Below, in pieces: positions 1-64,000 of a DNA stretch of 64,000 bases. Numbering within the stretch: position 1 is the stretch's first letter; each line of letters starts with the position of its first letter. This DNA is from Fidelibacterota bacterium 408169 (GTDB taxonomy: Bacteria > Fidelibacterota > Marinisomatia > Marinisomatales > TCS55), in assembly GCA_002256485.1 (NCBI GenBank), contig NNSG01000001.1, positions 64,017 through 128,016 on the forward strand, in the 5' to 3' direction. The notes under the pieces were generated by a model. The model worked only from the letters and a program-made list of their open reading frames with translations. It ran no database searches and had not been told where the DNA came from. Made by a program: the position numbers and the translations under genes.

Positions 1-1
1 A

Positions 2-112
2 CGCCTTTCAAAAGGTGACCATCCATTGTACGAGGATATGACAACAATAGCCGGATTGATTCGAAGTGGTAAAATTGTTGATAGTGTCATAAAAGCAGTA
101 AAATTGGAATAA
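2..112 (+). CDS. 3' end of a gene truncated by the window edge, probably histidine ammonia-lyase
   Basis: Manual translation [36 protein letters not shown] resembles the HutH C-terminal D(R/H)PLxxDxxxxxxLIRSG pattern; the stop is 2 nt before the guaB ATG. Confidence 0.5.
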
Positions 113-114
113 AG

Positions 115-1587
115 ATGAAGAATCGTCCACCTTTTGAAGCTGCATATACATTTGACGATGTATTGCTTGTTCCCCAAAAATCATCTATTCTTCCACGAGA
201 AGTTGATATTCGTACACGACTCACAAAAAATATTTCATTGAATATTCCCTTAATGAGCGCAGCCATGGATACGGTGACTGAAAGCAGGATGGCCATAGCA
301 CTGGCTCGGGAAGGTGGAATCAGCGTTATTCATAAAAATTTATCAATTGATGAACAAGTCAAAATGGTGGATCGCGTAAAACGCTCAGAAAGCGGAATGA
401 TCATGGATCCTGTAACGATGGAAAAGGACAAGACCATTCGTGAAGCAAAAGAAGCTATGTCTCATTACCATGTAAGCGGTTTGCCTGTTTTGGAAGGTGA
501 TAAACTTATTGGCATCCTGACAAACCGTGATATTCGCTTTGAAACAAATCTTAATCTGAAAGTATCGGATTGCATGACATCTGAAAAATTGATCACTGTT
601 CCTGTTGGAACAACATTGGATAAAGCGAAAGATATTTTGCAAGAGCACCGTATCGAAAAACTTCTGGTTGTGGATGAAAAGGGTAAATTGGCCGGGTTAA
701 TTACCGTAAAAGATATTCAGAAAAAAGAAGATTTTCCAAATGCGTGTATAGATGAAACTGGGCGATTACGTGTTGGTGCCGCAGTTGGTGTGGGAGATGA
801 TTCTTTGGAAAGGGCAGAAGCATTAGCAAATGCACATGTAGATGTTGTGGTCATCGACACAGCTCATGGTCACTCATTGGGTGTATTGGCAAAAGTAAAA
901 ACCATCAAGAAAAAATTAGGAGATCGCATTGATTTGATTGCCGGTAATGTGGCAACAGCAGATGCAGCAGATGCATTGATAGATGCAGGTGTGGATTGTG
1001 TTAAAGTGGGAATTGGAGCTGGGGCCAGTTGTACAACACGTGTGATTGCTGGTGTAGGTGTCCCTCAATTAACAGCAGTAATGAATTGTGTTGATGCTGC
1101 ATCAAAGAAAGATATACCTATAATTGCTGATGGGGGAATTCGTTATAGTGGTGATATTGCAAAAGCATTAGCGTCGGGAGCTGAATCCGTTATGTTGGGA
1201 AGCTTGTTAGCCGGAATGGAAGAAAGTCCCGGTGAAACTATTTTGTATGAAGGTCGTCAGTATAAAGCCTATCGTGGAATGGGTTCCATGGGTGCAATGA
1301 AAGAGGGTAGCGGTGACCGTTATTTCCAAGAAGGTGCAGAAGCGACTAAATTGGTTCCAGAAGGAATAGAAGGAATCGTTCCTTATAGAGGTTCTGTACG
1401 AAACACGATTCATCAACTCGTTGGTGGATTACGAGCTTCAATGGGATATTGTGGTGCGAAAGATCTGAATTCTTATCATAAAAATGCTGAATTTGTTCAG
1501 ATTACTGTAGCAGGAGTTAAGGAAAATCACCCCCATGAAGTACGCATTGTAAAAGAAGCACCTAATTATCAGGTCTCAGATGGATAA
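115..1587 (+). CDS. guaB: IMP dehydrogenase
   Basis: [12 protein letters not shown] pair, catalytic loop [22 protein letters not shown]. Confidence 0.98.
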
Positions 1588-1650
1588 GAATTTTGTTTTA
1601 ATAATTTAACCACATCAATCAACCAATCAGTCAAGTTGGTCTATCAATCA

Positions 1651-1676
1651 AAAAAGCCCCGTAATTGGGGCTTTTT
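1651..1676. terminator. Bidirectional intrinsic terminator between convergent guaB and rpsT
   Basis: AAAAAGCCCC-gtaatt-GGGGCTTTTT, perfect 10-bp arms with A and T tracts. Confidence 0.85.
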
Positions 1677-1703
1677 CTATTTAGTATTTTGGGGGGAGAG
1701 AAT

Positions 1704-1958
1704 TTACGTGAGTGAATTCAAATGACGTGTAATTCGGGATTTTCGTCGTGCGGCTGTATTCTTTTTAATCAAACCATTACCGGCAGCTTTATCAATAATG
1801 CTAACAGCTTGTTTATACAGCTTATCTGCTTCATCTTGTTTTGTCGACGTCAAAACATTTTTTATAGCACTGCGTAATTTGGACATATCAGCAATGTTTT
1901 TTGCTCGACGATGTTTGTCCTGTCTTTCCCTCTTAATTTGTTGGGGATGTCTATCCAT
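1704..1958 (-). CDS. rpsT: 30S ribosomal protein S20
   Basis: 84 aa basic protein; SKLRSAIK...AVSIIDKAAGNGLIKKNTAARRKSR. Confidence 0.95.
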   Translation of the reverse strand: MDRHPQQIKRERQDKHRRAKNIADMSKLRSAIKNVLTSTKQDEADKLYKQAVSIIDKAAGNGLIKKNTAARRKSRITRHLNSLT

Positions 1959-2259
1959 AAATAAAATATCCTTTTTAATGAAAAATTCGGCTGGAAAATT
2001 ATCCCTTAAATATTAGAAACCCAAAGAAAGATTAACTTATTTTCGAATGAAGTAAAATGCATAAACTTGCTTGTCCGCCGTAATGAAATGTAGACTGAAC
2101 TAAACTTCTGTTGACTATTGAACATTTTGGTTACCAAATCTTTTTAACGCAAAACTCTTTTTCCATGCCGTCAGCGTTTCACATCCCTAGTAGCGGGGGT
2201 TTAAAAATGTACATTCTGCTTTATTGTAATTTATTTCGTACAATGCTAGGTACGAATCT

Positions 2260-2769
2260 CTATAGTTGTCGGAAGATTGCATCAAGTATGTTTGGAACTT
2301 CTCGTTCAGATGAAGCGAAATCGTGAAATTCACCTTCTGAACTTCTATATATACCCTCAGCTATTATTTCACCCGAATCAGGATCAATAAGATAAATTTT
2401 GAGTACAAATAAGTAGTTTTTAATATCCCATTTCCAAAGATCTTGATATACCAAAAATAAATCTGAATTACTTGGATCTTTTTCTTTTGAACCATAGGTC
2501 GTTTGGATCCCTTTTCTATTCAAATAATCTTCTATATGTTTCTTTGTATTACCGATCTCAGGTGATAGTTCAGTTTCTTTATCCCATGTTGACATTGCAA
2601 CAAAGGGGCCTAAAGGGAGTATAATAAAGCCCTTTGGGATTTTGTACGAAATTGAACTATCAAGAATATGGATTTATGAAATTTGTCTTTGATATTCTGA
2701 TGAGACATCAACTTGTAGAGTTCCAGCACATCCTATAAATAACAGCAATAAGAGACAGAATTTCTTCAT
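2260..2769 (-). pseudogene. Lipoprotein gene interrupted by one in-frame TAA at codon 32 (2674-2676)
   Basis: MKKFCLLLLLFIGC lipobox from ATG 2769; after the TAA the same frame stays open and joins the ORF-track 2260..2595 protein. Confidence 0.7.
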
Positions 2770-3047
2770 TTAATGTATACCTTAATTTTTTAGATCTAAC
2801 AGTAAATATCCGGCGTAAAAGCCGTCATATCCCACTTACTGATTTCGTGAATCAATGTTGTTATACAGTATGAATAATTGTGCTTATCTTTTAACAATCC
2901 CTTACCCAAACATTTTTTATTCAAATCAAACACGATTGAAATTAAAATTGATCGTAAGAAAAAACAATCCCCATATCAGTAATGAATTCAAATAATGAAA
3001 CTGATTTTCATGATTTGAAATGCACCTAAAATCGTGTATTTTTGTCT

Positions 3048-3728
3048 ATGGATAAAATTGCTCTCCTGCATACTGTCCCCATTTTTAGGGACTTAAGCGA
3101 AAAAGATATTGTTGCCATGTCAGATAAAATGGTGTCTCGTTCGTACACTCAAGGACAAATGATTCTCCTCGAAGAAGCCCTGGGAGAAACATTTTTTGTT
3201 ATTGCCGGCGGCAGTGTTAAAATTACTCGCTTGAGCGATGATGGCCGAGAAGTGATTCTAGCCATGTTGGGTGAAGGAGACTTCTTCGGAGAAATGTCTT
3301 TACTCGACGGAGAAGGCCGATCAGCCAATGTTGTTGCTTTGGATGAAGCGCAAGTACTCACACTTTCCAGAAATGATTTTTTGGATATTTTACAGACATT
3401 TCCAAAAATTGCCATTAGTCTATTGGAAGAATTGGCTCTCCGATTGAGAAAAAGCGATCAGCAGATTGAAAGCCTTTCTTTAAGTGATGTTGAACATCGA
3501 ATTGGCATGACCTTGGTTCGTCTTTCTGAAGAACTGGGAAAAATAAAAAATGGTAATGTAAGTATTAATAATCTTCCTTATCAGCAGGATATTGCGAATA
3601 TGGCAGGTACGTCCAGAGAAACGGTGTCGAGGACACTTTCACTTTTAGAAGAAAAAGGATTGGTTAAACGTGAAGGCCGAGACCTGAAAATATTTGATTA
3701 TTCTGCCTTTTGCAGGGCATTCTCATAA
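3048..3728 (+). CDS. CRP/FNR family transcriptional regulator
   Basis: cNMP-binding motifs GDFFGEMSLLD and RSANVVA; C-terminal HTH QQDIANMAGTSRETVSR; ATG 3048 preferred over TTG 3042. Confidence 0.95.
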   Translation: MDKIALLHTVPIFRDLSEKDIVAMSDKMVSRSYTQGQMILLEEALGETFFVIAGGSVKITRLSDDGREVILAMLGEGDFFGEMSLLDGEGRSANVVALDEAQVLTLSRNDFLDILQTFPKIAISLLEELALRLRKSDQQIESLSLSDVEHRIGMTLVRLSEELGKIKNGNVSINNLPYQQDIANMAGTSRETVSRTLSLLEEKGLVKREGRDLKIFDYSAFCRAFS

Positions 3729-3746
3729 AACCTTAAATTTCTCACC

Positions 3747-4682
3747 ATGGAAAAACGTATAATCGAAGGTGTAAGAGCCAACGATCACCGTACGCTGTCT
3801 CGTGTTATCAGCCAAATTGAATTTGATGAATCGTTGAATGATGATTTTTTTATTGATCTTCACGAAAACAGCTCACACTCAATCCGACTAGGTATTACCG
3901 GTCCTCCGGGATCAGGAAAAAGCACATTAACAGATCAGCTGATTGGTCAATTTATCGAGCATGGCAAATCTGTAGGTGTTGTGGCTATAGATCCAACCAG
4001 TCCGTTTACAGGTGGAGCTTTGCTGGGTGATCGGGTGCGCATGAACCGATATATTTGGGAGGAAAAAGTATTTATCCGCAGCATGGGAACTCATGGAAAT
4101 TTAGGAGGTCTTGCGCGAAAAGCGCAGGATGTGGGTGATGTCCTATCAGCCAGCGGAAAAGATGTAATCATTTTTGAAACCGTTGGTGTAGGTCAAGGCG
4201 AGCATGATGTTGCGAAAGCTGTTGATTTGACTATCGTTGTTCTTGTACCTGAATCCGGAGATGAAATTCAAATGATGAAGGCAGGTTTAATTGAAATAGC
4301 TGATCTCTTTATTATCAATAAGGCTGATAGAGACGGAGCGAATAGACTCGCTCAATTATTGCAAAATATACTTCATACTGCCAATAGAGGCGATAAACTT
4401 GAACCACCCGTTTTTACAACAGTAGCAAGTGATGGAACTGGAATAACAGAATTATTTACAGGAATACATGATCAATTAGAGAAGATGAAATTGAATGGTT
4501 TTTTGGATAATAAACGGTTGGAACGACATCGCAGCAGAGTATTAGGATTAGTTCAGGAAAAATTATTGGATGATTTTTGGACGTCAGAAAAACAGGAATC
4601 ATTGGAAAAACAAACAAATTCAATTGACTCTATCAAATCATCTCCCCATGAAATATCTGAATTATTATTAAATCATGAGTAA
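3747..4682 (+). CDS. meaB: Methylmalonyl-CoA mutase-associated GTPase MeaB/ArgK
   Basis: GITGPPGSGKST, AIDPTSPFTGGALLGDRVRM, ETVGVGQ, INKAD. Confidence 0.93.
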   Translation: MEKRIIEGVRANDHRTLSRVISQIEFDESLNDDFFIDLHENSSHSIRLGITGPPGSGKSTLTDQLIGQFIEHGKSVGVVAIDPTSPFTGGALLGDRVRMNRYIWEEKVFIRSMGTHGNLGGLARKAQDVGDVLSASGKDVIIFETVGVGQGEHDVAKAVDLTIVVLVPESGDEIQMMKAGLIEIADLFIINKADRDGANRLAQLLQNILHTANRGDKLEPPVFTTVASDGTGITELFTGIHDQLEKMKLNGFLDNKRLERHRSRVLGLVQEKLLDDFWTSEKQESLEKQTNSIDSIKSSPHEISELLLNHE

Positions 4683-5397
4683 ATCAAGCGAAATGCCCTT
4701 TCTTGATCATTTGGAAGAATTACGTTGGCGATTAATTAAATCGTTGGCGGCTATTATCGTCGGTGGTATGGTGACGTTTTTATTTATCGATGATATTATA
4801 GCTCTTTTAATAATGCCTACTGAACATATTGATTCACCCATGGAATTACAAGTCCTTACTGTTCAGGGTATGTTTATGATAAAATGGGGTTTAGCAATTG
4901 TAGGTGGTTTTATTCTTGCATTACCTGTAATTACTTACCATTTGGCAAAATTCATTGCTCCCGGATTACATAGAAGTGAAAAAAAATTCATGATACCATT
5001 GGTTTTATTCAGTTATCTTTCTTTTCTCATCGGTGTTGTTTTTTCCTATAAAATTATGGTTCCATTTTCCTTACAATTTTTTTCATCCTTGGGAACTGGA
5101 GATATTCAAAATAATTATTCAATCAATTATTATTTTAGTTTTATTACATGGCTCATGTTAGGTAGTGGTATCATTTTTGAGCTACCCGTACTTGTATTTA
5201 TTTTCTCAAAGATCGGTTTATTAACACCGCCTTTTATGCGTCATTATCGCCGTCATTCATTTATAATTATTTTAATTTTATCAGCGTTAATTACTCCTCC
5301 GGATCCTATAAGTTTGATGTTAATGTGTATTCCGCTAGTTCTTTTATATGAATTAAGTATTGGAGTAAGTTGGATGGTCAATAAAAGTAAAACCTAG
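4675..5397 (+). CDS. tatC: Twin-arginine translocase subunit TatC
   Basis: MPFLDHLEELRWRL, FELP, ITPPDP, multiple TM helices. Confidence 0.95.
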   Translation: MSKSSEMPFLDHLEELRWRLIKSLAAIIVGGMVTFLFIDDIIALLIMPTEHIDSPMELQVLTVQGMFMIKWGLAIVGGFILALPVITYHLAKFIAPGLHRSEKKFMIPLVLFSYLSFLIGVVFSYKIMVPFSLQFFSSLGTGDIQNNYSINYYFSFITWLMLGSGIIFELPVLVFIFSKIGLLTPPFMRHYRRHSFIIILILSALITPPDPISLMLMCIPLVLLYELSIGVSWMVNKSKT

Positions 5398-5406
5398 CAA
5401 ATTTTC

Positions 5407-6396
5407 ATGCGTGAAGAAATAAAAAATCTAAAACAAATCACTGCTCCTATCTTTGAAGATTTAAAAATCTTCGAAAATGAGTTTCGTGAAGCAATGCAAT
5501 CTGAAGTTCGTTTAGTAAACACAATCGGCAAATATTTGTTGCGTCATAAAGGAAAACATATTCGTCCCATTTTGACCATACTTTCCGCACGCTTAACAGG
5601 TAAACCTACTTTACAGAGTTATCAGGCTGCAGCGATGATAGAACTTTTGCACGTGGCAACACTCATTCATGATGATGTGGTTGACGGTGCAGATAAACGG
5701 CGAGGTTTTCTGGCCATCAATCGGATTTGGAAAAATAAAATATCTATTCTTATGGGCGATTTTTTGTTTAGTAAGGTTCTGATTAATCTAATAAAATTAA
5801 GAGATTTAGATGCATTAACACTTTTATCCAATACCGCTGAAAAATTGAGTGCAGGAGAAATTCTACAAATCGAAAAAAGTATGTCTAAAAAGATGACTGA
5901 AGACGTTTATTATGATATGATTTATCAAAAAACAGCCTCATTGATTTCTACCAGTTGTGAAATTGGTGCTATCACTGCTTCGGAGAAAAAAGTGGATAGA
6001 CAGAATATGGCACTATTCGGGAAGCATCTTGGGATGGCTTTCCAGATAAAGGACGACTTGTTTGATTTGGAAGGTACGGAATCTGAAACAGGGAAGAATG
6101 TTGGGTTAGATGTTAAGAAAAATATGATCACACTCCCATTGATCCATAGCTACAGTAATATTTCTAAAACGGGCGAAAGAAAAATTAAACGAATCATGCG
6201 AAATAAACATAAAACGGATGATGATGTTAACGAATTGAAAAATATTATTCATGAAACTGATGGTTTTAATTATGCACGAAAAAAGATTGATGATTTCAGT
6301 TCCATCGCCATTGAAGCCATCAGTCAATATCCTGATTCTGTTTATAAAGATTCTTTAATCGACCTGGTGGCCTATAACATTCAACGCACCGGTTAA
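5407..6396 (+). CDS. Polyprenyl diphosphate synthase (IspB-like)
   Basis: GKHIRP, LIHDDVVD and FQIKDDLFD aspartate-rich motifs. Confidence 0.92.
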   Translation: MREEIKNLKQITAPIFEDLKIFENEFREAMQSEVRLVNTIGKYLLRHKGKHIRPILTILSARLTGKPTLQSYQAAAMIELLHVATLIHDDVVDGADKRRGFLAINRIWKNKISILMGDFLFSKVLINLIKLRDLDALTLLSNTAEKLSAGEILQIEKSMSKKMTEDVYYDMIYQKTASLISTSCEIGAITASEKKVDRQNMALFGKHLGMAFQIKDDLFDLEGTESETGKNVGLDVKKNMITLPLIHSYSNISKTGERKIKRIMRNKHKTDDDVNELKNIIHETDGFNYARKKIDDFSSIAIEAISQYPDSVYKDSLIDLVAYNIQRTG

Positions 6397-6398
6397 TC

Positions 6399-7421
6399 GT
6401 GGATAGCCCCCGGACCATTTTGGTCCTGCGTTTCAGTTCCATCGGTGATATAGTACAAGCAACGTCACCACTAGCGTCTCTTCGAAATCGATTCCCTAAT
6501 GCACGGATTGATTTTATGACCTTAAGTCATTTTGCACCGATATTAGAGAATCATCCCTCCATTAACCGTCTTATTCAAATTAATTCATCTGAACCTGTCA
6601 TGACCTTGGGTAGTATGGGCAATAGTATAGATGAAGAATATGATCTGGTTGTGGATTTACATAATTCACTGCGCACAAAAATCATGTGTCGTCGGATTGT
6701 GGATACTGAAACCTTGGTGTATAAAAAACCACGCTGGAAACGGTTGAAATTATTTCAATTACACATAAATGATTTTGCAAATGGATTCAATCAACGATCA
6801 TTATATCATGATTGTCTTGAACCCGTTTTAAATGGACAAACTGACATTCCCAGTACGACACTTTCAATTTCAGAAAATGAAAAGAATCAAACAACTGATC
6901 TATTAAAACAATATGGTATTGAACATGATTATTTAGTCGTAATTCCCAGTGCTGCGTGGAAAACGAAACTGTGGTCGATTGAGAAGTATAAATCAGTATT
7001 CTCAACTTTATTAAACGAAACAGATTTATCTATAATTATATTGGGATCTGTTAAGGATGAAATTTGTGATGAAATTGATATAGATGATTCGAGAGTTTTG
7101 AACGTAAAAGGTAAAACTGATTTAAGAACTTCATTAGGTATCATTAATAATGCACAAGCTGCAGTGGGCAGCGATACAGGATTAGTCCATGCTGCAGAAG
7201 CACTGGGTGTTCCTGCTGTTATGATTATGGGACCAACATCTGTTGAAACAGGTGGTGGAACGTTTTTGGAAAATTCTGTAACACTTGCGAATGAAAGTCT
7301 ATGGTGCCGTCCCTGTTCTCAAAATGGCAAAACACCTTGTTATCGAAAAGAACAATATTGCATGACGTCTATTACACCTGAAAATGTTATTAATTCCCTA
7401 AATAGTATTTTGTCAGTATGA
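6399..7421 (+). CDS. GT9 LPS heptosyltransferase (WaaF-like)
   Basis: RFSSIGDIV, DLHNSLRT, GSDTGLVHAAEALGVP. Confidence 0.9.
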   Translation: MDSPRTILVLRFSSIGDIVQATSPLASLRNRFPNARIDFMTLSHFAPILENHPSINRLIQINSSEPVMTLGSMGNSIDEEYDLVVDLHNSLRTKIMCRRIVDTETLVYKKPRWKRLKLFQLHINDFANGFNQRSLYHDCLEPVLNGQTDIPSTTLSISENEKNQTTDLLKQYGIEHDYLVVIPSAAWKTKLWSIEKYKSVFSTLLNETDLSIIILGSVKDEICDEIDIDDSRVLNVKGKTDLRTSLGIINNAQAAVGSDTGLVHAAEALGVPAVMIMGPTSVETGGGTFLENSVTLANESLWCRPCSQNGKTPCYRKEQYCMTSITPENVINSLNSILSV

Positions 7422-8698
7422 TCCTTATTACAAAACTGATTTATAATTTTATTTTATTCCCGCTTATAATGATCCTAATGATAATTGGAGCATTATTCCA
7501 CAAAAAGATTAGAGAAGGATTCAGTGGTCGATTAAAATCAATAAATGAATTAATAAAATTCAGTAAACAGCGTAAAGTATGGGAGAAATGTTATTGGTTT
7601 CATGCCGCTTCGTTTGGTGAATATGAACAAATTCGTCCAGTATTGGCGGGTTTAAAAGAAGTGGAACCCACAGCAAAAATTATTGCCAGTTTCTTTTCAC
7701 CTTCCGGTTACAATAACGTACATGATGATCATATCAACTGTAAGATTTATCTGCCCTTTGATTTCCCATGGACCATCCGGAAAGCCATGAAACTTGCTCG
7801 CCCACGGAAACTTATTTTTGCAGCTTATGATATTTGGCCGAATCTTATTTGGTCAGCACATAGACGGAAAATACATTCAACGCTTTTTGCAGCGCGATTT
7901 GTTTCAGGCACCAAAAAGCTTAAACCCATCATCCGGAATTTTTATCGAAGTGTTTATCGTTGCTTCATGACCATTTATACTGTGGATGAATCAGATTACA
8001 TACGCGTACAAGAATTAGTGAAAGGGAAGAACCGGCCTGTTTTGAGGGTTTTGGGAAATCCCCGTTATGATCAGGTAAAATCCAAAGCGGACGAATTTAC
8101 AGTTGCTCATACTGAATCAGTTTTAGACCGTGAAAAAAACATTATCGCTGGCAGTATTCACAGTGAAGATGAAGCAGTGGTTATGGAAGCATTCGTTGAT
8201 ATATTGAAAAAACACGAGAACGTTTCGTTGGTTTGGGTGCCCCATGATCCGGATGAACGATACATTGCTCGGGCTGAATCATATTTTATTGATAATGGAT
8301 TTGATTGCAAACGATTGAAAAAGAAAACGGTAAAATTACCAAAAGCGAAAGTAGTTTTGGTAGATGTGGTTGGCATTTTATCCAGACTTTACTGGCATGG
8401 TCAAATCGCCTATATCGGCGGCGGATTTTCTACCGGTGTTCATAATACTATGGAACCAGCTATAGCCCGGTTGCCTGTGTTGTTTGGTCCGAAACATGAA
8501 CAATTTCACGCTACAGGCGAACTCATCAAAGCTGGTGGCGGTTTTATGGTCAATAATCATGATGAAGTCTTTGGTGTGTTGGATAATCTATTGACCAATC
8601 AGGATCTTTTTCTTCAAGCCAGTTATGCATCAACGGATGTGATTCACCAAAATCTGGGTTCAGCCACACGAGTCGTTCGGGGAATTATTCGTGACTGA
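7418..8698 (+). CDS. waaA: Kdo transferase
   Basis: WFHAASFGE, YLPFDFP, GNPRYD, AGSIH, GGGFSTGVHNTMEPA. Confidence 0.92.
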   Translation: MILITKLIYNFILFPLIMILMIIGALFHKKIREGFSGRLKSINELIKFSKQRKVWEKCYWFHAASFGEYEQIRPVLAGLKEVEPTAKIIASFFSPSGYNNVHDDHINCKIYLPFDFPWTIRKAMKLARPRKLIFAAYDIWPNLIWSAHRRKIHSTLFAARFVSGTKKLKPIIRNFYRSVYRCFMTIYTVDESDYIRVQELVKGKNRPVLRVLGNPRYDQVKSKADEFTVAHTESVLDREKNIIAGSIHSEDEAVVMEAFVDILKKHENVSLVWVPHDPDERYIARAESYFIDNGFDCKRLKKKTVKLPKAKVVLVDVVGILSRLYWHGQIAYIGGGFSTGVHNTMEPAIARLPVLFGPKHEQFHATGELIKAGGGFMVNNHDEVFGVLDNLLTNQDLFLQASYASTDVIHQNLGSATRVVRGIIRD

Positions 8699-10007
8699 TC
8701 TGTTGCAATTCAACCTTTCTTTTTCAAAATTCAAGTTTGATAATTCCTTCACATTCGAAAGCGGCTTGCACGTCATTTACGGTGAAAGCGGGAGGGGGAA
8801 ATCAGCTTTAATTAATCAAATTCTTGGTTTTGAAAAAAGCCATGAAAATTTTGAACTAACGAATATCAATCGACATGATGAAGTTCAGAAAGTATTTCAA
8901 AATCCAGATACGCAGATTGTAAGTTCAACTTTAGATGGTGAATTGGCATTTTCTCTGGAATGCAGATCGAATGATCAGACATTCATATCAAAAAAGCTTG
9001 AAAATATTCGAGATAACCTATTTTTAGAAATGGACGGATACCGTCATCCCGCATCATTGAGTGGTGGAGAAAAAGAAATACTAAACATTATAACAGCATT
9101 TAGCGTTGACCCTAAACTTATCTTAATTGATGATGGATTATCATTTCTTAATACGAATAAAAAACAAGAAATGATCCATTATATCCAAGATCGAATTGAG
9201 ATTACAAATAGTATTGTCCTCTGGTTTACTAGTGATTGCAATGATCTTCAATTTGGAAAAACGCAATGGGAATTGACATTGTCATCAATGCATGAATGGA
9301 AAAATCAAATAAATTCATTAGAGAAAATTGTTCATCCTCCAAAAACGAATGATGTAAACCTGAAATGTAAGGACATGACCTTTACCTATAACGGAAATAG
9401 TAATTTGTTTAAAAGCATTAACCTACAAATTAACAATTTTCGATCATTGGGAATTACAGGATCAAATGGATCGGGAAAAACAACGTTGGCAAAATTACTC
9501 CTCGATATTGAAAAGCCCGAATCCGGTTCTATATCTTTAACCAAATCCGATAAAAAAGCTGCCGTCGCATACCTTGAACAATTTCCGGAGAAAATGATCG
9601 GCGCTGATACGTTGTCTGATTTTGTAGAAAGGCTGGTTAGTGCCGGAAAACTGGACAAACACAAAATAAGCCATAGTATAAATAATCTTAAAAGTTGTCA
9701 ATTGGAATGGACACAGATAAAAGAAAAAACAGCATTGGATTTACCTTGGTCAACTCTGCGGTTAGTTTTGACCATTTGGCTCTTAAATTGTAAATATGAT
9801 TTGCTTATTTTAGATGAACCAACATTTGGTCTGGGACGGGAACAAGTTTTAACTTTGGTCCGTCAATTACACTTATATTTGAAGAATAAATATCTGATCA
9901 TTATTTCTCATGATACAGAATTTATATATACATTTTGTGATCGTGTATTTGATTTGGATCAAAACACGATAAATGCTGAAAAGAAAAACTTAATTTCAAA
10001 TGGATAA
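8691..10007 (+). CDS. Tandem-NBD ABC ATPase of ECF (EcfA-EcfA') type, partly degenerate
   Basis: Two Walker A motifs (GESGRGKS, GSNGSGKT); EcfA-like VFQNPDTQ and EcfA'-like EQFPE Q-loops. Confidence 0.8.
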   Translation: MTDLLQFNLSFSKFKFDNSFTFESGLHVIYGESGRGKSALINQILGFEKSHENFELTNINRHDEVQKVFQNPDTQIVSSTLDGELAFSLECRSNDQTFISKKLENIRDNLFLEMDGYRHPASLSGGEKEILNIITAFSVDPKLILIDDGLSFLNTNKKQEMIHYIQDRIEITNSIVLWFTSDCNDLQFGKTQWELTLSSMHEWKNQINSLEKIVHPPKTNDVNLKCKDMTFTYNGNSNLFKSINLQINNFRSLGITGSNGSGKTTLAKLLLDIEKPESGSISLTKSDKKAAVAYLEQFPEKMIGADTLSDFVERLVSAGKLDKHKISHSINNLKSCQLEWTQIKEKTALDLPWSTLRLVLTIWLLNCKYDLLILDEPTFGLGREQVLTLVRQLHLYLKNKYLIIISHDTEFIYTFCDRVFDLDQNTINAEKKNLISNG

Positions 10008-10563
10008 TCCTAAAGCAAAATTTATGGACCCCACACGGATCTTGACCGTGGCCAACATGATTAGTCTTCTCCGGGCGTTTATGGCAATTCCCATTATTTA
10101 TTTTTTACAAAATGAAAATTGGAATTTAGCGTTTGTGCTCATCATGCTGGCAATTTTATCTGACACACTGGATGGATATTTTGCCCGTCGTGCCCACGAA
10201 GTTACCCATTTTGGTAAATGGTTGGATCCCATTGCTGACTTTGTCGTGATACTTGCCGTTGCTTCTTACTTGGTGGTGGAAGGGTTATTCCCAGCGTGGT
10301 TTTATTGGTTCTTCCTCGGGCGTTATGTGGCTATTGCTCTTCCGGCAATTTATTATTTAAACAGTCGTGATTACATTCTTCAATCTAATTGGTATGGAAA
10401 ATGGGCAGCAGGCATATCGACACTTTCTATTGTTTTGCACATTTTCCCTATCGCCCAATTATCTTGGTTACCCGCATTCACTTTATATATTGCAACAGGA
10501 TTATTGACTATTAGTTATCTGAAATATTTACGGTCTTTTTCTAAAGTATCAAAACAGGCTTAG
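10000..10563 (+). CDS. CDP-alcohol phosphatidyltransferase (PgsA-like)
   Basis: ANMISLLR; DTLDGYFARR...GKWLDPIAD signature. Confidence 0.92.
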   Translation: MDNPKAKFMDPTRILTVANMISLLRAFMAIPIIYFLQNENWNLAFVLIMLAILSDTLDGYFARRAHEVTHFGKWLDPIADFVVILAVASYLVVEGLFPAWFYWFFLGRYVAIALPAIYYLNSRDYILQSNWYGKWAAGISTLSIVLHIFPIAQLSWLPAFTLYIATGLLTISYLKYLRSFSKVSKQA

Positions 10564-10566
10564 ACC

Positions 10567-11460
10567 ATGGCGTTTATAGGAAAACTATTTAACGCGCTTC
10601 GCCGCTCGCGGGAACGTGTGTCCGGCGCATTCCAGCAATTAGTAAAAGAAAAAGTCAGTCCCCAGTCATTGGAACAATTGGAGGAAACGCTCCTTGCATC
10701 AGACTTGGGATTAAATACAGTCGAAGATATTCTTGATATTGTTAAAAAACATTCACATGATAATTTTCTTAATGAAGTTGCAGATTATATGCAGCAGTCA
10801 TTGGATCATGAAAAGCAGATGGAAGTTAGAACTCCATCTGTAATGCTCGTTGTAGGTGTGAATGGAACCGGTAAAACGACCACTGCAGCCAAGTTGGCCA
10901 ATTACTATGTAGATCAGGGCAAAAAAGTGCTTTTAGTGGCGGCAGATACTTATCGCGCCGCTGCAATTGCCCAACTGCAGCAATGGAGTAAAAGGTTGAA
11001 TGTACGCATGGTGTGCAATGAAAATTCAAAGGATCCGTCTTCTGTTTTGTTTGACGGCCTGCAATCTGCTAAATCGGAGAATATTGACCTTGTGATTGTT
11101 GATACAGCAGGCCGATTACATACGTATACGAATCTTATGAATGAATTGGAAAAAATGGCTCGTGTGGTAAGCAATCGATTTCCTGAATTCAATTTGATTT
11201 CCATGATGACCATTGATGCCAACTTGGGGCAAAATTCACTTCATCAAGCCCGGGAGTTTGCTAAAAGTGTAAAATTAGATGGAGCTGTATTAACCAAAAT
11301 GGATGGCACTGCACGAGGCGGAATTGTATTTGCCCTTAAAAATGAATTAAATATTCCTGTTTTGTTCGTTGGAGTTGGTGAAGAATTAAATGATCTGGAG
11401 GAATTTGATCACCAGGAATATATACGATCGCTATTGGGATTGGAAGATGCTGAAACGTGA
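10567..11460 (+). CDS. ftsY: SRP receptor FtsY (NG domain only)
   Basis: GVNGTGKTTT, ADTYRAAA, DTAGR, TKMDGTARGG. Confidence 0.97.
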   Translation: MAFIGKLFNALRRSRERVSGAFQQLVKEKVSPQSLEQLEETLLASDLGLNTVEDILDIVKKHSHDNFLNEVADYMQQSLDHEKQMEVRTPSVMLVVGVNGTGKTTTAAKLANYYVDQGKKVLLVAADTYRAAAIAQLQQWSKRLNVRMVCNENSKDPSSVLFDGLQSAKSENIDLVIVDTAGRLHTYTNLMNELEKMARVVSNRFPEFNLISMMTIDANLGQNSLHQAREFAKSVKLDGAVLTKMDGTARGGIVFALKNELNIPVLFVGVGEELNDLEEFDHQEYIRSLLGLEDAET

Positions 11461-11567
11461 ACAATCACGGATTAATGGCTTATTTGAACCCCTTTTCTTT
11501 ATTATAATTCCATTAATCCAAAAATCCAGATGTTTTTTATGTACACTAATTCAATGCTGACAAACCT

Positions 11568-12854
11568 ATGAAGATACATATGATCAGTCTTGGCTGTGCA
11601 AAAGCACTGGTGGATTCCGAAATACTATTAGGTGGTTTGAAACAGAATAATGTAGAAATTACCCAAAATCCAGAAGTGGCAGAAACAATAGTGGTAAACA
11701 CGTGTGGATTTTTGGACATTGCCCGTGAAGAATCCGTGGAAACGATTTTACAGGCCGCCGATTTGAAGAAGTCGGGAGATATTAAGCAATTGGTCGTAAT
11801 GGGTTGTTTGTCCGAGAGATATCCCGATGAGTTGGCAAAAGAGATCCCGGAGATCGACCGCATTTTTGGTTCCAATAATCATCGCGATATAGTTTCTTTT
11901 CTAACAGGTAAGGACTTTTCACAAGATGATCCCCTGTTTTTCCGATCGCTCATGACGCCAAATCATTATGCTTACCTTAAAATTGCTGAAGGGTGTGATA
12001 ATGGTTGTTCATTCTGCAGTATTCCAATTATGCGCGGACTCCAGAAAAGCCGTCCGATCCAAGGAATTGTAGAAGAAGGAATTCGATTTGCGGAAAACGG
12101 TGTAAAGGAACTCTTAATTATTGCACAAGACAGTACATCTTACGGCTGGGACCTTTCGGAAAAGAAATATTTGAGTGATCTCATATATGCCTTGGATGAA
12201 TCATTGCCTTTATCTATTGAGTGGTTGCGGATCCATTATGCCCATCCGGCTCATTTGTCCCAACGGATCATCGATGCAATAGCTGCCACTGAACGAGTGT
12301 GCAATTATTTGGATATACCCATTCAGCATGCATCTGATAAAATATTAACATCTATGCGCCGAGGGTTGGGTAAAGTTAAAATGCGTGAACGTATCCAACG
12401 ATTGAGAAATGTCAACCCCGGAATAGCTTTGAGAACCACACTGATTGTGGGATATCCGGGCGAAACAGAAGAAGATTTCAATGAATTGTACGATTTTGTA
12501 AAAGAAATGCAATTTGATCGTCTAGGAGTTTTTACATATTCTGAAGAAGATGATACCCTTGCTGCCGATCTGAAGGATGATGTACCATCGGAAGTGAAAG
12601 ATGAGCGCAAAGCAATGATCCTTGATCTACAGGCGGAAATATCTGCAGTAATTAATCAGACGTTTATTGGTCAAACATTAAAGGTGTTAGTGGATGAAAT
12701 TGGAGAAACCGTTTCAGTGGGTCGAACAGAATTTGATTCTCCTGAAGTGGACCAAGTTGTCCATATTAAGGGTGTGGTGAAAAAGGGTGAATTCTGCCAA
12801 GTGAAAATCAAAGACTCCAATGAGTTTGAACTTTTTGGCTCACCTATTACCTAA
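11568..12854 (+). CDS. rimO: Ribosomal protein S12 methylthiotransferase
   Basis: SLGCAKALVDSE, VNTCGF, YLKIAEGCDNGCSFC radical-SAM motif, C-terminal TRAM with RTEFDSPEVD. Confidence 0.96.
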   Translation: MKIHMISLGCAKALVDSEILLGGLKQNNVEITQNPEVAETIVVNTCGFLDIAREESVETILQAADLKKSGDIKQLVVMGCLSERYPDELAKEIPEIDRIFGSNNHRDIVSFLTGKDFSQDDPLFFRSLMTPNHYAYLKIAEGCDNGCSFCSIPIMRGLQKSRPIQGIVEEGIRFAENGVKELLIIAQDSTSYGWDLSEKKYLSDLIYALDESLPLSIEWLRIHYAHPAHLSQRIIDAIAATERVCNYLDIPIQHASDKILTSMRRGLGKVKMRERIQRLRNVNPGIALRTTLIVGYPGETEEDFNELYDFVKEMQFDRLGVFTYSEEDDTLAADLKDDVPSEVKDERKAMILDLQAEISAVINQTFIGQTLKVLVDEIGETVSVGRTEFDSPEVDQVVHIKGVVKKGEFCQVKIKDSNEFELFGSPIT

Positions 12855-12915
12855 AATGTCATTTTGAATTATGGCATTTATGTCAGGGTGAAAGATCTCA
12901 AGTGTACAATAATCG

Positions 12916-13004
12916 AATAAACCTTCGGAAGTCTCTTGACTTACAATGGTACATAGGATTTAGTTTATATTTGAAAGTTTAACTGAGACTTCCGAAGGTT
13001 TATT
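12916..13004. repeat. Perfect 20-bp inverted repeat with 49-bp spacer (REP/MITE-like)
   Basis: AATAAACCTTCGGAAGTCTC (12916-12935) and its exact reverse complement (12985-13004) between convergent genes. Confidence 0.85.
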
Positions 13005-13032
13005 AACTTTACTTCTTCGTGACACGTATTAT

Positions 13033-14667
13033 TTATTTCACATAAACATCTTTACCATCCACCACGGTTCGCACTACTTTTGTATTCAAAATATCATCCG
13101 GATTGATCTCCCGCAGATCGTTGGATAAGACCACAAAATCCGCCAGTTTTCCTGTTTCCAGTGTTCCCAATTTATCTTCCTGAAAACCGGCATAAGCGGC
13201 ATTGATCGTGTAGCAGCGCAAGGCATCTTCAACAGAGATTATTTCATCAGCATACCAGCCATTTGGATTATTCTCATCTCGAGAGTGACGAGTGACTGCT
13301 GTATAAATTCCCATAAGCGGATCGAGTGATGCAACATTCCAATCAGAACCAAAGGTTAAAACTGCTTTACTTTTTATGAGAGAATTAAATGCATAGGTTC
13401 CTTTTAAAATATCATCTTCCACACGTTTATGAGCCCAAGCAGCATCATCATATAAATGAGCCGGTTGCATGGAAGCAATTACACCATCATGATAAAATCG
13501 TAAAATATCTTTTGGAAGAAGATGCTGGGCATGTTCAACCCGGGAACGGCGATCCCTTTTACCATTTTCTTCTTCAATCGCTTTAAATTCGTCCAAAATC
13601 CATTCATTGGCTCGCGTACCGATGGCGTGTATGGCGAACTGGATACCGGACTCATCTGCTTCCCGTAATACATTTCGTAATTCAAGTGTATCCGCCGAAA
13701 CGACAAGTCCTTTTGTATTTGGATCATCTTTATAGTCAGTATGCATCCAAGCTGTTCGGGATCCTAGAGAACCATCCATCATCGCTTTGATCCCACGCCA
13801 ACGTAAGTTATTATCTCCATAGCCGTGTTCTTCAACAAAAGCCTTATGTTTATTCCAATGGGTATAATAGGGCAGGGCATAGATGCGCAGGCTTAATTTC
13901 TCTTTGTTACGAACGTATGTTTCTAGGTCATCCCAATTGCACATGTCGTGTACTTGAGTTATACCAAGTGATGCGGCATATTTCATTGATTTTTCAAGAG
14001 CTGTATCCATTTCATCGGGTGAGCTTTCTGGAATCATAGGCCAGATCAATCCCATTGCTTCATCGCGTAAAATACCTGTTGGTTCCCCTTGAGTATCTCG
14101 TTCAATACTTCCTCCTGGAGGATCAAGTGTTTCTTTAGATACTCCAGCTAATTCTAATGCTTTTGAGTTTGCAAGAGCCATATGTCCATCTAATCGACTC
14201 AATAAGGCAGGATTATCTTGAGTAAATGCATCAATCCATTCTTTGGATGGCAATTTACCACCCCACATTTCATGGTCCCAGTCACCACCTCGAACCCATT
14301 GTCCTGATGGAATATTTTTCACATAATCCTCTACTTGACTGATAAATTCATCTTTTCCGGCTACATTTCGTAGATTGATGCTCATAAGTTGAAAACCGCC
14401 ACTGATAAAATGGGTATGGCTGTCCATGAACCCGGGAACAACGAATTGACCGTCCAGATCAATCAATTCTGTATCCGGACCTTTAAATGATTTGTGATTT
14501 GAACCAACGCCAATAATTGATTCGCCTACAACTGCAATAAATTCAGCATTGGGGCGGTTAGGGTTTCCAGTCCAGATATTGCCGTTATAATATATTTTAT
14601 CAGCAAATTGATTCCATTCGCAGGAAGTGGAGAAAAGTAATATCATGATAATTATACGTACATTCAT
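13033..14667 (-). CDS. Amidohydrolase (YtcJ-like, amidohydrolase 3), lipoprotein
   Basis: PGFMDSHTH, RLDGH, KAMMDGSLGSRTA, HAIG, RVEHAQ, FGSDW; lipobox FSTSC. Confidence 0.92.
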   Translation of the reverse strand: MNVRIIIMILLFSTSCEWNQFADKIYYNGNIWTGNPNRPNAEFIAVVGESIIGVGSNHKSFKGPDTELIDLDGQFVVPGFMDSHTHFISGGFQLMSINLRNVAGKDEFISQVEDYVKNIPSGQWVRGGDWDHEMWGGKLPSKEWIDAFTQDNPALLSRLDGHMALANSKALELAGVSKETLDPPGGSIERDTQGEPTGILRDEAMGLIWPMIPESSPDEMDTALEKSMKYAASLGITQVHDMCNWDDLETYVRNKEKLSLRIYALPYYTHWNKHKAFVEEHGYGDNNLRWRGIKAMMDGSLGSRTAWMHTDYKDDPNTKGLVVSADTLELRNVLREADESGIQFAIHAIGTRANEWILDEFKAIEEENGKRDRRSRVEHAQHLLPKDILRFYHDGVIASMQPAHLYDDAAWAHKRVEDDILKGTYAFNSLIKSKAVLTFGSDWNVASLDPLMGIYTAVTRHSRDENNPNGWYADEIISVEDALRCYTINAAYAGFQEDKLGTLETGKLADFVVLSNDLREINPDDILNTKVVRTVVDGKDVYVK

Positions 14668-14843
14668 TTATTCTATAATTCACGAGCAAATGTATTAACT
14701 GATACAAGAGCCGTAACTAAATTGGGTAAAGAAATTAGAAACATAAGTAATTATGTAAAACGTAAATATATAATTGGCGGACATCATATTTTTCTATTTT
14801 TACATATTCCGTGTGCCATCTCACATTTTCCATATTTCTCCAC

Positions 14844-14889
14844 TTACCGGTTACTACTCACAAGTTACTGCTCTACCATTCACCAAACT
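14844..14889 (+). repeat. Degenerate heptamer-periodic element, copy A
   Basis: 36 of 47 aligned columns identical to the reverse complement of 37533-37578 (manual alignment). Confidence 0.6.
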
Positions 14890-14921
14890 CTCTGCCATTG
14901 CTCTGTATTTATTAATAGAGG

Positions 14922-14929
14922 TAAATTTG
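14922..14929 (+). promoter_or_regulatory. Bacteroidetes-type -7 promoter element upstream of uvrB
   Basis: ATTG (14897-14900)-N21-TAAATTTG, 5 nt before the ATG. Confidence 0.45.
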
Positions 14930-14934
14930 CCGTT

Positions 14935-16935
14935 ATGGCAGAGTTTAAAGTTCATTCGGAGTTTACACCTCAAGGGGATCAGCCCCAGGCAATTGCCAGT
15001 TTGGTTGAAGGATTGAACCGAAATGATCCGTATCAGACGCTTTTGGGTGTTACAGGGAGCGGTAAAACATATACCATGGCAAAAGTGATTGAAGAGGTCC
15101 AAAAACCAACATTGATCATATCACATAATAAAACATTAGCGGCCCAGCTTTATGGTGAATTCAAATCATTGTTCCCTGAAAATGCCGTTGAATATTTTAT
15201 CAGTTATTATGATTATTACCAACCGGAAGCCTATATGCCAGTAACGGATACATTCATTGAAAAAGATATGTCTGTGAATGAAGAGATAGATAAACTGCGC
15301 CTTAAGACAACTGGTGCGCTCATGGAACGTAAGGATGTGATAGTGGTGAGTTCAGTTTCTTGTATTTATGGTCTTGGTTCTCCGGATGATTATAAAGATC
15401 AAGTTATTCATTTAAATCGAGGGGATCAGCTCAACCGAAAAGCATTTTTAAAAAACTTGGTAAATATTCACTACGCACGTAATGATACAACCTTTGAGCG
15501 CAGCTCATTTCGCGTACATGGTGATGTGATTGAAGTGCACTTGGCGTATGAGGATGTAGGAATCCGAATTGAAATGTTTGGCACGGAACTAGAAAGGATA
15601 ACTCGATTCGTGCCCATGACAGGTGAAATCATACGGGAAATGGATTCGGATTATATTTATCCAGGAAAGCATTTTGTAACAGATCAGCAAACTATTAATC
15701 GCATCGTAGGCGAAATTCGTCAGGAACTCCACGAACGGCTGGAGTTTTTACGTTCCCACGATAAATTGCTAGAGGCGCAACGATTAGAACAGCGCACGAA
15801 TTTCGATTTAGAAATGATGGTTGAGATTGGTTATTGTTCCGGTATTGAAAATTATTCCCGTTACTTTGCCGGACGTAAACCTGGCGAGCGTCCGTTTACG
15901 TTGATAGATTTTTTCCCAGACAATTTTTTAACCATTTTAGATGAATCTCATGTAAGTCTGCCCCAAATAAAAGGTATGTATAATGGTGATCGTGGGCGGA
16001 AAACGGTGTTGGTGGAACATGGATTTCGCCTCCCCAGCGCCTTGGATAATCGTCCGTTGAAAATAGAAGAATTTATGGATTTGCAAAATCAAATTGTTTT
16101 TGCATCTGCAACACCTGCAGATCGCGAAATGGAATTGTGCAATGGTGTGGTTGTGGAACAGGTCATTCGTCCCACAGGACTCTTGGATCCTATAGTGGAT
16201 GTGAGAGGAACATTAGGGCAAATAGACGATCTTATTGGTGAAATACGTTACCGAGCCAAAAAGAATGAACGTGTATTGGTGACAACCATTACCAAACGCA
16301 TGGCGGAAGATCTTACGGAATACCTGCGGGGATTGAATTTGCGAGTTCGATATCTACACAGTGATGTTGCTACATTGGAGCGTGTCCAAATTTTACGTGA
16401 TTTACGCTTGGGAGAATTTGATGTATTGGTAGGAATAAATCTATTACGGGAAGGGTTGGATTTACCTGAAGTATCGTTAGTAGCAGTGCTGGATGCAGAC
16501 AAGCAAGGATTTTTACGCTCTCGTAGTTCTCTCATGCAAGTGGCAGGTCGTGCGGCTCGCCATGAAGGGGGAGAAGTGATTTTATATGGTGATAAAGTGA
16601 CAGACGCTATGAATTATTTGATTACAGAAACAACACGTCGCCGAAACGTACAGGAAACATTTAATAAGAAGCACGGTATTACACCCAAAACCATTTATAA
16701 ATCTGTGGACAATATTATGAAGACCACGGCTGTAGCGGATAATTATTCTGAACAAAGATATGATACAAAATTTAAGCGTAAAGGGTCAGATTTTGATGAA
16801 TTGGACAAGCAAATGGCTGTAGAAATTATGCGCCAGGAAATGATGGAAGCGGCGGAAAAATTGGAATTTGAAAAAGCAGCTCATCTACGGGATGAAATTG
16901 ATAAAATGGAAAAAGAATTGGAGAAAAGTTTCTAA
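14935..16935 (+). CDS. uvrB: Excinuclease ABC subunit B
   Basis: LLGVTGSGKT, SYYDYYQPEAY, GINLLREGLDLPEV, C-terminal UVR domain; likely start ATG 14935 (MAEFKV), not 14722. Confidence 0.98.
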   Translation: MAEFKVHSEFTPQGDQPQAIASLVEGLNRNDPYQTLLGVTGSGKTYTMAKVIEEVQKPTLIISHNKTLAAQLYGEFKSLFPENAVEYFISYYDYYQPEAYMPVTDTFIEKDMSVNEEIDKLRLKTTGALMERKDVIVVSSVSCIYGLGSPDDYKDQVIHLNRGDQLNRKAFLKNLVNIHYARNDTTFERSSFRVHGDVIEVHLAYEDVGIRIEMFGTELERITRFVPMTGEIIREMDSDYIYPGKHFVTDQQTINRIVGEIRQELHERLEFLRSHDKLLEAQRLEQRTNFDLEMMVEIGYCSGIENYSRYFAGRKPGERPFTLIDFFPDNFLTILDESHVSLPQIKGMYNGDRGRKTVLVEHGFRLPSALDNRPLKIEEFMDLQNQIVFASATPADREMELCNGVVVEQVIRPTGLLDPIVDVRGTLGQIDDLIGEIRYRAKKNERVLVTTITKRMAEDLTEYLRGLNLRVRYLHSDVATLERVQILRDLRLGEFDVLVGINLLREGLDLPEVSLVAVLDADKQGFLRSRSSLMQVAGRAARHEGGEVILYGDKVTDAMNYLITETTRRRNVQETFNKKHGITPKTIYKSVDNIMKTTAVADNYSEQRYDTKFKRKGSDFDELDKQMAVEIMRQEMMEAAEKLEFEKAAHLRDEIDKMEKELEKSF

Positions 16936-17912
16936 TGAAAGTTTTAGTAACAGGCGGAGCGGGATATATTGGTTCACATGTGGTTTTGGATTTAATTAAT
17001 GCAGGGCACGACGTTGTCATTATGGATGATATGTCTTTAGGCTGTGAGGAAAATATTCATCCGGATGCAGAATTTGTAAAAGGGTGTACACTGGATGAAG
17101 GAATTTTAGATGATGTAATGGCGCAAAATATAGATGCTGTTGTACACTTGGCTGCATTCAAAGCAGCTGGGGAATCCATGACAAATCCGGAGATATATTC
17201 CAGAAATAATCTTAATGGTACCACGAATGTATTGAATGCCATGATGAAACATAATGTAATGACTTTTGTTTTTTCATCTACAGCAGCAGTATATGGCTAC
17301 CCCGAATATTTACCTGTGGACGAAGATCACCCGGTAAAACCAATCAATTATTATGGACATACAAAATTAGCCATTGAATATATGCTAAAATGGTATGGGA
17401 AGCTGAAAGGACTAAAATTTGCCGCACTTCGATACTTTAATGCTGCGGGCTATGATATAAATGGACGAATTCATGGTTTGGAAAAAAGTCCGCAAAATTT
17501 ACTCCCTATTGTTATGGAGGTTGCATCCGGTCAGCGAAATTCCATGGATGTGTATGGCGATGATTATGATACCAAAGACGGAACCGGTGTTCGGGATTAT
17601 ATCCATGTGAATGATCTCGCATCTGCTCATGTGAGTGCATTGGAATATTTACAGAGTAATGAATCACTAACAGTGAACCTTGCAACGGGTGTTGGATATT
17701 CCGTAAAAGACGTGATCAAGGAAGCGGAAGCAATTTCCGGTAATTCGATTAAATATAATATAGTAGATCGCCGTCCTGGAGATCCGGCAGAACTTATTGC
17801 CACATCCAAAGCGGCAGGAGATCTTTTGGGCTGGGAGGCAAAATATTCTGATCTGAACACTATTTTAAAAAGCATGTGGAACGTATACAATCCGGAGGTA
17901 AGTCATGATTGA
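16935..17912 (+). CDS. galE: UDP-glucose 4-epimerase
   Basis: VTGGAGYIGSH, FSSTAAVYG, YGHTK, LRYFNAAG, RDYIHV. Confidence 0.96.
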   Translation: MKVLVTGGAGYIGSHVVLDLINAGHDVVIMDDMSLGCEENIHPDAEFVKGCTLDEGILDDVMAQNIDAVVHLAAFKAAGESMTNPEIYSRNNLNGTTNVLNAMMKHNVMTFVFSSTAAVYGYPEYLPVDEDHPVKPINYYGHTKLAIEYMLKWYGKLKGLKFAALRYFNAAGYDINGRIHGLEKSPQNLLPIVMEVASGQRNSMDVYGDDYDTKDGTGVRDYIHVNDLASAHVSALEYLQSNESLTVNLATGVGYSVKDVIKEAEAISGNSIKYNIVDRRPGDPAELIATSKAAGDLLGWEAKYSDLNTILKSMWNVYNPEVSHD

Positions 17913-19116
17913 TCTGGATCGATTGCAAAAAACATCTGGCATAATCGGTAATTCCGATACCATAAAACAAGCGCTGGAAATGATGGGCCAAGTGGCTCCG
18001 GTGGATATTTCCGTATTGGTTACAGGCGAGTCAGGAACAGGAAAGGAAATGGTTGCCAAAGGGCTTCATAAATTCAGCAAACGGTCAAACCAAGAAATGG
18101 TTACCGTTAATTGTGGTGCCATTCCCGCCGGAATTATAGAAAGTGAATTATTCGGACATAAAAAAGGTGCATATACTGGTGCCGGTGATGACAGAAAAGG
18201 CTACTTTGAAACAGCCAATAAAGGAACGATCTTCCTCGATGAGATCGGTGAAACGCCATTGGAAACACAGGTGAAATTGCTCCGTGTGTTAGAATCTGGT
18301 GAATTCATGCGTGTTGGTGATTCACAGACTCGACGGACTGATGTTCGTATATTGGCAGCGACAAATAAAGATTTAGGTGAGTTGGTCCAACATGGTAAGT
18401 TTCGTCAGGATCTGTATTTTCGATTAAAAACAGTCACAGTGAATTTGCCGCCATTACGACAGCGGATTGAAGATTTATCTCTTTTAGTAGAGCGTTTTGC
18501 GCTGGAATTCACTCGAAGTAATGATATTCCATATCGAGGATTTATGCCGGAAGCCATCCGTCGAATGAAGCATTACGATTGGCCGGGAAATGTTCGAGAA
18601 TTAAAGAATTTTGTGGAAAGTATTCTGGTTATGGAAAAAGGGGAACGCATTACAGTGGAAATGGTCGAATTAAAATTGGGTATTTCCCAGCCAATTATTC
18701 AAAACCAGAATTTACCAGTTCTCGTTCAGCAGTCTCCCGAGCAGGCGGAACGCGAATTGATCTTACGTCAACTGTTATTGCTACGGCAGGATGTTGAAAC
18801 GATCAAAGCAATGATGGGGCAGGGCGGAACAACTACCCAACCAGTACCATATTTTCATGAAGGAGATGTGAGCGATCTACCGAAAGAAATGCAGATCGAT
18901 GAAAATAGTCACCATTCTATTCGTAATGCTGCCATTGGAGATATGAATTTGGAAGAACTGGAAAAAGAGGCTATTTCCCGAACATTACAGCATTTTAACA
19001 ATAACCGGCGTGCTGCAGCGAAATCACTTGGCATGAGTGAACGGACACTCTATCGGAAAATTGATCAATATGATCTGGGTAGAAAGATCAAACGGTCGAA
19101 TGGGAAAAATGGTTAA
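17905..19116 (+). CDS. Sigma-54-dependent enhancer-binding protein, Fis-type HTH, no N-terminal sensor domain
   Basis: GESGTGKE, GAYTGA, FLDEIG, WPGNVREL, C-terminal AAKSLGMSERTLYRK. Confidence 0.92.
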   Translation: MIDLDRLQKTSGIIGNSDTIKQALEMMGQVAPVDISVLVTGESGTGKEMVAKGLHKFSKRSNQEMVTVNCGAIPAGIIESELFGHKKGAYTGAGDDRKGYFETANKGTIFLDEIGETPLETQVKLLRVLESGEFMRVGDSQTRRTDVRILAATNKDLGELVQHGKFRQDLYFRLKTVTVNLPPLRQRIEDLSLLVERFALEFTRSNDIPYRGFMPEAIRRMKHYDWPGNVRELKNFVESILVMEKGERITVEMVELKLGISQPIIQNQNLPVLVQQSPEQAERELILRQLLLLRQDVETIKAMMGQGGTTTQPVPYFHEGDVSDLPKEMQIDENSHHSIRNAAIGDMNLEELEKEAISRTLQHFNNNRRAAAKSLGMSERTLYRKIDQYDLGRKIKRSNGKNG

Positions 19117-19117
19117 T

Positions 19118-19690
19118 ATGAAAAATTATCCACAATCCCGATACTTCTTCCTTCTTACTTTTTCCTTCTTACTTCTTTCTGGATGTATGTTCTATTCCAT
19201 GGCTGGTTCTATTCCGCCTCACATTAAAAGTGTCGCCATACCTTTGGTAGAAAATAATACTGCAGAATTTGCCATGGCAGAAACAGTAACGGATAATTTG
19301 GTATCGAAGTTCACGGAAGAAAATATTTTGCGTGTGACCAATGAGAAAAGTGCTGATTCTATTATGAAAGGTGTAATTTTAAGGGTTGATGATGGGCCCT
19401 ATACTTTCAGTAAAGAAGAAGCAGTGACGGAATACAGATTTACAGTAAGCATGAAAATGGAATGGTTGGATGTGGCAAATGATAAAGTGTTATTGACCAA
19501 ACAATATTCCGGTTGGGGAGCCTATGGATTGGCTGGCGATATAAGCGTGGATGGAATTGACAATGATGGTGATGGTGCTATTGATGGTGACGATATTGAC
19601 GAAGTCGGCGACCCGAGAGAGTTTGCATCGAAGATCGCAGTAGAAAAAATTGCAGAAGATGTATTAAATGATATATTAACATCATGGTAA
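19118..19690 (+). CDS. LptE-family lipoprotein with an acidic insertion
   Basis: Lipobox LLSGC, IKSVAIPLVENNT, LptE-like topology; start set at ATG 19118. Confidence 0.75.
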   Translation: MKNYPQSRYFFLLTFSFLLLSGCMFYSMAGSIPPHIKSVAIPLVENNTAEFAMAETVTDNLVSKFTEENILRVTNEKSADSIMKGVILRVDDGPYTFSKEEAVTEYRFTVSMKMEWLDVANDKVLLTKQYSGWGAYGLAGDISVDGIDNDGDGAIDGDDIDEVGDPREFASKIAVEKIAEDVLNDILTSW

Positions 19691-19738
19691 TAATTAAACC
19701 TTTGAAAGGTTTACTGACAAAAATTAAGAAAGGACATA

Positions 19739-21031
19739 ATGAGTAAAATAATGATAAATGACATGAAGGATCATGTAGGAGAAGAAGTGACGCTGAATGG
19801 ATGGGTATATAACAAACGTTCTATTGGGAAAGTGTGGTTTTTGATCCTTCGTGACGGCAGCGGAATGACGCAATGTGTAGTAGTAAAAGGAGAAGTGTCC
19901 GATGAAATATTTGAATTGGAACAATCGTTGACACAGGAATCATCTGTATCAGTCACTGGATTGGTCAAAGCAGAGCCTCGTTCAGTAGGAGGCTACGAGA
20001 TCGGTGTCACAAATGTGGATGTGCATCAAATTGCGGAAGAGTATCCAATTTCGCCTAAAGAACACGGAACATCGTTTTTGATGGACCATCGCCACCTTTG
20101 GCTCCGTTCCAAGCGACAATCAGCCATTTTGAAAGTGAGACACCAAATTATTAAAGCAACGAGGGATTTCTTTGATAATAATGGTTTTACGCTGGTGGAT
20201 ACTCCCATTTTTACAGCAAATGCGTGTGAAGGAACATCCAACCTGTTTTCCGTGGATTATTTTGAGCGGTCTGCTTATTTGACTCAAAGCGGTCAATTAT
20301 ATTCGGAAGCTACAGCAGCTGCATTAGGAAAGGTCTATTGTTTTGGTCCCACATTTCGAGCTGAGAAGTCCAAGACCCGCCGCCACTTGACAGAATTTTG
20401 GATGGTGGAACCGGAAATGGCGTATTGCAATCTGGATGAGAATATGGATCTTGCAGAACAGTTTGTGGAATACGTAGTGCAGTGGTGTTTGGAGCATTGT
20501 AAAGAAGAACTGGAAATACTCGAGCGTGATACAAGTAAACTGGAAAATGTGAAAGCGCCATTTCCTCGTGTAACCTATGATGAAGCAGCAAAAATTCTAA
20601 CGGATAATGGTGCAGATTTTACCTATGGAACGGACTTCGGTGGTACGGATGAAACGATCATTTCCGAACAGTTTGATCGACCTGTCATGGTCCACCGCTG
20701 GCCGGCGGAAATCAAAGCATTTTATATGAAGCGCGACGTCGATAACGATAATCTGGCTCTGGGCGTGGATATGCTGGCTCCTGAAGGATATGGTGAGATC
20801 ATCGGTGGTGGCCAGCGTGAAGATGACCTGGCTGTGTTAGAATGCCGCATCAAAGAGCATGAATTGGATATGAAAGATTTTAGTTGGTATTTGGACTTGC
20901 GGAAATACGGTTCAGTACCCCATTCAGGTTTTGGCTTGGGTATCGAACGGACCGTGGCGTGGATCACCGGCAGCAAGCATATCCGGGAGACCATTCCATT
21001 TCCAAGGACCTTGGCAAGGTTGGAGCCTTGA
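19739..21031 (+). CDS. asnS: Asparagine--tRNA ligase
   Basis: [54 protein letters not shown]. Confidence 0.97.
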
Positions 21032-21041
21032 GGACTGCACG

Positions 21042-21884
21042 ATGACCAATGAAAACAAAATTCAATTATTTCAAGAGCAGAAAGTCAGAACTCATTGGGA
21101 TGATGAGAAGGAGAAGTGGTATTTTTCAATCGTAGATGTGGTGGCGATTCTTTCACAGAGTATCAATCCTCAAGCATACTGGAGAAAATTAAAGGAGCGC
21201 CTTAAAAAAGAAGGCAATCAAACCGTGACAAAATGTCACGGTTTAAAAATGCTTGCAGCAGACAACAAAATGAGAATGACCGATGTTGCTGACACTGAAC
21301 AATTATTACGTTTGATTCAATCCATTCCTTCGCCGAAAGCAGAGCCCTTTAAAGTGTGGTTGGCGGAAGTGGGATCAGAACGGATTGATGAAATAGAAGA
21401 CCCGGAACTGGCTTTTGACAGAGCAATGGAAACGTATCTGAAAAAGGGATATTCAAAAGAGTGGATTAATCAACGCTTAAAAAGTATTGAAGTCCGAAAA
21501 GAACTCACTGATGAATGGGATGAAAGAGGAGTGAAAAAAGGACTGGAGTATGCAATCCTCACAAATGAAATCACTGAAGCATGGAGCGGGTTTGAAGTAA
21601 AAGATTATAAGAAATTCAAAGAATTGAAAAAAGAAAACCTCCGGGACAATATGAGTAATTTAGAATTGGTACTCAATATGTTGGCAGAAGCAACAACAAT
21701 AGAAATAAGCAAAGAGAAAAAACCGAAAACATTTGACGAGAACAAAACGATTGCTAAACAGGGTGAAACCATTGCCGGAAATACACGAAAAGAGATAGAA
21801 GAAAAGACAGGGAAAAAAGTAGTGACAAAACTTTCTTCTCGAAAATATTTGGAAAATCAAAAAGATGAAAAGAATGTTCACTAA
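21042..21884 (+). CDS. Bro-N domain (phage antirepressor-like) DNA-binding protein
   Basis: WYFSIVDVV...YWRKLKERL...LKMLAADNKMRMTD...LIQSIPSPKAEPFKVWLA; start set at ATG 21042. Confidence 0.85.
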   Translation: MTNENKIQLFQEQKVRTHWDDEKEKWYFSIVDVVAILSQSINPQAYWRKLKERLKKEGNQTVTKCHGLKMLAADNKMRMTDVADTEQLLRLIQSIPSPKAEPFKVWLAEVGSERIDEIEDPELAFDRAMETYLKKGYSKEWINQRLKSIEVRKELTDEWDERGVKKGLEYAILTNEITEAWSGFEVKDYKKFKELKKENLRDNMSNLELVLNMLAEATTIEISKEKKPKTFDENKTIAKQGETIAGNTRKEIEEKTGKKVVTKLSSRKYLENQKDEKNVH

Positions 21885-22326
21885 AACACGCATTTCCGTA
21901 TTCGGCGGCAGGGACATTACCGACGGTATTTATAACGATGCCTACGAATTGGGTAAACTTCTTGCGAAGGAAGGATTCCTCGTTTATTGCGGTGGGGGAA
22001 ATGGTGTCATGGAAGCGGTATCGAAAGGGGTCCATGAAGGTGGCGGTACAATTGTAGGCGTATTAAAAGGCGACTCCCTGGAAGAAATGAATGATTATAT
22101 TTCCGTTCCAATGGCAACTAATATGGGTATCACACGAAATGCGCTATTAGCGTATAACTGCGATGCAGCCGTGGCCATCAGCGGGAAATATGGTACATTA
22201 TCTGAAATCGCCTTTGCCATGCAATTGGAAAAACCGGTGGTGGGTCTCCATAGCTGGGATTTGGATAATTTAAAAAATGTAAATACACCAGATGAAGTTA
22301 TTCAATTTCTTAAAGAGAATACTTAA
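21865..22326 (+). CDS. LOG/TIGR00725-family nucleotide-binding protein
   Basis: CGGGNGVMEAVSKG, RNALL, GKYGTLSEIAFA. Confidence 0.88.
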   Translation: MKRMFTKTRISVFGGRDITDGIYNDAYELGKLLAKEGFLVYCGGGNGVMEAVSKGVHEGGGTIVGVLKGDSLEEMNDYISVPMATNMGITRNALLAYNCDAAVAISGKYGTLSEIAFAMQLEKPVVGLHSWDLDNLKNVNTPDEVIQFLKENT

Positions 22327-22421
22327 AGTAAATCATTAAATATGGAGTATTGGATAAATGTGCGATTACGATTTACCAATTATCCGGTTTTCCAATATTC
22401 CAATCATATCGAATTTTAATA

Positions 22422-22694
22422 ATGAAAGCTTTTAAAGCAATAGTATCCGGTAAAGTCCAGGGAGTATGGTTTCGAGATTCGACTCGTTCAGAGGCCAATA
22501 AACTCAATCTTGTTGGCTGGGTGCGAAATCTCTCTGATGGAACTGTGGAAGTGTGTGCAGAAGGCAATGAAAGTGAACTGCAAAAGCTGGTTGAATGGCT
22601 GTATGTAGGTTCTCCCAGGTCCAAAGTGAAAAATGTGGACGTAGAATGGAGAGCATCCACCGGTGAATTTTCACAATTCGAAATGAGGTTTTGA
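22422..22694 (+). CDS. acyP: Acylphosphatase
   Basis: SGKVQGVWFR, GWVRNLSDGTVE; start set at ATG 22422. Confidence 0.93.
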   Translation: MKAFKAIVSGKVQGVWFRDSTRSEANKLNLVGWVRNLSDGTVEVCAEGNESELQKLVEWLYVGSPRSKVKNVDVEWRASTGEFSQFEMRF

Positions 22695-24310
22695 TGAAAG
22701 TTGCTCTCTGTCAAGTCAATCCAACAGTAGGTGCTTTTAGCTCAAATAAAGAGCTTATCCTTGAAAATTATAATAAAGCCATTGATGGCGGTGCTGATCT
22801 GGTGGTTTTTCCGGAAATGGTCATTACCGGATATCCTGTTGCAGATCTGTTATATGAGAAAGGATTTATTGATGAAAATATGTCAGTATTGGGGGATATT
22901 ACTGATAAAACGACTGTTCCATTGATATTGGGGTATATACACAAGGAAAATGGGAATTTATTCAATTCTGCCGCTGTATGTGTTAATGGAAAACAAATAT
23001 ATCATTACGACAAATTATTATTGCCTACATATGATGTTTTTGATGAGGATCGATATTTTACTGCAGGAACTGAATTAGGATTGTGTGATCTTGAAATTGG
23101 TGGAAAATCAGTCAAACTGGGACTTGAGATATGTGAAGATCTTTGGGATGCTGAATATGAATGTAAAGTGTCTTCAGAATTACAAAAAGCGGGCGCTGAT
23201 TGTATCATTAATATTTCTGCATCACCTTACCACGAATTGCGATTGAACGAACGATTGATCCTTGTTAAAAATAAAGTCCAGGAGACGAATCTGCCTTTTT
23301 ATTATTGTAATCTGGTGGGAGCTCAAGATGAACTCGTTTTCGATGGACAATCTTTAGCCATGAATGGGCAAGGAGAATTAATTGGTTTAGGCAAAATATT
23401 TTCGGAAGAGATCATTGAAATCGACACTGAATCATCAACCTGCATTGATCTCCCAAACAATGATCGTGAAGGGGAAATGTATCACGCTCTTCTGTTGGGA
23501 GTAAAAGACTATTTCAGAAAAACCGGACATAAAGAAGCTGTTATCGGATTGAGTGGTGGTATTGATTCTGCATTGGTGGCGTGCATTGCTGCGGATGCTC
23601 TGGGAAAAGAAAACGTCCATGGCGTGTCTATGCCGTCGGTATTTTCCAGTGAGCACAGTAAAGATGATGCCCGAAAATTGGCTGATAATCTCGGAATCGA
23701 TTATCAAACCATTCCCATTCCGGTCATTGTGGACGAGTATGAAAAAACACTTCAGCCTTATTTTGAAAAAACAGAACGGAATGTGGCTGAAGAAAATATA
23801 CAAGCAAGAGTTCGTGGAAATCTCCTTATGGCATTGTCTAATAAACATCACTGGTTGGTGTTGTCCACGGGAAATAAAACTGAACTGGCGTTGGGTTACT
23901 GCACATTATACGGCGATATGAGCGGAGGTCTGGCAGTTATATCAGACCTGTCAAAAGTAGATGTGTATGGTGTATCCAAGTGGGTGAATAAATTTGCCGG
24001 ATTTGAACGAATTCCTGAAAATTGCATTACCAAACCTCCATCTGCAGAATTGGCTCCGGATCAAGTGGATCCATTTGATTATGATATTGTCAGCCCCTTG
24101 GTAGAGTCCATCATTGAAGAACGAAGGTCACCATCACAATTGGCAGCAGAAGGTCATGAAAAAGCACTTGTTGAGGATTTATACCAAAAGATCAGGATCA
24201 ATGAATACAAACGCCGTCAGGCAGCTCCGGGAATTCGCGTAACGAATAAAGCATTTGGTACTGGCCGGCGCATGCCCATTGTAAATCATTATAAAGGAAA
24301 AAATTCGTGA
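22694..24310 (+). CDS. nadE: Glutamine-dependent NAD+ synthetase
   Basis: Nitrilase domain with E-K-C triad (FPE, YDK, ICED) plus GLSGGIDS, ENIQARVRG, STGNKTE, PPSAEL. Confidence 0.97.
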   Translation: MKVALCQVNPTVGAFSSNKELILENYNKAIDGGADLVVFPEMVITGYPVADLLYEKGFIDENMSVLGDITDKTTVPLILGYIHKENGNLFNSAAVCVNGKQIYHYDKLLLPTYDVFDEDRYFTAGTELGLCDLEIGGKSVKLGLEICEDLWDAEYECKVSSELQKAGADCIINISASPYHELRLNERLILVKNKVQETNLPFYYCNLVGAQDELVFDGQSLAMNGQGELIGLGKIFSEEIIEIDTESSTCIDLPNNDREGEMYHALLLGVKDYFRKTGHKEAVIGLSGGIDSALVACIAADALGKENVHGVSMPSVFSSEHSKDDARKLADNLGIDYQTIPIPVIVDEYEKTLQPYFEKTERNVAEENIQARVRGNLLMALSNKHHWLVLSTGNKTELALGYCTLYGDMSGGLAVISDLSKVDVYGVSKWVNKFAGFERIPENCITKPPSAELAPDQVDPFDYDIVSPLVESIIEERRSPSQLAAEGHEKALVEDLYQKIRINEYKRRQAAPGIRVTNKAFGTGRRMPIVNHYKGKNS

Positions 24311-24726
24311 AGTTAATTATCACTTTTTGTTTGATCGTTTCCATCAATGCTCAAGACAGAACTCCAGCCGAATTTTGGTACGGAATGAATGAGAATGAAA
24401 AAGTCTCATTTGTCAATGGAGCTTATTCTGCAGTTTCTGTCATGAAAAGCCATCATCAGCGTCAAGTAAAAGAACAATACCTCGGAAATGATAATTGGGT
24501 ACGACCTTATTATATTGATAGATATTATGAAATCGCTGATGAACATATATCTAAAGAAGTAGAAGGGAATATAAATATTATTTCACAGGCCATGGATGCA
24601 TTTTATTCCAATTCAGATAATGGAAATATTCCTGTGATGGAGGCCATACGCATTGTATCCATGGTTCAGGATGGTGATCTCCAAAAGGCAAACCTCTATC
24701 TCATCAAAGCACAAAGGAAGTATTAA
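24307..24726 (+). CDS. Hypothetical exported protein
   Basis: Signal-peptide-like N-terminus; overlaps the nadE stop (GTGA). Confidence 0.7.
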   Translation: MKLIITFCLIVSINAQDRTPAEFWYGMNENEKVSFVNGAYSAVSVMKSHHQRQVKEQYLGNDNWVRPYYIDRYYEIADEHISKEVEGNINIISQAMDAFYSNSDNGNIPVMEAIRIVSMVQDGDLQKANLYLIKAQRKY

Positions 24727-24755
24727 TTGGAATAGGATATAGATTGTATAGTATC

Positions 24756-24771
24756 ATTATGATATCATAAT
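24756..24771. promoter_or_regulatory. Perfect 16-bp palindrome, putative HicB operator
   Basis: ATTATGATATCATAAT ends 2 nt before the hicA ATG. Confidence 0.65.
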
Positions 24772-24773
24772 TT

Positions 24774-24968
24774 ATGCCAAGAAAATTACGCCAATTAATA
24801 AAAGAACTTGAAAAAGCAGGCTTCAAAAATCGTGGTGGGAAAGGTAGCCACCGAAATTACATTCATCCTAAAGGGTCAGTTTTAACATTATCTGGAAAAA
24901 TAAATTCTGATGCTAAATATTATCAGGAAAAATTAGTTAAGGAAAAAATAAAAGAATCAAAAAAATGA
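24774..24968 (+). CDS. hicA: HicA-family toxin (mRNA interferase)
   Basis: 64 aa basic protein, LEKAGF...GKGSHRNYIHP. Confidence 0.9.
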   Translation: MPRKLRQLIKELEKAGFKNRGGKGSHRNYIHPKGSVLTLSGKINSDAKYYQEKLVKEKIKESKK

Positions 24969-25297
24969 AATTGCGAGATAAGTACTTAAAAATTGTAGAA
25001 TGGTCAGAAAAAGACAATTGTTATATTGGATCAGTACCGGGGTGGATTGGTAATTGCTGCCATGGAGACAATGAAGAAAAAGTATATAAAGAATTATGTC
25101 AAATTCTTGATGAGTGGATTAAAATTTATAGAGAAGATGGAAAAGAACTTCCGAATCCAACTAACAAAGAATATTCCGGAAAATTTATATTAAGAACAGG
25201 CCCGGAGTTGCATAAGGCCTTAGCTGTACGGGCTGTTTCTGAAGGCGATAGCTTAAATAAATATATAGTTAAAAAATTGAAAAAAACGTTAAACTGA
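24965..25297 (+). CDS. hicB: HicB-family antitoxin with C-terminal RHH
   Basis: VEWSEKDNCYIG...HGD...YSGKFILRTGPELHKALA; ATGA overlap with hicA. Confidence 0.9.
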   Translation: MKLRDKYLKIVEWSEKDNCYIGSVPGWIGNCCHGDNEEKVYKELCQILDEWIKIYREDGKELPNPTNKEYSGKFILRTGPELHKALAVRAVSEGDSLNKYIVKKLKKTLN

Positions 25298-25392
25298 TCA
25301 AAAAAATAATCTCATTTTCCAAATCCATTTCCAAACTTTTAATCCTAATCTTAATCTAAACATCTAATTCAATACTCCGTAATTTCCGACCC

Positions 25393-27195
25393 ATGTCCAC
25401 AGCCCATATACGCAATTTTTGTATCATCGCCCACATAGATCACGGCAAGTCTACACTGGCTGATCGTCTATTAGAAGAAACCCACACCCTTTCAAAAAAA
25501 CAAATGAAATCCCAAGTCCTTGACAGCATGGATTTGGAACGTGAGCGGGGGATAACCATCAAAAGCCATCCCATCCAAATGCACTATCAGCACAGCGATG
25601 GGATTGAATATATCTTCAATTTGATCGATACTCCCGGACACGTGGATTTTTCATATGAAGTGAGTCGGTCATTGGCGGCCTGTGAAGGTGCTCTACTTTT
25701 AGTAGATGCTGCTCAAGGAGTCGAAGCGCAAACGGTGAGTAATACCTATTTGGCCATTGAGAATGACCTCGCTTTAATTCCTGTGATTAATAAGATCGAT
25801 TTGCCCGGTGCCCGCATAGATGAAGTGACCGATCAATTGGTGGAACTCATCGGCTGTAATCCGAGTGAAGTGATTAAGGTCAGCGCCAAGGACGGAAGCG
25901 GTATTGAAGATATTTTTCAAGCAATTGTCGAACGAATTTCTGCTCCAATGTACAACGATGATGCACCACTTAGAGCATTGATCTTTGATTCTGTGTATGA
26001 CAATTATAAAGGCGCAATTCCATATATCCGCGTGATGGATGGTGTGTTAAAGCCGGGTACCAGCGCAAAGTTTTTTGCCCACAATCATGTTTATGATGTG
26101 TCTGAAGTGGGTCATTTTATATTGAATCAGGTAAAAGCCAAAGAACTGCGCTCTGGTGATGTGGGATATGTTCTGGCCAGTGTTCGTGATGTGGAGCATG
26201 TTCGTCCTGGGGATACACTGACTACTAAGGAAAACCCTGCATCTAAAGCGTTGCACGGCTATAAGCAAATGCAGCCCATGGTTTTTTCAGGTCTATATCC
26301 ATCAGACAGCGACGATTATGAACAACTGCGAACTGCACTTGATAAACTCAAATTGAATGATGCATCGCTCATATATGAACCGGAAACGAGCGAAGCGTTA
26401 GGCTTTGGGTTTCGTTGTGGATTTTTAGGACTGCTCCATATGGAAATTATCCAAGAGCGATTGGAAAGGGAATTTGATTTAGCGTTGGTTACAACTTCAC
26501 CCAATGTGGGTTATAAAGTTACGGTGAAAGATGGAACGGAAATTGAAGTCCATACTCCTGCAGATATGCCTTTGACAGGAAGAATAATGGAAATCAAAGA
26601 ACCATTTGTTTCTGCAGAGATTATTACACCCAAAGAATATATTGGTAGTCTGATGAAGTTGTGTCAGAAAAAACGGGGTATTTATATCAATACAGATTAT
26701 TTAACCAAAGATAAGGCACAACTTCATTATGAGCTTCCATTAGCAGAGATCATTTTCGATTTCTACGATAAATTGAAATCTGTGTCTCGGGGCTACGCAT
26801 CACTAGATTATTCATTTATTGATTATCGTTCGGGAAATTTGAAAAAACTGGATATACTTCTTTCGGGGGAACAAGTGGATGCTTTGTCGATAATAACCCA
26901 TGCGGATGATGCATTTCATCGGGGGCAGGCATTATGTTCAAAACTGAAAGAACTGATTCCACAACAATTATTTGAAGTGGCAATTCAAGCTTCATTGGGA
27001 ACGAAAATTATTTCAAGATCTACTGTTAAAGCTCTACGTAAAAATGTGACTGCCAAATGTTATGGTGGCGACATTACTCGAAAACGAAAACTGTGGGAAA
27101 AGCAGAAAGAAGGTAAAAAACGTATGAAAAAAGTGGGCAAAGTTGAAATCCCGCAAGAAGCATTATTGGCGGTATTGCAAATTGATAATGATTAA
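25393..27195 (+). CDS. lepA: Elongation factor 4
   Basis: [54 protein letters not shown]. Confidence 0.99.
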
Positions 27196-27266
27196 TAAAG
27201 TGTTAATGAAAAATACTTTCAATCTCGTATACCGATTGTAAGAATGAATTTAATTAACCGGCGATA

Positions 27267-28001
27267 ATGACTGATCAAGACAAAACTTACTGGACAGAAA
27301 CTCATTCTCCGTTATACAGTTTTGTATTTACGCTGCCCTTATTTATTTTGTATGAGTTGGGAATGTTATTGTTATCATCAGAGGATATTTTCGTATTGAG
27401 AAATGGAGCAGATGTTCTCATGCGCCAGATTTTAGGATTATTCGGTGTCTATGGAGCTTATGGATTCAGCGCTACGTTTATGATTGGATTTTCCATTGCT
27501 TTTTTGCGACAAAAGAAACACTTAAAATCCATGGTGATTCGAGGTGAATATTTATTAACCATGTTTTTCGAAAGTATTTTGTATAGCGCATTACTTTTTG
27601 TTTTACTCGGATTTTTTCAAACACTGATGATGTCACCAGCGTCTACACAGTTATTCCAACAGATTGTTTTATCTTTAGGAGCTGGGATTTATGAAGAATT
27701 TGTGTTCAGGGTTGTGATGATCACAGGTGTGGCTGCTTTACTGGGATTTATTTTTCAGTGGGAAAAAACAGCGAGATATTCTGGGGGAGTCCTTATCGCG
27801 GCGGGGATTTTTTCCATGTTTCATTTTGTGGGAGAATTTGGCGATATTTTTTCACTGAATTTATTTATGATTCGCTTTTTTGCCGGTGTATTATTGGGTA
27901 TAGTATACGCCTTACGAGGATTTGGTATAGCTGCATATACCCATGCAATTTATAATTTGAGTGTATTAACAATATTAACAACTAACGAAACTATAGGATA
28001 A
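27267..28001 (+). CDS. CPBP/Abi-family intramembrane glutamic protease
   Basis: AGIYEEFVFR, FSMFH, HAIYN, multiple TM helices. Confidence 0.85.
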   Translation: MTDQDKTYWTETHSPLYSFVFTLPLFILYELGMLLLSSEDIFVLRNGADVLMRQILGLFGVYGAYGFSATFMIGFSIAFLRQKKHLKSMVIRGEYLLTMFFESILYSALLFVLLGFFQTLMMSPASTQLFQQIVLSLGAGIYEEFVFRVVMITGVAALLGFIFQWEKTARYSGGVLIAAGIFSMFHFVGEFGDIFSLNLFMIRFFAGVLLGIVYALRGFGIAAYTHAIYNLSVLTILTTNETIG

Positions 28002-28005
28002 AATA

Positions 28006-28851
28006 ATGAAAATAAAATTATCATATCTCATTATATTCATTTTCACCTTTATTCATGCTGAACAATATTTAGATGCTATAAACATTAGAGTCTATCCAGA
28101 ATATTATTACAAAGGTGTCATGGCTGAAATTGAAGCTATTGTTGTTGCTGATTCAGAATCAGAGACAATTTCAATAACGCTACCATCTATTACTGATTCC
28201 GTCTTTTTTATCGGTGGTATTCCCAGTCCTGATAGTGAAGTCATTCCATTAACGATTTTGGAAGATGGGTCGAAAAGTAAAGTTGAATTCAGTGCCAAAA
28301 TTGCTCAATTCAGGCTGTTCGTTTTTTACAATCCATTTGATAGCGGCCATGAAAAAAATCTGGTTTGGCCTACTGGTTCAAACTTTGCCATGAAGAATGT
28401 TCATTTATCTGTACAGGTTCCTGTGATGGCAGAACAGTTTGAGTTATCAAGAAAAGTTTCTTCAGAAGATACTGATCAGCATGGGATTTTGTTTAAGAGT
28501 ATTCATTTTGGCGATATTCCTGCAAATAAAGTGGAAGAGATTGAAGCATCCTATTTTAATGCAAGCGGTCAAACGACGATTGAAGCTCTACGCGCACAGC
28601 TGAGTCAACCAAAAGCACAAAGTCCCAATCCCGAGGTAAATCATGACAAACCAAAAAGACACACGTTGCTCTTATGGGAACCCATTGCAATTCTCGGTGT
28701 TTTATCCATCATCATTGGTATTATGTATTTTTCATCAAACAAAAAAGTGACCCACACAAAGAAAGAGAATAAGAACTTTTGCACAAGCTGTGGGAATAAA
28801 CTGAAAGACAACGATAAATTCTGTTCGAACTGTGGAGAAAAAGTGTCATGA
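28006..28851 (+). CDS. Exported-domain membrane protein with C-terminal zinc ribbon
   Basis: Signal peptide, single C-terminal TM helix, FCTSCG...FCSNCG. Confidence 0.75.
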   Translation: MKIKLSYLIIFIFTFIHAEQYLDAINIRVYPEYYYKGVMAEIEAIVVADSESETISITLPSITDSVFFIGGIPSPDSEVIPLTILEDGSKSKVEFSAKIAQFRLFVFYNPFDSGHEKNLVWPTGSNFAMKNVHLSVQVPVMAEQFELSRKVSSEDTDQHGILFKSIHFGDIPANKVEEIEASYFNASGQTTIEALRAQLSQPKAQSPNPEVNHDKPKRHTLLLWEPIAILGVLSIIIGIMYFSSNKKVTHTKKENKNFCTSCGNKLKDNDKFCSNCGEKVS

Positions 28852-29660
28852 TTCCTGTTTTATTTGAAATTGGACCTATTAAGATTTATTCTTTTGGTTT
28901 TATGCTGGTTGTGGCTTTTTATAGCTGTTTCTATCTGTTGCAAAAAGATATGAAACGCCTGGAGTACAATAATAAGCTTGCATCTGATATGGTTTTTGCA
29001 GCAGCAGTAGGTGGAATTCTCGGATCCAAGATTTATTATTTAATTGAGAATTTTGGCCGTGTAATTGATGATCCAATTGGTATGATTTTCAGTGGATCCG
29101 GATTGGTTTTTCTTGGTGGACTTATGGGTGGAACGCTGGGCGTGACACTTGTACTGCGGAAAAATAATTTACCATGGCTAACATTTGCCGATATAGTTGC
29201 TCCCTTATTGATTTTGGGTTATGCCATTGGCAGGGTAGGATGTTTTCTTGTGGGAGATGATTATGGAATTCCAACACATTTACCTTGGGGAGTCCCATTT
29301 GAAAATGGTCTACCGCCGTCAACATATCATGTGTTTGATTTGTATTACCCCTGGGTAGACTTATCCGGATTTGAACCTGGGTTACTTACAGTTCATCCAA
29401 CTCAATTGTATGAAGTTGCCTTTGGTTTTGCTATTTTCGCATATTTATGGAACAAGCGAACGCATGTTAAGGTTGTAGGCAGTTTATTCTTTACATACCT
29501 TATTTTGGCCGGGATTGAACGTTTTGTCATCGAATTCATCCGCACCAACGATCGCTATCTCTTTGGTTTGACCGGTTCACAACTGATTTCATTCGCGATG
29601 ATTATTATTGGCACAACTGCATTAATTCGGCCTTTTTCACTACCGAAATCAAATACGTAA
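28848..29660 (+). CDS. lgt: Prolipoprotein diacylglyceryl transferase
   Basis: GLVFLGG, IGRVGCFL, HPTQLYE, RFVIEFIR. Confidence 0.95.
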   Translation: MIPVLFEIGPIKIYSFGFMLVVAFYSCFYLLQKDMKRLEYNNKLASDMVFAAAVGGILGSKIYYLIENFGRVIDDPIGMIFSGSGLVFLGGLMGGTLGVTLVLRKNNLPWLTFADIVAPLLILGYAIGRVGCFLVGDDYGIPTHLPWGVPFENGLPPSTYHVFDLYYPWVDLSGFEPGLLTVHPTQLYEVAFGFAIFAYLWNKRTHVKVVGSLFFTYLILAGIERFVIEFIRTNDRYLFGLTGSQLISFAMIIIGTTALIRPFSLPKSNT

Positions 29661-29667
29661 ACTCTTG

Positions 29668-30489
29668 ATGAAACGCTTGCTTGCCTGTCTTGGGCTGTTG
29701 GCGGCGTGTTTGGCCCAAGAGCCTTTATTCACTCTAAAGGAATTCAAACTCTCTAAAATTTTTGAAGCCGATTTTTCGCCGCAGCGCGTAGCTGCGCTGG
29801 GAGATGATCAATTTGTTCTCCTTGATCAAAAATCGAATGAATTAATTCTCGTTTCGAATGATCGAATCATTCAGCGAACGGGTGGGTTTGGGCAGAATGT
29901 CGATTCATTTACAGAACCGGTAGATCTCATGGTTCATAATTTGCAAATATGGGTGTGTGATCGATATGAAAATACAGTGAAACGGTTAGATTATAAGCTC
30001 AATTTATTGGGTATTGATAATGTGATTTCAAATGATTACGATCCATTTTATCCGGATCTGATAACTGGTAATCCATTTGGAAAAGCCCATGTCTTTTCGC
30101 GTCAATACGGGCAGTTATTGTCCATGGATAATTCAATCAGAGTGCTTATAGATTTAAATCAATATGGTATTGACGGACGATGCATAATGGATTTAAAAAC
30201 CGACAATGCAGGAAATATTGCTCTTTTATCCTGTGAAAGTAAAATTATTTTATTCAATCGATTTGGCAGAAAATCCAGAATGTCTCTCGTCCATATTGAC
30301 GATCCAATTCATATTATCCATTGGTCAAATGACTGGGTTGTTTTGAACAGTCAGGGTGAAATAGAATCGTACTCTGGAGATGTGAATGCTTTACCCATCC
30401 GTGAAAATGAAACAATACTCGATGCAGATGTATATTTTCAATATCTTATCATTTTGACTGACCAACGCATTTTGGTGTTAAAAAAGTAA
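29668..30489 (+). CDS. Hypothetical exported protein, beta-propeller (NHL-like)
   Basis: Signal peptide; GGFGQNVDSFTEPVDL...WVCD resembles an NHL repeat. Confidence 0.6.
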   Translation: MKRLLACLGLLAACLAQEPLFTLKEFKLSKIFEADFSPQRVAALGDDQFVLLDQKSNELILVSNDRIIQRTGGFGQNVDSFTEPVDLMVHNLQIWVCDRYENTVKRLDYKLNLLGIDNVISNDYDPFYPDLITGNPFGKAHVFSRQYGQLLSMDNSIRVLIDLNQYGIDGRCIMDLKTDNAGNIALLSCESKIILFNRFGRKSRMSLVHIDDPIHIIHWSNDWVVLNSQGEIESYSGDVNALPIRENETILDADVYFQYLIILTDQRILVLKK

Positions 30490-33400
30490 TGAATTGCTTT
30501 TTAATATTCTTTCTGTTGATTACTGGTTTTATTCACGGACAAAGCGATGCAAGCATTGACTATTTGGCGGGTGAAAAAGATACGTCTCAATGGAAACTCC
30601 CAAATGTATACGGTCCGCTGTATTTGCATTTTCCGAGGATGGATTCACTTATTATTGCAGAAAAAGAAGATAACTTAACTCTATTGAAAAAACGGTCTTC
30701 TCAAAACTATACGAATGATCAAGTGCTGTCCACGGGGTCTGTATATCGATCATTTTCTGTTTCACCATTGGGTGGTTCTGATTTTACAGGAGGATTGCGC
30801 ATGCAAATTCAGGGACAGTTAAGCGAATCGATGCAAGTGAGTGGAATCCTTTCGGACGAATCGTCGCCTATACAGCCTGAAGGGAATACCCAATCCTTGG
30901 ATGAAATTGACCAAGTGTATCTACAAATTTCCCATCCCAAATTTCAAATGAATGCAGGGGATATAGATCTGAATTACCAACATGGTAAATATATGAATAT
31001 CAACAAAAGACTGATTGGATTAAAGAATAACTTTAATATTGAAAAGTGGACAGGATCTGCTGTTTATGCACAATCAAAAGGACATTATAGACAAATTGAA
31101 GTGAAAGGAAGTGAGGGTAAACAAGGTCCGTATTTTCTCGATTCAAAATCTGGGAACAGGAATATTATTGTTCAATCCGGGACGGAAAGGGTATGGCTCA
31201 ACGGAAATAAATTAACTCGAGGAGAAAATCATGATTATATTATTGATTATTCCACAGCAGAAGTTCATTTTACTCCGGCTCATTTAATTCATTCAGATTC
31301 AGATATATTGATCGAATATCAGTATTCTGATTTTCAATATTCACAAAGTGTCGCAGGCGGGACTATGGAACGAAATTTTGGACAGAAAGGCAATTTTTCA
31401 TTTTCTTGGCTGAATGAATCCGATCAAACCCAAAATTCTGTTTTGAATTTATCTGACGATGAAATTGAGCTATTGAATTCATTAGGGGATAAGGCAGCAT
31501 TTATTTCTGGCGCCATTTCTGATGCTGATGGCGATTATATTTATATTGGCAGGGAATTTTATGAATACACACCTGATAAAACGATCCCGGGTGATCGCTA
31601 TTCAATCACATTCACCAATAATAATGAAACGGGAAAATATAGACGATTAATTACAACTACAGGTGAGATATATTATGAATTTGTTCAATTAATAGATAGA
31701 GAACAGTACGATGACCTCTATAGTCCCATGAAACAAATCATCAGTCCAAAAGGTCATCAGCTTTTCGAAATATCCGGAGATTATCAATTATCTGAAAATA
31801 CAATGCTGGATTTTTCTACAGCAGCTTCCGGAGTTGATCAGAATCGATTGTCTTCAAAAAATGATAATGACAATACAGGATTGGCGTATTCTTTTGCTTT
31901 ATCGAATAATAAAATCAATTTTTCTGAAAAAGTGAGAATGCGCTATACATTATCCGGCTATCAGCAGGACGATCGCTTCGAAGCTTTACAGCGTGATCGA
32001 TCGGCTATGTTTTATCAGGATTGGAATGTTAAACCATTGCTCACTGTAGCCGAAAGTAATCATGCTATTTCAACAGGAATCGATGTAGAAAATGTAGGGA
32101 ATGGTACAGTGGCAGTTTCTCGTTTTATATATGGAAATGATGCATTTTATCGAATCAACAGTTCTTTTAGAGGTGGTAGCGGTTATATACCATTAGTGAA
32201 TGCGATGCAAAACGATATTTCAGCAGAAAGAGGCTTTTTCAAACAGCGCAGTCTGATGTTTGATTTACTTCCCGGAAATGTGCATCCATTTTATAAATAT
32301 GATTATGAAGAGCAGGAAAATCAATATCGATTTGATCATCAAACTGTGGGGGTAAAATATGCCAAAGATCACTGGGAATCGTCATTTGGTGTGGGAGAGC
32401 GGTTTGACTATACAGAATCTGATACGATTTCAGATGGATTAGAATTATCGTCCGAAGGTATTTTTGGTTCTTTGGACATAAAAGGCAATACAAAAAGCGG
32501 TTGGACTCAAGAGATGACTATCCGTCGGCGAATAAAAAATGATGTTCTCAACCAAAACGATTATAATTTTACGTTGGCAAGACTTCATACATCATTTCGC
32601 CAGCCGACGCATCCATTCAGATTGGATATGAAAACAACTATTGAAGAAACATTTACAGAAACGCGTGCATTAGTCTACGATTCAGTTGGCATCGGTTTGG
32701 GTGATTTTCGTTATGACGAGCAATTCAATGAATATGTCAGTGATCCAAATGGTGAATATATTGCTTATACGATTTTTACTGGAGAACGGTATCCCACAAC
32801 AAAGCTGGATGGGCTTCAATTATTTGAAATTGATTTTAGTAAAGCACACTATAATTCACTCAAAAGTTTTTCATTAAGATCAGAATTGAGATCCACAATT
32901 GAAGGGCACATTTGGTCTGGGAATGCATTCATTTACCCGGATCTGGGTGATACGGCTATTTCAAGATCCAAGTGGTCATTGCTAAATGAATTAGTATATA
33001 AACCGCAGAAAATGAAAAAAATGATAAAAGTATGGCACAAAAAATTCAGAAATCTTGACGGGCTGGACAACAGAGGGCAAGACTTAAAACAAAATGATGA
33101 AGCAGGTTTGGAATACAGAAAAACGATATTCGATAATTTTACGGTAGAATACCGCTGGATGTATCATGTTGATAAAATAGAATCGACTGTTTCTGAATTG
33201 CGTGAACGCAGTGTGAGTGGCCATTGGATTGAGGGTACGGCAAAAGTCAAAGTCGACCAATGGCAATTTGATATGGGGTTGAAATACGGAATTGATCATG
33301 GTTTTATGCGCGAGAAGGAATTTGACGCTGATGCAGTAAGTTTAAGTGCTGATGTTTTAAAATTCGTCGGAACTCGCGGCCGTATTCAATCTCGCTTTGA

Positions 33401-33611
33401 ATGGTATAAAACAAACATTTCTGATAAACTGGATTATATACCTCCTGAAGCGTTGAACGGATTAGCCCAAGGAATCACGTTACGCTCAAATATCCAAGGA
33501 CAATGGATGATGGGCAGGGGTTTTTCTCTCAACCTATCTATGAATTATATTTCAGATCAGCGTTATGACAATTTTCTCACTTTTAATGGAGAAATGCGTG
33601 CGTATTTTTAA
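30489..33611 (+). CDS. Large (1040 aa) predicted outer-membrane protein
   Basis: Signal peptide, amphipathic beta-strand pattern, terminal ...EMRAYF. Confidence 0.75.
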   Translation: MNCFLIFFLLITGFIHGQSDASIDYLAGEKDTSQWKLPNVYGPLYLHFPRMDSLIIAEKEDNLTLLKKRSSQNYTNDQVLSTGSVYRSFSVSPLGGSDFTGGLRMQIQGQLSESMQVSGILSDESSPIQPEGNTQSLDEIDQVYLQISHPKFQMNAGDIDLNYQHGKYMNINKRLIGLKNNFNIEKWTGSAVYAQSKGHYRQIEVKGSEGKQGPYFLDSKSGNRNIIVQSGTERVWLNGNKLTRGENHDYIIDYSTAEVHFTPAHLIHSDSDILIEYQYSDFQYSQSVAGGTMERNFGQKGNFSFSWLNESDQTQNSVLNLSDDEIELLNSLGDKAAFISGAISDADGDYIYIGREFYEYTPDKTIPGDRYSITFTNNNETGKYRRLITTTGEIYYEFVQLIDREQYDDLYSPMKQIISPKGHQLFEISGDYQLSENTMLDFSTAASGVDQNRLSSKNDNDNTGLAYSFALSNNKINFSEKVRMRYTLSGYQQDDRFEALQRDRSAMFYQDWNVKPLLTVAESNHAISTGIDVENVGNGTVAVSRFIYGNDAFYRINSSFRGGSGYIPLVNAMQNDISAERGFFKQRSLMFDLLPGNVHPFYKYDYEEQENQYRFDHQTVGVKYAKDHWESSFGVGERFDYTESDTISDGLELSSEGIFGSLDIKGNTKSGWTQEMTIRRRIKNDVLNQNDYNFTLARLHTSFRQPTHPFRLDMKTTIEETFTETRALVYDSVGIGLGDFRYDEQFNEYVSDPNGEYIAYTIFTGERYPTTKLDGLQLFEIDFSKAHYNSLKSFSLRSELRSTIEGHIWSGNAFIYPDLGDTAISRSKWSLLNELVYKPQKMKKMIKVWHKKFRNLDGLDNRGQDLKQNDEAGLEYRKTIFDNFTVEYRWMYHVDKIESTVSELRERSVSGHWIEGTAKVKVDQWQFDMGLKYGIDHGFMREKEFDADAVSLSADVLKFVGTRGRIQSRFEWYKTNISDKLDYIPPEALNGLAQGITLRSNIQGQWMMGRGFSLNLSMNYISDQRYDNFLTFNGEMRAYF

Positions 33612-34950
33612 TCTCATTTTGTTCTTTACTTTAAGTTGGTCATACACCCAAGAAACGGTCATTACGGTTGATGGCGAAAAATTGACTTTAAACGACGGTT
33701 CTTCATTTATATCACAGTTTGATTCGATTCTTGTGGGAAATGGCGAATTTGGCGGTATTGTGGCGATAATCGATATGGACTCATCGTCGGAAGTATTAAT
33801 TAATTATGAAATTCATAATGATTACAAAATAATAGATGAAATATTATTTCAAAAAGAATCGGGTGTAAATATAGCTGTTTTACAGCAATTGTTCTCCAAT
33901 TTAACAAAAGCACATTCCTATAATTCTGCTCAAACGATTGTCAAAGAATTGCGAACCGGTTATCCATTTATTCCCAGTAATATTCATCTAAATTATGGAT
34001 TAATGAATAATGACAGGTTGGGTGTTTTAGTCAATTTTAAACCGGAATTTAACAGTCATTTTTCAGGAATTGCCGGTGCCGGTCGTCAAGATGATCGCGG
34101 GTGGGATATTGCCGGTGAAGTTGACATACATTTAGAAAATACATGGCGAACTGCAAATATTACGGATTTGGTTTGGAAACGAAATGGGGATGAGTCACAA
34201 TATATCCTTTTTAAACATGAAGAACCGTATTTAGCAGGTTTACCGTTTGGAGCAAAACTCGAATTGATACAAGATTTGAGAAACAGGGAATATGTGTATA
34301 CAAATTCCAGCGGAGCTTTTTCAGTGCAATTGGGTCAAAGGGGGAAATGGTATTTTGGCGGCGGAAAGGAATCAATCAAGCCGACTGCTTATGGTATTTC
34401 GATGGGTATTCAACCTTCCAAGGCCCAAACATTCACTATTGAATATTTCAGTGATGGAAGGAATGACAGGTGGCTGCCGACAAAAGGCTTTTTCTTGAAT
34501 ATGAAAACACACATTGGCAGGGTAATCGAAACGAAACAAAAAAATAATTTGGTTGCTCAACTTCAGTTCCACATTGAAGAATTTTTATCTATATCTGAAA
34601 GAACCGCTTTACGCTTCAAGTTTTGGAATGGACTTGTGTTAGATAATGAAAATCACGTAGGCCAAAAAATACGATATGGAGGTATGAATACATTTCGTGG
34701 TTATCAGGAAGATATTTTTACCAGTGATATGATAAATATAATAAGCCTTGATATGTTATTCACCCCCACAGAACAATTACAAATATTTTCCTTTGGTGAT
34801 ATGTCCATGCCTACTATTCCCATGTCTGTTGGCTTCGGGCTCCGCCAACTCACGGCAAATTCTGTCATGGAAGTCAGTTTTGGCTGGCCCGTGGATGAAG
34901 CTTTCTCCGCGGGAAAAGTTCATGTTAAATTTACAAGCTTGTTAGATTGA
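33598..34950 (+). CDS. Omp85/BamA-TamA-like outer-membrane barrel protein
   Basis: DGRNDRWLPTKG, RYGGMNTFRGYQE, VGFGLR...GKVHV; GTG start preceded by GGAGA. Confidence 0.7.
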   Translation: MRIFNLILFFTLSWSYTQETVITVDGEKLTLNDGSSFISQFDSILVGNGEFGGIVAIIDMDSSSEVLINYEIHNDYKIIDEILFQKESGVNIAVLQQLFSNLTKAHSYNSAQTIVKELRTGYPFIPSNIHLNYGLMNNDRLGVLVNFKPEFNSHFSGIAGAGRQDDRGWDIAGEVDIHLENTWRTANITDLVWKRNGDESQYILFKHEEPYLAGLPFGAKLELIQDLRNREYVYTNSSGAFSVQLGQRGKWYFGGGKESIKPTAYGISMGIQPSKAQTFTIEYFSDGRNDRWLPTKGFFLNMKTHIGRVIETKQKNNLVAQLQFHIEEFLSISERTALRFKFWNGLVLDNENHVGQKIRYGGMNTFRGYQEDIFTSDMINIISLDMLFTPTEQLQIFSFGDMSMPTIPMSVGFGLRQLTANSVMEVSFGWPVDEAFSAGKVHVKFTSLLD

Positions 34951-34954
34951 TAAT

Positions 34955-35959
34955 ATGAAACGAATACTCTACATAATTGGCACAGCAGTCATATTTATAA
35001 TGGTCGGCTGTGGAAAGCCATTGTCAAAAGGAGCTGATGATGAATTAATTGTATTAGTTGCCAAAGAAGATAGAGTGGCCGCCCGCAAAATATTAACAAA
35101 AATTTTTAGCGATACACTTTATACCCCGGCTCCTGAACCCTATTACAAAGCCAAATTCGTTAAACCAAGTGATCTTCAAATCGTACGCCACCATCCCAAT
35201 CTTATTGCACTATCCATCAATGATGATTTGACAAATCCCGGTACACGTCTGGTGAAATCAATTTTGCCCGAAGAATCATATTTACGTTCAAAAAAGAATA
35301 ATCCATTTATCCAGACACATGAACCCTATGCAAAATTACAGACCATGCTGTTAATTAATGGAAATTCCATGGAATCGATAGTATCAGCAGTAGAAATACA
35401 GGGTTTGGAAATTTATGAAAATTTTGAAAATCAATTTATTGAACGCCAAAGCAGATTTTTATTTAAGCGAGCACGAAAAGAAGAACTGGAACAAAAGGTA
35501 TTAAAAAAACATGGGTTCAGTTTACTAATTCCATGGGGTTTTACGGTTGTTCAGGACAGCGTAGAAACGAGCATATTATGGATCGGTAAAGAAGAACCAT
35601 TTCGCTGGCTCGTGTTTCATTGGGAAGAAGGAATGGTCATTCAAAACATAAGCGATGCAGAACAATTTTCACTTGAAATTCCTCAACGGATCTTTGGACA
35701 CATTCAGTATTCAGATTACAAATTCAACATCAGCCCCACTATGTTTAATGACTGGTCAGGTTGGAGGATAACAGGATTGTGGGAATCATTGGAAGAATCA
35801 CAGGGAGGTCCGTTTATTGCTTACACATTTTATGACGGAATTACGAATAGAACATATTATATCCATGCCTTGATATTTAATCCAGGTGATGATAAATATT
35901 TACTCTTGAGGCAATTGGACATTATTGCCCATACGTTTTTTGTGGATGAAACATCATGA
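34955..35959 (+). CDS. DUF4837-like lipoprotein
   Basis: Lipobox MVGC; TPAPEP, GLWE...GGPF, FNPGDDK...LRQLD. Confidence 0.7.
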   Translation: MKRILYIIGTAVIFIMVGCGKPLSKGADDELIVLVAKEDRVAARKILTKIFSDTLYTPAPEPYYKAKFVKPSDLQIVRHHPNLIALSINDDLTNPGTRLVKSILPEESYLRSKKNNPFIQTHEPYAKLQTMLLINGNSMESIVSAVEIQGLEIYENFENQFIERQSRFLFKRARKEELEQKVLKKHGFSLLIPWGFTVVQDSVETSILWIGKEEPFRWLVFHWEEGMVIQNISDAEQFSLEIPQRIFGHIQYSDYKFNISPTMFNDWSGWRITGLWESLEESQGGPFIAYTFYDGITNRTYYIHALIFNPGDDKYLLLRQLDIIAHTFFVDETS

Positions 35960-36819
35960 AAAAAGTCTTAATTACAGGCGCTTCTGGCCAATTAGGGGTA
36001 TCCCTTCAACTAGATGATTATGATGTAATTAGAACAGACATTTTTCCTCAAGTTGATCAAGAGAATTTCACTATTCTTGATATAACGAATAAAGATAAGG
36101 TAAAGAATCTTTTGGAAGCAGAAGAACCAGATGTGATTGTCCATCTTGCAGCAATGACAAATGTGGATAGTTGTGAGGGTAATTATGAACAAGCGAAACT
36201 GATTAATGTTGAAGGAACCAAAAACCTTTTAAATAATTTTACCGGTAAATTTATATTCGTTTCTTCTGATTATGTTTTTGATGGAGAGGATGGGCCTTAC
36301 AGTGAAGATGATAATGTCAATCCACTCAATGTTTATGGCAAAACAAAACTGGAAGGTGAAGAGAGTGTACGCAAATTATCAAATGATTGGGTTATTCTTC
36401 GAACCAATGTTGTATGGAACATAGGTGGGAATTTTAAGGCAAGTTTTGCCGATTGGGTCGTAGAAGAATTGCAAAATAATAGGCAGATTCGTATTGTGGC
36501 TGATCAATGGAATAATCCGGCGTGGACTGTTGATATAGGTCAGGTGATTGAAACATTGATTAAATATGATGCAAATGGTCTTTATCATCACGGAAGTTCA
36601 CATGTGATAAATCGCTATGATTTTGCATGTATGATTGCTAATGTATATGAATTGAACCCATCATTGATTGAACCCATAACAACAAAAGAATTGAACCAAA
36701 CTGCACAACGACCGTTAAAATGCGGATTAATTACGAAAAAGTTAGAAAATGATTTTAATTTTACACCTTCAGATACTGTTTTAGACATAAAAGCTGCTAA
36801 GAGTCATACTGAAATATGA
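35956..36819 (+). CDS. rfbD: dTDP-4-dehydrorhamnose reductase family
   Basis: ITGASGQLG, HLAAMTNVD, SSDYVFDG, YGKTK. Confidence 0.88.
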   Translation: MKKVLITGASGQLGVSLQLDDYDVIRTDIFPQVDQENFTILDITNKDKVKNLLEAEEPDVIVHLAAMTNVDSCEGNYEQAKLINVEGTKNLLNNFTGKFIFVSSDYVFDGEDGPYSEDDNVNPLNVYGKTKLEGEESVRKLSNDWVILRTNVVWNIGGNFKASFADWVVEELQNNRQIRIVADQWNNPAWTVDIGQVIETLIKYDANGLYHHGSSHVINRYDFACMIANVYELNPSLIEPITTKELNQTAQRPLKCGLITKKLENDFNFTPSDTVLDIKAAKSHTEI

Positions 36820-37532
36820 AAAAACTGATCATTTCTCCCACATATAACGAAAGTAAAAATATTGCTGAACTCATTGAGCATGTATTTACCCTTGAGGAAA
36901 ACTTTCATTTGCTCATTGTGGATGATAATTCTCCAGACGGTACCGCAGATATAGTAGAAAAATTCCAAGAGCGATATAATAATTTACACTTGGCGAAACG
37001 CCCGGGTAAAGCCGGGCTTGGTACTGCGTATAAATTTGGTTTTAAATGGGCATTAGAGCGTGATTATGATATTATTCTCCAGATGGATGCAGATGGATCA
37101 CATGATGTTAATGCAATTCCTGATATGATTAAGGGATTAGAAAATAATGATGTTATCATCGGTAGTCGCTATATTCATGGAGTGAGTGTTGTGAATTGGC
37201 CGATTCGCCGATTGATTTTGAGCTATGGGGCTAATGTTTATTCTAGGCTTATTACCGGCTTACCTATTAAAGATGCCACAGGTGGTTTCAAAGCCTGGAA
37301 GCGTGAAGTATTAACAAATATAAATATTGATTCTGTTCGGTCACAAGGATATTCATTTCAGATTGAAATGAATTTTCGGGCGTGGCAAAAAGAATATACT
37401 ATTGGTGAAATTCCTATCATTTTTATTGATAGAACTGTGGGTGAGTCTAAAATGTCTAAAGCCATTATGATCGAAGCAGTCTTTATGGTATGGCGTCTCC
37501 GAATTTGGAAAATATTTGGTTGGCATAAGTGA
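36816..37532 (+). CDS. Polyprenol monophosphomannose synthase (GT2)
   Basis: PTYNE, VDDNSPDGT, QMDADGSH, GYSFQIEM, DRTVGESKMS. Confidence 0.92.
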   Translation: MKKLIISPTYNESKNIAELIEHVFTLEENFHLLIVDDNSPDGTADIVEKFQERYNNLHLAKRPGKAGLGTAYKFGFKWALERDYDIILQMDADGSHDVNAIPDMIKGLENNDVIIGSRYIHGVSVVNWPIRRLILSYGANVYSRLITGLPIKDATGGFKAWKREVLTNINIDSVRSQGYSFQIEMNFRAWQKEYTIGEIPIIFIDRTVGESKMSKAIMIEAVFMVWRLRIWKIFGWHK

Positions 37533-37578
37533 AGTTGGTGAACGGTGGAGCGATAGCTGGTAGAATGGTAACTGGTAA
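37533..37578 (-). repeat. Degenerate heptamer-periodic element, copy B
   Basis: Similar to 14844-14889 on the opposite strand. Confidence 0.6.
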
Positions 37579-37600
37579 AGTGTAAGATGGGATATGTGCA

Positions 37601-39649
37601 ATGATTAAAAAAGTTTCTGTTCTCATAGTTAGCTATAACGTTAAAGAATACGTTGATCATGCTATTGATTCGTTGATGCGGTCAAGTGTTGATCATCTTG
37701 ATATAATTGTTGTTGATAATCATTCTTTTGATGGTACTGTTGATCATATTAAAAATTCATATCCCGATGTAAAAGTTATAGCCAACAAGGAAAATGTTGG
37801 ATTCGGCAAAGCGATTAATCAAGCTGCTGGTATGGCTCATGGAGACTATTTTCTGATTTTAAATCCGGACACAGTCGTTCAGGAAAATACGATTGACACA
37901 TTACTTAATTATTTGGAACAGAATGATAAAGTGGGAATGGTTGGCCCAAAAATTCTCAATTCTGATGGAACATTGCAAGCAGCGTGCAAACGATCTTTTC
38001 CCACATTAAAAGTGGCTATCCCCAAATTACTCGGATTGGATAAATTATTTCCAAATTCTAAATGGGCGGGCAAATATAATTTATCATATCTTGATCCGGA
38101 TCAAACCAGTTCAGTAGATGCAATCAGCGGTTCATGTATGTTTATACGTAAAGAATTATTTCAGGATATACATGGATTTGATGAACATTTTTTCATGTTT
38201 GGGGAAGATCTGGATTTGTGTTATAGGACGTGGGAAAAGGGATTTGAAGTTCATTATGTACCGGAGACTCAAATTGTACATTATCAAGGTGAGTCAGTTA
38301 AGTCCGCACCTTTTGACAGTATAAATGCGTTTTATAATGCCATGATTCTTTTTGCTGATAAACATTTTTCAACTAGTCAAAGTTTTTTAACAAAATGGGC
38401 GATCCGCTTTGGAATATCAATTCGAAAATTCATGACGGTTATTGGTGAACTTCGCTCCCAGATATTATCCGTGTTTTTTGATGTTGTTGTGGTATTGGGC
38501 GCATTTTTAATTGCAATTCCATTTAAGTTTGATCATTTTGAACCAATTGTTATGAGTAATGGACTTATCCCCGTTGTTTATATACTTTTTTGGGTTGTGG
38601 TGGGAGCATTATTCCAGCTTTATTCCCGTTACATTTTATCTTATACACGTGCAATTCTTTCATCTTTAACCGGATTTTTCCTTGCAGTTACTTTTACATA
38701 TTTTTTCAAGCAATATGCATTTTCCCGTTTAGTTATTATTTTAGCTACTGCTATAATAACACTTTTCATTCCCGGCTGGAGAGTCCTTGTTCATTACCTC
38801 ATGTCCCGTGGGTTTTTACAGCCAATCAAGGAAAAGCATAATATTCTATTTACCCGAAAAACGTTAATCATTGGTTCTGATGGGGAAGGCACTCGTATTG
38901 CAAATCATATTCTTAAGAGATTTGATACAGGTCTGGATATAGTGGGTTTTGTAGACTCACATCCAAGGCAGATCGATTTACCTGTTCCATTTTTAGGTAG
39001 TTTGACGGATCTTCAGGAAATTGTAAATACGTATTCAATTCGTGAATTGATTTTTTCAAACACAGCATTTTCAAATAAAGAAATTCTTAACTTAATGGAT
39101 AAAACAAAAGCCATGAGATTGACGTACAGGATGGTTCCTCGCCATCAGGATATTTTATTGGGAAAAGCGTCCATTGAAGAAATTGGCGAATATTCATTTG
39201 TAAACATTGAATACACACTTTTTAACCGGTTACATGCAATCACTAAACGTATATTTGATACATTCATTGCATCCGCTTTATTGATTCTTTTTTCTCCGAT
39301 AATTCTATTAAGGAGTATAGGTAGTTTGCCAATTAAAGTAGAATTTTGGGGTCAGGACAATAGTCGTTTTTATGGACGAATATTTAATAGTAAAATCGCA
39401 TTTCTTCATAACCTCCCATTATTATGGTCAATCGTAACAGGAAAGATGAGTCTGGTGGGATCATCATTGATTTCTACAGATGAAAAAGATCCTGAACTTA
39501 TTTGCATGCCGGGACTTACTGGGCTGGAACGGTTAAGAAATGTTAAATTCACGGAGCAAGATAGGAGATTATTGGACCATTATTATGTTCAAAACCAAAG
39601 CCTATCTTTTGATATTGAAATTTTAGTTAAAACGGTATTTAACGGATAA
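37601..39649 (+). CDS. GT2 glycosyltransferase fused to TM/nucleotide-binding and degenerate sugar-transferase domains
   Basis: N-terminal GT2 (NVGFGKAIN, LNPD, EDLDLC); C-terminal KRIFD...GKMSLVG...PGLTG. Confidence 0.85.
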   Translation: MIKKVSVLIVSYNVKEYVDHAIDSLMRSSVDHLDIIVVDNHSFDGTVDHIKNSYPDVKVIANKENVGFGKAINQAAGMAHGDYFLILNPDTVVQENTIDTLLNYLEQNDKVGMVGPKILNSDGTLQAACKRSFPTLKVAIPKLLGLDKLFPNSKWAGKYNLSYLDPDQTSSVDAISGSCMFIRKELFQDIHGFDEHFFMFGEDLDLCYRTWEKGFEVHYVPETQIVHYQGESVKSAPFDSINAFYNAMILFADKHFSTSQSFLTKWAIRFGISIRKFMTVIGELRSQILSVFFDVVVVLGAFLIAIPFKFDHFEPIVMSNGLIPVVYILFWVVVGALFQLYSRYILSYTRAILSSLTGFFLAVTFTYFFKQYAFSRLVIILATAIITLFIPGWRVLVHYLMSRGFLQPIKEKHNILFTRKTLIIGSDGEGTRIANHILKRFDTGLDIVGFVDSHPRQIDLPVPFLGSLTDLQEIVNTYSIRELIFSNTAFSNKEILNLMDKTKAMRLTYRMVPRHQDILLGKASIEEIGEYSFVNIEYTLFNRLHAITKRIFDTFIASALLILFSPIILLRSIGSLPIKVEFWGQDNSRFYGRIFNSKIAFLHNLPLLWSIVTGKMSLVGSSLISTDEKDPELICMPGLTGLERLRNVKFTEQDRRLLDHYYVQNQSLSFDIEILVKTVFNG

Positions 39650-40605
39650 TGGCAGAATATTATTTAGAATTTGAAAAACCTGTAAAATTGATAGATGAGC
39701 AGATCATTGAATTGGAAACAAGCGATGAACCAGATGCTCATTTGACTGAAATAGAAAAATTGAAAGGAAAGAGAAGAGTTGAATTAGAAAAGATATTTTC
39801 GGGACTTTCACGCTGGCAGCGCGTCCAATTAGCTCGGCATCCAAAACGTCCTTTCAGTTTGGATTATATTAATAAATTGGCTCCGGATTTTGTGGAACTC
39901 CATGGTGATCGCCATTATGGAGATGACCCTTCTTTAGTCGGAGGATTTGGATCAATCGACGGTCAAACAATTTTGTTTATAGGTCAGCAGAAGGGTCGAA
40001 ATACCAATGAAAATTTATTTCGAAATTTTGGTATGATGCGACCGGAAGGGTATCGCAAAGCGTATCGCTTGATGAAACTGGCAGAAAAATTTAATATACC
40101 AGTTGTTTCATTAATCGATACTCCAGGAGCGTATCCCGGATTGGGTGCAGAAGAAAGAGGGCAAGGTGAAGCTATTGCAAGAAACCTGATGGAAATGTCA
40201 AAGTTGAGAGTCCCCATTTTGGTTATAATCATAGGCGAAGGAGCAAGTGGCGGAGCCTTGGGTATTGGCGTTTGCGATCGTATGCTCATGCTGGAAAATA
40301 CATGGTATTCTGTTATAAGCCCTGAAGGGTGTGCTTCAATCCTTTGGCGTGATGCAGGGCAGGCATCTGATGCTGCAGATGCCATGAAAGTTACACCGAA
40401 GGATTTACTCGAGATAGGAATTTGTGATCGAATTGTTGAAGAACCACTGGGTGGAGCTCATCGTCAACCAGATGAAATGGCAGATATATTAAAATCAGTG
40501 ATACGTGAAGAAATCGAAACATTGTTAAAAACCGAGCCCGATGCATTTTTAAATCAACGTATCGCCCGTTACGATGCCATGGGTGTATTTACAGAATCTT
40601 CGTGA
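39649..40605 (+). CDS. accA: Acetyl-CoA carboxylase carboxyltransferase alpha
   Basis: YLEFEKP, ARHPKRP, GMMRPEGYRKA, DTPGAYPG, GEGASGGAL. Confidence 0.98.
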   Translation: MAEYYLEFEKPVKLIDEQIIELETSDEPDAHLTEIEKLKGKRRVELEKIFSGLSRWQRVQLARHPKRPFSLDYINKLAPDFVELHGDRHYGDDPSLVGGFGSIDGQTILFIGQQKGRNTNENLFRNFGMMRPEGYRKAYRLMKLAEKFNIPVVSLIDTPGAYPGLGAEERGQGEAIARNLMEMSKLRVPILVIIIGEGASGGALGIGVCDRMLMLENTWYSVISPEGCASILWRDAGQASDAADAMKVTPKDLLEIGICDRIVEEPLGGAHRQPDEMADILKSVIREEIETLLKTEPDAFLNQRIARYDAMGVFTESS

Positions 40606-41000
40606 TATCTTTCGACTATTCAACAAAGATCTACTATAAAGATATCGATCAGATGGGTGTTGTTTATTATACTCGTTATCTGGAATATTTTGAAGCAGCT
40701 CGAACAGAAATGCTCAAGTCAATTGGGCTTATTGTAACAGATATTGAAAATGAAGGATTTTTCCTGCCGGTTGTATCAGCACACTGCGATTATAAACAGA
40801 GTGCAAAATTTGAGGATGAAATTATTGTACGGACATCAATCAAAGATTTACCAAAAGCCAGAATGAAGATCGAATATGAAGTTTTTAAAAATGAAATAAT
40901 ATTAGCTGTAGGTTACACAATGCACGGTTTTACAAACCATCATGGTAAGGCTAAACGACCTCCCAAAACTTTTCAGCTGGTAATGCAGAAATATTTCTAA
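40602..41000 (+). CDS. Acyl-CoA thioesterase (YbgC/FadM-like)
   Basis: YYKDIDQMGVVYYTRYLEYFEAAR hot-dog-fold motif. Confidence 0.9.
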   Translation: MISFDYSTKIYYKDIDQMGVVYYTRYLEYFEAARTEMLKSIGLIVTDIENEGFFLPVVSAHCDYKQSAKFEDEIIVRTSIKDLPKARMKIEYEVFKNEIILAVGYTMHGFTNHHGKAKRPPKTFQLVMQKYF

Positions 41001-41590
41001 TGTTTTTCAGCTCTGAATAAATAAATCCCATCACTACCTTCTTCGTATGTTTCCATCATAGCATTAGCGAATCCGGCATTATTTAATACGTCAATTACTT
41101 TTTTTGGATTTGAAAGTGGCCCTTCTCCATGTCCGCAGGAGTCATCGGAAACGATTTCGTCACTTATTATTAAACGCCCCTGTGGTTTAAGCACACGTAA
41201 TATTTCTGCAAGTCCATTTTTATAATCATTCCAATGATGGATTGAATTAATGGCAGTGCAGATTGTTTTTGTATTTCTTTCAATGGGTAATACTTCAGCG
41301 GATCCTCTCATGAATTTTATATTAGGAATTTCATTGGAAGTTTGTTTTTTTGCGATGTGAATCATTGCGGGAGTTGGGTCAATACCTATAATCGTTCCAT
41401 CTGTAATAATTTTTGCGGCTTCTCTGCAAGCTGTACCACTTCCACAACCGATATCTATAAAATCATCGTCTGCTTTTAAATCAGCAAGCCTAATCGTCAT
41501 GGCATTAGAAATGTGGTTGCCATATTTTTCAGCATACCATTTTGCATTTTTATCATCCCAAATAGGTTTACTATTATGTTCGGTTGTCAT
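40997..41590 (-). CDS. Class I SAM-dependent methyltransferase
   Basis: IDIGCGSG, RGSAEVLP, RVLKPQGRL. Confidence 0.9.
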   Translation of the reverse strand: MTTEHNSKPIWDDKNAKWYAEKYGNHISNAMTIRLADLKADDDFIDIGCGSGTACREAAKIITDGTIIGIDPTPAMIHIAKKQTSNEIPNIKFMRGSAEVLPIERNTKTICTAINSIHHWNDYKNGLAEILRVLKPQGRLIISDEIVSDDSCGHGEGPLSNPKKVIDVLNNAGFANAMMETYEEGSDGIYLFRAEKH

Positions 41591-42507
41591 GATTGTTTCT
41601 TGTTAATCAAATAGACCGCAAACATTGATAGTAAACTACCGATTGTAATAGAAACGGTCAATTCTTCATTCAAGAAAATGATTGCAAATAACATGGCTGT
41701 AACAGGAACTGTGAAAATAAACGCACTGGCTTGTTGAGGTCCTAATCGGACGGATGCCAGAAAATACACAGTTGTTGCAAATGCCATTGCTCCAATGGCC
41801 AATAACATCATATTCAACCAAAATATCCAATCAAAATGAAATACAGATAATAAAGGTTGATCCAAAGAAATAAGCAGACTCATTAAACTTGCTAATCCAA
41901 AGTTCCAAAAGCTGTAAGGAATAAAATGAATAAAATCTTTTGAACGGGATGTAATAATGGTAACTGCTGCCCAAGATAATGATGCCAAGATGAAAAATAT
42001 ATTGCCGCTTTGGAACAGGAGGTAAATATCCATTTTCCATATTTCCATTATCATGCCACCGCCAATAAATCCAAGAAGCAATCCGATTATATCTTTTTTT
42101 ATAATAGGTAATTTGTATAATAATGCTGCGAGTATCGTTGTATTGATGGGATTGAGAGTTGTGACCAAAACTCCTCCAGCCCCAGCTAATCCGATTTGAG
42201 TACCTTTGAAATAAAAATAATTGTAAGATGTCAAAAATAGAGAATTCAAAGCGATAAATCGTAATCCTTTACTATTTATGCTGAAACTGTTTTTTGTAAA
42301 GTAAACAATGGGTGCGAAAGAGAGTGTTGCAAAGACGAAGCGCCAAAACATCATGAGAGGAGCATCTCCATACAATCCCAAAATTTTGGCATTCGTCCAT
42401 GATAATCCCCAAACAGCCATGGCGATAAGTGTGAAAATATAAAGCGAATAATGAGGATGTTGCCTATTCATGAACGGGGAAGTTACTTTAGATTCGTTTT
42501 TCGCCAA
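41587..42507 (-). CDS. DMT/EamA-family transporter
   Basis: About 10 TM helices; WGLSW, FWRF, duplicated EamA pattern. Confidence 0.88.
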   Translation of the reverse strand: MAKNESKVTSPFMNRQHPHYSLYIFTLIAMAVWGLSWTNAKILGLYGDAPLMMFWRFVFATLSFAPIVYFTKNSFSINSKGLRFIALNSLFLTSYNYFYFKGTQIGLAGAGGVLVTTLNPINTTILAALLYKLPIIKKDIIGLLLGFIGGGMIMEIWKMDIYLLFQSGNIFFILASLSWAAVTIITSRSKDFIHFIPYSFWNFGLASLMSLLISLDQPLLSVFHFDWIFWLNMMLLAIGAMAFATTVYFLASVRLGPQQASAFIFTVPVTAMLFAIIFLNEELTVSITIGSLLSMFAVYLINKKQS

Positions 42508-42582
42508 TCTAAAATGCGCATGAAAATATTTATTTTATAGTTGAAATAGTTGCAGTGATTTCAATACGAAAACTATAAGATA

Positions 42583-43710
42583 CTATTCAAGAACATGAAT
42601 ATTATTTTCAGAACAAATTTCCTTTAACTTTTTTGGCCAAACTGTTACACTGACTTCACCCAAGTGGGCTTTTCGTAGAAGATACATATACGTTCTGGAT
42701 TGTCCAATTCCTCCTCCGATTGATAGGGGAATTTCATCATTTAATATCGCCTGATGGTAGGGGAGATTAAGATCATCTTCTTGTCCGGATAATTTCATTT
42801 GTTCTACGAGAGTTTCTTTCGTAACGCGTATTCCCATAGACGTTAATTCATGACGTCTTTTTGTTACCGGATTCCAAACAAGAATATCACCGTTTAAGCC
42901 GTGGGTCTTTTTACCTTTAGTGGAAACAGTTTCCGTAATCCAATCATCGTAATCAGCAGCGCGCATTTCATGGGGAAAACCATCATCCAATACGGATCCG
43001 ATTCCTATAATAAAAACAGCAGGATATTCTTGGATAATTTTCGTTTCCCGTTGTTTTCTTGGAAGGTCTGGATACATTTCCAGTATTTCTTCTGCATGAA
43101 TAAATGTTAATTCTGCAGGTATATCCATGTATTGATCTGTTTTTAATTGAGGGAATTCTTCTTGCGCATATCTTCCTGCTTCGTAAATCACGTTCCATAT
43201 TTTTTTAACGGTTTTTGTCAAATAATCCAATGTACGATCATTTTCTGTAATTACTTTTTCCCAATCCCATTGATCAACGTATGAACTATGATCATGATCC
43301 AGAAAATAATCTTTTCGAACAGCTTTCATATCTGTACACAATCCTTCATGAACTTTACAATCGAATTGTTTTAGTGCCATCCGTTTCCATTTTGTTGCAG
43401 CTTGGACAACTTGTGCCTTGATACGTTTTTCTAACCCTAACCCACAGGGAAATTCAACAGGTGTTCTTGATCCGTCCCTATCCAGCATATCATTTACACC
43501 GCTGTCTTTGTCAACGATTAGAGGTACTTGCACCATTTGCATATTTAATGCTTCGCAAAGATGTTTTTCAATATAGTTTTTTACATTATACACTGCACGC
43601 ATAGTTCCCATCGGTGTTAATAACGAAGAATAGTTTTTTGGTAATTGAGCTGCTACGTCATTGTAATTTCCAATTCCCGGTCCGGCTAGATCTGCTTGTT
43701 TATTATTCAT
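42583..43710 (-). CDS. asnA: Aspartate--ammonia ligase
   Basis: QAATKWKR, HSSYVDQWDWE, RAADYDDW, GLNGDI, SMGIRV, SIGGGIGQSR; GGAGA precedes ATG 43710. Confidence 0.95.
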   Translation of the reverse strand: MNNKQADLAGPGIGNYNDVAAQLPKNYSSLLTPMGTMRAVYNVKNYIEKHLCEALNMQMVQVPLIVDKDSGVNDMLDRDGSRTPVEFPCGLGLEKRIKAQVVQAATKWKRMALKQFDCKVHEGLCTDMKAVRKDYFLDHDHSSYVDQWDWEKVITENDRTLDYLTKTVKKIWNVIYEAGRYAQEEFPQLKTDQYMDIPAELTFIHAEEILEMYPDLPRKQRETKIIQEYPAVFIIGIGSVLDDGFPHEMRAADYDDWITETVSTKGKKTHGLNGDILVWNPVTKRRHELTSMGIRVTKETLVEQMKLSGQEDDLNLPYHQAILNDEIPLSIGGGIGQSRTYMYLLRKAHLGEVSVTVWPKKLKEICSENNIHVLE

Positions 43711-43768
43711 GAGTGAATCTCCGTAATTGAGGTTTCGCATTTAGTTTGTTTTTAAAATATTCAAAATT

Positions 43769-44116
43769 TTATACCCACCAAAATGTACCAATCTTTCGGC
43801 TGGTGCGGATGTAAATTATCCAAAATGTTCCAAGAAGTATTAAATTAATCCAACCATTAAAGGAAGTAATCATTTTCAATGTAAATGGCCAAATAAGGAG
43901 TATCTCTCCCCAAAAATTGTAGTATAAACCAGTTATGAAATGTATGAGCCAAATAATCATAAATGTATATGTCAAAACTTTACCTTCGTAGATATCCATT
44001 CGCCACATGCGACAATTTGGACATCGCAGGGCTGTTGTGATTATTTCAGATTTACACCAATAACATGTATTGTGTGATTTATCCGAATGTATATCCTTCT
44101 GGTAAATCTGTTTCAT
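43769..44116 (-). CDS. Hypothetical membrane protein with N-terminal zinc ribbon
   Basis: CYWC...RCPNC followed by hydrophobic segments; start uncertain (overlaps the next gene). Confidence 0.55.
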   Translation of the reverse strand: MKQIYQKDIHSDKSHNTCYWCKSEIITTALRCPNCRMWRMDIYEGKVLTYTFMIIWLIHFITGLYYNFWGEILLIWPFTLKMITSFNGWINLILLGTFWIIYIRTSRKIGTFWWV

Positions 44117-44672
44117 TTGCTTCTTCCGGTACCCATGAAAGGTCTAGAATTGTGAAAGTGGGATTTGTTGTATTGAAAATTGGAATTACCTTCATACCAA
44201 TCTTCGGTTCTCCAACAGAGAGATATCCCATCAATATTGTAGGAACTCCTTCAAACTCTACATTAACAAACCGTATTGGTTTTGGTAGTGTATTGAATGC
44301 TCCGGTGCGTTCAGTAATCATGAATGTATGAACAGTTGCTCCTTTTTGAGCAGTTTCGGTCATATCTACAATTGTATTTTTACTCAAGCAATCCGGGCAA
44401 TGAATTCTGAATGGAATAAAGATTGATCCATTTGCTTCGCAATTAGAATTATCACAGCGAGTACCTAAAAGTTTTCCTTGGCCTAACCCTTCAAAAAATG
44501 GAGCTTCACCCCCATACATATGAACATGAGTTAAATCACGAGGGTTGGTAACGCCCATTAATTCACCATCTTCATTTCGGATTGGTTCATTAGGATATCC
44601 GTAATGAAATTTCCCCTCAAAGCGATAACGTCCGTTTTCAACTTTTACTGTTCCACGATCATTTGTATTCAT
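44079..44672 (-). CDS. DUF35-type Zn-ribbon/OB-fold protein
   Basis: FFEGLGQGKLLGTRC...HCPDC, OB-fold C-terminus; ATGA overlap with the thiolase-fold gene. Confidence 0.85.
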   Translation of the reverse strand: MNTNDRGTVKVENGRYRFEGKFHYGYPNEPIRNEDGELMGVTNPRDLTHVHMYGGEAPFFEGLGQGKLLGTRCDNSNCEANGSIFIPFRIHCPDCLSKNTIVDMTETAQKGATVHTFMITERTGAFNTLPKPIRFVNVEFEGVPTILMGYLSVGEPKIGMKVIPIFNTTNPTFTILDLSWVPEEANETDLPEGYTFG

Positions 44673-46096
44673 GATTCAGTCCTTTCTAATTGGTGGTCCG
44701 GGTGAACCAGAATTGTTGCGGTTACATGTGATCCCACTCCAGCATGGCTGATAGCTAACCCGCGTTTCGCGCCATCGACTTGTAAATTAGTCCAGTCATC
44801 CGGTTTAGATCGGCCGAAAAGATCCCATTTTGATTGATCTTCGTGCATTTCTGCCCAACGTCCCCAAATATGCTGTCCCACTTCTATGGTCTGCATAATT
44901 CCGGTTGCGCCCACGGCATGCATATTGCCAATTAATCCTCCTGATAAATTAGAAGGCAGTTTTCCAGGTTCACCAGTTTTTGGATTTGTAAGATAACAAT
45001 CTCCCGATTCAACATAGGTTCTACCTTCACCGTAGGGACGGATTCCAATATCTTCATATGTTTGTATATCACTTATGGTAAATGCATCATGCAATTCCAC
45101 GAGGTCAAAATCTTCAGTGGGATCAATAACACCTGCCATTCTATATCCATAATACGCTGCCATTCTTGCTGCCAGAAATCCGGTAAATCCTGGATAACGA
45201 TCGCCACCAGGAAATCGATCACCTAAATCTTTATATTGATCTGGTGATTCATTGGGTAATAATGGTATTTCCATATCTCTGCGATCTGCGACGCGTAATG
45301 TATGACTGCCTGCAGCAACATGAATCTCTAATGGATTATCTGTCAATTCATTGGCTGTTTTTTCATCACATAGAATTGCACAAGCTGCACCGACACTCAT
45401 TAGACAGCAATCCAACGCTCGAAGAGGGTAGGCGACAACAGGTGAGTTTATTACATCATCCACAGTTATATCCATGGGGCCTTGAGCATGGGGATTCATA
45501 CGGGCATAGCCGCGGTTTTTAACAGCGATTTCAGCCATGGTTTGACGAAATGAATCTTCTTTTTTACCGAACACTTGCCAATATTTTTGAGCCATGACAG
45601 CATAATATCCCGTATAAATATGACCTAAAGGTGTTTCCCAATCTTTATCTGCCGCAGAAGCAATATAATTATTGCCTTCATCTGTTGGAACTTCATCCAT
45701 TCGTTCCCAACCCATAGCCAGAACACAATCTGAATATCCTGATGCAACTGCTTTGAACGCTTCCCAAAGAGTGGATCCGCCCGTTGCTCCACCTGTTTTA
45801 ATACCCACATTTCCCAATGGATCTAATCCAAGTCTGTCATGTATGACAGATTCACCTAAAAGCTGGTCACCAAAATGATCTGCAAAGTGACCATAGTAGC
45901 ATGAATGGATGTACTCTTTGAGTTCAGCGGGAGATTTATCTATAAATTCTGCTGCTTCAACAAATGCATCAATGACCAGTTCTTCCGTACGTTTTTCCGG
46001 AATTGAGCGGCCGAATTTTGACATTCCACCGGTAACAAGATAAACAGGTCTTTGCATTTTAGGAGTTTTTAGTTGGCGTTTACTAAATTTGATCAT
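44669..46096 (-). CDS. SCP2/Ltp2-type thiolase-fold protein lacking the nucleophilic Cys
   Basis: ELHDAF, NLSGGLIGNMHAVGATG; KTGGATGG at the position of the (E/N)xACASG motif. Confidence 0.85.
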   Translation of the reverse strand: MIKFSKRQLKTPKMQRPVYLVTGGMSKFGRSIPEKRTEELVIDAFVEAAEFIDKSPAELKEYIHSCYYGHFADHFGDQLLGESVIHDRLGLDPLGNVGIKTGGATGGSTLWEAFKAVASGYSDCVLAMGWERMDEVPTDEGNNYIASAADKDWETPLGHIYTGYYAVMAQKYWQVFGKKEDSFRQTMAEIAVKNRGYARMNPHAQGPMDITVDDVINSPVVAYPLRALDCCLMSVGAACAILCDEKTANELTDNPLEIHVAAGSHTLRVADRRDMEIPLLPNESPDQYKDLGDRFPGGDRYPGFTGFLAARMAAYYGYRMAGVIDPTEDFDLVELHDAFTISDIQTYEDIGIRPYGEGRTYVESGDCYLTNPKTGEPGKLPSNLSGGLIGNMHAVGATGIMQTIEVGQHIWGRWAEMHEDQSKWDLFGRSKPDDWTNLQVDGAKRGLAISHAGVGSHVTATILVHPDHQLERTES

Positions 46097-46266
46097 AATA
46101 AATCTCTTTTAATGTAAGTGTGAGTAAGTGGGTGGAAATCATTTAGTTAATTGCTTCATATAATTTATAAGAAAAATTACAAAAAGGACATGACATAGAT
46201 AAATAAAAAAAGAAGATAAACTGGGATTATTTTATTTTCTAATCCCTATGAATGGATAAAACTAAT

Positions 46267-47028
46267 TCAATCTGTCCATGAGGGTAAGCGTTTTTCAAGA
46301 AATGCAGATAAGCCTTCCTGTCCTTCTTCTGAAGCGCGTAAATCAGCTAATACTTCTGCAGAATTAATTTCGTCCATATTTCTGCAATATTCTTTGAATT
46401 CTGATACGGCTTGTGGACTGGCTTTAATTAGTTGTTTAACAATTGAGTTGGTAGTTTTGTCGAGTTCATTTTCTTTAACAGAATAATGAATGAGACCAAT
46501 TTTTTCTGCATATTTTCCATCGAATTGTTCTCCGGAAATACCCAAAGATCTAAAATGAGAATGACCAATTTTCTTAACTGTAAATGGTCCTATTATTCCT
46601 GGGATGATACCTATTAGAATTTCACTTAATGAAAAAATAGTCTTTTCATCAGCTACAACAATATCACACACAGTACACAGACCAAAACCTCCGCCAAAAG
46701 CATGACCGTGTATTTTTCCTACAACTGCTTTTGAACAACGATCAACTGCAAAATACATTTCTTCTAATTTTATTCCTTCATTCACATTTTCATTCCTATT
46801 CATTAAACCAGAATTTTTAATGTGGTGTAGATCTGCACCTGCACAAAATGACTGCCCATTTCCTGAAAGAACAATGATTCGAATTTCCGGATTTCTATCC
46901 AATTCACAGAAAATGTCTGTTATTTCCTGTATCATGATTGAATTCATCGCATTTCGAACTAACGGGCGATTTAATGTTACGGCTGCTAAATTGTCCTGAA
47001 TATTTAAATGTAATGTCTTGTATTTCAT
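46267..47028 (-). CDS. Enoyl-CoA hydratase (methylglutaconyl-CoA hydratase-like)
   Basis: LNRPLVRNAMN, FCAGADL, HGHAFGGGFGL, SEILIGIIP, EGQEGLSAFLEKR. Confidence 0.9.
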   Translation of the reverse strand: MKYKTLHLNIQDNLAAVTLNRPLVRNAMNSIMIQEITDIFCELDRNPEIRIIVLSGNGQSFCAGADLHHIKNSGLMNRNENVNEGIKLEEMYFAVDRCSKAVVGKIHGHAFGGGFGLCTVCDIVVADEKTIFSLSEILIGIIPGIIGPFTVKKIGHSHFRSLGISGEQFDGKYAEKIGLIHYSVKENELDKTTNSIVKQLIKASPQAVSEFKEYCRNMDEINSAEVLADLRASEEGQEGLSAFLEKRLPSWTD

Positions 47029-47103
47029 AAAATGATCCTCACAGTATATATAGAAAAACCCATGGGTATAATTTGCTTTTTTAAATCATGAATATCAAGA
47101 AAT

Positions 47104-47129
47104 AAAAAAGGGTGCAAGATGCACCCTTT
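47104..47129 (-). terminator. Intrinsic terminator downstream of the PPIase gene
   Basis: AAAGGGTGCA-aga-TGCACCCTTT, 10-bp arms, with a T-tract on the minus strand. Confidence 0.8.
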
Positions 47130-47150
47130 AATTACGTAAGCTAGGTAATA

Positions 47151-48995
47151 TCAATAATAATATTTACGATTATCAATGATTTCAGAACCATCTTTTAACT
47201 CTGAAAGCCAGATGTCGAATGCTTCCTGCTGTGCTTTGTTCGTTAATGATGTATAAATATTTACTTCTTTTTTCTGTAAATCCGTTGAATCAACTGGAGC
47301 AACGTCTAACAATCGTATTACTGTATAACCACGAGCTGTTTCTAGTGGCCCTACAACGTTTCCTACATCACTATTCATCAAAGCACCAATGATTCCATAA
47401 CTACGACCTATTGAATTAAATCCCTTTGATAATTTTTTCTTATCTGCAGCTACCAATTCAAGCCTGCCATCATCTGAAACAAGATCCGTTAATGATGCAT
47501 TATCATCAACTTTAGATTTGATTTCTGTCGCTAAAACGAGTGCTGCTGATTTTTGCTTATCTATTGTCAATGTTCTGGATATTTTTCCTTTAACATTTTC
47601 AAAAGGATTTGTTCCTTCAGGGATGATTGAATCCAAGACGGCTATAACGTAAAAATTATCATTTTCTAATCGGTCTGAAACTGTACCAATTTTTGTTTGA
47701 TCATTGAAAGCAAATTGTACGACGTCACGCAAAAATCCAATTCCTCGAACTGATATGGATAAGGATTCCAATTTATCAGCATTTTGTGCTACAATTTGAT
47801 GTGTATCTAATGCTGCTTCAAATCCAAAATCCTGAGCATCATAACTAAACCGTGTTGCTTTACGCCTTAATGATTCACGAGTTTGTGAACCCATGTTTAT
47901 TTCTAATAGAATATGGGATGCATTTATTTCATCTTTTCCATTTGTCTGTCGCGTATCATGAACTTTAATAATATGATATCCAAAGCGACTTAATACAGGG
48001 CCTACAATATCTCCTGCAGTTGCAGAAAAAGCTGCTTCATCAAAGGATGGCACCATTTGGCCTTTTCCAAACCAACCCAAACTCCCACCACGGCCAGAAT
48101 CAGGAGTGACTTGGTTACTCGGGTCTTCTGTCCACTGGTTTGCGAGTTTTGCAAAATCTGAACCGGAATTTACTTTTTCGATAATACTTAGTACTTCTTC
48201 ATACACACGGGTTGTATCATTCTTTTCAGGTGATTTTTTCCAACTGGCGTAACGAATATTCCGTGTTTCGTCTTTTTTGTACTCATCAAGGTGTTCAATA
48301 TAATATTCATATAATTCATCATCTGTAGGCTGGGTAATTTCATCCTGGAGTTTTCGGCCAATGACATGAATACCTTCGATAGTATAATCCACGTTATCCT
48401 TGATATATTGGTTATAAACTTCATCATTGGTAACAACAACGCTTGAAGAGATGTATTGTTGTAGTTTATAATTTGGGATGTATGTATTCTTCATGAATTG
48501 TTCTATCTCCACCCATTCATTCCCTTGTGGATTATTGATAGCTTGTTCATATTTTGCCGGATCAAAAACTCCATCTGTTAAAAAAGTAGGATCTTGTAAA
48601 AGAAACTGTGGCGGATTGTTACGTAGATGATGAAGTACTTCTTCATCTGTAGCAGTTAAACCAATTTCGTCGATTTTTTGATATATTAGGATATCTTGAA
48701 TATAATTATCCCATACTTCATTTCGAATATTGTGTAATAATCGTTCATCCGGATCCTGTCCGCTTGAACGGTATTGTTCAACGCGAATATTAACTGCACG
48801 AATAAATTCATCCGGAGTAATAGTTGTCCCATCGACAACACCTATAGCATCAGCCGGGTTAACACGACCAAAAATCTGATCAATGATGTTTGCACCACCG
48901 ACCAAACCACCGATAGTCATACTTAACAAGAACAGAATGAGCAACGCCCACAAAACCACGTGCATCCGTTCCCGCATAGAAGTCATTAAAGCCAT
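47151..48995 (-). CDS. PpiD/SurA-like peptidyl-prolyl isomerase
   Basis: N-terminal TM, SurA-like domain, parvulin motifs DFAKLA...GGSLGWF...QMVPSFDEAAF...FGYHIIKV. Confidence 0.92.
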   Translation of the reverse strand: MALMTSMRERMHVVLWALLILFLLSMTIGGLVGGANIIDQIFGRVNPADAIGVVDGTTITPDEFIRAVNIRVEQYRSSGQDPDERLLHNIRNEVWDNYIQDILIYQKIDEIGLTATDEEVLHHLRNNPPQFLLQDPTFLTDGVFDPAKYEQAINNPQGNEWVEIEQFMKNTYIPNYKLQQYISSSVVVTNDEVYNQYIKDNVDYTIEGIHVIGRKLQDEITQPTDDELYEYYIEHLDEYKKDETRNIRYASWKKSPEKNDTTRVYEEVLSIIEKVNSGSDFAKLANQWTEDPSNQVTPDSGRGGSLGWFGKGQMVPSFDEAAFSATAGDIVGPVLSRFGYHIIKVHDTRQTNGKDEINASHILLEINMGSQTRESLRRKATRFSYDAQDFGFEAALDTHQIVAQNADKLESLSISVRGIGFLRDVVQFAFNDQTKIGTVSDRLENDNFYVIAVLDSIIPEGTNPFENVKGKISRTLTIDKQKSAALVLATEIKSKVDDNASLTDLVSDDGRLELVAADKKKLSKGFNSIGRSYGIIGALMNSDVGNVVGPLETARGYTVIRLLDVAPVDSTDLQKKEVNIYTSLTNKAQQEAFDIWLSELKDGSEIIDNRKYYY

Positions 48996-49100
48996 AATTG
49001 TCCTATATTTTTCCTTTTATTAATGTAAATAACCTGCAATTTCAATTTTAGAGGCCGGCGAATTTAATTTTCTTACAAAAGGAAACAAAGCACTACCGAC

Positions 49101-50153
49101 ATGAATTATAGTACCGTAAACTTTGTAGTGCAGCAAGTAGTCATAACGCGTCATGGAGGGCCAGAGGTTCTACATGTACGAGAAACAATAGAACCGGAAT
49201 TAAAATCAGGTGATGTACTGATTGATGTGAAGTATAGCGGAATAAATTTTGCAGATATACTCATGCGCATGGGTTTATATCCTTCAGCTCCGAAACCACC
49301 ATTTACACCGGGATATGAAGTCAGTGGCACTATAAGCAAAGTTGGTTCGACTGAAAATGATGATTTACTTGGCAAACCAGTGGCAGCATTAACTAGCTTT
49401 GGCGGGTATTCATCCAAAGTTGTCGTTAATAAAAATCGTTTAATTGCTTTTCCGAACGATATTGATTTTGCAAAAGCAGCAGCCATGCCGGTGATTTATT
49501 TGACTTCTTATGTGATGTTATATCTCCAGGCACATTTACAAAAAAACGAATGGGTGTTAATCCATAACATTGGTGGCGGTGTTGGATTGGCTGCCGCTGA
49601 ATTATCCAAAATAATTGGCGCTAACATTATAGGCACTGCATCAGCTGGTAAACATAATCGACTACGTGAAAAGGGTATTCATCATTTGATTGATTATAAT
49701 ACAGAAGATTTTGTTGAACGTGTAAAAGAAATAACAGAAGGTAATGGCGTTGATGTTATCATAGATCCCATCGGCGGGGAAAATTTGAAAAAAAGTTATA
49801 AAGCACTGGGGACATTTGGCCGATTAGTAGCGTTTGGATTTTCAACGGCTGCAAAAAGTCCCCGCCGAAAAATCCTGCATCTTTTAAAAGAATATAGCAA
49901 GACACCAAAATTCAATCCCATTAAACTGATGGAGCATAATAAGGGAATTTTTGGGTGTCATATGGGTATGGTGATGGATAGGCAGGAACTGATGCAAAAT
50001 TGTATACAGAAATTGATATCCTATTATCAATTGGGCGATATTGATCCACACGTAGACCGAACATTTCCGCTGCAAAAAGTGAAAGATGCTCACCAGTATA
50101 TTATGGACCGCCGAAATTTTGGCAAGGTTCTTTTATCGGTAGATGAACAGTAA
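49101..50153 (+). CDS. MDR-family NADPH:quinone oxidoreductase (VAT-1-like)
   Basis: GINFADILMRMGLYP, PGYEVSG, IHNIGGGVG, GKVLL. Confidence 0.9.
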   Translation: MNYSTVNFVVQQVVITRHGGPEVLHVRETIEPELKSGDVLIDVKYSGINFADILMRMGLYPSAPKPPFTPGYEVSGTISKVGSTENDDLLGKPVAALTSFGGYSSKVVVNKNRLIAFPNDIDFAKAAAMPVIYLTSYVMLYLQAHLQKNEWVLIHNIGGGVGLAAAELSKIIGANIIGTASAGKHNRLREKGIHHLIDYNTEDFVERVKEITEGNGVDVIIDPIGGENLKKSYKALGTFGRLVAFGFSTAAKSPRRKILHLLKEYSKTPKFNPIKLMEHNKGIFGCHMGMVMDRQELMQNCIQKLISYYQLGDIDPHVDRTFPLQKVKDAHQYIMDRRNFGKVLLSVDEQ

Positions 50154-50862
50154 ACATCCCACCGCTGAATCACATCCATTATTACAGGGGAGTGGAGAAA
50201 TAAATGAATTATATCGTGAAGTGGTTAAATGTACAGTTTGTCCTCGCATCGTTGATTTTCGAACTAAAATTGCCAGAGAAAAAAGAAAGCAATTTATGGA
50301 TTGGACGTATTGGGGAAAGGGTGTTCCCGGTTATGGTGATATTCATGGGGAATTATTGCTGGTTGGATTAGCGCCTGCAGCCCATGGAGGCAATCGTACT
50401 GCTCGGGTGTTTACCGGCGATAAATCTGCTGATTTTTTAATCATGTGCCTTCATGAAGCAGGATTAGCCAATCAACCTTACTCTGATTCACTTGATGATG
50501 GTTTGAAATTATATAACACATTTATGACACCTGTTTTGAAATGTGTACCACCTCAAGATAAGCCTACAGCTGAAGAATTACGAACGTGCTCAAATTATTT
50601 TAGTCAAGAGATTGAACTATTGAAAAATATTAAAGTGATTTTAGCATTAGGTAAAATTGCATTTGACGGTTGTTTAAAATATTATCGAGAGTTTTATGAT
50701 TTTAAAATGAAAGATTATCCTTTTGGACATGATGTATCTTATGAAATAGCTAATGGAATTATTTTAAAAGGCTCTTACCACCCCAGTCCAAGAAATGTGA
50801 ATACCGGAAGATTAAATAAAATAATGATGTTAGAACTTTTGAAAAATGTATTTGAGGAATGA
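50143..50862 (+). CDS. Uracil-DNA glycosylase family 5 (UdgB-like, Fe-S)
   Basis: CTVCPR, VGLAPAAHGGNRTARVFTGD, KCVPP, YHPSPRN. Confidence 0.92.
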   Translation: MNSKHPTAESHPLLQGSGEINELYREVVKCTVCPRIVDFRTKIAREKRKQFMDWTYWGKGVPGYGDIHGELLLVGLAPAAHGGNRTARVFTGDKSADFLIMCLHEAGLANQPYSDSLDDGLKLYNTFMTPVLKCVPPQDKPTAEELRTCSNYFSQEIELLKNIKVILALGKIAFDGCLKYYREFYDFKMKDYPFGHDVSYEIANGIILKGSYHPSPRNVNTGRLNKIMMLELLKNVFEE

Positions 50863-52076
50863 AGAAAGATTTTCAAATTATCGTTTGGGGAGCAACCGGA
50901 TTTACAGGTCAGATTGTTGTTGAATATTTAAAAAACAATTATGGAAATGATATTAGATGGGCCATTGCAGGGAGGAGTCTGGAAAAACTTCAGTCTTTAA
51001 AAAACAAGTTTCGGTTAATCAATTCAGTTGAATGTTTGGTTGGTGATAGCTTTGATGAAGAATCTCTAAAGTCAATCACTTCTCGAACTGATGTTCTAAT
51101 TTCAACTGTTGGACCATATGCTCTTTTTGGTAAAGCATTAGTCAGTGCCTGCTTAGGGACCAAAACTGATTATTGTGATCTCACTGGAGAAATTCCTTTC
51201 GTAAAAGATTCTGTTGATTCATATCATGAGAAAGCGAAAACAAATGAAGTAAAGATTGTGCATTCTTGTGGATATGATTCCATTCCTTCTGATATTGGCT
51301 GTTTGCTGCTGCAGGAAAAAGCCATTAAAAATCATGGAAAACCGTTATCAAACGTAAAACTGTTTATTTTAGGGCTCAAGGGCAAATTCAGTGGTGGTAC
51401 ATTGGTAAGTATGGTTAATCTTATGATGGAAGCCAAAAATCCTGAAAAACGTAAAATTCAAACAAACCCGTATATTTTATGTAAAGATGTAATTGCTGGA
51501 ATGCCCATACAACGTATCCAGAGTTTTGCATGGTATGATCCCAGGATCGAAAAATGGACTGCGCCGTTTATTATGGCGCGATTTAATACACGAATCGTAT
51601 TTCGATCAAATGAACTGATGGAGTATAAATACGGGCGGAATTTTATGTACGATGAAGGTCTGGTAGTGGGAAGCGGAATGAAAGGTAAACTACGCGGCGA
51701 AATTCTTACGATTGGAATAGGTATAATGATATTATTGATGTCAGTATCCATTTCCCGATGGATACTGAAAAAAACTGTTTTTCCTAAACCAGGAGAAGGT
51801 CCATCAAAAGAAGAACGCATGAATGGTTATTTTAAAATGTTACTCGTAGGGGAAAATGAGATTGGTGAAAATAGAACGGAAGTTTTTATATCGGATACAA
51901 ATGACCCCGGTTATGGTAGTACAGCCATCATGCTGGCAGAATCTGCACTATGTTTAGCATTGGATAAAGATGCACTGCCGAATGAATATGGTGTGATTAC
52001 ACCGGCAGTGGCCATGGGAACTAAAATTGCCGACCGATTGAAAAAAGCGGGTTTCAATATTTCAGTATCTGATTAA
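50859..52076 (+). CDS. Saccharopine dehydrogenase-like oxidoreductase
   Basis: WGATGFTG, WAIAGRS, TVGPYALFG, YCDLTGE, CGYDSIPSD, DPGYGST. Confidence 0.9.
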   Translation: MKKDFQIIVWGATGFTGQIVVEYLKNNYGNDIRWAIAGRSLEKLQSLKNKFRLINSVECLVGDSFDEESLKSITSRTDVLISTVGPYALFGKALVSACLGTKTDYCDLTGEIPFVKDSVDSYHEKAKTNEVKIVHSCGYDSIPSDIGCLLLQEKAIKNHGKPLSNVKLFILGLKGKFSGGTLVSMVNLMMEAKNPEKRKIQTNPYILCKDVIAGMPIQRIQSFAWYDPRIEKWTAPFIMARFNTRIVFRSNELMEYKYGRNFMYDEGLVVGSGMKGKLRGEILTIGIGIMILLMSVSISRWILKKTVFPKPGEGPSKEERMNGYFKMLLVGENEIGENRTEVFISDTNDPGYGSTAIMLAESALCLALDKDALPNEYGVITPAVAMGTKIADRLKKAGFNISVSD

Positions 52077-52104
52077 ATTCACGCCGCTTTTTGTTGAATT
52101 AATT

Positions 52105-52177
52105 GGGGCCGTAGCTCAGATGGGAGAGCACCTGAATGGCATTCAGGGGGTCGTCGGTTCGATCCCGATCGGCTCCA
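52105..52177 (+). tRNA. tRNA-Ala(GGC), CCA not encoded
   Basis: Cloverleaf: GGGGCCG acceptor with G3-U70, anticodon arm CCTGA-ATGGCAT-TCAGG, GGTTCGATCC T-loop. Confidence 0.97.
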
Positions 52178-52229
52178 CAATTCAAAATGTCGCAATTATA
52201 ATGCTGAATTTTATAAACTAAATTAATCT

Positions 52230-53951
52230 ATGAAACGAATCCTCATTTTATCAATCATAGCAATATTCTCATTTAACTGCGCCAGTTTGAAAATGATGAA
52301 GGAAGCCAAGCATTATTTAAGCAACGGTCTTTCTAATCCTGAAGAAGCCGATACATATCCTGAATTAACAGAACGCAATCGCCTCATGGGACAGCTTTCT
52401 CCTGAACGCACCTGTTATAATGTCAGCAGTTATGATCTGAATTTGGATATTGATATAGATAACAAAAGTATTTCCGGATATAATACAATTACTGCATTAG
52501 CAATTAGTGATTTTTCAAGACTGCAGATTGATTTAGGCAAGGAAATGAAAATTGATCGTATCGACTATGGTGATAAAAATGTGAAATATTTCCGTAAAGA
52601 AGATGCAGTGTTTGTAGAATTTCCATCTATTTCAGTAGGGACTGAATTTTCTTTCACTGTGTATTACCATGGTATTCCTAGAGTTGCACCTCGACCGCCT
52701 TGGGATGATGGGTTTGTTTGGGAGAAAGATAAAGCAGATCGGGATTTTATTGCCGTTACTAGTGAAGGGTTAGGAGCCAGTCACTGGTGGCCGTGTAAAG
52801 ACCATATTTCTGATGAACCAAATAGTATGTCTCTTAATATAACTGTACCCTCTGATATAATGTGTGTTTCCAATGGTCAACTCAAGAAAACGAAAGATGT
52901 TGGAAATGGTAAAACAGAATATCGCTGGTTTGTAAATAATCCCATTAACAATTATAATATTTCTGTGAATATGGGACATTATGCTGTAATTCAAGATACG
53001 ATCCACTCTCTCGGTCATGTGCGAGATGCAACCTATTATGTGTTGGATTATAATGAAGCTGTGGCACGTGAACATTTCAAAGAAGTTCGAACAGTTATCC
53101 GAGCACTCGAACATTATTATGGGCCATATCAATGGTGGGAGGATGGATATAAATTAGTAGAAACTCCCTATTTGGGAATGGAGCATCAAACAGCAGTGGC
53201 TTATGGGAATGATTTTCGGATTTATGATAAATCAAAATCACGATCGATCTATGGTTTTATCGATTATATCACCCTTCATGAAACAGCTCACGAATGGTGG
53301 GGAAACAGCATCACAGCATGTGATCCGGCTGATATATGGATTCATGAAGGATTCGGCACATATTCTGAAGCATTGTATATCGAATATTTATTCGGGTATG
53401 ATTTAAGTATTGATTATCTCATCCAAAAGAGGAAATATATTGGAAATAAAAAAGCTATTGTAGGTCCTCGAAATCAAAATTATTGGGGATTCAGCGATGC
53501 CTATAATAAAGGTGCTTGGATAATTCATACATTGAGAAATGTCATTGATAATGATGACCTATTTTTTAACACATTAAAGAACTTTGCAGATGATAATGCA
53601 AAAAGTATTGTATGTACAGAAGATGTACGAGACTATTTTTCTGAAAATACAGGAATTGATTTAACAAGATTCTTTGATCAGTATTTGTTTAATAGAAAAG
53701 TACCAAAACTTGAGTATACGCAAAATAATGAACGATTTTACTATCGTTGGACTGATGTTGTAGATAGTTTTGATATGCCGGTAAATGTTTTGGTGAATAA
53801 AGAAATTTATAGGATTTTCCCTTCACTAGAGACCAAGGAGTTGGATATTCCGGAATATGCTACGGTAGAAATAAAAGATTGGGAATACTTAATTATCAAA
53901 AAAGAAAATGCAGATTTATTCCCCAATGTAATAAAAGGCGAGATGCCGTAA
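52230..53951 (+). CDS. M1-family aminopeptidase (lipoprotein)
   Basis: LGMEHQ, HETAHEWWGN-x-E, YNKGAW; lipobox FSFNC. Confidence 0.92.
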   Translation: MKRILILSIIAIFSFNCASLKMMKEAKHYLSNGLSNPEEADTYPELTERNRLMGQLSPERTCYNVSSYDLNLDIDIDNKSISGYNTITALAISDFSRLQIDLGKEMKIDRIDYGDKNVKYFRKEDAVFVEFPSISVGTEFSFTVYYHGIPRVAPRPPWDDGFVWEKDKADRDFIAVTSEGLGASHWWPCKDHISDEPNSMSLNITVPSDIMCVSNGQLKKTKDVGNGKTEYRWFVNNPINNYNISVNMGHYAVIQDTIHSLGHVRDATYYVLDYNEAVAREHFKEVRTVIRALEHYYGPYQWWEDGYKLVETPYLGMEHQTAVAYGNDFRIYDKSKSRSIYGFIDYITLHETAHEWWGNSITACDPADIWIHEGFGTYSEALYIEYLFGYDLSIDYLIQKRKYIGNKKAIVGPRNQNYWGFSDAYNKGAWIIHTLRNVIDNDDLFFNTLKNFADDNAKSIVCTEDVRDYFSENTGIDLTRFFDQYLFNRKVPKLEYTQNNERFYYRWTDVVDSFDMPVNVLVNKEIYRIFPSLETKELDIPEYATVEIKDWEYLIIKKENADLFPNVIKGEMP

Positions 53952-54003
53952 ATTTTTATCAGAATATTATTGAATTGATTGTTTATTAAATTAAAAATAA
54001 AGA

Positions 54004-54585
54004 ATGAAAAACATGACAGAAAATAAGGAAAATAATTTTCACGACAGTATGGTCAGAAGCAATATTGCTCCCATTTTTCACATACTGCAAAGTGAGCAGC
54101 AAATTCTCATGCGAACGGACCAGAAAGCATTTACACTCCTATCTATTTTGGGTGTGTTTATGGTCTTTTTTATTATTCATTTTTTAAAAATTCAAATGGA
54201 TTGGTTACGTTTTATTCTGGTCATCGTTTATTTTATAGCTGCATTTATGGCGATTGTATATTTAGTCCTTGTTATAGTACCGAGAGTTAGAACGGCTAAG
54301 GTTAAAGAAGATAATCCTGAAATAAATGCAACATTTTTTGGAGGAATAAGTCAATTTTCTACTGCTGATGAATATGCGAATTATTTATTAGAAATTGCGG
54401 GAGATGAAACAAAAACATACAATATGTTTGCTTCACAAGTTTTTGCTCTAGGTAAGATCAATAACTATAAAAATAAAAACTTGAAACAAGCTATTTTGTT
54501 TTTTGCATTAGCAATTATGTCTGAACTCTTTATCATTATGTCCATGGCATGGGGAAGGGCGCTGCCTTTTCTTTTTCCGGGATAA
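54004..54585 (+). CDS. Pycsar effector-like (DUF5706/PycTM) membrane protein
   Basis: [17 protein letters not shown]...FFGGI...EY...SQVFALGKI...[10 protein letters not shown] pattern. Confidence 0.8.
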
Positions 54586-55109
54586 TGAAACATTTCCTTT
54601 TAATATCTGCTGTCCTCTGGTTTGGGTGTGCCACTCCTGGACCACAGGGCCCTCCCGGCCCACAGGGTGAACCCGGAGCACCCGGTAAGCAAGGATTGCC
54701 GGGCAAACAAGGAAATTCGGGAGAACCGGGACTACCCGGTAAAGTGGATCCTTCTTTAATAGAGAAATTAGAAGACGCACTTAAAGGAGGTCTCAACGAT
54801 GAGAAAAAAGAAAGTATTACTGCGTCCGTTCATTATTCATTTGGCATTGCACCGCCTTCCATGGGTTTTGCAATTATGACGAATCATGGAAACATCTATC
54901 AATTGAAAAATAAAAATCCAGTTACAATGGGAGATAATTTTGAATTTCTAGTGCGAGTCGCTGAACATGATGATTTTGTTTCACTCTCTTTTTTATCGGG
55001 CGGAGAAGGGCAAAAACATTTTTATATGGCCATAAGTGAAAGTGGGAAATCTTATGTATCCGAAGACCTTAAAAAATGGTCATATAAAGGTGAAATCCCT
55101 TTAAAATGA
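54585..55109 (+). CDS. Collagen-repeat lipoprotein
   Basis: Lipobox LWFGC then 12 consecutive G-X-Y triplets (54639-54746); start set at ATG 54585. Confidence 0.85.
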
Positions 55110-56854
55110 TTTGTAAAACCGCATTCCTCGCGGTCATTATTTCCAGTTTTATTTATGCCGGTCATCCCATTTCAATCGATGGTTTGTTTGAAGATTGGGA
55201 CAATGTACCATTATCTTACCAGGATCAAGAAGGTGATATGAGTTTGGGAATGGTTGACTTTGCTGATTTTAAAATCACCTACGATAATGAATTTCTGTTC
55301 ATTTATTTTTCAATTTATTCCAATGATTTTCTTCTTCAGGATAACAATTCAGTCAATTTATATATTGATGCGGATAATGATTCCACTACCGGTCATTATT
55401 ATTTTGGACTCGGTGCAGAATTGCATTGGGAATTTGGGCAGCGAAGCGGTACACATTATGTGGCTGACGGTATTATCCCTGTGGAGCACAGAGATATAAC
55501 ATTTCGGTCTTCACCCACCATCACCTCCCAGGAGTTTGAGATCTGTATTGCACGTGACAGTTATGCTCTTCAATCAGAATACTCCGAAGAGTTAGTGGAA
55601 GGGAGGATCGTCATCGCAGAATCACCGCCTAATTCAGATTTTTTACCGAATGAACCGGGAGGTGTACCATTTTATATAGGAGAGGATCTGATCCCTGAAC
55701 CGATTCCCATTTCGTTTGAAAAACGCCATGATGATGATATTCGCTTGGTGAGCCATAATGTATGGAGTTCTGCACTGATTAATGATGATTATCAGGAACA
55801 CTTTCGCAGAATTTACCAGTCGTTAAATCCGGATATTGTCGTACTCCAAGAAATGTATGAAAATACAAATCAACTCCACAGTTTATTCAATTCCTGGTTT
55901 CCCGATGAGCAATGGTATGTAAGCAACCAATTTAGGGATAATATCATTATATCGAAATATCCGGTTTTGGAGCAGAACTTTTTTACATCATCAGAAAGAA
56001 CCATGGTTTCACTATTGGATACTGAAGATGAATTGGGTAAAAATTTAATAATTTTTAATTCTCATTTAGCCTGTTGTGATAACGATGAAAGTCGCCAGTA
56101 TGATGCGGATGAATTTGTATCCAATTGGAGGGAATGGCGCAATAATGATAATGGACCTTTTACCTTAGTAGATAGCACACCATTTGTTCATGTTGGAGAT
56201 TTTAATTTAGTTGGAAATCGCCAACAACTAACTACTCTAACCGAGGGAGATATTGAAGATGAAAATGTGTTTGGAGACGATTATGCTTTAGATTGGGATG
56301 GGACACCCATTGCGGACTTGTTTTCCAGGCATTCTCATAAGCGGATGGGTTATACTTGGCGATATGATTACAGTTCTTACAGTCCCGGAAAACTGGACTA
56401 TATTTTATATTCCGATAGTGTCATTGATACGTCCAAGCATTTTGTTTTGAATACATTGACAATGGATTCTACATCTTTGTTATTTTATGGTTTGGATCCC
56501 ATGGACAGTTATAATTCATCAGACCATTCTCCAAGAGTGTTGGATATTAAAATCCCGGATAATGTAGGAATTGGCTCGTCTATTATTCCAAAATCTATTA
56601 AAATTTCAGCGCCCTATCCCAATCCTTTCAATCCTCAAACCATGATACAAATAGAATTAGATCAAAGTACATATTTACAAGCAAACGTATATGATATCAA
56701 TGGTCGCTTTGTAAAGAAGCTTATTGAAAAAGATTTTCAAAGTGGAAGACATGAAATAAAATTCAAAAACAATGGTTTGACCAGTGGAATTTATTTTATT
56801 AAAATTCAAAATGTTGAAATCCAGCGAACATTAAAAGTGGTACTCTTAAAATAA
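55106..56854 (+). CDS. Secreted endonuclease/exonuclease/phosphatase with C-terminal T9SS/FlgD-like sorting domain
   Basis: VSHNV, DIVVLQE, HVGDFN, KLDYI, SDH; C-terminal PYPNPFNP...VYDINGR...GIYFIK. Confidence 0.88.
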   Translation: MICKTAFLAVIISSFIYAGHPISIDGLFEDWDNVPLSYQDQEGDMSLGMVDFADFKITYDNEFLFIYFSIYSNDFLLQDNNSVNLYIDADNDSTTGHYYFGLGAELHWEFGQRSGTHYVADGIIPVEHRDITFRSSPTITSQEFEICIARDSYALQSEYSEELVEGRIVIAESPPNSDFLPNEPGGVPFYIGEDLIPEPIPISFEKRHDDDIRLVSHNVWSSALINDDYQEHFRRIYQSLNPDIVVLQEMYENTNQLHSLFNSWFPDEQWYVSNQFRDNIIISKYPVLEQNFFTSSERTMVSLLDTEDELGKNLIIFNSHLACCDNDESRQYDADEFVSNWREWRNNDNGPFTLVDSTPFVHVGDFNLVGNRQQLTTLTEGDIEDENVFGDDYALDWDGTPIADLFSRHSHKRMGYTWRYDYSSYSPGKLDYILYSDSVIDTSKHFVLNTLTMDSTSLLFYGLDPMDSYNSSDHSPRVLDIKIPDNVGIGSSIIPKSIKISAPYPNPFNPQTMIQIELDQSTYLQANVYDINGRFVKKLIEKDFQSGRHEIKFKNNGLTSGIYFIKIQNVEIQRTLKVVLLK

Positions 56855-57177
56855 TGAGTGCACATTCAAAAATCGTTTTTTCTACGAATTCTGATTTTCA
56901 GCATGAAGAAGAAAAAACGTTAGAAACAGTCTCTAACGAACATCAGCAATTACGAGTCTGGCTTAAGCGTTTAGGCGGGGGAAGGGTCGTTTCTTTGGTT
57001 AAAGGATTTATTGGAAAAGAAGAAGATTTACAATCACTGGGGAAACTATTAAAAACAAAATGCAGCTCGGGCGGAACAGTTAAAAATGGTGAAATTCTCA
57101 TCCAAGGTGATCATCGGGATAAAATTGTGAACTTTCTCAATCAAAAAGGATATAAAGCAAAAGCCAGCGGAGGATAA
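56854..57177 (+). CDS. yciH: SUI1/YciH translation initiation factor
   Basis: GGGRVVSLVKGF, LKTKCSSGGTVKNGEILIQGDHR. Confidence 0.93.
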   Translation: MSAHSKIVFSTNSDFQHEEEKTLETVSNEHQQLRVWLKRLGGGRVVSLVKGFIGKEEDLQSLGKLLKTKCSSGGTVKNGEILIQGDHRDKIVNFLNQKGYKAKASGG

Positions 57178-57221
57178 TAAGAATCTTCCTGAATAAACTT
57201 AAACCTATCTAAATTCAAAAT

Positions 57222-58409
57222 ATGAAAATGATAAAAAATACATTATTATTAATTCTTGGAATCAGCTTAACGGGCTGCGGAAAACCGGCAAAAACCGGTT
57301 TTGTAACCATGATGGTAACTGCAAACGTTCGTGCCCAACTTGACCCCTGCGGCTGAAAAAAGAATCCCCTGGGCGGTCTGTCCAGGAAGTCAGTTATTGT
57401 AAATAATTACCGTAAGGAAAATGGTCATGAACCCATTATTCTTGATGCCGGAGATACCTTTTTTGCATCAGCCATTTTAGCCAATCGCAATGCAGAAGGT
57501 GACATGCTTCAGGCAAAAGGCTTATTACAGGGATATGAAAAAATTGGATGTGATGCTTTGAACGTAGGTGGATTTGATCTTGCAGCAGGTAAAGACTTTT
57601 TAATGTCACTTGCTGAAGGATCATCTATACCATTTATTTCTGCAAACTTAACAGATAGGGATAATAATCTTCTATTTCCGGAATTTACAATTGTAGAAAA
57701 TAACGGATTTAAAATTGGTGTTACAGGTGTGAGCGATCTTATTCCCGATCATATAAAAGATGTCAAAAAACGACCTTACATCGAAGCGGCCAAAAATGTG
57801 ATAGAAGAAATGAAACCCCAAGTGGATTTTGTTGTTTTATTAGCAAATGTACATCGTAAAAAGAACAAGGAATTGTCGCAAAATTTTCCGGATGTTGATT
57901 ATATATTTGTAAGTCGAAATACACAGCGATCACGACCGGAAACAAATCAACCTGAAGGTGGTCCTTATGTATATTCGAGCGGTAATCAGGGGAAATACTT
58001 AACTGTCGTTGATATTGCATTAAATGATCCAAGTCAACCAATAATGGACATTTCTGCAGCTAAAGGAAAAATATCATCCATTTCCAGGCGGTTGAAAAAA
58101 TTGCAGGAAAAAGATCCAAGCAAGACGATAGAAGAAATTTATTTCGATAAACCCAATGTGCTTAAACTGGTAGGTGACTATCGTGAACAATTGGTCAAAT
58201 ATGAATCAATCATGGCTGATGCAATTAACACAACAAAATTTCATAGTGTTGCTCTCAGTAAAAGTGTGGGTGAAGATTCTGAACTTTTGGCATTTGTAGA
58301 TGAAACATTAGCTACATGTTCAGCTCTCCGCAAAAAACCTATCAAGTCTACTAAAAATCTCATCAAACCTAAAACAGGCCCAATCAAAAAGAAGTTCAGC
58401 ATAAACTGA
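57222..58409 (+). CDS. UshA-like selenoprotein (395 aa lipoprotein, Sec at codon 45, TGA 57354-57356)
   Basis: Lipobox LTGC; frame is continuous through ...LDPCG-TGA-KKNPLGGLSRK...LDAGD into the ORF-track 57504 protein; SECIS follows the TGA. Confidence 0.9.
57368..57386 (+). promoter_or_regulatory. Bacterial SECIS element
   Basis: CCTGGGC-GGTCT-GTCCAGG 7-bp stem starting 11 nt after the UGA; GGUCU apex as in the E. coli fdhF SECIS. Confidence 0.88.
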
Positions 58410-58411
58410 TT

Positions 58412-58876
58412 ATGCTCCGCGTTCCACTAAATCAAATGCTGGCGATTGTTATCCTTTCGATTATAGTCGGAATTTTTGTAAATATTTTACGATCTGATAG
58501 TATTCCACTATTAGCTAAAGAAATCGCAATAGCTGAAGACCTTGATGTAGTTTTCGGTGAACCTGTTGCAATTACTTTAGATCAAGCAAAAAATTTATTT
58601 GATGAAGGTGTCATTTTTGTTGATGCAAGAGACAATGAATATTTCATAGATGGTCATATACCAAACGCTTGGAATAGCGGTTTTTTCATGGAGTTAATGT
58701 TTAAACTGGATTCAGCACAGACTAAATCAGGCCCTGTTGTGTTGTATTGCAGCGATGATGAATGTGGTTCCAGTGAAGAATTAGCGAATGATTTATACAA
58801 TGAAGGATTTACAAAGCTATACGTATTTAAAGGTGGTTGGCTGGAATGGGAAGCAGCAGGTTATCCGGTAGAATGA
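58412..58876 (+). CDS. Membrane-anchored rhodanese-domain protein
   Basis: N-terminal TM; FVDAR...GHIPNA...LYCSDDECGSS...FKGGWLEW. Confidence 0.9.
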   Translation: MLRVPLNQMLAIVILSIIVGIFVNILRSDSIPLLAKEIAIAEDLDVVFGEPVAITLDQAKNLFDEGVIFVDARDNEYFIDGHIPNAWNSGFFMELMFKLDSAQTKSGPVVLYCSDDECGSSEELANDLYNEGFTKLYVFKGGWLEWEAAGYPVE

Positions 58877-59322
58877 AAAATGAATTAAAAAATGCATTGG
58901 TATTATTTTGCCGTGTTGTCCTTGGGATAATGTTTATTTATGCCAGTTTGGATAAGATTGCTCATCCGGAAGAATTTGCCAAGCAAATTGGATTTTATAA
59001 AGTACTTCCCTTTGGAGTGGAGAACATTTTAGGAATTGTATTACCTTGGACAGAGTTGATCGTCGGTATTTGTTTAATAACAGGATTATTAGTTGATGGT
59101 GCAGCATTATTGAGTATTATAATGATGTTGGTGTTTATTTTAGCTATTTCACAAGCAATGCTTCGAGGTATCGATATTACATGTGGATGTTTTAAAGTCA
59201 GCGCTGATAGTGAAAAGTTGGGATTGGATATAATCATACGTGACATAATTTTTCTTGTAATGAGCTTCATTGTACTAAACCGCCAGGAAAGAAAGTTTGA
59301 ATTCCTACCAAAATCCGATTGA
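58873..59322 (+). CDS. MauE/DoxX-family membrane protein
   Basis: RVVLGIMF, LPWTELIVG, RGIDITCGCF, IIRD; ATGA overlap with the rhodanese gene. Confidence 0.88.
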   Translation: MKNELKNALVLFCRVVLGIMFIYASLDKIAHPEEFAKQIGFYKVLPFGVENILGIVLPWTELIVGICLITGLLVDGAALLSIIMMLVFILAISQAMLRGIDITCGCFKVSADSEKLGLDIIIRDIIFLVMSFIVLNRQERKFEFLPKSD

Positions 59323-59341
59323 TAAGAGAACTATAAAACTG

Positions 59342-59349
59342 TAATTTTG
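59342..59349 (+). promoter_or_regulatory. Bacteroidetes-type -7 promoter element upstream of tRNA-Gly
   Basis: ATTG (59318-59321)-N20-TAATTTTG, 14 nt before the tRNA. Confidence 0.45.
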
Positions 59350-59363
59350 CGCCCCTATTTCAT

Positions 59364-59436
<73 letters not shown>

Positions 59437-59438
59437 CT

Positions 59439-59460
59439 AAAGCCCCGGTATCGGGGCTTT
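59439..59460 (+). terminator. Intrinsic terminator after tRNA-Gly
   Basis: AAAGCCCCG-gtat-CGGGGCTTT; same AAAGCCCC/GGGGCTTT stem as the guaB-rpsT terminator. Confidence 0.8.
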
Positions 59461-59613
59461 ATCATTTGTTTTATTTATAATATTTTTAAAAATATCCATG
59501 AAAAGATTTAGGTGTTATAGGAATTAATTAAATCAAATGAATGACCAGAGCATAATTGAAAGATATAATTACTATAGGGTAAAATATAACAGCAGCATTT
59601 CAGGTTTAATCAT

Positions 59614-59712
59614 ATGCATGATGATTCAAAAAGACGCTTCATCCGGTTTATTAAAATATTTATTCTGATTCTATTTGTAGTATTTCTCTGGCTCCTTGAA
59701 TATTACAATTAA
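59614..59712 (+). CDS. Possible 32-aa single-pass membrane protein
   Basis: MHDDSKRRFIRFIKIFILILFVVFLWLLEYYN*: basic N-terminus plus one hydrophobic helix; no clear RBS. Confidence 0.3.
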   Translation: MHDDSKRRFIRFIKIFILILFVVFLWLLEYYN

Positions 59713-59823
59713 CAAATAGAATATTCAGAAATTCTTTTGCAAAATTTGAACGATTAATCTTCATTTTAATTTCTATATTTATTATAAGAAATGTATTGAT
59801 TAATTACACATTATAGGTTGAAA

Positions 59824-60624
59824 ATGAATTTAAATAACAAAACAGTTTTACTTACGGGCGCTTCGAGAGGAATAGGAACATATATAGCTAAAACCTTAGC
59901 AGAAGAAGGAGCAAAGATTATTGGGGTTGCTCGTTCAGAAGATGGGTTGAATGAAACGAAAGCTGAAGTCGAAAAGGATGGAGGAACATTTGAATCATTG
60001 CCTTTCAACATTAACAGAATTAATGATTTGTCAACGTTAGTTGATGAAGCTAAAGCGCTAAAAGGAAGCATCGATATTTTAGTAAATAACGCCGGGATTG
60101 AATGCTACAGTGAATATCAAGATTATTCAGCTGATGATGTTAGTGATGTGTTAAATATCAACTTACATGCTCCAATGGAATTGACACGATTACTATTACC
60201 TGAAATGTTGGAAAATGGGGGACATATTGTTACCATTGCTTCGCTCGCTGGGAAAAAAGGTGTGGCGTATAATACTCCCTATTCTGCCAGTAAAGCCGGA
60301 TTGATCATGTGGACGGATGGAATGCGTCAGGAATTAAGAGGAAGTAGAGTTGGAATTTCAGTCATTTGCCCCGGATATATTTCAGACGCTGGGATGTTTC
60401 ATGATGGACATCTGGATCCACCCGCAATGTTGGGATCATCCAAACCCCAAGCAGTAGCTGATGCTGTTGTAAAAGCGATAAAAAATAACAGTGCTGAAAT
60501 AATTGTAAATAGCGGTCCAATCAAACCATTGTTAGCACTTGGACAAATTTCTCCACGTTTAGGTGATTCAGTTGTCCGAATATTTGGAGTATCTAAAGTA
60601 AGTAAAAAAAGGATAAATGAATGA
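59824..60624 (+). CDS. Short-chain dehydrogenase/reductase
   Basis: TGASRGIG, LVNNAG, YSASK. Confidence 0.93.
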   Translation: MNLNNKTVLLTGASRGIGTYIAKTLAEEGAKIIGVARSEDGLNETKAEVEKDGGTFESLPFNINRINDLSTLVDEAKALKGSIDILVNNAGIECYSEYQDYSADDVSDVLNINLHAPMELTRLLLPEMLENGGHIVTIASLAGKKGVAYNTPYSASKAGLIMWTDGMRQELRGSRVGISVICPGYISDAGMFHDGHLDPPAMLGSSKPQAVADAVVKAIKNNSAEIIVNSGPIKPLLALGQISPRLGDSVVRIFGVSKVSKKRINE

Positions 60625-61685
60625 AATTCTTAAAGCGTATTGGAATAGTCGTTGGACTCTTATTATTGTATCTTTTCTTTTGGCCAGTTGATATTGACCC
60701 TGCCGTTTGGGAACCACCTGTTGATGAAGGTTTAATTGGCGATTATTCTCCTAATAGTCATTTATCAAATGTTGAATTACTTGGCGTGGGAGATGGTATA
60801 GGACCAGAAGATATTGATGTGGATAGTGAAGGTCGAATTTACGCTCCATATGAAGATGGCCGTATACTACGTTATGATTCCAATGGTAAGAATTCTGAAT
60901 TATTTGTGAACACTGGCGGCCGGCCTTTGGGAATGGAATTTGATGCGAATGGGAATTTGATTGTTTGTGATGGATTAAAAGGGCTTTTATCTGTAAGTCC
61001 GGAAGGGCAATTAACAACACTGGCAACAGAAGCAAATGGCGTTCCATTTGGTTTTACGGATGATGTGGACATAGCAATAGATGGGATTATTTATTTTTCG
61101 GATGCATCATATCGATGGGCAATTAAAGATTATCGGTCTGATATAATTGAGCATATACCTTATGGGCGATTATTAGCGTACAATCCGAATACGAAAGAAT
61201 CGACAGTTATACTAAATGACTTATATTTTGCCAATGGTGTGGCCGTGAGTCCTGATCAATCTTTTGTTTTAATAAATGAAACGTCAGAATACAGAATCCA
61301 AAAAGTATGGATTAGTGGAGAAAAAACAGGTACATCAGAAATCTTGATGGATAATTTACCTGGTATTCCAGATGGAATTTCATCTAATGGAAAAGGAATC
61401 TTTTGGGTGGCATTTCCTTCAAAGAGAAAGGAAATTATAGATAATTTAGCCGGGAAACCGTTTGTCCGCAAAATGGTTATGCGCTTGCCTGAATCTATGC
61501 AGCCTGCACCGGATCGTTTTGGTTTTATTATAGGAATCGATGGTGAAGGGAATGTAATTCATAACTTACAAGATCCTAATCCGGAATCATTTTCACCCAT
61601 TACCAGTGTGGAAGAACATGAGGGATATCTATATTTAGGTAGTTTGACGTTTGAAGGCTTCGGGAGAATTAAAACACCGGATTAA
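60621..61685 (+). CDS. Strictosidine synthase/SMP-30-like beta-propeller (APMAP-like)
   Basis: GPEDI, GRPLGM, FTDDVD, YFSDAS, GRLL, LYFANGVA, NLPGIPDGI. Confidence 0.9.
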   Translation: MKFLKRIGIVVGLLLLYLFFWPVDIDPAVWEPPVDEGLIGDYSPNSHLSNVELLGVGDGIGPEDIDVDSEGRIYAPYEDGRILRYDSNGKNSELFVNTGGRPLGMEFDANGNLIVCDGLKGLLSVSPEGQLTTLATEANGVPFGFTDDVDIAIDGIIYFSDASYRWAIKDYRSDIIEHIPYGRLLAYNPNTKESTVILNDLYFANGVAVSPDQSFVLINETSEYRIQKVWISGEKTGTSEILMDNLPGIPDGISSNGKGIFWVAFPSKRKEIIDNLAGKPFVRKMVMRLPESMQPAPDRFGFIIGIDGEGNVIHNLQDPNPESFSPITSVEEHEGYLYLGSLTFEGFGRIKTPD

Positions 61686-62551
61686 AAAGGCAGCTTTTCT
61701 AAAATGGGTTTTATTTTTTCAATGAATGGATTAAATGTTTCTTTGACTTTATTTTTTACAATTCTCCATGGATTAAACCAATACATGGAATGGGGGAATT
61801 GATCTTCCCTGATTAAGGGTCGAAAATAATGAGTACGTTTATCAAAGTAATAATCATATATCATCCAACCAATATTCGTTAAAGGGAAAATAACTGTAAC
61901 AGATTGATATTGCTGTCCGGCGGAGGAAAGTCCGGGAATAAAATTCATGATACTGGTGCCCATTGCACCACCCATGGTTTTTGCCTTTTGAAATAAGGAT
62001 GCATCTGTTGGAAGACTTTCACTCCGATCTCCGTAATAAGATAATGTTTGCAATCCTAACCCAGTCAGTACAAGGCACACACCCGTAATGCAGCCACGGC
62101 GAACTGAATGCTCCATATAAGATGCGTCAATGCGTATTAAATGGACGTCGAATAAGCTCAATTTATGTCCCAATTTATTTTCATTTGTGGCAAGATATAC
62201 GTAAGGCTCATCCATCCTATGATCAATTTCAATTGCTCTATAATTCAGCGTATCACCAGTAATCGTAATAAGAAAACCACTTCGTTCTTCAATGAGTTTT
62301 AGGCGGTCTTCATAATTGGGACTGATATAATATAATTTTCCGAATGAATTATAAATATAGTAAACATCATCCAAGGCTAATTTCTGCTGATCGAGTTTAT
62401 GCTCCGATGTAATGAAAACAGTTTCAGAATTCATTGAATCAACAATTCCGACAATTGATGTGCCATCTAAATTCATGACGATGTGCTGTACATTTTCTTG
62501 GCTAAATGAAAATGATATAAAAATCAATAATAAGGTTAATCTGCGCATCAT
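61682..62551 (-). CDS. Hypothetical exported/membrane protein
   Basis: Signal peptide MMRRLTLLLIFISFSFSQ (start set at 62551); C-terminal hydrophobic segments. Confidence 0.7.
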   Translation of the reverse strand: MMRRLTLLLIFISFSFSQENVQHIVMNLDGTSIVGIVDSMNSETVFITSEHKLDQQKLALDDVYYIYNSFGKLYYISPNYEDRLKLIEERSGFLITITGDTLNYRAIEIDHRMDEPYVYLATNENKLGHKLSLFDVHLIRIDASYMEHSVRRGCITGVCLVLTGLGLQTLSYYGDRSESLPTDASLFQKAKTMGGAMGTSIMNFIPGLSSAGQQYQSVTVIFPLTNIGWMIYDYYFDKRTHYFRPLIREDQFPHSMYWFNPWRIVKNKVKETFNPFIEKIKPILEKLPF

Positions 62552-62596
62552 TCTATTGCAAACTTTTCTACTTCTCGCATTATATTCTACTCTGTT

Positions 62597-63262
62597 ATGT
62601 GCTGCAGATATCATTTAATAGCCTCCCTAATATTAACATCTTTTATCATTGCCCAGCCAAAGATAAGTGGGCGCTTGGGAATGGGATATTCATCTCCCGA
62701 TTACAAAACATTTGCAGAAAATCCCTTTCCATCTTTGGGAGTGACGGAAACTATGATGGTCAATTTTTCTTTTACCTATCAAGTATATTCTAATGCCCGT
62801 GTAGGTTTTAGTGAATGGATTTCTTTTACTAGTGATAAATATGAAGGTGAGGATTTTAGTCGTTCTATCAAATACAGGGCAGTATTTATAGAAACCTTTT
62901 TTTTCCCGATGAAAAAGTTGGAATTAAATTTTACATTGGGACCTTTGATTAATTCTGGGAGTATTTCTTTAACAACAAAACAAACTATAGATGTGTGGGG
63001 CAATTTGATGGAAGAATTCGATAACTCCAGTATAGATATTTCATCTTCTGATGAAATGACGACTACATTCTATGGTGTTACCAGTTCGTTCGGTGCTCGG
63101 TTTTATCTTAAACCATATTTAGCTGTTGAAGCACAAATAGGATTTATGGAAAATTATTATTCAAAAGATAATTGGTCATTTCAGGGAAAAGATATCAAAG
63201 GGCCGAATATTGATGTGGAAGATCTGCCATTATTTACATTCGGGTTGGTCTACGGATGGTAA
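62597..63262 (+). CDS. Hypothetical small outer-membrane beta-barrel
   Basis: Signal peptide, alternating beta-strands, terminal FTFGLVYGW. Confidence 0.65.
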   Translation: MCCRYHLIASLILTSFIIAQPKISGRLGMGYSSPDYKTFAENPFPSLGVTETMMVNFSFTYQVYSNARVGFSEWISFTSDKYEGEDFSRSIKYRAVFIETFFFPMKKLELNFTLGPLINSGSISLTTKQTIDVWGNLMEEFDNSSIDISSSDEMTTTFYGVTSSFGARFYLKPYLAVEAQIGFMENYYSKDNWSFQGKDIKGPNIDVEDLPLFTFGLVYGW

Positions 63263-63594
63263 AGTTATTTGCAATAGCTATTATATGTTTTTCAGTATTA
63301 TTAGGACAAGAAACAAAGAAAACAGAAAATCCGTGTCAATCTGAATTGATTAAAAAAGCTAAAAGAGAAGGAGTTCGATCCATTAAAATAGCTGAATTAC
63401 CAACATACGTTATAGAACTCTGGAAGTGTCGAAAAGAAAATGAAGGTAAAAAAACATTAAAAAGAATCAATGAAAAAACATATATCGAAGATTATGAATC
63501 TGCAGAATCGTTTGTGGGATTTACTGCAACGTGTGCTTACTGTTCTGCAGCATCTGTTTTAATCTTTTATATTTTTAAATTATCAGGTAATTAA
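63256..63594 (+). CDS. Hypothetical protein
   Basis: Signal peptide and C-terminal hydrophobic segment. Confidence 0.6.
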   Translation: MVKLFAIAIICFSVLLGQETKKTENPCQSELIKKAKREGVRSIKIAELPTYVIELWKCRKENEGKKTLKRINEKTYIEDYESAESFVGFTATCAYCSAASVLIFYIFKLSGN

Positions 63595-63612
63595 CTAAAT
63601 AAAAAAGGAATA

Positions 63613-64000
63613 ATGATGAATCGAAATATTGTAGCAGTTGTTTTTATAATTCTCGCCATAGTCTTGATTATAGAGCGAAAGGATAATCCACAAGTGAATA
63701 AGCCATCAGCAAATCCGCTGATTGTTGATTTTAATGAAGTTCATGATTTTGCCAATTTACGTCCGGGGCATATAGAGCGAGCTACCAAGTACGTTTTAGA
63801 ATCTTCGGATTTAATTCTATCAGACATTTTATCTGTTCCGGATGCTGAAAGATCTTTTGAGAATACCATGGTGGCAATAGATGATATTTATGTAATAATT
63901 GAATCTGTCTGGAGTCCGGGATATCTCATGGGCTCAACTCACACAAATGAGAATATTCGCGATGAAGGACTCGCTTCCAGCCAAACGATACAGAAATATT
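63613..64000 (+). CDS. 5' part of an M3-family oligopeptidase, truncated by the window edge
   Basis: Manual translation: signal/TM then NPLIVDFNEVHDFANLRPGHIERA...RSFENTMVAID; frame open to the edge; AAGGA RBS. Confidence 0.75.
   Translation, partial: MMNRNIVAVVFIILAIVLIIERKDNPQVNKPSANPLIVDFNEVHDFANLRPGHIERATKYVLESSDLILSDILSVPDAERSFENTMVAIDDIYVIIESVWSPGYLMGSTHTNENIRDEGLASSQTIQKY

Follow-up and report, generated by a model that had tools for sequence, protein, structure and literature searches.

A thiolase-fold protein without catalytic cysteines and its DUF35-like partner in the place of leucine-breakdown genes: a candidate retro-aldol lyase

The locus

The window analysed here, 64,000 nucleotides of contig NNSG01000001.1 of Fidelibacterota bacterium 408169, a marine member of the Marinimicrobia, carries three adjoining genes on its minus strand, in the order ...EamA-AsnA-orf115-[DUF35L-THL-ECH]-PpiD.... 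ECH (46267-47028) encodes a 253-residue crotonase/enoyl-CoA hydratase with a crotonase fold, apparently of the LiuC (3-methylglutaconyl-CoA hydratase) type; THL (44669-46096) a 475-residue thiolase-fold protein without the catalytic Cys, proposed below to be a C-C lyase subunit; and DUF35L (44079-44672) a 197-residue DUF35-like Zn-ribbon/OB-fold partner. THL and DUF35L are referred to as the pair, while MCC and HMGCL stand for methylcrotonyl-CoA carboxylase and HMG-CoA lyase (LiuE). The coordinates confirm the original prediction that THL lies 170 bp downstream of the hydratase gene and shares an ATGA overlap with the Zn-ribbon/OB-fold gene (44669-44672, minus strand), a translational coupling. 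The 170-bp gap showed no terminator-like site, and a terminator-like hairpin upstream of ECH (a consensus match only; 47107-47129, minus strand), in the interval between the ppiD-like gene and ECH, suggests that ECH, THL and DUF35L may form their own transcription unit.

ECH scores 166.6 bits against PF00378, has a single catalytic Glu (GGGFGL...LSEI) and stays below the equivalog cut-offs of NCBIfam. In a genome of the same genus (G070), the ECH of the syntenic locus, which overlaps HMGCL and precedes MCCbeta, shares 68.5% identity with it; those in the PpiD/HMGCL-MCCbeta interval of G192 and G195 share 63% and 59%. Judged by sequence and place, the ECH of the window is orthologous, by position, to the LiuC of liu clusters in sister genomes, in line with its earlier description as methylglutaconyl-CoA-hydratase-like. 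No residue distinguishing LiuC-type ECHs beside THL from those beside MCC was found.

Loss of the cysteines and conservation of the active-site loops

At the loop that carries the nucleophile in thiolases, the minus strand reads ggt att aaa aca ggt GGA gca acg ggc gga, that is G-I-K-T-G-G103-A-T-G-G. HMMER sets this loop ('ikTGGATGG') against the Cys loop 'ieAACASGG' of the solved archaeal thiolases 7yvy and 6esq, so that Gly103 (GGA, 45788-45790, minus strand) takes the position of the nucleophilic Cys; the codon, read directly, and this alignment bear out the glycine predicted there. The predicted retention of HDAF and xHxVGATG holds as well. HDAF (336-339; 45080-45091, minus strand) aligns with HDAF/HDCF and is equivalent to HDCF in SCP2 thiolases, YDHF in Ltp2 and YDCY in Sal; in THL neither the catalytic Tyr nor the acid/base Cys is present, but the oxyanion-hole His is kept. 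NMHAVGATG (391-399; M392 to G399 at 44900-44923, minus strand) aligns with GHPVGATG and corresponds to the His loop (GHPxGATG) in thiolases; again the His is kept. Both oxyanion-hole histidines, His336 and His393, are invariant in the family.

In 25 homologues drawn from several phyla of bacteria and archaea, K100-T-G-G-A-T-G-G107, H336-D-A-F339, M392-H393 and S450-H-A-G453 are invariant, and the loss of Cys in THL is therefore no sequencing accident. Every family member has the KTGGATGG loop and is devoid of the nucleophilic Cys of xxACxSG, whereas Cys-containing relatives from the same search read E(A/S/N)ACASG; sister Cys-less clades likewise have Gly at this position. These sister clades share SH(A/G)G(T/V)G, against HNxGG in the Cys-containing relatives. 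In THL this clade-specific motif is S450-H451-A-G453 (44738-44749, minus strand), and motif alignment, the sole basis of this equivalence, would place His451 two residues before the oxyanion-hole Gly, in the register of the acid/base Cys of the classical CxG. In the AlphaFold model, the active-site loops are of low confidence (mean pLDDT 67).

With both catalytic Cys lost, and since DUF35 proteins are known as scaffolds (bioRxiv 10.1101/2024.07.05.601840; PMC12329534), THL could conceivably be a dead pseudo-thiolase that scaffolds or regulates another enzyme. This is very improbable. Conservation is strongest precisely in the loops of the active site: KTGGATGG, HDAF, MHAVGATG and SHAGVGSH do not vary, at ~80% overall identity across domains, and no conserved catalytic partner gene other than DUF35L was found. 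A somewhat better, still poor, chance is given to THL being a genuine thiolase for acetoacetyl-CoA (3-ketoacyl-CoA) that dispenses with a covalent Cys intermediate or borrows its nucleophile from elsewhere. Cys231 of DCCLMS, invariant within the family, or a residue of the partner was considered for this part. The retained oxyanion-hole histidines would suit such an activity, as would neighbours found elsewhere (acetoacetate-CoA ligase, CoA-transferase, ACAD and ECH, with one example in a leucine operon), and a second CoA site formed by the enlarged protein and its partner is conceivable, if speculative. However, the wider Cys-less clade has no conserved Cys, the second Cys of DCCLMS is S or A in three homologues (P0143, P0145 and P0153), the real thiolase 7yvy has Ala-Ser at both positions, and the source genome already encodes four canonical thiolases.

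Family, relatives and partner

Pfam, a PDB search and Foldseek agree on the thiolase fold of THL. The protein matches NCBIfam NF004982 (PRK06365) over the full model length with 688.5 bits, for a curated cut-off of 695, and is by sequence a member of an uncharacterised family. The model itself is entitled 'thiolase domain-containing protein', with no assigned function. Homologues ~80% identical are found across phyla of bacteria and archaea; the family is present in >576 species, and the 80 members retrieved are all from MAGs.

The original prediction had called the protein Ltp2-like. As a family assignment this does not hold, and membership with Sal was rejected likewise. The archaeal thiolases 7yvy and 6esq match THL best in the PDB (117-118 bits, against 59 for Sal and 45 for Ltp2) and together with 6et9 also take Foldseek ranks 1-3 (Sal, rank 41; Ltp2, rank 46). 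The HMMER match to 6OK1 (TcLtp2) spans only residues 102-262. By sequence and predicted fold, THL is thus nearest to the archaeal DUF35-associated thiolases. It shares DUF35 pairing with the acetoacetyl-CoA thiolases of M. thermolithotrophicus (6ESQ/6ET9) and P. furiosus (7YVY), the latter of which also has HDAF. In contrast to these real thiolases of ~390 aa, which keep the Cys (AACASG), it has Gly103, the clade-specific motifs DHF, LRxADR and SHAG, and ~85 more residues, in the form of an insert at ~262-305 and an extended C terminus.

Ltp2 and Sal nevertheless provide a precedent for the proposed chemistry. Both are thiolase-fold, DUF35-dependent retro-aldolases with Gly at the Cys position, converting a 3-hydroxyacyl-CoA into a carbonyl compound and an acyl-CoA (PMC12329534). 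Ltp2-ChsH2(DUF35), known from Thermomonospora curvata (PDB 6OK1) and M. tuberculosis, is a steroid C3 side-chain retro-aldolase; an ACAD and a hydratase precede it, and it splits a tertiary 3-hydroxyacyl-CoA into a ketone and an acyl-CoA, as is proposed here for the pair. Its general acid Tyr344 and Tyr294 of YDHF are the catalytic residues of TcLtp2 (PMC12329534); at the latter position THL has its family-invariant HDAF. Furthermore, DUF35L is a free-standing protein and not, like the Ltp2 partner, one domain of a MaoC hydratase; the accompanying hydratase here belongs to the crotonases, and the setting is leucine catabolism instead of steroid catabolism. Sal-Shy(DUF35) of Comamonas testosteroni (PDB 9MYR), a bile-acid C5 side-chain aldolase, also combines Gly at the nucleophile position with a DUF35 partner and yields acetyl-CoA and a carbonyl product (PMC12329534), the same outcome as proposed for the pair, although its Tyr302/Cys304 dyad (YDCY) is replaced by HDAF in THL and its substrates are secondary alcohol steroids.

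The assignment of DUF35L to the DUF35 proteins is weak by Pfam (PF01796, OB_ChsH2_C, 19.6 bits; PF12172, zf-ChsH2, 19.0 bits; both below the gathering threshold) but finds support in matches to DUF35 proteins of the PDB, 3irb (E 4.7e-7), 9myr_B and 6esq_E, and in a conserved four-Cys ribbon (C-x4-C...C-x2-C). The protein has a conserved N-terminal extension of ~55 residues, is 54%-98% identical to its homologues (median 71%) and directly follows THL in 73-75 of 82 loci. DUF35 proteins serve as scaffolds in archaeal thiolase/HMGCS and fatty-acid synthase complexes (bioRxiv 10.1101/2024.07.05.601840; PMC12329534).

The pair in the slot of HMGCL and MCCbeta

Syntenic slots were compared among genomes of the same genus and family. 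In G070 (same genus), G192, G195 and G066 the order is AccA-thioesterase-MTase-EamA-[MCCbeta-HMGCL-ECH]-PpiD-UDG-SacDH, and an ECH-HMGCL-MCCbeta block is found in seven further genomes; locus L023 reads PpiD-ECH-THL-DUF35L-EamA-4HBT-AccA. The pair thus occupies the slot that HMGCL and MCCbeta, two standard genes of leucine breakdown, hold in close relatives, and its reaction is therefore probably the aldol cleavage of a branched leucine intermediate. Of the branched acyl-CoAs originally put forward as substrates, a tertiary, HMG-like one fits this slot, while nothing points to a steroid or an isoprenoid. A strain locus (L016) whose THL is 98% identical reads PpiD-THL-DUF35L-EamA with no adjoining ECH, which counts against a leucine lyase.

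The phyletic distributions of the pair and HMGCL are complementary, with the proviso that the pair-bearing genomes examined are all MAGs and that genome counts are phylogenetically non-independent. Of the 201 genomes surveyed in the phylum, 46 carry THL and 54 carry MCCbeta, and none carries both (Fisher p=7.5e-8); 20 have HMGCL, which accompanies THL only in the source genome. Within the source family, nine genomes have THL only, eight HMGCL only, one both and two neither (p=0.005). The HMGCL match of the source genome is a lower-scoring paralogue (310 bits) beside a LeuC-like gene, and all matches in the five HMGCL-positive genomes without MCCbeta score 294-310 bits; where the score is at least 345 bits, MCCbeta is always present too. 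Canonical HMGCL occurs in two of 81 pair-bearing genomes, and outside the phylum it exceeds the cut-off in one of 35. This swap at one locus and the mutual exclusion would be left unexplained by a thiolase.

Neither MCCbeta nor MCCalpha was found in the source genome, and MCC is missing in 67 of the 81 pair-bearing genomes, in which HMG-CoA consequently cannot arise from leucine. The absence of MCC from most carriers suggests a non-carboxylated substrate and acetone as product. MCC and the pair are found together in 13 Thermoplasmatota genomes, and their exclusion is therefore specific to some lineages. Canonical IVD was not found in the source genome, nor anywhere in the phylum, including genomes with liu clusters.

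Leucine genes and other neighbours elsewhere

Further links to leucine come from distant carriers. One operon of a gammaproteobacterium (G001) contains an AsnC-type regulator, BCKDH E1a/E1b/E2, IVD (613 bits to PDB 4kto), THL, DUF35L and a LeuDH-like gene, and neither MCC nor HMGCL was found in this genome. A single contig of a Thermoplasmata genome (G230) carries a LiuC-type ECH, MCCalpha, MCCbeta, an ACAD, a GctA/B-like CoA-transferase, THL and DUF35L, and HMGCL was not found in that genome. Were the pair a thiolase, G230 and G001 would be left with no enzyme after 3-methylcrotonyl-CoA or HMG-CoA.

Conserved neighbours of the pair elsewhere are ACAD (14 loci), ECH (17-19), CoA-transferase (6) and acetoacetate-CoA ligase (5). 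The ligases are bona fide (940-960 bits), and together with the glutaconate-CoA-transferase-like genes they point to acetoacetate, and hence to HMG-CoA as substrate, over acetone. It is accordingly conceivable, if unlikely, that the pair of the source genome is strictly an HMGCL analogue, splitting HMG-CoA from a source other than MCC into acetoacetate and acetyl-CoA. The ligase adjoins the pair in its five loci in distinct phyla, the transferase (GctAB-like) in its six, and the source genome encodes an acetoacetate-CoA ligase; the neighbouring ECH is of the single-Glu LiuC type; the G230 cluster joins LiuC, MCCalpha and MCCbeta to the pair without HMGCL, and a Cytophagales genome (G003) has a probable MCC and the pair, with HMGCL not found. 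Against this, MCCbeta is absent from the source genome and from every one of the 46 genomes with the pair in this phylum, as well as from G001, G002, G004, G006 and deltaproteobacterial genomes. No alternative carboxylase was found, and a fused AccA-AccD carboxyltransferase is equally common in pair-bearing and MCC-bearing genomes. In MCC-bearing archaea and Cytophagales, moreover, HMG-CoA could go to the mevalonate pathway instead.

The neighbouring genes also leave some room, though not much, for a retro-aldolase or another kind of C-C lyase acting on a different short 3-hydroxyacyl-CoA, the link to leucine genes being indirect. Examples are the cleavage of 3-hydroxybutyryl-CoA to acetaldehyde and acetyl-CoA, or of 2-methyl-3-hydroxybutyryl-CoA to acetaldehyde and propionyl-CoA. 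The ECHs accompanying the pair are of two different, unrelated subtypes, adjoining archaeal ACADs are nearer to SCAD/Bcd than to IVD, and 3-hydroxyacyl-CoA dehydrogenase is not enriched nearby, which fits an ACAD-hydratase-aldolase sequence; the gene called directly upstream of the pair encodes a B12-binding mutase domain at one locus (L007), and at another (L006) the pair is followed by a BKACE gene. However, the HMGCL/MCCbeta swap, the IVD/BCKDH/LeuDH operon and the liu cluster of G230 point to the leucine branch in particular.

A candidate retro-aldol lyase

The explanation we favour, at about even chances, is that in leucine catabolism the pair acts as a retro-aldol lyase on tertiary 3-hydroxy-3-methylacyl-CoAs and is a non-homologous replacement of HMGCL. 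Like HMGCL (HMGL-like, NCBIfam NF004283), it would convert such a substrate into acetyl-CoA and a ketone, from a slot beside LiuC; unlike this metal-dependent TIM barrel, it is a two-subunit system with a thiolase fold. Homology of THL to the HMGL-like TIM barrels was rejected on account of this fold, the likeness being confined to proposed function and genomic position.

The retro-aldol chemistry, substrates and residue roles that we infer can be outlined as follows. In the source genome, an ACAD would oxidise isovaleryl-CoA to 3-methylcrotonyl-CoA, the LiuC-type ECH would hydrate this to 3-hydroxy-3-methylbutyryl-CoA, and THL/DUF35L would cleave the latter into acetyl-CoA and acetone, a leucine shunt with no need for biotin or ATP. 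The hydration appears feasible by analogy with M. xanthus LiuC, which has been used to hydrate 3-methylcrotonyl-CoA to HMB-CoA (PMC13614307). In lineages that keep MCC (marine Thermoplasmatota and one Cytophagales MAG), the pair may instead split HMG-CoA into acetyl-CoA and acetoacetate. With no Cys at position 103, no acyl-enzyme intermediate would form. The enolate of acetyl-CoA would be stabilised by His336 and His393 and protonated by His451 of SHAG, and the 3-OH would lose its proton to a base, for which His393 and the clade-specific Arg/Asp of LRVADR are candidates; since THL has neither the YDHF of Ltp2 nor the YDCY of Sal, this acid/base assignment is speculative.

More tentatively, and with somewhat less than an even chance, ECH, THL and DUF35L may constitute an unrecognised biotin- and ATP-free leucine-to-acetone shunt that has displaced MCC and HMGCL in marine heterotrophs that are abundant and uncultured (Marinimicrobia, marine Thermoplasmatota, Desulfobacterota and others). 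If so, this shunt would be an enzymatic source for the bacterial acetone in seawater. An unexplained leucine-to-acetone pathway, in which both isopropyl methyl groups are retained, has reportedly been observed in Vibrionaceae, and the module would then be a candidate for it.

The gene pair and its active site

The locus consists of three minus-strand genes: a LiuC-type enoyl-CoA hydratase gene (ECH, 46267-47028, 253 aa), the gene for the Cys-less thiolase-fold protein (THL, 44669-46096, 475 aa) and that for its DUF35-like partner with a predicted Zn-ribbon/OB-fold (DUF35L, 44079-44672, 197 aa). As originally predicted, the last two overlap by an ATGA and the hydratase gene lies upstream of THL, with a spacing of 170 bp. 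A terminator-like hairpin separates ECH from the ppiD-like gene upstream. The GGA codon at 45788-45790, said to replace the nucleophilic Cys, encodes Gly103 of G-I-K-T-G-G-A-T-G-G, and since HMMER aligned KTGGATGG of THL on AACASGG of solved archaeal thiolases, Gly103 stands where this Cys was. The two motifs thought to be retained are indeed present in these alignments, with HDAF (residues 336-339) matching HDCF/HDAF and the His-loop motif MHAVGATG (392-399) matching GHPVGATG of the archaeal enzymes. His451, in the SHAG motif two residues ahead of the oxyanion-hole Gly, probably takes up, judging from motif alignment, the register in which classical thiolases have the acid/base Cys of their CxG motif. 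KTGGATGG, HDAF, MHAVGATG and SHAGVGSH are without variation in 25 diverse members, and the notion that THL is a pseudoenzyme, to which the loss of the nucleophile might point, is hardly credible.

THL scores 688.5 bits (cut-off 695) against NCBIfam NF004982 (PRK06365, 'thiolase domain-containing protein'), a model that carries no assigned function. Homologues 78-99% identical occur in Marinimicrobia/Fidelibacterota, Cytophagales, Planctomycetes, Desulfobacterales, Gammaproteobacteria, Thermoplasmatota and Promethearchaeota; the family forms few clusters at the 50% clustering level and a THL-type gene is found in >576 species-level genomes. Literature searches found no publication on it, probably because the loci retrieved (80/80) all come from MAGs. 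In the nearest relatives (35-47% identity, 420-490 aa) the nucleophile position is likewise occupied by a Gly and the derived motifs (A/S)DHF, xRxxDR and SH(A/G)G(T/V)G are shared, while more distant matches are ordinary thiolases with ACASG, HDCF and HNxGG. DUF35L directly follows THL in 73-75 of 82 loci. Its homologues are 54-98% identical, and the protein has a four-Cys ribbon as well as ~55 extra N-terminal residues, which are conserved too. GC content is 41.3% across THL (window 44001-46000) versus 33-36% in the adjoining 2-kb windows, which together with ~80% protein identity between bacteria and archaea suggests that the cassette has recently spread by horizontal transfer.

Relation to known thiolase-fold aldolases

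The original prediction had likened THL to Ltp2 which, like Sal, is a DUF35-dependent aldolase for steroids or bile acids. The catalytic residues are Tyr294 (YDHF) and Tyr344 in TcLtp2, and Tyr302 and Cys304 (YDCY) in CtSal, which has a Gly at the thiolase Cys position, while SCP2 thiolases have HDCF (PMC12329534). With HDAF instead of YDHF or YDCY, THL has neither aldolase residue set. By sequence (HMMER), its best matches are the archaeal DUF35-associated thiolases 7yvy and 6esq (117-118 bits), followed by SCP2 thiolases (99 bits) and BbsB (98 bits), whereas Sal (59 bits), PhlC (56 bits) and Ltp2 (45 bits) score far below the archaeal thiolases. Foldseek ranked these relatives in the same order (6esq, 6et9 and 7yvy 1-3, BbsB 4, Sal 41, Ltp2 46), using an AlphaFold model of moderate confidence (pTM 0.79, mean pLDDT 67) in which the active-site loops are low-confidence. 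The HDAF motif and both rankings argue that THL represents an independent Cys-less lineage outside the Ltp2 and Sal families, and the Ltp2-like assignment has been abandoned. DUF35-partnered thiolase-fold aldolases are already known, and THL would add to them a variant whose residue set and central-metabolic role are both new. A thiolase working independently of the Cys is a reading that we consider improbable. The genome carrying the window (95% complete) encodes four canonical thiolases, together with an acetoacetate-CoA ligase.

A Promethearchaeota MAG (L006, 7479-17175) harbours a dense cluster of DUF35-dependent thiolase-fold enzymes. After the pair come a BKACE gene, two genes of the SCP2-type thiolase fold, both aligning without a Cys in the nucleophile place, two standard DUF35 genes and, in addition, two crotonases.

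Exchange with HMG-CoA lyase and MCC beta at the same locus

The syntenic position has other content in G070 (same genus), in G192, G195 and G066 (same family) and in seven further genomes. The four loci whose flanks are complete have the order AccA-thioesterase-MTase-EamA-(MCCbeta-HMGCL-ECH)-PpiD-UDG-SacDH, where MCCbeta is the beta subunit of methylcrotonyl-CoA carboxylase (MCC) and HMGCL is HMG-CoA lyase, and the window reads AccA-thioesterase-MTase-EamA-AsnA-orf115-(DUF35L-THL-ECH)-PpiD-QOR-UDG-SacDH. A clean two-for-two gene exchange is seen in the retrieved locus L023 (PpiD-ECH-THL-DUF35L-EamA-4HBT-AccA). The syntenic ECH gene, which overlaps that of the canonical HMG-CoA lyase, encodes a protein 59-68.5% identical to the window ECH in G070, G192 and G195, and 48% identical in G066. 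Position and identity thus make the window ECH a LiuC orthologue, and the exchange places THL and DUF35L in the stead of HMG-CoA lyase and the MCC beta subunit.

This strain and L015 have two further genes, orf115 and asnA, inserted between DUF35L and EamA, and L016 and L023 have neither. The 115-aa orf115 (43769-44116, minus strand) shares 38 nt with the 3' end of DUF35L and encodes a CxxC...CxxC zinc ribbon with 2-3 predicted membrane helices and no match in Pfam or NCBIfam; asnA (42583-43740, minus strand) matches TIGR00669 with 311 bits. In L016 (UBA6531, 7301-12599; THL 98% identical), the order is PpiD-THL-DUF35L-EamA, with a 258-bp gap in place of ECH and neither asnA nor orf115, so the content of the pair locus varies even inside one species-level group.

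Phyletic patterns

THL was present in 46 of 201 evenly sampled genomes of the phylum, in which counts are not phylogenetically independent. None of these is among the 54 genomes with an MCCbeta homologue (E <= 1e-80; Fisher p 7.5e-8), and a single one, that carrying the window, is among the 20 with HMGCL above cut-off (Fisher p 0.05). Within its own family (n=20), nine genomes have THL alone, eight HMGCL alone, one both and two neither (p=0.005). Genus g50 shows a second, independent switch: G107 and G115 carry a liuBCDE cluster, and the other members of the genus THL.

In the window's genome, neither MCCbeta nor MCCalpha was found. Its HMGCL match (310 bits; C46:34705-35595, L010:1441-2334), which might be taken for a canonical lyase contradicting the replacement, was dismissed as a lower-scoring paralogue beside a LeuC-like gene (aconitase/IPM-isomerase-type large subunit). 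All five HMGCL-positive genomes of the phylum without MCCbeta have matches in this range (294-310 bits), while those of at least 345 bits always occur together with MCCbeta in the sample. This paralogue probably has a role other than HMG-CoA cleavage in the leucine pathway. Outside the phylum, HMGCL is above cut-off in 1 of 35 pair-bearing genomes. MCCbeta orthologues were found in 13 pair-bearing Thermoplasmatota (61-68% identity) and one Cytophagales MAG (45%), and are absent from pair-bearing gamma-, delta-, Krumholzibacteriota and Lentisphaeria genomes and from several archaea.

A fused AccA-AccD-type carboxyltransferase, found in the window's genome outside the window (C47:22110-23858, L096:9110-10861; 583 aa, alpha part first) and encoded directly after etfB, etfA and a gene for a 672-aa Fe-S oxidoreductase, was considered as an MCC substitute and rejected, being equally present in pair- and MCC-bearing genomes. 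This carboxyltransferase is limited to the taxonomic order of the window, where it occurs whether MCC or THL is present or not.

No canonical isovaleryl-CoA dehydrogenase (IVD) was found in this genome or phylum-wide in the sample, liu-cluster genomes included, which makes its absence here uninformative. As no sampled Marinimicrobia genome, even with a complete liuBCDE, has one >44% identical to canonical IVD, a different acyl-CoA dehydrogenase (ACAD) must serve the isovaleryl-CoA step.

Gene neighbourhoods across phyla

Across 82 loci, the pair has acyl-CoA dehydrogenases nearby in 14 and enoyl-CoA hydratases in 17-19, and XRE-cupin regulators are conserved neighbours. Glutaconate-CoA-transferase-like A/B subunits (best PDB matches 1poi GctA and 5mzw AibA) occur at six Thermoplasmatota loci, bona fide acetoacetate-CoA ligases (940-960 bits, cut-off 521) at five loci from distinct phyla and a BKACE gene at one, and there is no enrichment of 3-hydroxyacyl-CoA dehydrogenase. 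The hydratases adjoining the pair in Marinimicrobia belong to two unrelated subtypes, the single-Glu LiuC type of the window and a classical two-Glu type, which argues for a hydratase-then-lyase relation independent of hydratase ancestry.

In the gammaproteobacterial MAG G001, a single operon encodes an AsnC-type regulator, BCKDH E1alpha/E1beta/E2, an isovaleryl-CoA dehydrogenase (613 bits to the IVD 4kto versus ~300 bits to SCAD), THL, DUF35L and a Leu-dehydrogenase-like protein, and the genome has neither MCC nor HMGCL. Its two large carboxyltransferases were rejected as MCC candidates: that of 317 bits is GcdA from a cluster for glutaconyl-CoA decarboxylase, and that of 585 bits adjoins methylmalonyl-CoA mutase in a propionyl/methylmalonyl-CoA cluster. 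At L095 (6680-11209), this genome encodes an anaerobe-style glutaryl-CoA route with a non-decarboxylating glutaryl-CoA dehydrogenase, GcdA and Na+-pumping GcdB. In G230 (Thermoplasmata), in which HMGCL was not found, contiguous genes encode a LiuC-type ECH, MCCalpha, MCCbeta, an ACAD (opposite strand), GctA-like and GctB-like subunits, THL and DUF35L.

Three independent genomic settings tie the pair to the leucine branch. A lyase for other short 3-hydroxyacyl-CoAs, with which hydratases and acyl-CoA dehydrogenases beside the pair would also be compatible, is unlikely.

Proposed function

Throughout the lineages examined, the pair behaves like a substitute for HMG-CoA lyase, and in most of them like a substitute for MCC together with that lyase. 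By analogy with Ltp2 and Sal, the simplest chemistry for a Cys-less thiolase fold would be retro-aldol cleavage of a 3-hydroxyacyl-CoA, with the conserved oxyanion hole binding the acyl-CoA enolate and the space vacated by the missing Cys taking up the carbonyl fragment. Genomic evidence puts at about an even chance that the pair is a lyase for tertiary 3-hydroxy-3-methylacyl-CoAs, tolerant at the distal substituent. Of the original idea of an Ltp2-like aldolase acting after a hydratase on a branched, for example HMG-like, acyl-CoA, the substrate class has gained a link to leucine and the family membership has been lost.

A strict analogue of HMG-CoA lyase is quite unlikely. Without MCC, as in the window's genome, the sole available leucine-derived tertiary alcohol would be 3-hydroxy-3-methylbutyryl-CoA (HMB-CoA), formed by hydration of 3-methylcrotonyl-CoA and cleaved to acetyl-CoA and acetone. 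LiuC has been used for this hydration in engineered HMB pathways (PMC13614307). Specificity-determining residues separating THL-adjacent from MCC-adjacent LiuC-type hydratases were sought and none was found. The acetone-forming version of the lyase reading is somewhat doubtful for this genome. It leaves the adjacency of ligases and transferases unexplained, and a further weak point is that the near-identical strain L016 has no adjacent ECH. Organisms with MCC may have HMG-CoA as the substrate and acetoacetate as a product, which would explain the adjoining acetoacetate-CoA ligases and CoA-transferases, or they may instead channel HMG-CoA into the mevalonate pathway.

Implications

A connection of the pair to marine bacterial acetone, for which Nemecek-Marshall et al. 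reportedly carried out a labelling study in Vibrio in 1999, is a lead only. Acetone made up the largest share of emissions from 16 estuarine strains (PMC13677163). If acetone is the product, the pair would serve as a genetic marker of a marine volatile that is relevant to climate and lacks a known bacterial source pathway, and the reverse reaction, from acetone and acetyl-CoA to HMB-CoA, would be of biotechnological interest.

If the lyase reading is true, HMG-CoA lyase would clearly have been displaced by a non-homologous enzyme, in most carriers together with a biotin- and ATP-dependent carboxylase. A gene pair now annotated 'acetyl-CoA acetyltransferase/thiolase' in hundreds of uncultured species would then be a different enzyme, from a third line of thiolase-fold aldolases that has catalytic residues of its own and serves central amino-acid catabolism instead of the degradation of steroids, and the reconstruction of leucine and peptide use in Marinimicrobia and marine archaeal MAGs would change.

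Follow-up and report, generated by a model that had tools for sequence, protein, structure and literature searches.

The window analyzed here, a stretch of 64,000 nucleotides from Fidelibacterota bacterium 408169, contains a gene for an UshA-like protein that is preceded by a SUI1/YciH gene and followed by genes for a rhodanese-domain protein and a MauE/DoxX-family membrane protein (Table 1). The UshA-like gene opens at ATG 57222 with MKMIKNTLLLILGISLTGC, as read from the sequence, and its product contains an L-T-G-C lipobox of which the Cys19 codon occupies 57276-78. A hydrophobic N-terminus followed by a Cys is also the majority state in a 72-sequence alignment of homologues, and the protein would be lipidated at Cys19. 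The frame meets a TGA between ...AQLDPCG and KKNPLGGLSRK..., past which there is no further in-frame stop until the TGA at 58407-09, the whole comprising 395 codons with the internal TGA counted. The ORF list made with translation table 11 holds just two fragments in this same frame, 57222-57356 (44 aa) and 57504-58409 (301 aa). The start codon, the lipobox, the in-frame TGA and the continuation into the ORF at 57504, as well as a 7-bp stem with a GGUCU apex located 11 nt after the UGA, had all been pointed out in a preliminary description of this DNA, and their coordinates were confirmed. The same description called the gene hidden, which holds for a table-11 ORF caller only; as to novelty, the family is one already catalogued. 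Downstream, the rhodanese gene begins 2 nt past the selenoprotein stop and encodes the loop Y-C-x4-C-x-x-S (YCSDDECGSS), and the ATG of the MauE/DoxX gene overlaps the rhodanese stop (ATGA).

Table 1. Features of the UshA-like selenoprotein locus (positions in the window).
Feature	Position	Strand	Remarks
SUI1/YciH gene, upstream	56854..57177	+	Pfam PF01253; conserved neighbor, upstream in 52 loci
UshA-like selenoprotein, full CDS	57222..58409	+	395 aa, Sec45 (almost certain); frame open with TGA = U
Lipoprotein signal peptide, lipobox L16-T-G-C19	57222..57278	+	Sequence reading
C43-G44-U45 active-center motif (TGC GGC TGA)	57348..57356	+	Putative Sec codon 57354-56
Predicted bacterial SECIS hairpin	57368..57386	+	Stem CCTGGGC (57368-74) / GTCCAGG (57380-86); loop GGTCT, GGUCU in RNA (57375-79)
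Metallophosphoesterase motif II remnant D75-A-G-D78	57444..57455	+	Between the TGA and the ORF-list start at 57504
Rhodanese-domain protein, N-terminally anchored, 154 aa	58412..58876	+	Pfam PF00581, 2e-14
MauE/DoxX-family membrane protein with C-G-C	58873..59322	+	Pfam PF07291, 1.5e-29

The internal TGA almost certainly encodes selenocysteine (Sec), giving rise to an exported lipoprotein of 395 residues. The presence of selA, selB, selC and selD elsewhere in the genome had been predicted, and all of them were found: a tRNA-Sec with anticodon TCA (UCA; 64.6 bits), selB (358.7 bits) adjoining selA (517.5 bits) apart from the gene in the window, and a selD that is itself Sec-containing, with an in-frame TGA between SHGSG and ACKIG. 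The presence of selA tracks the state of the gene (Sec or without in-frame stop) in 19 of the 22 genomes checked. It is present in all seven checked genomes with the TGA form and absent from all 12 checked genomes in which the best match lacks an in-frame stop; at the seven of these 12 loci that were read, the U45 column holds Cys in six cases, and a CxxC motif is present in the seventh. This switch from Sec to Cys where selA has been lost is a neat case of selenoproteome loss in genome streamlining. The residue column behaves in the same manner among homologues. At each of the 72 homologue loci that were found to have a stop in the U45 column (70 from Marinimicrobia, one from KSB1 and one from Polarisedimenticolia), this stop is TGA and never TAA or TAG, and the terminal stops of these homologues differ (TGA, TAA or TAG). 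Cys is found in this column (PCGC) in relatives from Lentisphaerales, Nitrospina and Sumerlaeales and in three Marinimicrobia lineages (g8, f19 and f24), and no exception to C43 or to the U column occurs among the 72 aligned homologues. It is thus exactly the column proposed earlier that holds either Sec (TGA) or Cys. Substitutions at codon positions 1, 2 and 3 amount to 9, 9 and 47%, respectively, in residues 20-44 and to 15, 10 and 40%, respectively, in residues 46-94, and because this is the pattern of coding DNA, translation is indicated on both sides of the TGA. A sequencing error at the TGA was ruled out, since the same TGA is found again in independent assemblies, at each of the 72 TGA-bearing loci of homologues.

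In the mechanism that we propose, SelB carrying Sec-tRNA(Sec) would be recruited by the in-ORF SECIS hairpin, leading to the decoding of the UGA as Sec. The hairpin is separated from the UGA by a spacer of 11 nt (AAAAAGAATCC, 57357-67), its stem has seven pairs, one of them G-U, and its loop begins 18 nt past the UGA, a distance within the range of 16-37 nt cited in PMC10778597. On its own the hairpin is the minimum-free-energy structure of its segment but with a z of -0.79, which is not significant, and the case for a SECIS is for this reason a comparative one. Among 64 distinct homologous sequences, 88% of the cells are paired, vs. 27-53% when the partner is slid. The pair 21-33, in which both columns are third codon positions, occurs as GC in 40 sequences, AU in 10, GU in seven, UA in four and CG in three, and is never unpaired. 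Phylum-wide conservation is limited to the inner 5 bp, the outer two pairs being often open. Moreover, GGCGGTCT (codons GGC-GGT-CT) is invariant in 66 of 66 distinct Marinimicrobia Sec forms, whereas 12 of the 14 Cys forms depart from it in the corresponding codons for Gly-Gly-Leu. A permissive Rfam scan of 57200-57500 returned chance matches only, with no curated model fitting the SECIS. A scan of the genome for an in-frame TGA followed by a hairpin with a GGT[CT] loop retrieved, besides the UshA-like gene, two sites without a meaningful translation; since the known Sec codon of selD was missed, the selenoproteome cannot be listed with so narrow a pattern. The hairpin fits the rules for bacterial SECIS elements and co-varies, and together with the Sec machinery and the TGA/Cys column this covariation supports the earlier reading of the gene as that of a 395-aa Sec-containing lipoprotein.

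Two other readings of the TGA have to be weighed against this one. That it is a true stop, leaving either a pseudogene or a 44-aa lipopeptide and a separate 301-aa protein starting at ATG 57504, is highly improbable. Such a division matches the output of a table-11 ORF caller, and public calls for homologues are mostly cut to 300-350 aa too; however, residues 46-94, which lie between the TGA and ATG 57504, contain those residues that are best conserved in the family, with G51, G52, D75 and G77, all upstream of Met95, being invariant in 72 of 72 sequences, and this segment evolves as coding DNA at the codon-position frequencies given above, to which the unfailing retention of TGA and the relatives with Cys in the column have to be added. 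The probability is next to nil that TGA is a sense codon throughout the genome (Trp or Gly; code 4 or 25) and residue 45 is not Sec, as would fit the W found in the U45 column of eleven 'full-length' database entries (the one that was checked can be translated only with TGA=W), because TGA ends both the selenoprotein gene and the adjoining rhodanese gene (where the stop overlaps the next start, ATGA), the terminal stop of orthologues varies but the internal one never does, the genome contains a complete Sec system, the column residue in relatives is Cys and not Trp, and a spot check of neighboring genes revealed no in-frame TGA at Trp or Gly columns. The W in these entries is best explained as the product of a code-4 model run by gene callers on short contigs. 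Among the 5.8 billion proteins of one database, homologues mostly begin only at the Met that comes first behind the TGA, and those entered as 'full-length' contain Trp at the Sec position; the gene is mis-called almost everywhere and usually recorded without its active-site segment. Taken as a whole, a single Sec-decoding lipoprotein gene, encoding a short UshA-like form in which C43/U45 would constitute a redox or sulfane center, is in our judgment very probably the correct explanation of the locus.

UshA-like (COG0737) C-x-U selenoproteins are a known, functionally uncharacterised class (PMC2398784, PMC13188914), of which a GOS survey recovered 76 Sec and 92 Cys sequences of marine origin (PMC2398784) and which is also included in a review (PMC9312934). 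The protein in the window appears to be an ordinary member of this "UshA-like, CxU" family of Zhang and Gladyshev (2008), and the assignment to a known C-x-U class made in the preliminary description is borne out by PMC2398784, PMC13188914 and NCBIfam NF041198. The latter, named 'UshA_like_PCGU', is the closest model (207.6 bits, E = 2.9e-61, residues 17-378 against profile positions 12-390). It is an equivalog model of 519 positions with a curated cut-off of 275 bits, which is reached neither by the protein (207.6 bits) nor in a six-frame search of the genome (200.8 bits), because the C-terminal multiheme domain is absent: profile positions ~390-519 correspond to a multiheme cytochrome c domain, the match stops at profile position 390, and there is no CxxCH in the 395 aa. 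A match over the 275-bit cut-off occurs in just one of 151 genomes of the phylum. Four CxxCH motifs each are present in relatives from KSB1, Polarisedimenticolia, Lentisphaerales and Nitrospina (L093, L094, L096 and L097), with Pfam Cytochrome_C554 confirmed on L094. The full protein also matches the NCBIfam models of UshA (6.9e-12) and SoxB (7.2e-13); against NF049981 (UshA_like_Sel_2) it scores 28.8 bits, the cut-off being 140, and its motif is C-x-U, not C-x-x-U. No significant family, Metallophos included, was found by Pfam on the full protein. The family is widespread in the phylum, matches being found in 140 of the 151 genomes sampled, mostly with one in-frame TGA, and the gene in 94 of the 96 Marinimicrobia genomes of high quality. 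Marinimicrobia are among the most abundant uncultured lineages of the ocean. This spread over 140 of 151 genomes, the replacement of the phosphoesterase ligands and the operon with rhodanese and MauE/DoxX genes are additions to the catalogue entries that were found.

The AF2 model of the protein (pLDDT 91.6) retrieves CD73 (6xue) and UshA (1ush) in Foldseek with E ~1e-18 and TM 0.52-0.60, the alignments to UshA covering ~280-300 columns, and a profile search of the PDB retrieves 1ush with 9.7e-16 over profile positions 12-206 only. The C-terminal substrate-binding domain of UshA and CD73 is absent, the protein ending at residue 395. Ligands were mapped by a profile alignment to UshA at ~18% identity. 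In this alignment UshA D41 corresponds to position 35, which is N or S (D in two of 72 sequences), and H43 to position 37, which is H or R (R37 here), and UshA N116-H117 correspond to G117-F118, alignment positions 117-118 being variable and Y/F; compared with UshA, motif I (D-x-H) reads N-V-R and motif III (G-N-H-E) reads G-G-F-D. With the alignment extended by eye, the His positions of motifs IV and V appear to be N209 and S/N233, respectively. The only residues that are invariant across the 72 aligned sequences are C43, U/C45, G51, G52, D75, G77 and S140; D78 is nearly so, and N114, N142 and N209 are highly conserved. The protein keeps the metallophosphoesterase fold of the N-terminal domain of 5'-nucleotidases; at the aligned positions, however, the metal-binding and catalytic residues of UshA are missing from motif I and motif III, and probably from motifs IV and V as well. 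C43-G-U45 is placed on an insertion directly behind the former motif I. It is probably not a nucleotidase.

The neighborhood offers a further lead. At 81 loci compared, the rhodanese gene is syntenic in 53, with both Cys invariant, and the MauE/DoxX gene in 51, with CGC invariant; this synteny persists down to 34% identity, the order being rearranged at one locus (L088). The conserved operon suggests a selenol/thiol redox or sulfur-transfer relay in the cell envelope, which we infer from gene neighborhood and residue conservation. C43/U45 would be a redox-active or sulfane-carrying selenol/thiol center trading electrons or sulfur with the anchored rhodanese (C-x4-C) and MauE/DoxX (C-G-C), and in the long-form relatives a fused tetraheme cytochrome c domain would take the place of the rhodanese-MauE/DoxX neighborhood. 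Because a second Marinimicrobia paralogue has the P-C-G-U motif without rhodanese and MauE neighbors, the relay is not obligatory for every member of the family. Tentatively, and with rather less than even confidence, the selenoprotein, the C-x4-C rhodanese and the C-G-C MauE/DoxX protein can be seen as a dedicated envelope redox/sulfane chain built on a dead phosphoesterase scaffold in most Marinimicrobia and wired to a tetraheme domain elsewhere. If this is true, the family would represent a new kind of periplasmic oxidoreductase, the substrate of which is perhaps a sulfur species. A search of the literature on MauE, DoxX and rhodanese returned nothing relevant.

With Sec assignment accepted, the center might instead handle sulfane sulfur or selenium and not electrons, a persulfide, polysulfide, thiosulfate or selenide passing from the rhodanese to C43/U45. 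The rhodanese domain is indeed the constant partner, its nearest NCBIfam model is NF041203, a 'rhodanese-related (seleno)protein', and relatives of DoxX belong to thiosulfate:quinone oxidoreductase, all of which are in line with this proposal. Nonetheless, we consider it somewhat unlikely: the loops of sulfurtransferase rhodaneses typically contain basic residues, which are missing from the unusual acidic C-x4-C loop found here, and two heme-fused Cys forms have a thioredoxin- or DsbA-like gene directly downstream and no rhodanese neighbor. It is unlikely, too, that the selenoprotein is still a hydrolase, such as a nucleotidase or a thiosulfohydrolase resembling SoxB, with a remodelled metal site to which Cys43 and Sec45 contribute ligands instead of forming a redox pair. 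Formate dehydrogenases and [NiFeSe] hydrogenases, in which Sec coordinates the metal, provide a precedent, and the conservation of D75, G77, D78, N114, N142 and N209 and the weak similarity to SoxB (7e-13) and UshA would suit such a function, but other residues stand at the positions aligned with the Asp of motif I and the Asn-His of motif III, and apparently also at those of the His of motifs IV and V, Metallophos goes undetected by Pfam, the C-terminal domain with which 5'-nucleotidases bind their substrate is missing, and the tetraheme domain or thioredoxin-like neighbors of relatives point to electron transfer. The lost ligands, the invariant C43/U45 and the neighbors or heme fusion point to an envelope selenol/thiol redox enzyme. 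For a family that has been catalogued since 2008 without an assigned function, the replaced ligands, the invariant residues and the gene company provide a concrete hypothesis amenable to laboratory tests.

Several known systems can be compared with the one described here. In E. coli fdhF, read directly, the TGA is followed by 11 nt (CACGGCCCATC) and then by GGTTGCA-GGTC-TGCACC; the spacing is taken from this sequence, as no direct statement of an 11-nt rule for fdhF was found in the literature. The likeness to fdhF proposed in the preliminary description applies to the spacing, which is equal, and to the GGTCTG string, which is common to both: in the two genes the hairpin is located within the ORF at a distance of 11 nt from the UGA and has GGUCUG at its apex. 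They differ in the loop, which is of 5 nt (GGUCU) and closed by C-G here and of 4 nt (GGUC) and closed by A-U in fdhF, and in the bulged U of the upper stem, which is lacking here; binding of SelB is for the present hairpin a prediction. With E. coli UshA and human CD73 the protein shares the N-terminal metallophosphoesterase fold and motif II (D-x-G-D), whereas UshA lacks the P-C-G-U insertion and the selenoprotein has no C-terminal nucleotide-binding domain. In comparison with the NF041198 proteins, P-C-G-U and the N-terminal and middle parts are common, but the heme domain is missing and the sequence closes with a short basic tail. From the UshA-like CxU family no defining difference was found, the homology to UshA, the C-x-U motif, the Sec/Cys column and the marine origin being the same. 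In MauE-MauD and DsbB-DsbA, a membrane protein with a Cys pair and a periplasmic redox protein with two Cys are encoded beside their presumed client. The present operon would resemble these systems, to judge from its genes alone, in combining a Cys-pair membrane protein and a two-Cys periplasmic partner next to a presumed client, with the difference that the periplasmic partner is a rhodanese and not a protein of the thioredoxin fold, and that the client contains Cys-x-Sec.

The gene with the in-frame TGA is one continuous frame, in which VRAQLDPCG is followed by the TGA and then by KKNPLGGLSRK, and which in translation remains open until its terminal stop (see the table below). The lipobox-containing start at ATG 57222, the TGA at 57354-56 and the junction with the ORF beginning at 57504, as given in the preliminary description, are all read in the sequence, and the omission that it reported is borne out by the table-11 ORF list, which holds just two pieces of this frame, 57222-57356 (44 aa) and 57504-58409 (301 aa). 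Substitutions counted in eight orthologues (61-91% identity) affect 9/9/47% of codon positions 1/2/3 in residues 20-44, 15/10/40% in residues 46-94, which the ORF list leaves untranslated, and about 24/16/49% in the remainder. The excess at position 3 on both TGA flanks indicates that both are coding in frame, and nowhere in the gene is constraint stronger. Seven columns (C43, U/C45, G51, G52, D75, G77 and S140) are invariant among 72 aligned sequences, and the four of them that fall in residues 46-94, together with the coding pattern, exclude two separate ORFs or a pseudogene. Comparison of sequences makes it very probable that UGA 57354 is recoded to selenocysteine (Sec), for which an in-ORF SECIS element would be responsible, the predicted product being the full-length 395-aa protein. 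Of the Sec-containing lipoprotein originally proposed, the Sec and the length are backed by this evidence; the protein would in addition be lipidated and face the periplasm.

Features of the selenoprotein locus, the selD gene and the metal-ligand motifs
Feature	Position	Strand	Description
Selenoprotein gene	57222-58409	+	395 codons including TGA 57354-56; ends at TGA 58407-09
Signal segment MKMIKNTLLLILGISLTGC	from ATG 57222	+	hydrophobic; ends in lipobox L-T-G-C, Cys19 at 57276-78
Putative SECIS hairpin CCTGGGC / GGTCT / GTCCAGG	57368-86	+	11 nt after TGA; 7 bp including one G-U, 5-nt loop
Rhodanese-domain protein, 154 aa	2 nt after selenoprotein stop	+	PF00581; N-terminal membrane anchor
MauE/DoxX membrane protein	ATG overlaps rhodanese stop (ATGA)	+	PF07291
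SUI1/YciH translation-factor gene	56854-57177	+	directly upstream of selenoprotein gene
selD	G000:C47:44127-45053		outside window; in-frame TGA at SHGSG*ACKIG
Motif I	N35-V-R37		UshA D41-x-H43; family N/S-x-H/R
Motif II	D75-A-G-D78		UshA G-D; family position 78 D63/E6/N2/G1
Motif III	G117-F118		UshA N116-H117; family variable, then Y/F
Motifs IV and V	N209 and N233		UshA His positions; family appears N and S/N; alignment extended by eye

A protein database of 5.8 billion entries contains 256 matches to this selenoprotein, every named source being Marinimicrobia, and the public calls are mostly 300-350 aa long with a start downstream of the TGA. Trp stands in the Sec column of eleven aligned entries (356-406 aa; public protein clusters P0034-P0071) that cover it; one of them, followed back to its contig, can be translated only with TGA as Trp, and Trp at residue 45 is rejected as an artefact of gene callers that used a TGA=Trp model on short contigs. 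When the homologue DNA itself is read (80 genome loci plus locus L102), 72 loci have a stop in column 45, and it is TGA in all 72, never TAA or TAG; the terminal stops of the same genes are a mix of TGA, TAA and TAG. These loci comprise 70 from Marinimicrobia/Fidelibacterota, a second paralogue included, one from KSB1 and one from Polarisedimenticolia. Relatives have Cys in the same column, in Lentisphaerales (LEPCGC), Nitrospina (LKPCGC), Sumerlaeales (VDPCGC) and a further MAG (IDPCGC), and two deltaproteobacterial relatives read PC(L/M)TC at the motif. Across the phylum, the NCBIfam model NF041198 matches in 140/151 genomes (94/96 high-quality ones), in most with exactly one in-frame TGA in the best match. 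Some Marinimicrobia lineages have a best match without a stop, and those whose DNA was read carry Cys (YDCGCPKAPLGGLARK; LEPCGCRIPAGGLPRR), with a CxxC motif instead in a single case. selA is found in none of 12 checked genomes of these lineages and in 7/7 checked genomes with the TGA form; in the same check, three genomes combine selA with the no-stop form. The Sec/Cys state tracks the Sec machinery, a pattern by which true selenoproteins are commonly recognised. One of these lineages is a streamlined genus of the window organism's order with genomes of 0.8-1.1 Mb (G024, G035, G071, G079, G087, G143), which lacks selA and in which the loci read (G024, G071, G079) have Cys at the Sec column and relaxed hairpin codons; it represents a clean case of selenoproteome loss alongside genome reduction.

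All four of selA, selB, selC and selD are encoded, as had been predicted, in the genome from which the window comes, an assembly of 2.47 Mb in 48 contigs with 95% completeness. The tRNA-Sec scores 64.6 bits, over the Rfam cut-off, with anticodon TCA by ARAGORN; selA (517.5 bits) adjoins selB (358.7 bits) on contig 48, and in selD (405 bits) a TGA stands in frame at the classic site, the product being, as judged from the gene, itself a selenoprotein. The SECIS of selD was not picked up by a narrow hairpin pattern scan.

The 7-bp stem with a GGTCT apex described earlier is present 11 nt past the TGA and is the minimum-free-energy fold of its region; no Rfam model matches it. Folded singly, it does not outperform shuffled sequence (z = -0.79), and whether it stands above chance has to be judged by comparison. 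In 66 distinct 48-nt segments without indels, the cells of the helix originally named are paired in 88%, a share that drops to 27-53% once the 3' partner is shifted by 1-3 columns, and the covariation score of 0.228 (0.117 in shuffles) is reached by 0/500 shuffles. Pair 21-33 occurs as GC 40, AU 10, GU 7, UA 4 and CG 3, never unpaired; since both columns are third codon positions (Leu/Met; Ser/Pro), the protein does not force this complementarity. With the outermost two pairs frequently unpaired, what is conserved amounts to the loop and a stem of 5 bp. The loop with its closing pair, GGC GGT CT (Gly-Gly-Leu), is invariant in 66/66 segments, synonymous sites included, whereas 14 Cys-form genes retain Gly-Gly and usually Leu with varying codons (GGA GGA TTG, GGT GGG TTA and GGG GGC CTG among them), only 2/14 keeping GGC GGT CT(G/T). 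It is thus the UGA, rather than the protein, that the nucleotide constraint follows. The loop begins 18 nt past the UGA, within the 16-37 nt of bacterial SECIS elements (PMC10778597), and the predicted geometry fits bacterial rules.

Pfam finds nothing on the selenoprotein; NCBIfam assigns it to NF041198, 'UshA_like_PCGU, UshA-like (seleno)protein' (2.9e-61, profile positions 12-390 of 519), with 207.6 bits, below the 275-bit cut-off because the protein is the haem-less form. The profile stretch without a counterpart here corresponds to a multihaem cytochrome c domain; no CxxCH occurs in the protein, which has a basic tail at its C-terminus. Relatives from KSB1, Polarisedimenticolia, Lentisphaerales and Nitrospina are 439-493 aa long with four CxxCH each; one exceeds the cut-off, the match reaches positions 518-519 in the two whose best stretch shows it, and Pfam Cytochrome_C554 is confirmed on the Lentisphaerales protein. 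In two of these four haem-fused relatives, both Cys forms without a rhodanese-MauE pair, the UshA-like gene shares its 3' end with an overlapping thioredoxin- or DsbA-like gene (L094:5329-6030, Lentisphaerales; L097:4239-4916, Nitrospina). A confident AlphaFold2 model (pLDDT 91.6, pTM 0.86), built on the alignment of 72 sequences, has CD73 and E. coli UshA as best PDB matches (E about 1e-18, TM 0.52-0.60). Ligands were mapped through a UshA profile alignment of low identity and column counts, according to which the scaffold is a 5'-nucleotidase N-domain without most of the canonical metal site and without the nucleotide-binding domain. The same genome has a second, distant UshA-like gene (G000:C12:92163-92912, L115) with 24% identity and an open frame of 467 aa that contains no TGA; it retains the His-containing motifs THQGHD and VGSHSQ and probably encodes a conventional phosphoesterase.

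Across the 81 loci, tblastn detects SUI1, directly ahead of the selenoprotein gene, at 52, rhodanese at 53 and MauE at 51, with selenoprotein identity down to 34%; at one locus the rhodanese and MauE genes are relocated upstream as a pair. All orthologues at these loci share, without variation, Y-C-x4-C-x-x-S in the rhodanese loop and C-G-C in MauE, the latter of which the positive-inside rule, applied by hand, would place in a periplasmic loop. No description of this operon association or of the ligand loss was found in the searchable literature. A second P-C-G-U paralogue, DPCG*PKKPLGGLSRK, is common in Marinimicrobia (L060, L064, L068, L070, L072, L074, L078, L086, L089, L090), with an identical SECIS apex and without rhodanese and MauE neighbours; at L064 it follows a giant Ig-repeat surface protein, and the window's own genome has no such copy. 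Further upstream in the window lie a 193-aa ORF with a PycTM (Pycsar effector transmembrane protein) Pfam match (3.4e-16; 54004-54585, +) and, at 54549-56854 (+), a collagen-triple-helix-repeat ORF of 186 aa and, after it, an Exo_endo_phos protein of 582 aa that carries a type IX secretion C-terminal sorting domain and is found upstream of SUI1 at 28 related loci.

A redox relay is a possible, if tentative, reading of the locus. The active centre C43/U45 would cycle between selenol/thiol and selenenylsulfide, or carry sulfane sulfur, with the rhodanese and the MauE/DoxX protein as partners, both of which have an invariant pair of cysteines; for the long form, the fused tetrahaem cytochrome may replace the rhodanese-MauE neighbourhood. 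Alternatively, Sec could be a ligand of a remodelled metal site, or the protein could serve in sulfur or selenium transfer, and these two roles need not be mutually exclusive.

With respect to known systems, the gene had been placed in a known, functionally uncharacterised UshA-like C-x-U class, and the literature agrees: Global Ocean Sampling data list 'COG0737, UshA-like, CxU', the Sec sequences numbering 76 and the Cys sequences 92 (PMC2398784), selenoproteome reviews list the family under NF041198 (PMC9312934, PMC13188914), and none of the three assigns a function. Each testable feature of the family so defined is present in this gene, which is a further member of an already known selenoprotein family. 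In E. coli fdhF, the TGA is followed by 11 nt and then GGTTGCA-GGTC-TGCACC, and the fdhF-like spacing and apex claimed for the hairpin hold, the 11 nt being equal and the string GGTCTG common to both; fdhF differs in its 4-nt loop and a bulged U in the stem, neither of which occurs here. Compared with UshA, which has no such element, the family of this gene carries the P-C-G-U insertion right after motif I.

Follow-up and report, generated by a model that had tools for sequence, protein, structure and literature searches.

Do three adjacent genes in the genome of Fidelibacterota bacterium 408169 encode a redox module that works outside the cytoplasm? The genes lie in a stretch of 64,000 nt (the window; assembly GCA_002256485.1, contig NNSG01000001.1, positions 64,017-128,016, forward strand), and coordinates below refer to this window. 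The original prediction, made from the nucleotide sequence, described, in front of a tRNA-Gly gene, three co-oriented genes that are 2 nt apart at one junction and overlap by ATGA at the other, each with a reactive thiol or selenol motif, and proposed that their products form a membrane-to-periplasm relay.

Organization of the locus

The gene arrangement was confirmed in every detail. All features are on the + strand. Gene 1 (57222-58409), translated with TGA as selenocysteine and matched by NCBIfam model NF041198, encodes an UshA-like Cys-Gly-Sec lipoprotein of 395 amino acids. Gene 2 (58412-58876) encodes a rhodanese-fold protein of 154 amino acids (PF00581) with a single N-terminal transmembrane helix (aa 8-26, from hydropathy), and gene 3 (58873-59322) a four-helix MauE/DoxX membrane protein of 149 amino acids (PF07291, PF07681, four hydrophobic segments). 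Genes 1 and 2 are separated by 2 nt (58410-58411), and the stop codon of gene 2 and the start codon of gene 3 share the sequence ATGA (58873-58876). All three predicted motifs were found, namely CGU (aa 43-45) in the first product, YCSDDEC (aa 112-118) in the second and TCGCF (aa 103-107) in the third.

Directly 3' of the trio, ARAGORN and Rfam identify a tRNA-Gly(GCC) gene (59364-59437, + strand); apart from the tRNA, Rfam gave no match over the region. A consensus scan detected no terminator-like site between gene 1 and the tRNA gene, which is possibly part of the same transcript. The same scan placed a hairpin with a T-rich tail, terminator-like by pattern match only, at 59438-59461 (+ strand), the likely end of the transcription unit. 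A yciH/SUI1 gene (56854-57177, + strand; PF01253, TIGR01158) lies upstream here and in most related loci. We treat it as a neighbor and do not argue that it belongs to the module.

Gene 1 encodes a short-form UshA-like lipoprotein

The gene 1 product starts with a signal peptide (57222-57278, + strand) that ends in a lipobox, L-T-G-C19, as read from the sequence. All orthologs that were checked have an N-terminal signal peptide, and most have a cysteine after its hydrophobic core. The best NCBIfam match is NF041198 (UshA_like_PCGU; E-value 2.9e-61), with a score of 207.6 bits over positions 12-390 of 519, below the curated full-model cut-off of 275 bits. The P-C-G-U motif after the first beta strand is present. 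The protein is a short-form relative of the UshA-like CxU family: it shares with NF041198 members the P-C-G-U motif in a 5'-nucleotidase-like N-domain, the alternation of selenocysteine and cysteine, and export, but has no counterpart to the C-terminal multihaem cytochrome c region (PF13435/PF14522) to which the long forms are fused.

The family itself is already catalogued, as "COG0737 UshA-like, CxU" (Zhang and Gladyshev, 2008; PMC2398784; also listed in PMC9312934 and PMC13188914), and is uncharacterized. It is one of 20 families that made up about 95% of the marine selenoprotein sequences detected in the 2008 ocean survey (PMC2398784). The catalogues assign neither a function nor a partner to it (PMC2398784, PMC9312934, PMC13188914). 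We found it in 304 of 401 sampled Marinimicrobia (SAR406) genomes.

An AF2 model of the protein (pLDDT 83.6, with the Cys-Gly-Sec loop at low confidence) was compared to known structures with Foldseek. The best matches were to UshA of E. coli and to CD73, in both cases to the N-domain (about 1e-18; 3e-18 for UshA 1hp1). With E. coli UshA and human CD73, the product shares the N-terminal metallophosphoesterase fold, the motif II G-D and the GGxxR helix start, but the C-terminal nucleotide-binding domain is absent. Where UshA has G-N-H-E (motif III), the alignment shows G-(G/K)-(F/Y)-(D/E) for the gene 1 family. Reading the alignment by eye, we found N-V-R at the expected D-x-H and S-R-N-T at the expected G-H-x-H, and the histidines of motifs IV and V replaced. 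Among the DxH, GD, GNH[DE], H and GHxH motifs, only the motif II GD is thus kept, and there is no match to Pfam Metallophos (PF00149). As the UshA N-domain fold is retained while most of the metal-binding and catalytic residues are lost, the gene 1 product is not a nucleotidase, and we rejected this assignment. The Cys-Gly-Sec loop is located after phosphoesterase motif I and before the first helix.

The in-frame TGA codon encodes selenocysteine

Gene 1 is interrupted by an in-frame TGA (57354-57356, + strand), the last of the three codons TGC GGC TGA (57348-57356, + strand) for Cys43-Gly44-Sec45. Read as selenocysteine, it yields a single product with D-P-C43-G44-U45 at aa 41-45. The codon is retained in all 79 related loci with coverage of the site.

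A SECIS-like hairpin with a 6-bp stem and an invariant GGUCU loop (57369-57385, + strand) begins 13 nt 3' of the UGA. The loop is similar to the fdhF element. In this region, GGCGGTCTG is unchanged at the nucleotide level across 77 sequences, and the stem covaries at two synonymous sites. Stem pair 18-30 occurs as five pair types (GC 40, AU 20, GU 7, CG 6, UA 4) and is never unpaired. Of the cells, 93.9% pair, versus 22-54% when the partners are slid. Rfam reports no selenocysteine-insertion element at the hairpin, and the RNA fold of the single sequence alone falls short of significance (z -1.28).

The host genome has the machinery for selenocysteine, namely selD (405 bits), selA (517 bits) and a tRNA-SeC found by ARAGORN. 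Six of six genomes with the selenocysteine form have selA, whereas a cysteine form, YDCGC, is confined to one streamlined lineage (f3), in which six of six genomes lack the gene. Outside the phylum, the cysteine variants EPCGC and DSCGC occur at the same position. The TGA of gene 1 is a selenocysteine codon because it is universally retained (79/79), is followed by a GGUCU hairpin with compensatory stem changes, occurs together with selA, selD and tRNA-Sec, and gives way to a cysteine codon where selA is missing.

Other readings of the codon do not fit. Some public gene callers print PCGW at the motif. Decoding as tryptophan or glycine (code 4 or 25) is contradicted by genes 1 and 2, which themselves end in TGA, and also by the selenocysteine machinery, the conserved hairpin and the replacement by cysteine where selA is missing. 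A genuine stop, giving two reading frames or a pseudogene, was rejected, since every one of the 79 loci retains both the codon and the exported N-terminal piece.

Gene 2 encodes an anchored rhodanese with two loop cysteines

Gene 2 matches PF00581 (E-value 2e-14; 54.3 bits, cut-off 22.2). Its active-site loop, Y-C113-S-D-D-E-C118 (58745-58765, + strand), has C113 in 62 of 62 sequences and C118 in 61 of 62. The loop consensus C-S-D-D-[DE]-C is acidic and contains neither arginine nor lysine. In place of the cationic six-residue loop of the thiosulfate sulfurtransferases GlpE and PspE, the protein has S-D-D-[DE]-C-G. Scores with NCBIfam sulfurtransferase models were far under the cut-offs (for GlpE, 28.2 versus 102 bits).

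Two known proteins come close to this design. TsoB, a rhodanese/DsbD fusion-like protein of the "three selenoprotein operon" (NF045694; PMC13188914), also has two chalcogen residues, spaced x4, in its rhodanese loop and is joined to a membrane thiol-redox domain; however, the loop is U-x4-U rather than C-x4-C, with selenocysteine at both positions, and the membrane part is DsbD-like, not MauE. Gene 2 matches the TsoB model weakly (1.3e-5; 23.5 bits versus a cut-off of 805). The other is the periplasmic rhodanese PspE of E. coli, which, in the account given in PMC5403849 of Chng et al. (2012), can restore disulfide formation without DsbA. It sets a precedent for a periplasmic rhodanese that takes over from a thioredoxin-fold protein in thiol oxidation, but according to the same account PspE is soluble, has one cysteine, is a genuine thiosulfate sulfurtransferase, and has to be overexpressed to work with DsbC.

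Gene 3 encodes a MauE protein, and all motifs are predicted to face the periplasm

Gene 3, with its four hydrophobic segments, matches PF07291 (MauE; 1.1e-29, 103.7 bits, cut-off 27) and PF07681 (2.4e-11). The motif C104-G105-C106 (59182-59190, + strand) is located in the TM3-TM4 loop and is present in 61 of 61 sequences, as are K28 in TM1 and E61 in TM2. MauE has recently been identified as a DsbB-like disulfide generator, and the periplasm-facing CXC was found by experiment to be its active site: MauE proteins of two phyla can stand in for DsbB in an E. coli dsbB deletion, an oxidizing function that depends on the CXC (bioRxiv 10.64898/2026.03.05.709764). Gene 3 shares the CXC, lysine and glutamate features of the complementing proteins, and its product may be an oxidase as well.

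As in the MauE-MauD and DsbB-DsbA pairs, a four-helix protein with a CXC between TM3 and TM4 is encoded alongside an exported redox partner. The partner in MauE-MauD has a thioredoxin fold with CXXC, whereas gene 2 encodes a rhodanese fold with C-x4-C, and the trio has an additional third component that contains selenocysteine. Elsewhere, MauE occurs fused to thioredoxin and DsbA domains. The MauE preprint mentions neither rhodaneses nor selenoproteins nor this phylum (bioRxiv 10.64898/2026.03.05.709764).

The topology of genes 2 and 3 could be read from a natural rhodanese-MauE fusion. The fusion has an extra transmembrane helix between the two domains, so that the CGC motif and the domain with the rhodanese fold are both in odd-numbered loops, and the short loops that carry lysine or arginine are on the opposite side. 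In an AF2 model of the fusion the helix pattern agrees; because the model is of low confidence (pLDDT 61, pTM 0.37), we used only the helix count. The rhodanese and MauE motifs lie on the same side of the membrane and, with the signal peptide of gene 1, all three reactive motifs are placed outside the cytoplasm. A split between compartments, which would have spoken against the proposed module, was thus not observed. Nor are the motifs chance features, with the TGA found in 79/79 loci, the rhodanese cysteine pair near-invariant and the MauE C-G-C invariant.

The host genome (G000) encodes two VKOR homologs, and neither DsbB nor DsbA (DSBA-family gene) was found in it. This suggests a dedicated rather than general role for the trio.

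Linkage is conserved but not obligate

The three genes are linked in 86 of 111 assessable loci, in the order ush>rho>mau in 61 and rho>mau>ush in 25. The two orders belong to separate deep clades of the protein tree, and at least six loci encode a rhodanese-MauE fusion protein. The trio thus stays together over a large part of the phylum, in some cases in changed order or as a fusion, and the gene-neighborhood analysis bears out the expectation of conserved linkage in other genomes, though the linkage is not universal. In the f21 family of the same class, and in the other classes of the phylum, neither rhodanese nor MauE lies within 4 kb of the selenocysteine form. Genomes of the other classes have the rho>mau pair elsewhere than the UshA-like gene, and the pair may therefore serve other clients; f21 genomes have only a longer MauE fusion protein without a rhodanese match. 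The cysteine form of f3 has no rhodanese or MauE alongside in the 6 genomes examined, and a genome-wide search of two of the f3 genomes found no MauE. Three orthologs (L051, L081 and L082) lie inside the linked clade and have lost the neighbors. Another relative, P0147, is on a 1.5-kb contig without gene context. Given the unlinked classes and the lineage whose cysteine form occurs without MauE, the coupling of the selenoprotein to rhodanese and MauE is not obligate.

Because every linked case is from a single phylum, the linkage signal partly reflects shared ancestry. A haem-fused relative from Desulfatiglans, a member of a distant phylum, lies directly next to a MauE gene on the opposite strand. 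This weakens the idea that rhodanese/MauE and the fused cytochrome are mutually exclusive electron partners.

A candidate relay and its alternatives

With selenocysteine coding, domain identities, motif conservation, linkage and the same-side position of the membrane motifs established, we infer electron exchange among the three proteins, its direction and its substrate as follows. The trio would be a dedicated, quinone-linked relay outside the cytoplasm, from MauE to the rhodanese to Cys-Gly-Sec, a reading to which we assign a probability of about one half. MauE, as a member of a DsbB-like disulfide-generating family and presumably coupled to quinone, would exchange disulfides between the Cys-Gly-Cys of its periplasmic TM3-TM4 loop and the C-x4-C loop of the anchored periplasmic rhodanese. 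The latter would take the place of the DsbA, MauD or thioredoxin-fold partners of other MauE systems, and would in turn exchange with the Cys-Gly-Sec of the lipoprotein, forming a selenenylsulfide. The lipoprotein would be the catalytic end of the chain, and electrons would most likely flow from a reduced periplasmic substrate to Sec/Cys, the rhodanese, MauE and the quinone pool. A redox role also suits the wider selenoprotein family, whose long forms carry multihaem cytochrome c domains and whose second copy in the same genomes adjoins an exported thioredoxin-fold protein. The proposed membrane-to-periplasm relay is the best-supported reading because the linkage is conserved elsewhere and all motifs are extracytoplasmic, even though the coupling is not obligate. 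The original prediction had left three chemistries open. We favor thiol/disulfide (selenenylsulfide) exchange, since MauE is DsbB-like and occurs fused to thioredoxin and DsbA domains and since the rhodanese loop is acidic with two cysteines; persulfide or perselenide transfer and detoxification are less likely.

The same relay might run in reverse, with quinol-derived or other electrons passing from MauE to the rhodanese to Cys-Gly-Sec and reducing an oxidized periplasmic substrate (a disulfide, polysulfide, sulfoxide, selenite or peroxide). Selenocysteine is common in reductases and peroxidases. Moreover, a second selenoprotein copy in the same genomes adjoins an exported thioredoxin-fold protein with WCKPC, and since this motif is typical of periplasmic reductants of the TlpA/ResA type, the paralog points to the opposite flow. 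As cited in the MauE preprint, an earlier study also suggested that MauE may be a reductase; against this stand the CXC-dependent complementation of dsbB by MauE from two phyla, whose features gene 3 has (bioRxiv 10.64898/2026.03.05.709764), and the lack of a DsbD/CcdA-type electron importer linked to the operon. We regard the reverse direction as unlikely. It is rather more doubtful that there is no coupling at all, with rhodanese and MauE forming a general envelope oxidase or thiol-handling unit next to the UshA-like gene by inherited synteny. The rho>mau pair is conserved alone in other classes, the cysteine form persists without MauE, yciH is equally syntenic without an obvious functional link, and the linked loci are from one phylum. 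However, adjacency has outlived rearrangement into two orders in separate deep clades, the gene junctions overlap or nearly so, the two VKORs of the host are already available for general disulfide formation, and the haem-fused Desulfatiglans relative has its MauE neighbor on the opposite strand.

Two further explanations dispense with disulfide relay. In one, C113 would carry a persulfide or perselenide to or from Cys-Gly-Sec, as in relays of the Sud, PspE and TusA type. This would suit the rhodanese fold with its catalytic cysteine in the canonical position, and the selenoprotein is weakly similar to the thiosulfohydrolase SoxB (7e-13). DoxX relatives also occur in thiosulfate:quinone oxidoreductase. 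Sulfur or selenium trafficking is nevertheless improbable: the acidic loop is devoid of the arginine, lysine or threonine that bind anionic sulfur donors, the near-invariant second cysteine follows five residues on, as in dithiol/disulfide sites, and the sulfurtransferase models score far below their cut-offs. In the other, paired Cys/Sec residues would bind and hand over a soft metal or metalloid (Hg, Cu, As, Se) and not transfer electrons. CxC and CxU pairs can chelate soft metals, many orthologs end in a His-rich tail of the H-x-G-H-N-H type, and gene 3 weakly matches HvfX (a DoxX-family Cu-RiPP maturation model). Such a role is very improbable, as the gene 1 product in the window has no His tail, no metal transporter, reductase or regulator was linked in any locus inspected, and an oxidase role of MauE has been demonstrated (bioRxiv 10.64898/2026.03.05.709764).

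Relation to known systems and significance

Each component of the trio belongs to a known family, but the original prediction had named no precedent for the three-gene unit, and we likewise came across no account of the three together in the searchable literature. A similar trio is the DoxX-SseA-SodA membrane thiol oxidoreductase complex of Mycobacterium tuberculosis, which combines a DoxX-superfamily membrane protein, a sulfurtransferase of rhodanese type and a further redox enzyme (Nambi et al., 2015; PMC7907618). As presented in that source, SseA is cytosolic and has two domains, the third partner is a superoxide dismutase, the complex serves mycothiol homeostasis, and neither selenocysteine nor a CGC motif is described.

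Marinimicrobia (SAR406) are a dominant group of the deep ocean and of oxygen-poor waters. The family of gene 1 provides a clean natural case in which the exchange of Sec for Cys goes hand in hand with loss of the selenocysteine machinery. Through its conserved association with a DsbB-like MauE and a rhodanese with two cysteines, the UshA-like CxU family also gains a concrete, testable biochemical context. The disulfide relay that we favor would extend the newly recognized MauE pathway to a partner without thioredoxin fold. A bolder version, which we consider a long shot, is that the trio is a quinone-coupled periplasmic selenoenzyme system whose Cys-Gly-Sec lipoprotein oxidizes a small reduced compound of sulfur or another chalcogen, with electrons passing through the rhodanese, as a stand-in for DsbA, and MauE to the respiratory chain; outside the phylum, the fused multihaem cytochrome may carry electrons additionally or instead. 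If true, this would represent a new catalytic use for a dead phosphoesterase scaffold, the first physiological partner of rhodanese type for a DsbB-like enzyme, and an energy or sulfur-cycling route, unrecognized so far, in a phylum that is among the most abundant of the dark ocean.

Gene layout and selenocysteine decoding

As put forward in the original prediction, three co-oriented genes, joined by a 2-nt gap and an ATGA overlap, precede a tRNA-Gly gene; coordinates and translation agree fully with that layout. A gene for an UshA-like lipoprotein (57222-58409, forward strand) is followed after 2 nt by a rhodanese gene (58412-58876, forward), the stop codon of which shares the sequence ATGA with the start codon of a MauE/DoxX gene (58873-59322, forward). 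The tRNA-Gly(GCC) gene (59364-59437) lies 3' of the MauE gene, and directly after it comes the sole terminator-like hairpin of the three-gene/tRNA stretch (59438-59461). Directly upstream of the selenoprotein gene is a yciH/SUI1 translation-factor gene (56854-57177, forward), which starts within the stop codon of the gene before it, at the final base, and keeps its upstream position across most related loci. A 582-aa exported protein encoded at 55106-56854 (forward) combines an Exo_endo_phos domain with a C-terminal sorting domain for type IX secretion (Por_Secre_tail), consistent with an FCB-group organism.

Under translation table 11, the first gene is split into two ORFs of 44 and 301 aa; with TGA translated as U, it encodes a single 395-aa chain, MKMIKNTLLLILGISLTGC...DPCGU...KKFSIN. 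Translation of TGA as Trp, printed in some public gene calls, was excluded because the first and second genes both stop at TGA. The source genome (2.47 Mb, 38% GC, ~95% complete) encodes selD, selA and tRNA-SeC. A search for related loci returned 80, with every taxon-naming title referring to Marinimicrobia, Fidelibacterota or the FCB group, and the codon aligned with U45 was TGA in 79/79 loci covering the site. Starting 13 nt 3' of the UGA is a hairpin (6-bp stem, GGUCU loop), and GGCGGTCTG is nucleotide-invariant, wobble positions included, in 77 distinct sequences. One stem pair, made up of two third positions that are four-fold degenerate, was GC in 40 cases, AU in 20, GU in 7, CG in 6 and UA in 4, and unpaired in 0; overall, 93.9% of cells were paired, versus 22-54% when partners were slid. 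Very small genomes (0.8-1.1 Mb), forming one family of the same order, have Y-D-C-G-C in place of the Sec motif; selA was absent from 6/6 of these genomes and present in 6/6 Sec-form genomes. On this comparative evidence, the in-frame TGA encodes selenocysteine.

The selD gene of the source genome (C47:44127-45053, reverse strand; locus L001) also contains one in-frame TGA, and the selenophosphate synthetase is thus itself a predicted selenoprotein. ARAGORN called two tRNA-SeC(TCA) genes on contig C23 (173066-173161, reverse; 254255-254348, forward), one of which could be spurious or duplicated.

The UshA-like selenoprotein family

The best NCBIfam match of the lipoprotein was UshA_like_PCGU (NF041198; 2.9e-61), but the score, 207.6 bits, falls short of the 275-bit cut-off, and the match spans only positions 12-390 of the 519-position profile; Pfam gave no match. 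The lipoprotein belongs to the selenoprotein family that the Global Ocean Sampling survey labelled "COG0737 UshA-like, CxU" and counted at 76 Sec and 92 Cys members (PMC2398784), and NF041198 is its entry in later catalogues (PMC9312934, PMC13188914); the three catalogues give neither function nor partners for it.

An AF2 model (pLDDT 83.6, with low confidence for the Cys-Gly-Sec loop) is structurally similar to the N-terminal domain of E. coli UshA and to that of CD73. HMMER aligned A-I-G-N-H-E-F of UshA to n-v-G-(k/G)-(y/F)-(e/D) of the family. Read by eye from the alignment, the window protein has N-V-R at D-x-H, N at the motif IV His and S-R-N-T at G-H-x-H, and retains the motif II G-D; the phosphoesterase motifs are largely lost. 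An exhaustive profile search (E<=1e-30) yielded 275 representative clusters, among them Cys forms (EPCGC, DSCGC) and long forms of 450-545 aa that carry a fused multihaem cytochrome c part (PF13435, PF14522). The long forms, seemingly wired to electron carriers, agree in length with the 519-position NCBIfam model. From the lost motifs and this length comparison, the window protein is therefore read as a lipid-anchored short form, without haem, built on a disabled phosphoesterase scaffold.

Relatives of ~1200 aa (P0173, P0226, P0249) have two UshA-like CxC domains and CxxCH haem motifs per protein, a composition read from the P0173 sequence. Many orthologues (P0037, P0043, P0060, P0088 and others in our alignment) end in a His-rich tail (e.g. 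H-S-G-H-N-H), which may be metal-binding and is absent from the window protein.

Rhodanese, MauE and their compartment

The reactive motifs predicted for the two partners proved conserved. The second gene encodes a rhodanese (Pfam, 2e-14) with one hydrophobic helix near its N terminus (aa 8-26); its only two cysteines, C113 and C118, are kept in 62/62 and 61/62 sequences, respectively. The third product matches Pfam MauE (1.1e-29) and DoxX (2.4e-11) and contains four segments that are hydrophobic; 61/61 sequences have C104-G-C106, and the same count holds for K28 and for E61. According to a March 2026 preprint (bioRxiv 10.64898/2026.03.05.709764), the MauE proteins of Caldithrix and Desulfatibacillum can stand in for DsbB in an E. 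coli dsbB deletion strain, which requires a periplasm-facing CXC located between TM3 and TM4; the conserved Lys (TM1) and Glu (TM2) lie near a docked quinone, and thioredoxin-superfamily fusions make up 8% of MauE entries; rhodanese, selenoproteins and Marinimicrobia are not mentioned. MauE-thioredoxin and MauE-DsbA fusions were also found independently here.

The UshA-like protein begins with a lipoprotein signal peptide, and a signal peptide is found in every orthologue. Charge bias flanking the rhodanese anchor was uninformative for orientation. A natural rhodanese-MauE fusion has six hydrophobic helices (anchor, rhodanese domain, extra helix, four MauE helices), which AF2 secondary structure reproduced with low confidence. 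Its acidic rhodanese domain (9 K/R vs 30 D/E) and the CGC loop are both in odd-numbered loops, with short K/R-bearing loops on the opposite side, and this arrangement settles the predicted relative topology of the two motifs. Together with the signal peptide and the published orientation of the MauE CXC, it therefore places all three reactive motifs on the periplasmic side, and not in different compartments.

Linkage across the phylum and beyond

We classified 127 loci (80 from the related-locus search, 34 regions from phylum genomes, six Cys-form loci, and metagenome contigs). The order selenoprotein-rhodanese-MauE was found in 61 and rhodanese-MauE-selenoprotein in 25; 24 had neither, 16 were cut by contig ends, and one had MauE on the opposite strand. 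On the protein tree, the former order makes up an early clade of 8 members and most of another of 79, and the latter 25/26 rows of a distinct clade drawn from other families of the source's class. At least 8 switches between the linked and unlinked states are required on this tree. Rhodanese and MauE form one polypeptide in six loci (L089, L103-L105, L114, L117), and both Cys pairs are invariant in the 11 fused proteins. Conserved linkage thus held for 86 of the 111 loci left after those cut by contig ends, in two orders and with natural fusions, but not for one family of the source's class (f21), other classes or the Cys-form lineage.

A homologue of the selenoprotein occurs in 304/401 sampled phylum genomes (163/190 high-quality genomes; 101/114 genera). 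In f21 and other classes, the Sec form has no rhodanese or MauE within 4 kb. Other-class genomes have a rhodanese-MauE pair (Y-C-x4-C plus CGC) elsewhere; f21 genomes have only a longer MauE fusion protein and no rhodanese match. At f21 loci L142-L147, MauE forms the N-terminal portion of 316-343-aa proteins whose C-terminal halves are without a Pfam match; these loci have no adjacent rhodanese. None of the six Cys-form (YDCGC) loci (L148-L153; genomes G079, G024, G035, G071, G186, G210) has a neighbouring rhodanese or MauE, and whole-genome searches of G024 and G071 found no MauE. Outside the phylum, MauE was a neighbour, in convergent orientation, of one haem-fused form from Desulfatiglans, but not of three further haem-fused forms or of a short Cys form.

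A proposed relay and its alternatives

Each component belongs to a known family, the selenoprotein being already catalogued and the MauE activity newly published; our literature search found no paper connecting MauE with rhodanese, or either with the UshA-like selenoprotein. The best reading, with a probability of about 0.5, is an oxidation relay from MauE through rhodanese to the Cys-Gly-Sec lipoprotein. Contact among the three proteins, the way electrons flow and the identity of the substrate are inferred.

A relay running reductively is a serious rival, though a clearly weaker candidate, because a neighbour of a paralogue points in the opposite direction: a paralogous Sec-form clade, with a signal peptide lacking the lipobox Cys, lies downstream of an exported thioredoxin-fold WCKPC protein at the loci with upstream sequence (L054, L061, L062, L074). 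These loci are second copies in MAGs holding L024, L016, L022 and L037, and two conserved unannotated exported proteins are also upstream. Inherited synteny with no functional coupling is somewhat less probable still. Persulfide or perselenide trafficking seems improbable, and soft-metal handling very much so. The rhodanese inter-Cys loop, C-S-D-D-[DE]-C, is acidic and without Arg or Lys, unlike the anion-binding loops of sulfurtransferases, and NCBIfam sulfurtransferase equivalog models scored far under their cut-offs.

In the oxidation relay, MauE would make a disulfide at its CGC and hand it to the rhodanese C-x4-C; the rhodanese, in the place held by DsbA or MauD in other systems, would oxidise the Cys-Gly-Sec pair, and the lipoprotein would turn over a reduced substrate. 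PspE is a precedent, being described as a periplasmic rhodanese active in thiol oxidation (Chng et al. 2012, as cited in PMC5403849). No DsbB or DsbA-family genes were found in the source genome, which has two VKOR homologues (C23:274741-275124, reverse; C23:26526-26903, forward) that probably cover general disulfide formation; MauE and rhodanese therefore look like a dedicated unit.
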